Positions 1 to 36,718 of a stretch of DNA of 36,718 nucleotides are shown piece by piece. Position 1 is the stretch's first letter. Each line of letters opens with the position of its first letter. Under the pieces are notes generated by a model. It worked only from the letters and a program-made list of their open reading frames with translations. It was not told the DNA's origin and did not search any database. The translations under genes and the position numbers were made by a program. Source of the DNA: Macrostomum lignano (taxonomy: Eukaryota); the NCBI GenBank assembly GCA_002269645.1, contig NIVC01001792.1, forward strand, positions 1 through 36,718, written 5' to 3'.

Positions 1-51
1 CTATTCCTCATACCAAAGCATCCTTAAACCTCCCTCCCCCAACCGGGCCAG

Positions 52-300
52 AGACCTGCCGAGTCCAGCAATCTGGTGCCAGTTCAGGACGCCTCCGTCA
101 GGCAGGCGTTCGCTGCCGCAGCTGACGAGGGAGACGAAGCCGAGGAAGGCGAAGTGTCCGAGGAGGTGCCCGAGCTGGTGCGCATTCGAATGCGCAATGT
201 CGGCAAGTACACGCCGACCTCGGAGGGCCCGAGGTCCTACGGCAAGACCCGTGCGGGCTTCTGTGACGACAGGCGACGGCCCAAATACGAAAGATTTTGA
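52..300 (+). CDS. PCNP: Last coding exon of PEST proteolytic signal-containing nuclear protein
   Basis: SVRQAF...EEVPELVRIRMRNVGKYTPTSEGPRSYGKTRAGFCD matches the conserved PCNP C-terminus (SVAAAF...[36 protein letters not shown]). Likely acceptor AG at 50-51; stop at 298-300; upstream exons are outside the window. Confidence 0.85.
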   Translation, partial: RPAESSNLVPVQDASVRQAFAAAADEGDEAEEGEVSEEVPELVRIRMRNVGKYTPTSEGPRSYGKTRAGFCDDRRRPKYERF

Positions 301-2054
301 ACTGACTCCGCTCCCTCCCCAGACAAATGCTTCTTACTACTCGTATTGGACTTTATAATTTAATTAAGCTATTTTCTATGATCCCGATTTCAACAAAACA
401 AATCGTTAGTTTTACTATTATGGGTTTCTGACAATTTTACTACTATAATAAGACTATGTTGTTACATCGCATTTATCTGTAAGTTACTAACGGGAACTTT
501 TGTAATGACGTCCAAGTTGGTTGGTACACGAAAACTTTGCAATTTTTGTTGGTCATTGTTTAATATTGTTGCTAGGGGAAACACTACTGCTTAGGACTAA
601 GGACCTTGCTGTCGTAGTTTACTTCGCTGTCATACCGTAATCATTTTTGTCGTATGTTTCTGCGTCTAACTCCCTCTCGTCTACCCAGTGAACTTTTTTG
701 TTTAAATTTGGGTGTAGCTTCATCACTACTACTATTACTGAAGTAACTAGTAGCTTAAATTTCTATAGCGTTCTACCTTTTGTTGAATTGTGTTATTTTC
801 ACATTGGCGAAGTTATTAATGTTTAATGATAATAATAATAATTTCTTTATGTTCATTTGTTTTTTATGTATCAATGTCTATACGAATAACGTCAACTTAA
901 CATAAAGTTGTTGAATGCAATAAAAAGCTTTCGATAGCTTTAATTGCTATGTGGCTCGACCAGAACATTTGACACCGAATTGTCCGTTTTTATTGGCTAT
1001 CAAATATTTTAAAATACTGGCTTTTATAATTCTGCGAAGCGCATATTCGCCCTGTTATCTTACTTAAGCTGTACAAGATCTTATCCAATAAAGCAATTGC
1101 TATGAATGTACATGTGGTTAAACTATAACTACTAAAGTATTTGTTAGATCAGCCTTTGGTCACAATCAACAAAAGTTTCGGTTTACCCCCCTATGTTGTA
1201 TTTTTCTGAAATCTTAAACCTGTAAATGTTAGTTATGGGAGATCCCCGTTGTCAGCTTTAAGTTCCTTGGATTTATTGATCAGTGAGTGAACTTGTAGCC
1301 AATTATTCAAAAAATAAGGGCGTGAAGGCGGTGCTTCTTTTTATTTCGTCTTGTTCAGTAGTTTTCCGTGTGGAAAATTAGGCTTGAGTAATATGGAGTG
1401 CCGGGTACTTTTATTTAAACAATTTCGTTAAAAAATAATTCGAGAAGTATGTATGCAAGAGTCTAAAATTTCTAATAGGGTTGTTTACGCGGAACTTTCT
1501 AGGTTGAATACTATATCCTACATGTTTATTGTTTGGTGTTCGGAATCTTGACTACACAGGGCATGCAAACTGAAGCTAGTAATACTGTTTTACATTAAAG
1601 ACACTATTTATACATTTAGGCGCATCACTAATGCGATCTACCATGTCAAGCAAAGAAATCCGGATTTTTTGAATGAATACTATACTTAAACAAGTAATAA
1701 TAATTTAATTTAGCAAACTTTTTAAATAGTTTCAGAAAAGTTATTATTTTTATATTGCGATTTATTTTCTACTGAAGTTTTAATAACGGTTTTAAAAAAT
1801 ATAACTCTTTGCCGTTGGCATATGAAATTTGTTTTTAGACCATGGTCACATGTCTGATTTTAATTCCCGATTTCGAAGTTACCATATTCAATACAAGGAC
1901 GACTTTCAATTACATTTTAAAGCTTAAATGTAAAATGATATACAGGTAGATGTGCAGCTCACTGGTTTTTAGAATAAATTGTAAAAAATGTTCAATGAGT
2001 TCAGTAACTTTGGTGAGATTTTAAACGATTGATAATTAATTTAAGGTGCCCTAT

Positions 2055-2348
2055 ATGGTAATGGCTAGAGTTCCGGCACCGGAACCCGTTTTCTAACAGC
2101 TATGGATCCGGCAGTGCCGTATAAAAGCATACAAAAACACTACTAAAAACATATCTTAAGAAGTCTGAACATTAGAAGCATCTTGTTTCGAATCTTATCA
2201 TATCGTCTTGAATCTTATATAGAACAAAATCTCAATATCAGCCACATGTAGAAAGAAAAATATTATGTTCTGTTTTTATTATAATGCACTGCCGGATCCA
2301 TAGACGTTAGAAAACAGGTTCCGGTGCCGGAACTCTAGCCATTGCCAT
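2055..2348. mobile_element. MITE with 63-bp terminal inverted repeats
   Basis: 2055-2117 matches the reverse complement of 2286-2348 at 59/63; interior is non-coding. Can be read as an AT target duplication around GG...CC termini. Confidence 0.85.
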
Positions 2349-2531
2349 TTATAATCATTAATTAATTAATTAATTATATCTTATAGGTGATAGGCCCCTA
2401 TATGATTTAAATTAAGATGACAATATATTAAACTAGGCCAAATCAGTATAAATTTGTAATTTACTTAAGCCTACTTTGCCTTATCTTTGGCCTTATGGAC
2501 CAGCTATCCAATATATAATATGGCCTATGTC

Positions 2532-3435
2532 CTATAGCCCATAGTCAGAAAGGTGTCCAGTGTATGCAGGAACTAATTCTAGGCAAAATTAAGCCTGTAC
2601 ACCAATGTACGCCAATTTTTTAGCCTCATTTTGAACATTACGCTGTATGTAGTAGTAGTAGTAGTAGTAGTAGTAAGTTGGCTCAAGCAAGAAGCCTGTT
2701 TGGCCAGTATATTTCTGTGTATTTAAGTTATTTTAGTATTAGTTGTTTAAATACGATCAAGTTCAAAAGGTTAAATTTGTTCAAAAGGTTAAATTTTTAC
2801 ACGAGTTACGATGCAAGTTACGATATTTGTAAAATTATTAAGGTAGGCCTATTTGAAAGAGCGTTTTTTGTAAAAAGATGTATTTTGCAAGTGCGCAATA
2901 TTTCAAAGCGTGAAAAACAAAAGAAAAATGAACAAAAATGTGAACAAAAACGAACTTCGAAAGAACTTTACGTTAAACGAATAACGACGATTTGAATAGG
3001 TATTAGATAGGAAACTAATTAAATACTAATTAAATGCTAATTAAAAAAAATTGAAAACAGAAACAAATAAAACAATACTTTTTTCACAAAAGTGCAAAAT
3101 AACAATCTTTAGAAATAGTTTTCCATTATCTGCTTACTTTTTATTATTCTTTAATTTTTTCAATGGCTTTAAATCAGCAAAGACATACGATACAACGCAA
3201 ATGAGATTGAATATGATTTGTAAAAAAGGTGACAGTGCTTGCTTACATACGCGGACAGTGGTTATGATGCCGCCAGTAAAATTGGTTTCGTCAATTTTGT
3301 TGTTCTGTTGTGTGTGTACGCAGATACGCAGATACACTAGTTTTCTAAAGATCTGTACGCCGAAACTGATTTTAACGGCCAAGTGTACGTAGGAATATTC
3401 TTGCGTACGGACACCTTCCTGACTATGGCCTATAG
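2532..3435. mobile_element. Non-autonomous TIR DNA transposon (~0.9 kb)
   Basis: 27-bp inverted repeats at 2532-2558 and 3409-3435 (2 mismatches), both ending in the palindrome CTATAG. Subterminal TGTACG motifs at both ends; internal (GTA)n at ~2647-2675; no credible ORF. Confidence 0.7.
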
Positions 3436-4568
3436 CTTGTATGGTATAGGAGTCAGGACTAAGACTACTAGACATTAAGACTGACTACCACACTTGAAAA
3501 GCTGGGGGAGGAATTTGGCTCAATGTGTTATTGAATGGTGCTAGAGAGATAAGTGGGTAAGAAAGCCAGCAGTACAAGCCTACAAGAGAGGAACCTTTAA
3601 AAGAATAGCAATGCTAGAAGATTAATAGCTCTCCCTCAATACCAAGGTATCCATGCATTTTGGTGCTCTAGATTGCTTTTTGGTATTTCAGTTTAAAACA
3701 CCAAAATAATATTAAAAAGAAATTCTATAAGTATAACAAATATATAAATACTTTACAAAATGTTCAATATTCATAATAAAAGCAGTAGGCCTATTCATTT
3801 CGTTAAACTGGCATGTTTCTTAAATTTATAAAAATCCATTCAATTTAATTGCATGCATTTGCTTGCTGTATCTTAATATACAATATAAGCTAGCTGCTAG
3901 TGCTATGAAGACTTAGTTAGGTAAAGTTAAAATTTATCAGCTGAGATATGGCTAGCAATATTACAGTAGGCCTCAATTGAATCAAGAAATCAAGAGTCTG
4001 GTCAGAGAAAAAAAATTAAATCAAAATAAAATAAAACCATTTTTAAATTAAAAAAACATTAAGTCAGCTTAACAAAATGAATAGTAGGGCCTACCTTAGT
4101 TTTTTTACAGTAAGTGAGTAAATGAGCTAAATTAAGACTGAATTTCTATATTTTTGTGTATAATTCTTATCTCTACATATAAAAATCAAAACTCTGTGTG
4201 TGTGTCTATGTACAAATTACTTCGCTATAGACTCCCATACTGCTCAACCAAATTACACCAAACTTTACACCCACCCTAAAATTACTACGGAGAATGTCTT
4301 AGGCTACCTTTAAATTTCCTAGACTCAAGTCTTCCTATCTAAAAGTATAAAAAGCTGCTCAAAATGTGTGGTTTTTTCACTAAATCCTCCATAGTACCAC
4401 TCCAAATCTACCAATCCTCTTCAAATTTGACACAGACAATCCTCAACTATTTTGGCACAATCATGTAAAATTTAGAGTCTCAAAGTTAATCTTGAATGGT
4501 GCTATGCACTTTTAAAGTTAGGCTGTTTTTTTCAGTGTAGCAACTACCCCAACCTCCACCTGCCTGCC

Positions 4569-4863
4569 CATACATGCGCAACCTCCGAAATTCAGTCGGC
4601 CATGCGACTTAGTTTTAACAAAAATGCGACATAGTTTTTGGCCAAAATGCGACTTAGATGTAAAAAAACCCTAGAGCAAAATTAACGCAACTTTGGGTAA
4701 ACGGCAGGAGTAACTATGACTGTCTTATTAAACCAAAATGCCTCGTCAGCTACTTAGTACTACTACTTTGTTATTTTTCGGGTGGGCATTTTGCGACTTC
4801 CTTGGTTGGCCGCCAAATTGGTCGGCCAAATCGGCCGACTCGGCCGACTGTTGCGCATGTATG
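4569..4863. mobile_element. 295-bp MITE with 8-bp TSD (hAT- or P-like)
   Basis: Perfect 14-bp TIR CATACATGCGCAAC (4569-4582 / 4850-4863), flanked by the direct repeat TGCCTGCC (4561-4568 / 4864-4871). Subterminal TCGGCC and ATGCGAC repeats. Confidence 0.9.
4695..4758 (+). pseudogene. Degenerate 28S rRNA fragment spanning the R2 / I-PpoI target site
   Basis: GGGTAAACGGCAGGAGTAACTATGACTGTCTTA-TTAAA-CCAAAATGCCTCGTCAGCTACTTAGT versus conserved 28S GGGTAAACGGCGGGAGTAACTATGACTCTCTTA-AGGTAG-CCAAATGCCTCGTCATCTAATTAGT (reference recalled from memory): 31/33 left arm, 23/25 right arm. Confidence 0.85.
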
Positions 4864-5620
4864 TGCCTGCCTCTCTTTCCCGATCCCAATCTGGGCCCAG
4901 ATATGTAAAAGAGTTTCAAAATTGACTAACTTTCAGCTGCCATAAATTTGCTCCACGTGAAGCGATTGACTTCAAACTTGACACAATTCTTCATTGACTC
5001 ATTCTTTATCTAAATGTAGAGTTTCAACTCTGTAACTCAACCAAAAAAGAAACTGTAAGCATTTGAAGTTTGTCTGCTTTTTCTGTTGTTTGTGCCACTC
5101 ACTCACTCATTCTCCCAGAGCCAGACCAAGGGTCAAGCAATAAGGCTGAATGTACATGGCAATGTATAGTGTTTTGGAATAGCTTTGTTTATGGCTTTCT
5201 CTACACCCTGTGGAGAGGCTATGTTTAGTCATCCATAACAGTTTAGTGAGTAGCATTGTCCTCTGTATAGGCTCTGTATACATTAGAAAATTTTTATATT
5301 CATTTTGTTTTCGTAACTGATATGCATTGCGTACAGTCAATAAATTACAATATAATTGTTGTTTTACTTTGCACTTTTTAGAACATCATTTTAAAATGAT
5401 TATTCTTGCATTTATTCTTATTGTACCTTAATGATAAAAAAATGATAAAGTAAAAATTCTAGTTCAATAAATCATAGAAATAAATAAATGCTTCATGTTT
5501 ATTTTTTCATAGACCAATGTATAATACTATTTTATTTGTTAGTCTATGGCATTTTGATTGACTTGAAGTACTTGTTCAAATAAATGACAAAAGTTTTCAT
5601 TTTTATACCTTATAATATCT

Positions 5621-8600
5621 GGGTTATTCCATGATAGGGTCATCAAAGGTATAGAAATTTTTTTTTTAATTATTTGCAAACGTGAATATTTCAATTTGCA
5701 TATAATTATGTATAGTTTCATTTTTATGTAGTTTCATACACATTTATCTACCTCTAGGTATAAATATTTTGTTTTGATCATGGTACCCTTGCAAGATTTT
5801 AAATGTCCCGCGGGACATTATAAAAAGTTAATCTAGTTTTCAACAAGAAAAAAAGTTAATAAACATAATGCATCAAGTGCATAAATAATAAAAATCTTTC
5901 TTTCTTATATCTAAAGACTGAAATTATAAAGTTTTATGATCTAATATAGTTCTATCTATCATAATTTTATATTTTAAAAAGTTTGACTTCCTTTTTCCAA
6001 GTGTTAAAAACGACCATCATTTTTTTTACAAAAAGTTGTTGTACTAATTTTCAAGAGGTTTATAAGTTGATAATTTTTTGCTGAAATGTTTTCCAAGCCT
6101 ATATTTAAGTTTATAGTCATTTTTGTTAGTGTATGATAAGTGTAACATGCTAAAAAAAACCTGCAAAGTTACCTAACGACCATCATTTTCTGGTATTCTA
6201 AAATCTGTTGATCTTCATAAAACCTGAATTACTATCATTTATTCCTAAATTTTATACAAAAAACTGAATTTACTGATATTTTAAAATCATGTCTTTTTAA
6301 AATGTGAATTACTTATTCAATTTCTATTTCAAAGTTTGTACAGTTTTGATTGTAAAGAAAAATATACTGGAATTCAAGTCTTTCATTAAAAATGTATAAG
6401 TGTCAATTACTTGTTTGATACCTTAAAATCATTTTCAACCTGCACTATTAAAAAGTTTGTTCAAATTACTAACCATGCACCTAGAACTCTCCACTTTAGT
6501 TTGCACTGCACCTTAACACATGCCTTAATCTTCAGCATTAGTAGTCTAACTAGACGTCAAGTCTTAGTCTTTAATCATGCCACGTCCAAAAAAAAGCCAG
6601 GCATTAAATAGTAAAAACTATCGCATAAAACATGCTGGCACTCTTAAAGAAAAGGAAAGGCTGCGAAGTGCTCGCCGCCGGAAGCAGCAGAAATCGGAGG
6701 CAACAATAAAGAAGGAGCGTGAGCAGGGCAGATTGCGCTACCAGGCCTGGTGTGCACGCCAGAAGGCTGCTGCTGATGCTGCTGTTCCTGAGCCCGATGC
6801 ACAGGATGCATATAAAACGAAGCAGGCGACTTCTCGTGCATTGAACAAGTAAGTAAAAATATACAGAGCCTCTACTTTGGACATCTGATTTTTCATTTCC
6901 TTGATTAAACTGATTAATACATGTGGTTTCTAATTCTGAAAACTGCATTATGTACATTCGTCTACCCACACTTCTCAATCATAGGGCTCGCGATGCACTT
7001 CCAAGGACCCCTTCAAGGCGACAGACGATTCTGATGCGCCTGGTTCAAGAGAACAGTCTGCCACTTCCGAAGCCCATTGTGAGGTGCCGTCTACCGGATG
7101 AGGTCATTATGGACGTCACAAATTTCTTCCTAAGGGATGACATTTCCCAGTGTTCTCCTGGTCGGAAGGAATATGTGCGTGTCGATAATGAACCCATTCA
7201 GAAGCGGTACCTCTTAATGAGTCTTAAGGAGGTGCATAACCTGTTCAGTCGCGAATCAGGGCACATTGTCTCGCTGTCAAAGTTTTGTGAGCTGCGCCCG
7301 AAGCATGTTGTGCCTTTCGGCAACACGCCGGTCTATTCGTGCTGTTGCCTCGAACACGAGAATTTTAAAAGGTACTTTACAACTTAAATTGATAAATCAA
7401 CCAGTAAAAAACCATTAAAGTAAAAATTTTATTCATACATGTAACCTCTGTATTTTTCCAGCGTCTGCAATGCGCTGTCGCAGGTCACCAGGCTTCCAGC
7501 CTATTCATCAGATTGGCTAGCCACGGTTGTCTACTGTAATCCTGCCACCCCACGGTGCGCCGTTGGCTTGTGCGATGTGTGCAGCAGCTCGGATAGTCAT
7601 CGCATCCCCAATCCTGACCCTGAGGTTTTAGAGGATGGGGTCACCTTCCGCTTCTGGCAGCGCAACGAGCAGTCGCAGCGAATGGAGCAAGATGCCCGAG
7701 CCGTCACAGTCGACACGGCTCACAAGCTCCTGCTGGCGTTGCTGCCCAAATTTATTGTCCATGAGAGGACCAGAGTGCACCAGTCGGCCGCTTATCGCGA
7801 TAGGAAGGCTGCTCTCGCTGAAGACGAGCAAATTTTTCACTTTGATTTTAGTGAAAATTATACCTGCGCGCACCAGGATGCAACACAGCAAGCCTACTGG
7901 TGCCAAAACCAGGTGACGATATTCACCGTTGCTGTCTATCGCAAATCCTGCTCCATTATGTTGGCCCTGGTGAGCGACTCAACCGACCACACGAAGTCAA
8001 CAGTTTCGGTGCTTCTGTCCTACCTACTTCGGGTAATACGATAACTTGAAAACTCATTCCAAAGTTTTGGAAAACTTTCTAAAAATCCGTTTTTTGCGTC
8101 ACACAAAACCATATAAGCATAAATTTTCCCCTTATCCAGAGGTTCGCTACACCAGGCCAGCGGGTCCGGTTCTGGAGCGACGGCCCTGCGAGCCAATTTA
8201 AGAACAAGTTCATGTTCCACTTTACTGAATTGGCATGCCGTGAGTTCGAGCTGGCCGAGTTGTCGTGGGAATTCTTCGCCACGTCCCATGGCAAGGGGCT
8301 ATCGATGGCCTCGGTGGGACTCTGAAGCGCTTTGCCTGGTGCGAAGTTAGAACTCGCAACGCTATCGTCCAGGACGCTGAAGACTTCGTTAGGGTTGTTG
8401 AAAAGTGCGATATTGACTGTCACCTGATTAAAAAGTGTGACATCCAACAGGAGTATGCTGATCGATTTCAACCAGCTCTTTTGGCTGCTCCTGAGGTATT
8501 TACATGCACTACCTGTAATTTTAAAATGAAAGTCAATAATATTGGAATTCGGTAGCAGAAAATAAATTTAAGTGTAATACAATTAAATTTACTGAAAGTC

Positions 8601-9835
8601 CATCCTCAATTCTTCTGGCAGATTCCAGGCATAAAAAAGCTACACTGCTGGGTGGCTACATCTGCAGCTCCGCGTGCAGTAGGCTATGCGCTGTCAGGGG
8701 TGGCCGAAACTGCACTCAACCCTGTGCAGTCTACCCGCCACCGGGCCCCTGTGGCAGCCAGTTCAGTAACACCAAGCACCAGGCCTGAAACTCAGGGTCT
8801 GCCTCCTGGTCAGCCGGGTTCCATCGCTATGCAACTCACCGTTGGCTGTTGGGCCCTTGTGAACTATTTTGGAGAGTCGTTTCCAGGCCAAGTTGAGGAG
8901 ATCAAATCCGGTCCTGAAATGGAGTGGAAAGTTAACGTGATGGTGAAGAGTGGTGGAAGCTTTGTATGGCCTCGAAGGAAGGACTCAATCTATTACGCCG
9001 CCGAAGACATCCTCACTATTTTGCAGCCCCCTGTGCCTACCGACTCGCGTGGCCATTTTAAATTTTCAGATTTTTGAACTGCTTTAAGGACGTTTTTACT
9101 ATCCATTGGTACTACTGCTTATTGCCTAACGAATAATCTGTATTTGCCTTTGGTTTTGTTAATTGTTATCTATTCTTTGAATTGTTGAATAGATTAGGAC
9201 TGTCCATCTTTATGATCATATGTTGAGTTGTGCAATCATGAAGTGATGTTTTGTTGAAGGTGCATAAGTACGTTTGATCTGAAATGTGAAACAGGTATGA
9301 TAAATTTTATGGTTAGACAAGCATTATATAATTTTAATATGAACAACTATGGATTATAAACAATCTTTTAACCGAGATCTTACCTAAAAATAGAGAATCC
9401 TGATACATTTTTTAAAACTGACGGTCGTTTTTTTGAAACAAACGACCGTCAGTCAACGACCGTCATTTAAGAAAAAACGTGCAACACAGTTAAACTTATC
9501 TACTAAAATGTAATAATTGTTTGTAACTGTTTATCTAGCTATTGTTTACTACAATTAATGATCAATTGAGATAAAAACTTGCCTGATTTGCAGAAATCTT
9601 AAACTTAAGTTAAAAAGTTGGTTACATAAACTTTCACCAAAAACGACCGTCATCGAAAGTTTCTCTCTGCTAAATCAACACAGTAAGACAAATGACTTTA
9701 GAATGTATCTCATCTCAATCTAGAGGTCACGCCCATAAATATAGAACTCACAAAGTCTCAATTTAGTTTGTCTTTTGTATGATTACTGATTATTATTTGC
9801 TCCAACCCAACGACCGTCATCTCGTGGAATTACCC
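5621..9835 (+). mobile_element. Full-length Sola2-type cut-and-paste DNA transposon (4215 bp)
   Basis: 4-bp TSD ATCT at 5617-5620 and 9836-9839; GGG...CCC termini; imperfect TIR GGGTTATTCCATGATA vs GGGTAATTCCACGAGA (13/16); subterminal AACGACC(A/G)TCA motifs at both ends; internal transposase gene. Confidence 0.88.
6577..9077 (+). CDS. Sola2-like DDD transposase, 5 exons, ~680 aa, with one apparent single-base frameshift
   Basis: Exons 6577-6848, 6985-7371, 7462-8032, 8140-8495, 8622-9077; all introns GT-AG with compatible phases. Motifs: basic N-terminus, CCCLEHEN, DFSENY (D at 7844), WSDGPASQFKN (D at 8179), FATSHGKG-AIDGLGGTLK (D at 8304). One G is missing in the run at 8295-8298. Confidence 0.85.
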
Positions 9836-11219
9836 ATCTTATGAATAGGAGCAGCTTTTAAGAAATAAATTATATTTTCTAATGTTAACATTTAATATGT
9901 TTAAGATTACATTTAACTTTAGCATAGTTTATAACAATTTACAATCAAAGTTGGTTAATTTTTGCATTGATAGCAAAATTTTAACACTTTATAAAACTTG
10001 TATTAGCTTCTACTATTCCCTATGAGAAGGTATATATACTAGTAATATTATACTTTCTAAAGGCATTCAAAGTATTTTTTAACTGTTTATTATCTATCAC
10101 AAATATGCATAAATGCTTGGCATGCTTCAATATATTTTAATGGAAAAATATACCTTTAGAATATAGAAAACTTTTAGCTAATATTCATAAAATATTAGTA
10201 ATAAAAATATAATATTTACTCTTTTTCATGCCTTTAAATATTGTTTTACCAAATGTACCTTAACACTGCAAAGCTATAATAATGTCTTTATCAAAACAAA
10301 AAATGAAAATAATTTAGATGTATTAAAGTAATGATCCTAAAATGAATTGCTTAGCAACTATACAATATTATTCTATTACAAAGCATTTTAAAAACTTTTT
10401 TCAGATAGCTTAAATGTTGCAAAGTTTTTCTCAATACATTAGTATAATACTTTTGTTTAGTTAGAAAATTGATTGGTTTTATCCAAAAGACAAACCAGTA
10501 ATGATGATGACTCACTAATTCCTATATTCAAAAGAATAATTACGAGTCATATACTATCATAATTACTAAAATTATGGAATGCCCCACACAGTTGCTGCAT
10601 TAGTGCCACAATATATACATGCCAAAATCTTACTAATATTATTTGCAGGTGGGTTGCAGGAACCCTGAGGCAATTCTGCCCATTCCACTGACTCTTGAGC
10701 TGTATGCAGGCATGCATATGTACACCTTCTCACACAGGGTGTACAGTGACCCTGACTTCCTTATCATCAGGCATGTACACTCTTTTCATTGGGGGTTGGT
10801 CCTCATGTTTGTGAATGGCATAACATCCCCTGGCCAATTTTTGTGCACACAAGCCGCAAGCCCAAATGAATGTGGCCACACATTGAATCAAACCAAGGGG
10901 TCATGGGGTAAAAGTCAGACACATTTATTGCTATGCTAAGCTACTCTTTCCCATGACAATCTCTTTGCTGTGCCAACCAGTCTAAACATGCGCCATATGA
11001 TTGGATGCCATTTGTTAACTTATTTTAATAGAGATTTTGTTAGATGCTATTCAGCATTTCAAATGTCTGTAGTAGTCAATTTAGAATTTTAAATCGCTAT
11101 TACATTGCACTATTGTGTACTGTGCACGTGTTGGCCACATTGAGTGTCGTATTTTTAGCAGCAAGCTTATACAATATACCGGGCAAATCACTCTGCTTGA
11201 TACCATTAGCACTGATCAG

Positions 11220-11291
11220 CCAATCAGCGATCTGGTAGTTGATCAAATTATTCTAAATAATGAAGCTGTGGATCAATGCTGTGTATAAATA
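11220..11291 (+). promoter_or_regulatory. Putative core promoter of the zinc-finger gene (CCAAT plus TATA)
   Basis: CCAAT at 11220-11224 and TATAAATA at 11284-11291, about 80 bp before the ATG at 11371. Motif match only. Confidence 0.4.
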
Positions 11292-11370
11292 CTCGTACTG
11301 TCGTACGCTCATATACAGAAAACAGCCAATGTTTAGATTAATCCATTTTTAATGGCATTAAATATAAATT

Positions 11371-14300
11371 ATGGAGCCTCAGCTGCGAGCGACATGCTTC
11401 AAAAAGCGACTGTGCCATCGGTATCTGCTGCGCAGCAGTGGCAGCTCCGTCTCCAATCACCCTCACCTTCAGCAGCAGCAGCCACATCAACATCGCAGCG
11501 ACATTGTTGCCACCGTCGATAGTTTGCATTCTCAAGTGTGCCAGTCGCCACCAACTTACATTACAGTTTCTTCATCGTCTACTGCGTTTCCTTCTAGTTC
11601 CTTATTTTCTTCTCAATCTCCGAGTTTGCCTTCCCGTCTGTCGCAAAGCGTTTCTTCTTGGCCAGACGCTTCCAAGATGGCCGCCTCGCTCTCTGCTAAT
11701 GCAGTCGTCTCGATGTCTCCACCGACAAGACGGTCGCCGCGTTGGTGGCCGTGCAACGTCTGCGGTCGTAGATTTCAACGCAGTGATCTGCTTCGCAGGC
11801 ACGCCCGAAGTCATTCTGGTCGACGTGACTACCTGTGTGAAGAGTGCGGTCAGGCTTTTGCTAGGTGAGGCTTCTCAGTTAAGTGTATAACTATTAATGT
11901 GAACAAATTAGTGCTTGTCATTCTGTTATTTTTACCCTTTATCAAATCTGAGTAGGCGCTACCCTTCATCAAATCTGAGTAGGCGCTACCCTTCATCGAA
12001 TCTGAGTAGGCGCTACCCTTCATCGAATCTGAGTAGGCGCTAGCCTTCATCGAATCTGATAGGCGCTAGCCTTCATCGAATCTGAGTAGGCGCTACCCTT
12101 CATCAAATCTGAGTAGGCGCTACCCTTCATCGAATCTGAGTAGGCGCTACCCTTCATCGAATCTGAGTAGGCGCTACCCTTCATCGAATCTGAGTAGGCG
12201 CTAGCCTTCATCGAATCTGATAGGCGCTACCCTTCATCGAATTCGAATCTGAGTAGGCGCTAGCCTTCATCGAATCTGAGTAGGCGCTAACCTTCATCAA
12301 ATCTGAGTAGGCGCTACCCTTCATCGAATCTGAGTAGGCGCTACCCTTCATCGAATCTGAGTAGGCGCTACCGTTTATCGAATCTGAGTAGGCGCTACCC
12401 TTCATCAAATCTGAGTAGGCGCTACCCTTTATTCTCAAATCAATTTATGTATTATGTATGTAAACAACAACATTAGTGGCAAAAATAAGGGTGTTGTTGT
12501 GACGCTAAGTGCTTATTTATAGAAAACTTACTTGAATTAATTTATAAATTTAGAGTACTGACGTAGATCAGTTTGATTTATCACCAGCTAGTTTCATTCT
12601 GTTAGGCCAGCTCATACGCTACTTGTTTGGCTGCACAAAGCGAGACGTTCTTTACCATACCATTTTTGAAGTTTGTGCATGAGGTTGTTTGTGTTTTCCG
12701 TGTTTACTTCCTAGTAGAGTTGCCAAGTTAAGAGTCAACCAGTTTCTTGTAAAGAGCCGGTAGGGGGGGGGCGACAATGACTCAACACGGCTGATCCTAA
12801 CTGCTTCAACACCGGCTGAGGTTGGGAAGAAGACGGAGCATTTTAATTGTTAGCTCACACACCCTTCTAGTGTATATTTATCATATAAGTAAATAAAGGT
12901 TAGGCAAAGGTCAGCCAGGCATTGTAACCGCGTTGCAACGGATCAGTTCATAACAGTGCGCTCTCGTAGTTCAAATTGTGAGCTAATGATTTTGGTTTAG
13001 TGCAACCAAAGCTGTTCTGTCTGCCTGACCTTTGATTTGCTTGGATGAAAAGCCTTTTGGGGCAAAGGTTAAACTGAATGGAATTTGACCTTACTATCGG
13101 TGCAGCCTACTGCAGAGATGAAAATTTGTTTTGGATTTTATTACACACAGTTCCTACCAATGATGACAAATATTGACCTCAGTTGACCTCGCAACTGCAT
13201 TCATTCATGCATCTGGGCCACGATCCATTATCAAACTTTATTAATTCTCAGAAATGAGGCTGGGACAAACCATGATATAAGTGGGCGATAACCGATCATA
13301 GTATTGTAAGAGTAGGTGGGCGATGACCAACCATGATATGATATTTAGACTCAAAGGGCGATGACCGATCATGATAAATGGACACAAAGAGTGATGACCG
13401 ATCATCATAAACAGACACAAAGGGTGATGACCGATCATTATAAACAGACATATAGGGCGATGACCGATCATGATAAGCAGACACAAAGGGTGATGACCGA
13501 TCATGATAAATAGACACAAAGAGTGATGACCGATCATGATAAATAGACACAAAGAGTGATGACCGATCATGATAAACAGACATATAGGGCGATGACCGAT
13601 CATGATAAGCAGACACAAAGGGTGATGACCGATCATGATAAATAGACACAAAGAGTGATGACCGATCATGATAAACAGACATATAGGGCGATGACCGATC
13701 ATGATAAGCAGACACAAAGGGTGATGACCGATCATGATAAATAGACACAAAGAGTGATGACCGATCATGATAAACAGACATATAGGGCGATGACCGATCA
13801 TGATAAGCAGACACAAAGGGTGATGACCGATCATGATAAATAGACACAAAGAGTGATGACCGATCATGATAAACAGACATATAGGGCGATGACCGATCAT
13901 GATAAGCAGACACAAAGGGTGATGACCGATCATGATAAATAGACACAAAGAGTGATGACCGATCATGATAAATAGACACAAAGAGTGATGACCGATCATG
14001 ATAAATAGACACAAAGAGTGATGACCGATCATGATAAATAGACACAAAGAGTGATGACCGATCATGATAAATAGACACAAAGAGTGATGACCGATCATGA
14101 TAAATAGACACAAAGAGTGATGACCGATCATGATAAATAGACACAAAGAGTGATGACCGATCATGATAAACAGACACAGAAGGTGATGACCAAATATATT
14201 TCAACGCCCGCCCGCAGATCTGACCACCTGGCAACGCACAGACGCAAGCACACGGGTGAGAAGCCGTATTCCTGCGGCCAGTGCAGCTACTCGGCCAGTC

Positions 14301-14488
14301 GAGGCGACATGGTCACCAGGCATAGGCGGACCATTCACCGCCAGGCTGGCGAAGGCTTCGCTGACGCCGAATCGAATTCAATAGCAGCTACGCGTAGTTG
14401 CCCTGTTAATGAGCAGCGTGTTCAAATTTCTCTGCCTTCAACCGCTGCTAGCGGCGTTTTCGAATCGTTGCGTTCCAGCACTCGCTGA
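11371..14488 (+). CDS. EGR-like C2H2 zinc-finger transcription factor (3 fingers, ~254 aa)
   Basis: Exons 11371-11864 and 14218-14488 joined in phase 2 (GTGAGG...CCCGCAG), which completes finger 2. Fingers: CNVC..RSDLLRRH..H, CEEC..RSDHLATH..H-TGEKPY, CGQC..RGDMVTRH...H. Ser-rich N-terminus; AATAAA at 14513. Confidence 0.85.
11935..12430. repeat. 27-bp minisatellite (~18 copies) in the zinc-finger intron
   Basis: Unit AATCTGAGTAGGCGCTACCCTTCATCG. Confidence 0.95.
13315..14192. repeat. 33-bp minisatellite (~26 copies) in the zinc-finger intron
   Basis: Unit TGATGACCGATCATGATAAATAGACACAAAGAG with variants; ends ~25 bp before the acceptor. Confidence 0.95.
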
Positions 14489-14594
14489 TGGCAGGCATGG
14501 TTTTTTGACTGAAATAAATTTTCTTTTTCGGGTGCTGCTATGGCCGCTATGACTGCGATCTGTCAGTCAGTTCTTGATCCTTAGGCTGCCTTAG

Positions 14595-14893
14595 AGCTGC
14601 CACCCCTCTGATCCTTCAGTGACCTGAGCTGCCACCCCTCTGATCCCTCAGTGGCCTGAGCTGCCACCCCTCTGATCCTTCAGTGACCTGAGCTGCCACC
14701 CCTCTGATCCTTCAGTGGCCTGAGCTGCCACCCCTCTGATCCTTCAGTGACCTGAGCTGCCACCCCTCTGATCCTTCAGTGGCCTGAGCTGCCACCCCTC
14801 TGATCCTTCAGTGGCCTGAGCTGCCACCCTCTGATCCTTCAGTGACCTGAGCTGCCACCCCTCTGATCCTTCAGTGGCCTGAGCTGCCACCCC
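14595..14893. repeat. 32-bp minisatellite (~9 copies)
   Basis: Unit GAGCTGCCACCCCTCTGATCCTTCAGTG(A/G)CCT, just downstream of the zinc-finger stop codon. Confidence 0.95.
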
Positions 14894-15394
14894 TTCGCAA
14901 GAATTTTCTGTAGATAATAAATTTTATTATTAGAAGTTATATCTGTTTAAATAGTTTGTTTTTATTGCATAGTTATTAATAAGTGCGTATTTTCTAGAAT
15001 CTGGTTGCTATTTACGCGTGTTTATACATGCAAATGCCTTTCATCTTACTTTTAAACTATAGTTTATCACTATCAGTCGCCGTAATAAGCTTTGTGTAAA
15101 TATACTTACTGCGATGCTATATAATGTTGAATTACTTCTTGGTGTCAATTGGCTATCCCTAAGGAAAAAAATTAAAATGCGCCTATCACAGTGCATTTTG
15201 ACGTCTCAAATAGTTAAAATCAAAAACTCAAGTGCATCGAAAAAATCTTGTTATATTATCAGACACTATAAATTTAACAGTAGCTCTGACTTGTTGGGTT
15301 TATAATTAAAATATTTTAGGACAATATACAGCTTAGATATTTTATCTTATGTACATGTTATATAAATGGCAATTACCCTTATAGTCTGCACAAG

Positions 15395-16565
15395 AACCGC
15401 TCCTTAAATATCCCCAAGAATCGCGCCTAAAATTTTCTAAGAACCGCCCCAAAATCTCCCTAAGACCCGTCCTTAAATCTCCGTAAGAACCGTCCCTAAT
15501 TCTCCCTAAGAACCGCCCCAATATCTCCCTAAGACCCGTCCCTAAATCTCCGTAAGAATCGTCCCTAAATCTCCGTAGGAACCGTCCCGAATTCTCCCTA
15601 AGACCCGTCCCTAAATCTCCCTAAAAACCGCCCCAATATCTCCCTAAGACCCGTCCCTAATTCTCCCTAAGACCCGTCCCTAATTCTCCCTAAGAACCGC
15701 CCCAATATCTCCCTAAGACCCGTCCCTAATTCTCCCTAAGAACCGCCCCAATATCTCCCTAAGACCCGTCCCTAATTCTCCCTAAGAACCGCCCCAATAT
15801 CTCCCTAAGACCCGTCCCTAATTCTCCCTAAGACCCGTCCCTAATTCTCCCTAAGAACCGCCCCAATATCTCCCTAAGACCCGTCCCTAATTCTCCCTAA
15901 GAACCGCCCCAATATCTCCCTAAGACCCGTCCCTAATTCTCCCTAAGAACCGCCCCAATATCTCCCTAAGACCCGTCCCTAATTCTCCCTAAGAACCGTC
16001 CCTAAATCTTTCTAAGAACGCCCCTAAATCTCCGTAGGAATCGCCCCTAAATCCCCCTAAGAACCGCTTCTAAATCGCCCTAAGAATCTCCCCTAAATCT
16101 TCTTAAGAATCGCTCCTAAATCTCTGTAAGAACCGTCCCTAATTCTCCCTAAGAACCGCCCCAATATCTCCCTAAGACCCGTCCCTAATTCTCCCTAAGA
16201 ACCGCCCCAATATCTCCCTAAGACCCGTCCCTAATTCTCCCTAAGAACCGCCCCAATATCTCCCTAAGACCCGTCCCTAATTCTCCCTAAGAACCGCCCC
16301 AATATCTCCCTAAGACCCGTCCCTAATTCTCCCTAAGAACCGCCCCAATATCTCCCTAAGACCCGTCCCTAATTCTCCCTAAGAACCGCTTCTAAATCGC
16401 CCTAAGAATCTCCCCTAAATCTTCTTAAGAATCGCTCCTAAATCTCTGTAAGAACCGTCCCTAATTCTCCCTAAGAACCGCCCCTAAATCTCCCTAAAAA
16501 CCGCCCCTAAATCTCCCTAAGAACCGCCCCTAAATCTCCCTAAGAACCGCCCCTTAAATATCTTT
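15395..16565. repeat. 23/46-bp minisatellite rich in CCCTAA hexamers
   Basis: Dimer CCCTAAGACCCGTCCCTAATTCT-CCCTAAGAACCGCCCCAATATCT, degenerate at the edges. Confidence 0.95.
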
Positions 16566-16799
16566 AAGAATGGCTTTCAGAATTTAATTGTGTTTAATTA
16601 AATCTCGCCGTTGAAATGTCAACTCTCAGTTGACATCAATCAATCACTCAAATTATGTTTATTGCTTGCTTTTCCTTCTGCATTCCGAATTTTCTCGAAC
16701 ACTGACCGTCTTTGCAGTTTATCGGAAGTTGTCTGGTTTTTGTTTCAAGATTTTATTAATTTAAAAAAAACAAAGCAAACTTCTCATCGCATAGTTGCT

Positions 16800-19339
16800 A
16801 TGGCAACCGCGTACACCTGCGAACACTTGAGCACTCAGCTGGGGCCCGGCAGTCCCGGCCGCGGCCAATATGAGATGCTATTAAAGCGACTCGTTTATCC
16901 TCGCAGTCCAGTCGAACGGGTGCTGAAATCCCAGAAGCAGAAATGCGCCCAATGCGACAGTATGGCCAGGGTTCACGCTTGCCTACTCTGCGTTCACTTT
17001 GGTTGCTATGGCAACGGTCATATTCAAGGTCACGTGGACGCAGCGCATCCGGCCGGAGGATCTCAGGCTAGGCTAAGCGTGGATTTGAGCTCTGGCCAGG
17101 TTTACTGCCACGATTGCTCGGATTATCGCTACGATCTTAGCCTGCTGCAGATGCTGCGTCAGTGCCGACGGCGGGCCTTCAAATCGTTAGGCGTGCCGAA
17201 CTTCTTCGAAGACTGGATACCCTCTGAGGAGTTCCTAGCCGTGCTGGCTAAGAATCGATTGAATCTGCGAGTGTCAACTAATCAATTGCTGGGATTGCGC
17301 GGCCTGGTTAATCTGGGCAATACCTGCTTTATGAGCTGCATTGTTCAGGTTAGTAAATATTGCTTTTAAACTACTTAGTAAGTAGTAAAGAAACCAGTTG
17401 ATTATTTTTGTCTGTTAGCATACTGTCTAGAAGGACTGTTCGTTCGTTCACAAAAGGTGATGTTAGAAGACTACAATAAAACTGATCAGATACATCATAC
17501 AAACAAATTCTGACAACATGAACAGTTCTGACACAACATGAAGAACAGTTCTGACACAACATAAACAGCTCTGACTCAACATGAAGAACAGTTCTGACAC
17601 AACATAAACAGCTCTGACTCATGAACAGTTCTGACACAACATGAAGAACAGTTCTGACACAACATGAACAGCTCTGACTCATGAACAGTCTTGACACAAC
17701 ATTAACAAGTTCTGACACATGAACAGTCCTGACACAACATTAACAAATTCTGACAAAACATAAAGAACAGTCTGACACTACATGTACATGAGGAACAGTT
17801 CTGACACAACATGAGGAACAGTTCTGACACAACATGAGGAACAGCTCTGACACACCTAATACCATGTGTCAGGTCACGAATACCTACAAACCGTCCCTCT
17901 CAGGCACTGGTTCACACGCCCGTGCTGCGCGACTTCTTCCTGTTGGATCCGCACTCCAGCCTGCGCGAGCACCCCGCCCTGTCCTGCCTCGTGTGCGAGT
18001 TTGCCCGACTATTTCGCGAATTCTATTCCGACTGCGATAATCCATTCGTGCCGAGCTCCACTCTGCACTTAATCTGGGTGCACGCGCACCATCTAGCCGG
18101 CTACGAACAGCAGGACGCGCACGAATTTCTAATGGCCGCTTTAAATCTGCTGCACCAGCATTTCCAAGCCGATTCTGGCAGCGGAGAGCCGAACGGTTGC
18201 ACAGTTGGTCACCAGCTGCAGTTACAGCAGCAGAGAAGTCCATGCCGGTGCATTGTTGACCAAGTGTTCTCTGGTGAATTCCAGTCCGATCTCAAGTGTC
18301 TCGGCTGCGACAGCGTCTCGCGTACTATCGACCCGTTTTGGGATATTTCGTTGGATATGAACACCCTGACTAGCGAGAGTCAGACTCTTGGCTGCTCTCT
18401 GGAACGGTGGGTATTTTAGCTTTAGAGATGAACCTGGTGCTGGTAAAAACAGCGCGGTAATTTTCCGTTTAGAAAATGAGGTCTCGGATAATTCGTATGG
18501 GAATTTTGGGAGCTAAGATAATGAATTAATGGATTCTCTGGGGAATTTAGGCATTCTAAATGGAACTTGGGTGCATTCTAGGGAAATTGAGATATTCTAG
18601 GGGTAATTCAGGCGTTCTAGGGTAATTCAGGCGTTCTAGGGGGAATTTAATCATTCCAGGGGGAATTTAGGCATTCTGGGGAGGGAGTTTAGGCATACTA
18701 AATGGATTTTATACATTCAAAAGAAATTTATACATTCTAGGGATAATTCAGGGGGGATTTGGAGGATTTCGTTGGGGAATCAAAAGATTCTACGGAGGAA
18801 TCGAGGGATTTTAGTGGAGAATTCCGTAGGAAAGAATAATATATTTTTGGGTTTTGAAAAGAACTGCCCAGGTGTGCCGCATTGTTTGCAGGTACATCGC
18901 CCCCGAGCATCGAGGCAAGATTCGCTGCTTCCGCTGCCAGACAGTGCAAGACTCTATCAAACAGTTGACCTTTCGCAAGCTGCCAGTTGTGGCCTGTTTC
19001 CATTTCAAACGGTTCCAGCACGCCTGTCTGAATCACAGGAAGATTAGCACTCACATCTCGTTTCCCGAGCTGCTCGACATGACACCGTTCATGTCTAGCA
19101 AGGCTAATCACGACGACTCGTTGGAGCGTCTTGGCAAACAGTACCGCCTGTTCTGCGTAGTGAATCACTCCGGTAGTCTGAGCGCCGGTCACTACACCTG
19201 CTACGTGCGGCACAATTGTAACACCTGGTACAAATGCGACGATCACCAGATTAGCGATGTGCCAGTGTCTGAGGTGCTGACCTCCGAGGGCTATCTGCTG
19301 TTCTATCACAAAGTTGTGCTAGATTATCATGTCACTTAA
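16800..19339 (+). CDS. USP22: Ubiquitin-specific protease 22 (SAGA deubiquitinase; Ubp8/nonstop ortholog), ~499 aa
   Basis: Exons 16800-17348, 17904-18406, 18892-19339. ZnF-UBP (HACLLCVHFGC...VYCHDCSDYRYD), Cys box GLVNLGNTCFMSCIVQ, QQDAHEF, TIDPFWDISLD, LPVVACFHFKRF, His box NHSGSLSAGHY, WYKCDD. Confidence 0.93.
17505..17860. repeat. Minisatellite in USP22 intron 1
   Basis: Variable ~20-bp units GAACAG(T/C)TCTGAC(A/T)CAACAT. Confidence 0.9.
18495..18830. repeat. Degenerate ~19-bp minisatellite in USP22 intron 2
   Basis: Units like GGGGAATTTAGGCATTCTA. Confidence 0.8.
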
Positions 19340-19588
19340 TTTATAAATAGTGACTGACTGACTGCCTGGCTGACTATTAAAAAAGACTATGACTACAAAT
19401 GTCTTTTAAAACAACTTATTTATTCAGGCGTACTTGTGCGCGTTTCAGTAAACGGTTTAAACTAAATGAGAAATTTAATACTAACCAAAACTGTAGCTTG
19501 GTGTGTTTTATAACCATAATAATATTAACTTCTATTTACTATAATTGTTTAATGCATCGTTAATTATCCCAGAATATTGGTTTTTCTA

Positions 19589-20475
19589 CAGCTGCTAGAG
19601 TAGCTAGATATGCCGCTCGCAATTAAAGTTATGAAAGAAGTACACATCTACTCTTCCCGATGGGAAAAGGGCAGCCTTAGGGATAAGGGATAAGCTTATT
19701 TCAGTAGTTTGTCTGTGCTATGTCACTTAAATTTTATGTGGCAGCTAAAATTTCTTTTTGCTTCGTCGGGGCGTATGGGTTTAAGAAGGAACAGCAAGAA
19801 TTTAACTCCTACACAAGCGAACCCAAGATGGACGAAACTCTGTCTAGGGGACAGGCCCAATCTGGCTCAGCCAATGAGAGAGCAGTAAGGAGAGAGGTGA
19901 AATTTAGAAGAAACTCAGCCTAGGGGACAGGCCCAATCAGCCAATGAGAGAGCAGTAAGGAGAGAGGTGAAATTTAGACGAAACTCAGCCTAGGGGACAG
20001 GCCCAATCAGCCAATGAGAGAGCAGTAAGGAGAGAGGTGAAATTTGGACGAAACTCAGCCTAGGGGACAGGCCCAATCTGGCTCAGCCAATGAGAGAGCA
20101 GTAAAGAGAGAGAGGTCAGTCAGACGGACGAAACTCAGCCTAGGGGACAGGCCCAATCTGGCTCAGCCAATGAGAGAGAAGTAAGGAAAGGTGAAATTTG
20201 GACGAAACTCAGCCTAGGGGACAGGCCCAATCAGCCAATGAGAGAGCAGTAAGGAGAGAGGTGAAATTTGGACGAAACTCAGCCTAGGGGACAGGCCCAA
20301 TCTGGCTCAGCCAATGAGAGAGCAGTAAAGAGAGAGAGGTCAGTCAGACGGACGAAACTCAGCCTAGGGGACAGGCCCAATCTGGCTCAGCCAATGAGAG
20401 AGAAGTAAGGAAAGGTGAATTTTGGACGAAACTCAGCCTAGGGGACAGGCCCGATTTGGCTCAGTCAATGAGAGA
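19589..20475 (+). mobile_element. Dispersed repeat copy A with an internal 68-80-bp tandem array
   Basis: The unique part (CTTATTTCAGTAGTTTGTCTG...TGTCACTT.AATTTTATGTGG.AGCTAAAAT...TACACAAG.GAAC) and the tandem unit GACGAAACTCAGCCTAGGGGACAGGCCCAATC..CAGCCAATGAGAGAGCAGTAAGG both recur inverted at 26465-26889. About 9 units. No TIR or TSD found. Confidence 0.7.
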
Positions 20476-21025
20476 AAACAAAGAACTATAACTTTCCTAC
20501 TGAACAGAGTTGATGAACGAAATTTTTTTGCAAGTGACATATTTAGTTTTCTAGCATCTCGTGTACGATTATCTGACCTTACATGATTATTTATTTACCG
20601 CTTATGTTTGTCTTATGTTTGTCTTTTTTCCTAATATTATTGATAATATCAATGCTGTAAAATAAACGGATAACTTATTGATGTAAAATGAACTAAATAA
20701 ATATTTATGTTTAGTGCTTTCAGCCTGTAACTGATGTTCGTGTACCAACCCAACTAAATAAGACTGAAGTGTGTTGTATAGTGCCGCTATCGTTTTGATC
20801 AGATTTTTAAAGAGTGACTACTGACTGATTCACTGTTGACTAAGTGTATACATTTAATTACTCTAGAAATGATAGGTAGTACACTATCCATATAAACTTC
20901 TGAAGCCATTTTTAACACAGTCCTTGACTTGCTCCCCAGTTATATTGTGCGTAACTGCTTAGACAGGCGGTCTTTGTAGTCCTGTAGCGCTTTCATTCAC
21001 TCTCATTCATTCTCGCTTCACTCTT

Positions 21026-21078
21026 ATGGTTTTCTGTCTGTCTGCCTGCCTTTCTGTCTGTCTGTATGTCTGCCTGCC

Positions 21079-21112
<34 letters not shown>

Positions 21113-21790
21113 GTTTGTCAGCTTGCCTACCTGCCTGTTTGTTTTAGTATCAATGTCTCTGTGTTTGTCAGCTTGCCTACCTGCCTGTTTGTTTTAGTAT
21201 CAATGTGTCTGTGTTTGTCAGCTTGCCTACCTGCCTGTTTGTTTTAGTATCAATGTGTCTGTGTTTGTCAGCTTGCCTACCTGCCTGTTTGTTTTAGTAT
21301 CAATGTCTGTCTGTGTTTGTCAGCTTGCCTACCTGCCTGTTTGTTTTAGTATCAATGTGTCTGTGTTTGTCAGCTTGCCTACCTGCCTGTTTGTTTTAGT
21401 ATCAATGTCTCTGTGTTTGTCAGCTTGCCTACCTGCCTGTTTGTTTTAGTATCAATGTCTGTCTGTGTTTGTCAGCTTGCCTACCTGCCTGTTTGTTTTA
21501 GTATCAATGTCTCTGTGTTTGTCAGCTTGCCTACCTGCCTGTTTGTTTTAGTATCAATGTCTGTCTGTGTTTGTCAGCTTGCCTACCTGCCTGTTTGTTT
21601 TAGTATCAATGTCTGTCTGTGTTTGTCAGCTTGCCTACCTGCCTGTTTGTTTTAGTATCAATGTCTGTCTGTGTTTGTCAGCTTGCCTACCTGCCTGTTT
21701 GTTTTAGTATCAATGTCTCTGTGTTTGTCAGCTTGCCTACCTGCCTGTTTGTTTTAGTATCAATTTGTTTGTCTGTCTGTCTGTGTCTGT
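21026..21790. repeat. (TGTC)n followed by a 50/54-bp minisatellite (~13 copies)
   Basis: Unit GTGTTTGTCAGCTTGCCTACCTGCCTGTTTGTTTTAGTATCAATGTCTCT; starts at 21111, 21161, 21211. Confidence 0.95.
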
Positions 21791-22514
21791 CAATCCGTCA
21801 GTCTCTATCATTCTATAAAATTCTGTCTTAGTGTGCGTTTTTCTGTCTGTATTGTTATGTTTTTGGTATTCATTTTGCTAAAGTCTCTCTGAATACTAAA
21901 ATTAGCAAAAATCTCTGTTTGGTTTAACATCCATCCTTCAGTATCTTAAAATTTCTTGATTTTCTCTCTTCATTATTGTTTCTTTCTGTGTCTTTCTTGT
22001 TTTTTATTAAAATTCAAAATGGTCAGCATATATTTTGTTATTCTGTTAACCCCAATACTTCATTGGCAACTCTATTTAACTGCAGTAATACAGTCTGTTG
22101 GTATTACATCAGCATGGCTAACTTACTGTTTGGCTTTCATGTTGTTTTCTTTAATTGCTGTCATTTGTAATATGAGAATAATAAATAATTAACATTGTGT
22201 TGAACTCCCTGTCGCCCAGTCCTTTCGCACCCCCCACTGTCTCCGCAGTGTTTACCATGTTTGACAACTTGACGAATATCCGTAATAAAAAAATAAACTT
22301 TGGACCCGCTTTGTCATCAGTTTGATCTTGTTTGACGTCAATTTCGATCGCTTATTGAAATATTATTTGTTTTAATTCGTCCTTGAATTTCTGCTTTCAG
22401 TTTGATAAAACTGTGTAGGTTATAGTCCCATCAGCTTTTCTGTGCCTCCGTAATTCGATATCTAGTATGATTGTAATGGTAAGTTTAGTATTTACAATTG
22501 CCCCAGTATTTTCT

Positions 22515-22790
22515 CTAGCCATCTATGTATCTTTATCTATCTATCTATCTATCTATCTTTCTATCTATCTGTCTATCTATCTATCTATCTATCGATCTAT
22601 CTATCTATCTTTCTATCTATCTGTCTATCTATCTATCTATCTATCGATCTATCTATCTATCTTTCTATCTATCTGTCTATCTATCTGTCTATTTATCTAT
22701 CTATCTATCTATCTAACTGTCTATCTATCTATCTATCTATCTTTCTATCTAACTGTCTATCTATCTATCTATCTATCTGTCTGTCTGTGT
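22515..22790. repeat. (ATCT)n microsatellite upstream of DUS4L, possibly inside a 5'UTR intron
   Basis: Imperfect ATCT run; GTAAGT at 22479 and AG dinucleotides at ~22801-22829 could bracket it. Confidence 0.9.
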
Positions 22791-22879
22791 AGTAATATCA
22801 GCTTCTAATTAGTCACTAAGACAAAATAGCATCCACAATGTTTGCCGCTTATCTTATCCTATTCCATCTTACAAAATTC

Positions 22880-25177
22880 ATGTCGTCAAGCGAGCGCAGC
22901 AAGCTGTCAAAATTCTGCCAGCCCGGCAGGCCGTATGTCCGCATCTGCGCACCGATGGTTCGCTACTCCAAGCTTCCGTTTCGCTATCTGATGCGTCAGT
23001 ACGGCTGCGACCTGTGCTACACGCCTATGATCGTCGCTTCGTCCTTTCTGTGCTCCGACAAGGCCAGGGACAACGAATTCGTCACTGGGCCGGGCGACCG
23101 GCCTCTCATAGTGCAGTTCGCTTCTAACGATCCGGCAGAGTTCGCCGCCTGCGTCCAGTTGGTCGAGCCGCACTGCGACGGCGTGGATTTGAATTGCGGC
23201 TGTCCGCAACGCTGGGCCAATCAGCAGAATCTTGGCGTTTGTTTGTGCTCACAGCCGCAACTGTTAGCAGAGATGCTCACGGCTGCCAGGGCGGCGCTGC
23301 GATGTCCTAATAAGTTTGCGCTATCCGCAAAAATTCGATTGTGTCCGGATATGCGCGACACGGAGCGGCTGTGCTTGGTGAGCATGCCATACATGCGCAA
23401 CCTTGGGGATCACTGGCCGTTTCTATTGGCAACACACATATGTAAGTCGCTATTGGCTGAGAGCAGTCACGTGACTACTATTCTGTCCAATAGCGACTTA
23501 CATGTGTGTGCTGTGTGTGTCGCCAATATAAACAGCCGGGTGAATCCCTAGATTGCGCCCAAGCATGTTGGTGAGGGGAGAGCAGTATAAAATTAGCCCA
23601 ATGTACATTCTAAACCCAGAATGTAGATTGCCAGTTTGCTAAAAAATAGCCGCCCAAACCCAGAATGTAGATTGCCAGTTTGCTAAAAAATAGCCGCCCA
23701 AATCCAGAATGTACATTGACAGTGTGCTAAAAATAGACGCTTAAATCCAGAATGTACATTGCCAGTGTGCTAAAAAAATGCCCACATCCAGAATGTGCAT
23801 TGCCAGTGTGTTAAAAATAGACGCCCAAATTTAGAATGTACATTGCCAGTGTGTTAAAAATAGACGCCCAAAATCTAGAATGTACATTGCCAGTGTGCTA
23901 AAAATAGATGCCTTAACCCAGAATGTACATTGCCAGTGACCCAAAAATAGACGCCTAAACCCAGAATGTAGATTGCACAGTTTGCTAAAAATAGCCGCCC
24001 AAATCCAGAATGTACATTGCCAGTGTTCTAAAAATAGACGCTTAAACCCAGAATGTACATTGCCAGTGTTCTAAAAACGCCTAAACCCAGAATGTAGATT
24101 GCCAGTTTGCTAAAAATAGCTTCCCAAATCCAGAATGTACAATACATTGCCAGTGTTCTAAAAATAGACGCCTAACCCAGAATGTAGATTGCCAGTTTGC
24201 TAAAAATAGCCGCCTAAACCCAGAATGTATATTGCCAGTGTGCTAAAAATAGCTGCCCAAATCCAGAATGTACACTGCCAGTGTTCTAAAAATAGACGCC
24301 TAAACCCAGAATTGATGATGTGCTAAAAATAGCCACCCAAATCCAGAATGTACATTGCCAGTGTGCTAGAAATAGATGCCTAAACCCAAAATTTACATTG
24401 CCAGTGTGCTAAAAATAGACGCCCAAATTCAGAATGTACATTGTCTGTCCGTTCTGATTGGCTCTCCGTTCTCGCCTCTTTCCTCAGTCGCGCACTCCAC
24501 CCCCTCTCTTTATTATTCTGGGCTCAACCCCCAAAGTTAAATGTTCTATAAATATATCGGTTTGGGCCCTGCGCCCACTTACTGCTCTTCCTGCTCCTCC
24601 TGCTCCTTCAATTTAACTCCAATTAAATAGTTTTTTGTTTAGTTAGTATTTTTTCTACAGAGATAAGTAAAAATAGCTTTTGCCGCTCTTACCCACTCAG
24701 ACCCTCGAAAAGGCCGGAGCAGATTGGATAACTGTGCACTGTCGCACTCCAACCCAGCGTCACGAGCCGGCAGACTGGGAAGCTTTAGCCCGACTACGCT
24801 CTGTTTTGCCGACCCGCATAGCTCTGGTTGCCAATGGCGACGTGTTTAATCTATTGGACGCGGACAGATTACATTCTCTTACTGGCTGTTTAGGCGTCAT
24901 GTCCGCCAGAGGCCTAATACGCAATCCGGCCATGTTCTCGCCAGAGAGGCCGTTGACAACGCCTAACGAGTGCGTTCGACGATTTTTATGGCTGAGCTTG
25001 AGTCTGGGCCTACCCTATCCGGTGTTTCACTATCACCTGGTGCACATGCTCGAGGATCGATTGAGTCGGGCTGAGGCGCATTTCTTCAATTATTTGACCA
25101 GCGTAGCCGCTGTTATTGACTTTGTCAATCGGTGGGTTCTGAATGCTCATAATGGGGATTGTGGCAATGATGATTGA
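22880..25177 (+). CDS. DUS4L: tRNA-dihydrouridine(20a/20b) synthase 4-like, ~324 aa
   Basis: Exons 22880-23377 and 24701-25177 (phase 0, GTGAGC...CACTCAG). APMVRYSKLPFR, CDLCYTPMI, LIVQFA, catalytic DLNCGCPQRWA, ITVHCRT, ANGDV, GVMSARGLIRNPAMF. An alternative in-frame ATG lies at 22838. Confidence 0.92.
23595..24445. repeat. ~43-bp minisatellite in the DUS4L intron
   Basis: Unit CCAGAATGTACATTGCCAGTGTGCTAAAAATAGACGCCTAAAC with variants. Confidence 0.93.
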
Positions 25178-25880
25178 TGACGATGATAATGGTGATGATG
25201 ATTGATGATGATAGTGATGATGACGATGGTAATGATGATGATTAATGATGATAGTGATGATGGTAATGGTGATAATGATGATTAATGATGATAGTTATGA
25301 TAGCAATGGTAATGATGATGATTAATGATGATAGTGATGATGACAATGGTAATGATGATGATTAATGATGATAGTGATGATGGTAATGGTGATAATGATG
25401 ATTAATGATGATAGTGATGATAATAATGGTGATAATGATGATTAATGATGATAGTGATGATGGTAATGGTGATAATGATGATTAATGATGATAGTGATGA
25501 TGGTAATGGTAATGATAATCATAAATGATGATAGTGATAATGGTAATGGTGATACCGATGATTAATGATGATAGGAATGATGGTAATGATGATGATGATG
25601 ATCATAAATGATGATAGTGATGATGGTAATTGTGATTGGTGATGATGATTATTGATGATGATAGGGATGATGGTAATGGTGATAATGATGATTAATGATG
25701 ATAGTGATGATGGTAATGGTGATGATGATTATTAATGATGATAGGAATGATGGTAATGGTGATGGTTGATGATGATTATTGATTATTAATTGATTAATTG
25801 ATTATTGATTATTAATTGATAGGTATGATGGAAATGGTGATGATAGATAATGGCAATGGTGATGATGATGATGATGATGA
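25150..25880. repeat. GAT/AAT-rich trinucleotide array with ~42-bp higher-order unit (probable DUS4L 3'UTR)
   Basis: GATGATTAATGATGATAGTGATGATGGTAATGGTGATAAT-type units; first AATAAA after it at 25913. Confidence 0.93.
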
Positions 25881-26464
25881 AACTGAACTCAGTCGTGGCA
25901 CAATTAATTTCGAATAAATTATGCTGCAGTGCGCCCTCTGTTTTATCTCATTAAAAGTGCCGTTATGACAGAGCTGAAATAATGTATAAGCCTATCATTA
26001 GCTGTCAGTGCAGGGGAATCTGTTACGATTTGAGATTCTGGCAATGTTTGTCTAAATCATTATTTCCATCTAAATCATCTGTCTTCCTTGTGTGTTCAGA
26101 TTTAAATTTACTGCCTAGTAACCACGGCTACTCGAATTACTAGATATGTCACTCGCAAAAAATCCGCTTATCTACTACTCTTCAGGAGCAAACGTAGCGT
26201 TTTTTGCCTTTAAAATAGTAAAATCAGAAATTTAATATAAAAAATTACAAGAACATTTTTTGCTTCAGCAAACCCTTGTTTAATTGACTCCAGACTGCCT
26301 CAGACTTGACATTATTCAAAAAGAAATAAATTCAAGACTAAGGATTCCAAGAAAACGTGAAAAATCTATAGCGAGCAAAAGAGAAAAGGGGTCGAACCAA
26401 CCCCCCAGCCAGGCCGATAAACAGGTCGGCTTTCCTCTTGTCCGCTTGTGTCTGATTTTGATAT

Positions 26465-26889
26465 CCCTCCTTACTGCTCTCTCATTGGCTGAGCCAGGTT
26501 AGGCCTGTCCCCCAGGCTGATTTTCGTCCGTCTGACTTTGATCTCTCTCCTTACTGCTCTCTGATTGGCTGAGCCAGATTGGACCTGCCCCTAGACTGAG
26601 TTTCGTCCGTCTGACTGACCTCTTTCCTTACTGCTCTCTCATTGGCTGAGCTAGATTGGGCTCCCTAGGCTGAGTTTCTTTACGTCTTTACGTTCACTTG
26701 TGTACATCAAGTTAAGTGCTTGTTGTTCATTCTTGACCCCATATGCTCCTGAGGGTGCAAACACCGAGGAAGACAAGATATTTTAGCTACCACATAAAAT
26801 TCAAGTGACACTGCGCACTGGCGCAGACAAACTACTGAAATAAGAGTAGACGTTGTACTTTTCAGAAATTCTAGTTAGTCTAGCATCTG
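26465..26889 (-). mobile_element. Dispersed repeat copy B (inverted homolog of 19589-20475), 3 tandem units
   Basis: The reverse complement aligns to the unique part and tandem unit of copy A with multiple substitutions and indels. Confidence 0.7.
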
Positions 26890-27236
26890 TCCAAGTAACT
26901 AATGCAGTAAGCTAGTCAATTAGTGTTTATTTATAACTTGTTATTGAGCTCTTTGATCGCATTTTAATGTGTGCTTAAATTAATAGAAATTTATGCTTAA
27001 TAAACTATTATTATATTGACTGTTGTTATTGTGTGCCTTTATGTATGCTTTAGTGTCCTTATTTGCCTAAAGAATCACTAATAAATGATGACTTCATATT
27101 GTCTTACAAATATTTTGTCGCTTTCATTTCTATGAACAATTCTTTCTTGAGTTAATAATCACAATGCAACGACAAATTAATTTCAGCAAAGATCCCCTGA
27201 CAGAACCAAGCTGATTGAGTAGCAACACTAGTGTAA

Positions 27237-33647
<6,411 letters not shown>

Positions 33648-35397
33648 CAAAACACACGATTTTTTGCAAACAATCTGAATAAAATTTTGGAAAAACTCTT
33701 ATTCGACTACTTAAATAAACTTCATCACAAAAGTAGTGTAAAGAGTTTTTTGTTTGTAAATTTAGTTTTTGTCTCAGTTATTTTTTCCGGTTATTAACAA
33801 AATCCGGTTTCTCTTTGGTTTAAATACTCGTATTTCGAGTCCATTGGTTTATTTTTGCTACTCGCTACCAGTGAAAAAAAACAAATTAATTAATCAATAA
33901 TGCTTCGCTAATACATATTTATGTACAGTAGGACTGTACCGTATTGCGCCTGTCTAGCTTATCGTGTCTGCTGGATCTTGTTAAACAATAAATTTATTTT
34001 TGCATAATTTTTTCTATTTATTATATTTTGCTTTCATCTTCAATACCATTAGTAGGGCTTGAGGAAAACTTGTTTTGAAACTCTTCCGCTGTCGTAGGTT
34101 ATATAAGTTTCTTAGCCTTGATTATAGTACTATTAGTAGTGTAAAAAACTGCTGTAACTACTCTCTTTTAGAGTAGAAGAAAATGCACATAAGCCATGCC
34201 TCTCACCCTTTTGTGTGTGCGTCTTTGCAATTTTTTTCTGCTTCTGCTGTTCTTTGGCCTCCCAAGTTTGTCGGCGGTGTTGCTGCTGCTGGTGATGCAG
34301 ATGGATGCAAACAATGCCTGCTTTGTTATTAAAATTGGCCCAAATTCATTTTAACTTACCTTGTATTCATTTGATGCATATTTTCTATTCGCGTAATCAT
34401 CATAATTTATACTGTAAAAATTTAAATTTGTAAAAAAATTCGTTAAATACAGTAAATCCTTGGGCATTAGCATCCTGAATTGCTGCACTCGACTATTCTA
34501 TTGTCACGGACTTGTTAATCTACTTTTTAATTTGAGAATCAATTGTTAATAGAGGCATATTTTCTTATTAATTTATTGTATTATCGTTTATCTTACTGAC
34601 ATTATGTTTTTTCGCTAATTTTCTAGTTGGTAGGTCAGAAAGCTCATCTGATAGTCTTCAGGAATCGTCCACTTAAACAAAGTCCTATTCAAATTCGCGC
34701 TAAAAAGGACCTCGTTGAAATTTTTAAAACGTTCTTTTTTGGTTCGAATTTAAATTTGATTTTGTTGCCGAGTTGATTCTTCAACATTTTCGCTCATTTG
34801 CTCTCAGTTTTTTGTCATTGTTATTTTGTTATTTCTTAATTTTCCATGCCATTGAAATTGAAATTGCTGTTGCTGCTTTTGTTACTGTATCAGTAATATT
34901 TGTTTATAAATAATCCGCTGCAAAACTAACAATATTGAAGGCTTATTGGCTATTTGTAAAATTTCTCCTGTTCGTTTATTGAACTGATTAGTTTAATATT
35001 TCTTATTTAAATATAAAATATCTCGTTCGTTCTTCTATCATTGATCGATAAAATTGGTTTGAGTCATAAAAATCGTTTTAAAAAATCATAAAAAGCAAAA
35101 ATTGATCCATTCTTCTGTTTTCAATGGAGCTGGTCTGTTTTTTTAACCAAATTTGACCAGATATTTGCCAGCCAGAGATTTGCTCGTTCTACGTAAAGAT
35201 AATTTCCTTATATTACATGCACATGTAAGTAGTTAAGGCATTTTTCACTCGATGATATGACCTGAGCCGCGAGCCTTAATATGTACTTTATATATATCTA
35301 GTGTATATCGCATGTACATATGCATGAGTTATGAATTTTGGGCCGTTCAGTTAATGTCGATTGGGTATAAATTGGTATAACAAATTGGGTGAAATTC

Positions 35398-36480
35398 CGC
35401 CGTGTCATCGAGGAGGCGCGCATCCGCCAGTCTACGCTGATCATTTGTCTTCGTTGACTTTCGAAAGGCGTTTGCTTGACTCGGTGTTGAGAGCCGCGCT
35501 TCTTTTGTCCTTCGAGCCTACCGGGTCCGCAGCAGCTGTCATGTCGCTGTTCTGCAGGGCGACACACTAGCGCCGTTCCTCTTCGTGCTGCTGCTGCTGC
35601 ATGGACTGGATGCTTTGGACCGCACTCCCTCGGCTGATGACGGCTTCCTGCTGCGCAGACGCATCAGTCGCCGCCACTGCAAAAAGCGCCTGAGCGTGCT
35701 TGGCTACGCCGACGATCTCGCCCTCCTGTTCTCGGCCGTTGAAGGCGCCCAGCGCCAGATCGACAATAGGTTGGTTGAGGTGGCATCGAGCGTCGGTCTG
35801 GTTGTCAACACACTGAAGACCGAGGAGCTGACTGTGCCAGCCGACATCCCAGCGGACCTGACGTGCCGCGGCGCAGAGGGGCAGACGGCCAAGCTCGTAC
35901 GCTGCCAGTGGTTCACCTTACCACGGCGGTCTGGTGCCCACGTGAAGGAAGACCTCCGGCGGCGCAGAGGACTTGCCTGGGCGGCCTTCCGTTCAATCCG
36001 AGCCGTCCTCCAGTCCGAAGCGCTGCCTGACCGCCAGAGGGCTCGGCTGTGGCAGGCGGTGGTCGAAACCATCCTGCATACAACGCAGAGACGTGGACGT
36101 TGACGGCTACGCTGGAGCATCTAGCAGCTGCATGGACTCGACGCACTCAGGGCTGCAGCTGACGAGAGCGTCAGGACCGAGGCCCTGTACGATCGAGCCA
36201 AGCTGTAGCGCCCGTCCGTCATTCTTCGATGATGGCGCTAACGACTTCAACTGGCGGGTTACATGTACTGTACGTGATCCGGGCCCCGGCCTAGCCCCCG
36301 AACCTGTTCAGGACGTCTTGCTGCTCACACCTTGCAGGGCCCGTTTCAGGCGGGTCAGGCCCGAACCTGTCGATACGTGGACTGCCTGCTATGCGACGCT
36401 AGGGCACCGACACTGCCAACGTGGCGAACTTCGTCCGCTCTCAGGCTCTGCCATCTGACGCGCCTGCTCTAACTGTGACT
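35398..36480 (+). mobile_element. 5'-truncated, decayed RTE-clade LINE (reverse transcriptase remnant)
   Basis: Across frameshifts: RVIEEAR..IIVFVDFRKAF.DSV, AVLQGDTLAPFLFVL, GYADDLALL, GLVVNTLKTE, AWAAF, VVETIL...ETWTLT. Internal deletion before QGD. Confidence 0.85.
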
Positions 36481-36529
36481 TACATGCGGTGCTGCGTATT
36501 TTGCTGTTGTGACTTTATTTTCACCAACT

Positions 36530-36718
36530 TAATAATACTAATAATATTGATTACACCTTACCCTGATGAGCAGATCTGCAACCGACAGCTCAGCAGCCGC
36601 AGCTATTTCACGGCGAATCTGAAGGCTGCGTACGGCTGTTTCAGTCCAAAGACTGGGGGTCGCACACACCCTTAATCAACTCATTCTACCCATTCTACGT
36701 ACAGCTGAGTAAACTGAA
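36530..36718 (-). mobile_element. Possible SINE 3' part with a CORE-like segment, cut by the window edge
   Basis: 36689-36718 (CCCATTCTACGTACAGCTGAGTAAACTGA) resembles the reverse-complemented CORE-SINE motif CCCATTTTACAGATGAGGAAACTGA; TATT-rich tail at ~36530-36550. Confidence 0.3.

What the first reader, a model, noticed from the sequence alone, without database searches (positions are those of the whole stretch)
5621..9835. Structurally complete Sola2-type transposon with a four-intron transposase
Seen: both termini, an exact ATCT TSD and five phase-compatible exons with all three putative catalytic Asp residues. Established: Sola2 elements have GRG termini and 4-bp TSDs, and are poorly characterised experimentally. 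Inference: a recent and possibly still mobilisable element, a candidate tool or mutagen in this lineage.
Basis: partly seen in the sequence, partly recalled or inferred. Interest (0 to 1): 0.7.

Follow-up and report, generated by a model that had tools for sequence, protein, structure and literature searches.

The report
Young frameshifted Sola2 transposon in flatworm
This is one copy of a very young Sola2-type cut-and-paste DNA transposon in the flatworm Macrostomum lignano: its ends are intact but a one-base deletion breaks its transposase gene, so it is an ordinary, correctly recognised mobile element and not a new kind of system.

Summary
The observation mostly holds. Window 5621-9835 is a 4215-bp element with GGG...CCC termini (12/14 inverted repeat), an exact ATCT 4-bp target-site duplication and a five-exon, four-intron gene (all introns GT-AG).

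One claim fails. The copy is not structurally complete. A 1-nt deletion in the G-run at 8295-8298 shifts the frame two codons before the third catalytic Asp and gives a stop at 8323-8325.

The Sola2 assignment is confirmed:
- A family HMM scores the Repbase type element Sola2-1_HM at 171.6 bits, against 21.2 for Sola1 and 2.4 for Sola3.
- hhalign to two published amoebozoan Sola2 transposases gives 98% probability.
- The AlphaFold2 model places D348, D424 and D466 on an RNase H-like core.

The host is Macrostomum lignano. UniRef holds an intact 680-aa protein identical to the window's conceptual product. Four more gene models carry identical transposase segments, and two of those are demonstrably at other loci. 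The family is therefore very young.

Two related families in other organisms confirm the termini, the 4-bp duplications, and an array of 5-7 subterminal ACRNCCRTYA repeats at conserved positions.

Verdict: a new member of a known kind. It is probably mobilisable in trans, but mobility is untested. Interest is modest.

The parts
5617..5620 (.). Left copy of the 4-bp target-site duplication (ATCT)
   Evidence: Read directly. Related elements have 4-bp TSDs AATA and TATA.
5621..5636 (+). Left terminal inverted repeat, GGGTTATTCCATGATA
   Evidence: It matches the perfect 16-bp TIR GGGCAATTCCATGAGA of the related element L001/L002 at 13 of 16 positions.
6009..6019 (+). Subterminal repeat AACGACCATCA (left arm, copy 1)
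   Evidence: 7 copies against 0.04 expected. Position is conserved with L001 and L004.
6175..6185 (+). Subterminal repeat AACGACCATCA (left arm, copy 2), 166 nt after copy 1
   Evidence: The left-arm pair is spaced 166, 167 and 176 nt in the three families.
6577..6848 (+). Exon 1 (ATG at 6577; donor GTAAGT)
   Evidence: Translation is identical to P0001 residues 1-91.
6985..7371 (+). Exon 2
   Evidence: The junction is gap-free against intronless homologues.
7462..8032 (+). Exon 3, with the Cys-rich region and catalytic D348 (DFSEN motif, codon 7844-7846)
   Evidence: D348 is invariant in 32 homologues and sits at the end of strand beta1 in the model.
8140..8495 (+). Exon 4, with catalytic D424 (WSDG, codon 8179-8181), the frameshift site and the D466 codon (8304-8306)
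8295..8298 (+). G-run carrying a 1-nt deletion relative to the intact protein (HGKG|AIDG); the frame shifts here
   Evidence: The CDS length is 2042, i.e. 2 mod 3. P0001 reads HGKGAIDG at this point.
8323..8325 (+). Premature TGA stop in the shifted frame (product 471 aa instead of 680)
8622..9077 (+). Exon 5, encoding a disordered linker and a C-terminal all-beta domain; TGA stop at 9075-9077. It is reached only if the frame is intact.
   Evidence: residues 606-676, pLDDT above 90.
9419..9429 (-). Subterminal repeat, the only inverted copy; forms a palindrome with 9441-9451
9441..9451 (+). Subterminal repeat AACGACCGTCA; motif core starts 394 nt from the right end
   Evidence: L001 has a copy at the same distance (394).
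9455..9465 (+). Subterminal repeat; motif core starts 380 nt from the right end
   Evidence: L001 has a copy at the same distance (380).
9642..9652 (+). Subterminal repeat; motif core starts 193 nt from the right end
   Evidence: L001 has a copy at 193 and L004 at 192.
9809..9819 (+). Subterminal repeat adjoining the right TIR; motif core starts 26 nt from the right end
   Evidence: L001 has a copy at 26 and L004 at 24.
9820..9835 (-). Right terminal inverted repeat (reverse complement GGGTAATTCCACGAGA)
   Evidence: It matches the L001 TIR at 14 of 16 positions.
9836..9839 (.). Right copy of the 4-bp target-site duplication (ATCT)

Best explanation
Window 5621-9835 is one insertion of a Sola2-group (Sola superfamily) cut-and-paste DNA transposon in the Macrostomum lignano genome. 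It lies in AT-rich, non-coding DNA upstream of a C2H2 zinc-finger gene.

The family's 680-aa transposase has four parts:
- a basic helical N-terminus;
- a Cys/His cluster;
- an RNase H-like catalytic core with a D-D-D triad (D348 in DFSEN, D424 in WSDG, D466 in HGKGAIDG);
- a C-terminal all-beta domain.

Inferred mechanism: the transposase binds the short GGG...CCC terminal inverted repeats and an ordered array of subterminal ACGACCGTCA-type repeats. It excises the element and re-inserts it through 4-bp staggered cuts at AT-rich targets, which produces the ATCT duplication seen here.

This copy is very young. Its termini and TSD are intact and its coding sequence matches an intact copy at every residue. 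A 1-nt deletion truncates its own transposase before the third catalytic Asp, so it is non-autonomous. It could still be moved by transposase from the intact copies that the M. lignano proteome shows to exist.

Shown: the anatomy, the homology, the fold, the existence of other identical copies, and the conserved layout of the ends. Inferred: DNA binding by the repeats, the chemistry, and present-day mobility.
For: Anatomy:
- TSD, TIR, exons and frameshift.

Host and gene model:
- UniRef A0A1I8IAX8 (P0001, M. lignano, 680 aa) is 100% identical to the conceptual product and has Ala at the bridged codon.
- All four splice junctions are collinear with single-ORF homologues.

Sola2 homology:
- BLASTP against Sola2_DFa-2 gives E = 2e-6 across all three motifs.
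- hhalign of a 32-member family alignment against DFa-2 and PPa-1 gives probability 98% and E = 2.4e-13.
- The family HMM scores Sola2-1_HM at 171.6 bits (E = 1.4e-54), Sola1-1_AP at 21.2 bits and Sola3-1_HM at 2.4 bits. The reference sequences come from PMC3627910 supplement 3 and PMC3985635 supplement 5.

Fold:
- The AlphaFold2 model has pLDDT 82.5 and the order beta1-beta2-beta3-alpha-beta4-alpha-beta5-alpha. D348 ends beta1, D424 ends beta4 and D466 starts the next helix.
- The closest solved folds are retroviral integrase cores and RNase H1.

Family-level ends:
- L001 and L002 (41% aa identity) are two copies, 99.9% identical over 4.29 kb. They have a perfect 16-bp TIR GGGCAATTCCATGAGA and TSDs AATA and TATA.
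- L004 and L005 (28% aa identity) begin with GGGCAATTCC and have TSD AACA.
- Subterminal repeats lie at conserved distances from the right end in all three families.

Youth and copy number:
- Five M. lignano gene models carry identical transposase segments, all with an intact HGKGAIDG.
- The non-transposon parts of two of them are absent from this window, so they are at other loci.
Against: - No DNA of any other M. lignano copy, no empty site and no RNA-seq reads could be examined, so copy number, insertion polymorphism and splicing are all indirect.
- The frameshift lies in a homopolymer and could be an assembly error. In that case the copy would be autonomous, not defective.
- M. lignano carries recent large-scale duplications (my own knowledge), so some identical copies could come from duplication and not transposition.
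- Only one core segment each of Sola1 and Sola3 was available as a contrast.
- No Sola element has been shown experimentally to transpose in any paper I could find.
Confidence: 0.88

Rival explanations
1. The copy is intact and autonomous. The missing G in the GGGG run at 8295-8298 is a homopolymer error of the assembly, not a real mutation.
For: Every other residue is identical to the intact protein P0001. The only lesion is a single-base length change in a homopolymer, which is the typical long-read error. P0001 might even derive from this same locus in another assembly.
Against: The sequence as given has four Gs, and no reads were available to check it. Single-base indels are also the commonest real inactivating lesions of young transposons.
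Confidence: 0.35
2. The family is no longer mobile. The identical copies in M. lignano come from recent whole-genome or segmental duplication and not from recent transposition.
For: M. lignano has a recently duplicated karyotype (my own knowledge). Only gene models, not loci, were seen for the other copies.
Against: The identical transposase segments sit in different gene-model contexts: an RRM-gene fusion in P0110 and an unrelated C-terminus in P0002. Neither is present in this window. The TSD and TIRs are intact. The intact ORF is kept in at least four models.
Confidence: 0.15
3. The element belongs to another superfamily, either Zisupton/KDZ or Sola1/Sola3, and not to Sola2. UniProt labels relatives 'SWIM-type' and 'CxC1 domain', and some homologues carry Ulp1 protease domains, as Zisupton elements do.
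For: UniRef names of P0002 and P0006. Three of 32 homologues have Peptidase_C48 and one has OTU.
Against: None of the 32 members hits any Pfam model other than C48, OTU and two weak chance matches (HAS-barrel, HisZ-like), so no KDZ or other transposase model is matched. The family HMM matches Sola2-1_HM at 171.6 bits, against 21.2 for Sola1 and 2.4 for Sola3. The TSD is 4 bp, not the 8 bp of Zisupton (my own knowledge).
Confidence: 0.02

Closest known systems
Sola2 group of the Sola superfamily (type element Sola2-1_HM of Hydra; Bao, Jurka and Kapitonov 2009; RNase H-like family E.12 of Majorek et al. 2014, PMC3985635)
   Same: The catalytic core motifs correspond one to one: DFAENYT/DFSENYT, ISDDxTHD/VSDSTDHT, TDGCAGQYKN/SDGPASQFKN and WNFFATSHG/WEFFATSHG. 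Both have a DDD triad, a 4-bp TSD, a short TIR starting with G-purine-G, and a single transposase gene. The 4.2-kb size is within the 2-9 kb range given for Sola elements (PMC10741241).
   Different: Only 31% identity to Sola2-1_HM over the core. The host is a flatworm. The gene has four short introns, where most homologues examined here are single ORFs. This copy is frameshifted.
Amoebozoan Sola2 elements DFa-2 and PPa-1 (Bao and Jurka 2013, PMC3627910)
   Same: Homologous transposase core (E = 2e-6 pairwise; hhalign probability 98%). AT-rich 4-bp TSDs (AWWT there; ATCT, AATA and TATA here). Short TIRs of 12-22 bp. The published end alignments show the DFa-2/3 ends reading GAG...CTC.
   Different: Those elements are 10-14 kb and carry a Fanzor1 (TnpB-like) passenger gene, which is absent here. 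Identity is about 23%.
Unnamed related elements in metagenome-derived eukaryotic contigs (L001/L002 from ENA ERZ26052287; L004/L005 from ERZ21861969)
   Same: Same TIR motif (GGGCAATTCCA...). 4-bp TSDs. Similar size (4.28 and 3.62 kb). Subterminal ACRNCCRTYA repeats start 24-26, 192-193 and 380-400 nt from the right end, and the left-arm pair is 166-176 nt apart.
   Different: The transposases are 41% and 28% identical. The intervening non-coding DNA cannot be aligned. L001 appears to have one intron, at the position of intron 4. L004 has none.
Retroviral integrase catalytic core and RNase H1 (closest solved folds)
   Same: RNase H-like fold, with acidic residues on beta1, on beta4 and on the following helix.
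   Different: The structural match is weak (Foldseek E about 1e-3, target-normalised TM about 0.5, 12-14% identity). It shows only superfamily-level kinship. No Sola transposase structure has been solved.

Membership tests
Sola2 (Sola superfamily) | Transposase homologous to reference Sola2 transposases, and closer to them than to Sola1 or Sola3 | tested here: met
   Family HMM: Sola2-1_HM 171.6 bits, Sola1-1_AP 21.2 bits, Sola3-1_HM 2.4 bits. hhalign against DFa-2 and PPa-1 gives probability 98% and E = 2.4e-13. BLASTP gives E = 2e-6.
Sola2 (Sola superfamily) | DDD catalytic triad on an RNase H-like fold | tested here: met
   D348 is invariant, and D424 and D466 are conserved in at least 90% of 32 homologues. 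They align with the Asp residues of DFa-2 and PPa-1. In the AlphaFold2 model they lie on beta1, on beta4 and on the following helix. In this copy D466 is out of frame.
Sola2 (Sola superfamily) | 4-bp target-site duplication | tested here: met
   ATCT/ATCT here. AATA and TATA in L001 and L002. AACA in L004. The criterion is stated in PMC3627910 and PMC10741241.
Sola2 (Sola superfamily) | Termini 5'-GRG...CYC-3' with short TIRs | tested here: met
   GGG...CCC here and in L001/L002. The DFa-2/3 ends read GAG...CTC in PMC3627910 supplement 11. The wording 'GRG' of the criterion is from my memory of Bao et al. 2009, a paper that is not held here.
Sola2 (Sola superfamily) | Evidence of mobility: several copies with independent TSDs, empty sites, or excision | not testable with these tools
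   Only protein-level evidence of other M. lignano copies is available. The M. lignano genome is not in the searchable contig collections.
Sola1 / Sola3 | Transposase core matching the Sola1 (E.10) or Sola3 (E.13) reference | tested here: not met
   With default composition-based statistics, BLASTP finds no hit at E of 1e-3 or better. Without composition correction, Sola1 gives one 40-residue match around the second Asp (E = 0.008). HMM scores are 21.2 and 2.4 bits, against 171.6 for Sola2. The weak Sola1 score fits only distant superfamily kinship.
Zisupton / KDZ | KDZ-type transposase domain; 8-bp TSD (Zisupton) | tested here: not met
   No Pfam KDZ or CxC hit in the query or in any of 32 family members. 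The TSD is 4 bp. The 8-bp criterion is from my own knowledge.

The most novel reading that the evidence does not exclude
The family is currently active in M. lignano and would be the first Sola2 transposon open to experiment. Its ends carry a fixed-geometry array of same-orientation subterminal binding sites. The motif cores start 24-26, 192-193 and 380-400 nt from the right end, and the left-arm pair is 166-176 nt apart. This layout is conserved across families whose transposases are only 28-41% identical, while the DNA between the sites is free to vary. That would point to a multi-site, asymmetric transpososome architecture not described for this superfamily.
Probability: 0.35. Interest if true: 0.55.

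Novelty: new member of a known kind. Interest (0 to 1): 0.3.

Why it matters
Sola is one of the least studied eukaryotic cut-and-paste superfamilies. I found no paper with a transposition assay, a solved structure or defined binding sites for it.

A family with identical copies, an intact annotated ORF and clean ends, in a flatworm model that can be made transgenic, is a reasonable starting point for a first biochemical test of a Sola2 transposase. It might later yield an insertional mutagenesis tool for that animal.

The conserved spacing of the subterminal repeats gives concrete cis elements to test.

For genome annotation, the lesson is routine. M. lignano gene models labelled 'Integrase catalytic domain', 'RRM domain', 'SWIM-type' or 'CxC1' include Sola2 transposase exons that have been fused to host genes.

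Tried and rejected
- Pfam scan of the bridged protein and of 32 homologues found no transposase family. The only hits were C48 and OTU add-on domains and two weak chance matches.
- The protein comparison profile mode failed, and hhalign on the raw alignment files misbehaved. It worked after the files were rewritten.
- Bao et al. 2009 could not be fetched by DOI or by a guessed PMC id.
- Supplement 10 of PMC3627910 (the Sola2 alignment) is held only as a garbled machine description. I used the sequences in supplement 3 instead.
- Exact-protein look-ups of P0001 and of the exon-1 ORF in the contig collection found nothing, so no DNA of other M. lignano copies or empty sites could be obtained.
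- No second copy or fragment of the element lies in the window.
- A third TIR-like site at 10572-10585 has one mismatch and no subterminal motif nearby. I judged it to be chance.
- Rfam found nothing in the window.
- A single-sequence AlphaFold2 model of the C-terminal domain was too poor to search with (pLDDT 46.8).
- DNA alignment of the non-coding arms with L001 showed no similarity beyond the termini and the motifs.
- The Zisupton/KDZ, Sola1 and Sola3 assignments were considered and rejected.
Full report
**1. The observation**

The window is eukaryotic DNA, with AT-rich non-coding sequence and GC-rich exons.

The tetranucleotide ATCT lies at 5617-5620 and again at 9836-9839. Between the two copies, the element starts GGGTTATTCCATGATA. 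The reverse complement of its other end reads GGGTAATTCCACGAGA. The two ends agree at 12 of the first 14 positions. The strict terminal motif GGGNNATTCCAYGA occurs nowhere else in the 36.7-kb window. One 1-mismatch match at 10572 has none of the other hallmarks and is probably chance.

Five exons can be joined through four GT..AG introns of 136, 90, 107 and 126 nt: 6577-6848, 6985-7371, 7462-8032, 8140-8495 and 8622-9077. The introns are 24-32% GC and the exons 50-55% GC.

The spliced CDS is 2042 nt, which is not a multiple of three. In exon 4 the sequence CAT GGC AAG GGG CTA TCG ATG reads HGKGLSMASVGL and then stops (TGA at 8323-8325). One more G in the run 8295-8298 would give HGKGAIDGLGGTLKR, the most conserved motif of the family.

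So the termini, the TSD, the exon layout and the three Asp codons are real. The copy is not structurally complete, because D466 (codon 8304-8306) is out of frame.

**2. Host and gene model**

I searched with the conceptual protein, putting X at the frameshift. It found a 680-aa UniRef entry from the flatworm Macrostomum lignano (A0A1I8IAX8, P0001). The entry is identical at every residue and has Ala at the bridged position. This independently reproduces the four-intron model.

All four junctions also align without gaps to homologues encoded by single uninterrupted ORFs. These include P0021, P0020 from the ascidian Styela clava, P0010 and P0004.

No RNA-seq data could be consulted, so splicing is supported by annotation and collinearity and not by reads.

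**3. Family assignment**

Pfam has no model for this protein. Pfam hits among the 32 homologues are limited to add-on protease domains plus two weak chance matches.

I took reference sequences from the literature:
- The transposases Sola2_DFa-2 and Sola2_PPa-1, from supplement 3 of PMC3627910.
- The RNase H-like core segments of Sola1-1_AP, Sola2-1_HM and Sola3-1_HM, from supplement 5 of PMC3985635.

Comparison results:

| Comparison | Result |
|---|---|
| BLASTP, P0001 vs DFa-2 | E = 2e-6, one alignment covering all three catalytic motifs |
| hhalign, 32-member family profile vs DFa-2 + PPa-1 | probability 98%, E = 2.4e-13 over 165 columns |
| Family HMM vs Sola2-1_HM (Hydra type element) | 171.6 bits, E = 1.4e-54 |
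| Family HMM vs Sola1-1_AP | 21.2 bits |
| Family HMM vs Sola3-1_HM | 2.4 bits |

The core motifs correspond one to one with Sola2-1_HM: DFSENYT/DFAENYT, WSDGPASQFKN/FTDGCAGQYKN and WEFFATSHG/WNFFATSHG.

Together with the 4-bp TSD and the GGG terminus, every testable defining feature of Sola2 is met. A reading as Zisupton/KDZ was suggested by UniProt labels ('SWIM-type', 'CxC1') and by the Ulp1 domains of some relatives. It finds no support.

The family is large. There are 7176 clusters at 50% identity with E of 1e-3 or better, and 591 with E of 1e-30 or better.

**4. Structure**

An AlphaFold2 model built on the 32-sequence alignment is confident (mean pLDDT 82.5). It shows the canonical RNase H-like order:
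- strands 342-349, 370-379 and 384-391;
- helix 398-412;
- strand 418-424;
- helix 433-445;
- strand 450-455;
- helix 464-481.

D348 ends the first strand, D424 ends the fourth and D466 opens the helix. This is the expected geometry for a DDD/DDE transposase.

The nearest solved folds are retroviral integrase cores and RNase H1, at weak scores. No close relative has a solved structure.

A conserved Cys/His cluster lies upstream of the core (C210, C212, H215, C245, C252, C257, C260). Residues 606-676 form a confidently predicted all-beta domain.

**5. Comparative evidence for the ends**

P0003 is 41% identical to the window's transposase. It is encoded on two contigs of one ENA assembly (L001, L002). 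The two loci are 99.9% identical over exactly 4.29 kb and unrelated outside it.

That block begins GGGCAATTCCATGAGA and ends with the perfect reverse complement. It is flanked by AATA/AATA in one locus and TATA/TATA in the other. This is the same terminal motif as in the window, with independent 4-bp AT-rich duplications.

A more distant family (28% identity; L004, L005; 3.62 kb; two 100% identical copies) starts GGGCAATTCCAGG. Its duplications are AACA/AACA and TGTA/AGTA.

**6. Subterminal repeats**

The 11-mer AACGACC(G/A)TCA occurs seven times in the window, all in the non-coding arms of the element, against 0.04 expected.

The related families carry their own variant: GACATCCGTT(A/G) in L001 and TACGTCC(G/A)TCA in L004. 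The shared pattern is ACRNCCRTYA. The positions of the motif core are as follows.

| Element | Nt from the right end | Position in the left arm | Left-pair spacing |
|---|---|---|---|
| Window | 26, 193, 380, 394, plus one inverted copy at 417 | 390, 556 | 166 |
| L001 | 26, 193, 380, 394 | 362, 529, 575 | 167 |
| L004 | 24, 192, 400 | 366, 542 | 176 |

Except for the one inverted copy, all copies point the same way at both ends. The DNA between them cannot be aligned between families.

Conserved geometry together with co-varying motif sequence is what one expects of transposase-binding sites. That role is an inference.

**7. Age and copy number**

The 90%-identity cluster of P0001 holds three more M. 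lignano gene models, and P0002 is a fifth. Their transposase segments are 100% identical to the window's, and all have the intact HGKGAIDG.

One of them (P0110) is a fusion with an RRM-domain host gene, and another (P0002) has an unrelated C-terminus. Neither flanking part is present in this window. At least three loci therefore exist, and at least one intact ORF is annotated.

This points to very recent amplification. I could not obtain DNA of those copies, so duplication instead of transposition cannot be excluded for some of them.

The single lesion of the window copy is a homopolymer length change. It may be real or an assembly error. I put the error reading at about one in three.

**8. 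Mechanism**

Shown:
- a Sola2 element with intact cis ends and TSD;
- a DDD RNase H-like transposase gene broken by one frameshift in this copy;
- intact identical genes elsewhere in the genome.

Inferred:
- the transposase recognises the TIR and the subterminal array;
- it excises the element and integrates it through 4-bp staggered cuts at AT-rich sites;
- this copy is non-autonomous but could be mobilised in trans.

**9. Novelty and verdict**

Sola2 has been a described group since 2009 and is reported in many metazoans. A flatworm family with TIRs, a TSD and a DDD transposase is a new member of a known kind.

What is mildly new is the conserved, same-orientation, fixed-spacing array of subterminal repeats. 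The family also looks young enough to try as a first experimental Sola2 system.

Interest: 0.3.

Noticed in passing
window 6009-6185 and 9419-9819; L001 4495-8770; L004 6021-9638: The subterminal repeats keep nearly the same distances from the right end in three Sola2 families whose transposases are only 28-41% identical: about 26, 193 and 380-400 nt. The motif sequence itself differs between families, and the DNA between the copies cannot be aligned. Except for one inverted copy in the window, all copies have the same orientation at both ends.
   Followed up: yes
proteins P0023, P0025, P0030 (Peptidase_C48) and P0038 (OTU): Some Sola2-like transposases of about 900-1000 aa carry an extra Ulp1/SUMO-protease or OTU deubiquitinase domain. 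This recalls the protease domains of Zisupton elements and some MULEs. The window's protein has none.
   Followed up: partly
window 8850-9077 (residues 606-676 of the transposase): A confidently modelled C-terminal all-beta domain follows a disordered linker (residues 559-592). It has no Pfam match. Foldseek alignments of more than 300 columns to full-length retroviral integrases are too poor to interpret (rmsd about 18-21 A). A single-sequence model of the domain alone was too poor to search with.
   Followed up: partly
P0110, P0002, P0111, P0112, P0113 (UniRef M. lignano gene models): Published M. lignano gene models fuse Sola2 transposase exons to host exons, or truncate them. Examples are named 'RRM domain-containing', 'SWIM-type', 'SAM domain' and 'CxC1'. 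These are annotation artefacts caused by transposon insertions.
   Followed up: partly
P0004 (NCBI 'MAG: Kangiellaceae bacterium', 3.6-kb contig): A protein 45-47% identical to this flatworm transposase is deposited as bacterial. It is most likely a eukaryotic contig mis-binned into a metagenome-assembled genome.
   Followed up: no
window 5802-5819: A GC-rich perfect palindrome, AATGTCCCGCGGGACATT, sits in the otherwise 26%-GC 5' non-coding arm, about 180 nt from the left end. No counterpart was found in L001.
   Followed up: partly
window 10572-10585 (- strand): A TIR-like sequence, GGGGCATTCCATAA, has one mismatch to the terminal motif. It lies 740 nt downstream of the element and has no subterminal motif nearby. 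It is probably chance (0.25 expected).
   Followed up: yes
window 11371-31600: Host genes lie downstream on the + strand: C2H2 zinc-finger exons (11371-11868, 14150-14488), a zf-UBP/UCH ubiquitin hydrolase (16611-19339), a dihydrouridine synthase (22838-25177) and a protein kinase (27723-30239). Their introns are filled with long tandem arrays: a 33-mer x26 at 13338-14191, a 23-mer x51 at 15392-16570, (TCTG)n of 1.5 kb at 28159-29694 that splits the kinase domain, and a 23-mer x38 at 30273-31143.
   Followed up: partly
window 19829-20475 and 26450-26678: A tandem array with 70- and 224-bp periods lies upstream of the Dus gene. A shorter array of the reverse-complemented unit lies downstream of it, so the two form a large inverted pair around that gene.
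   Followed up: no
window 35585-36458: ORFs with a YADD motif suggest a reverse-transcriptase fragment of a non-LTR retrotransposon. They gave no Pfam hit at E of 1e-3 or better.
   Followed up: partly
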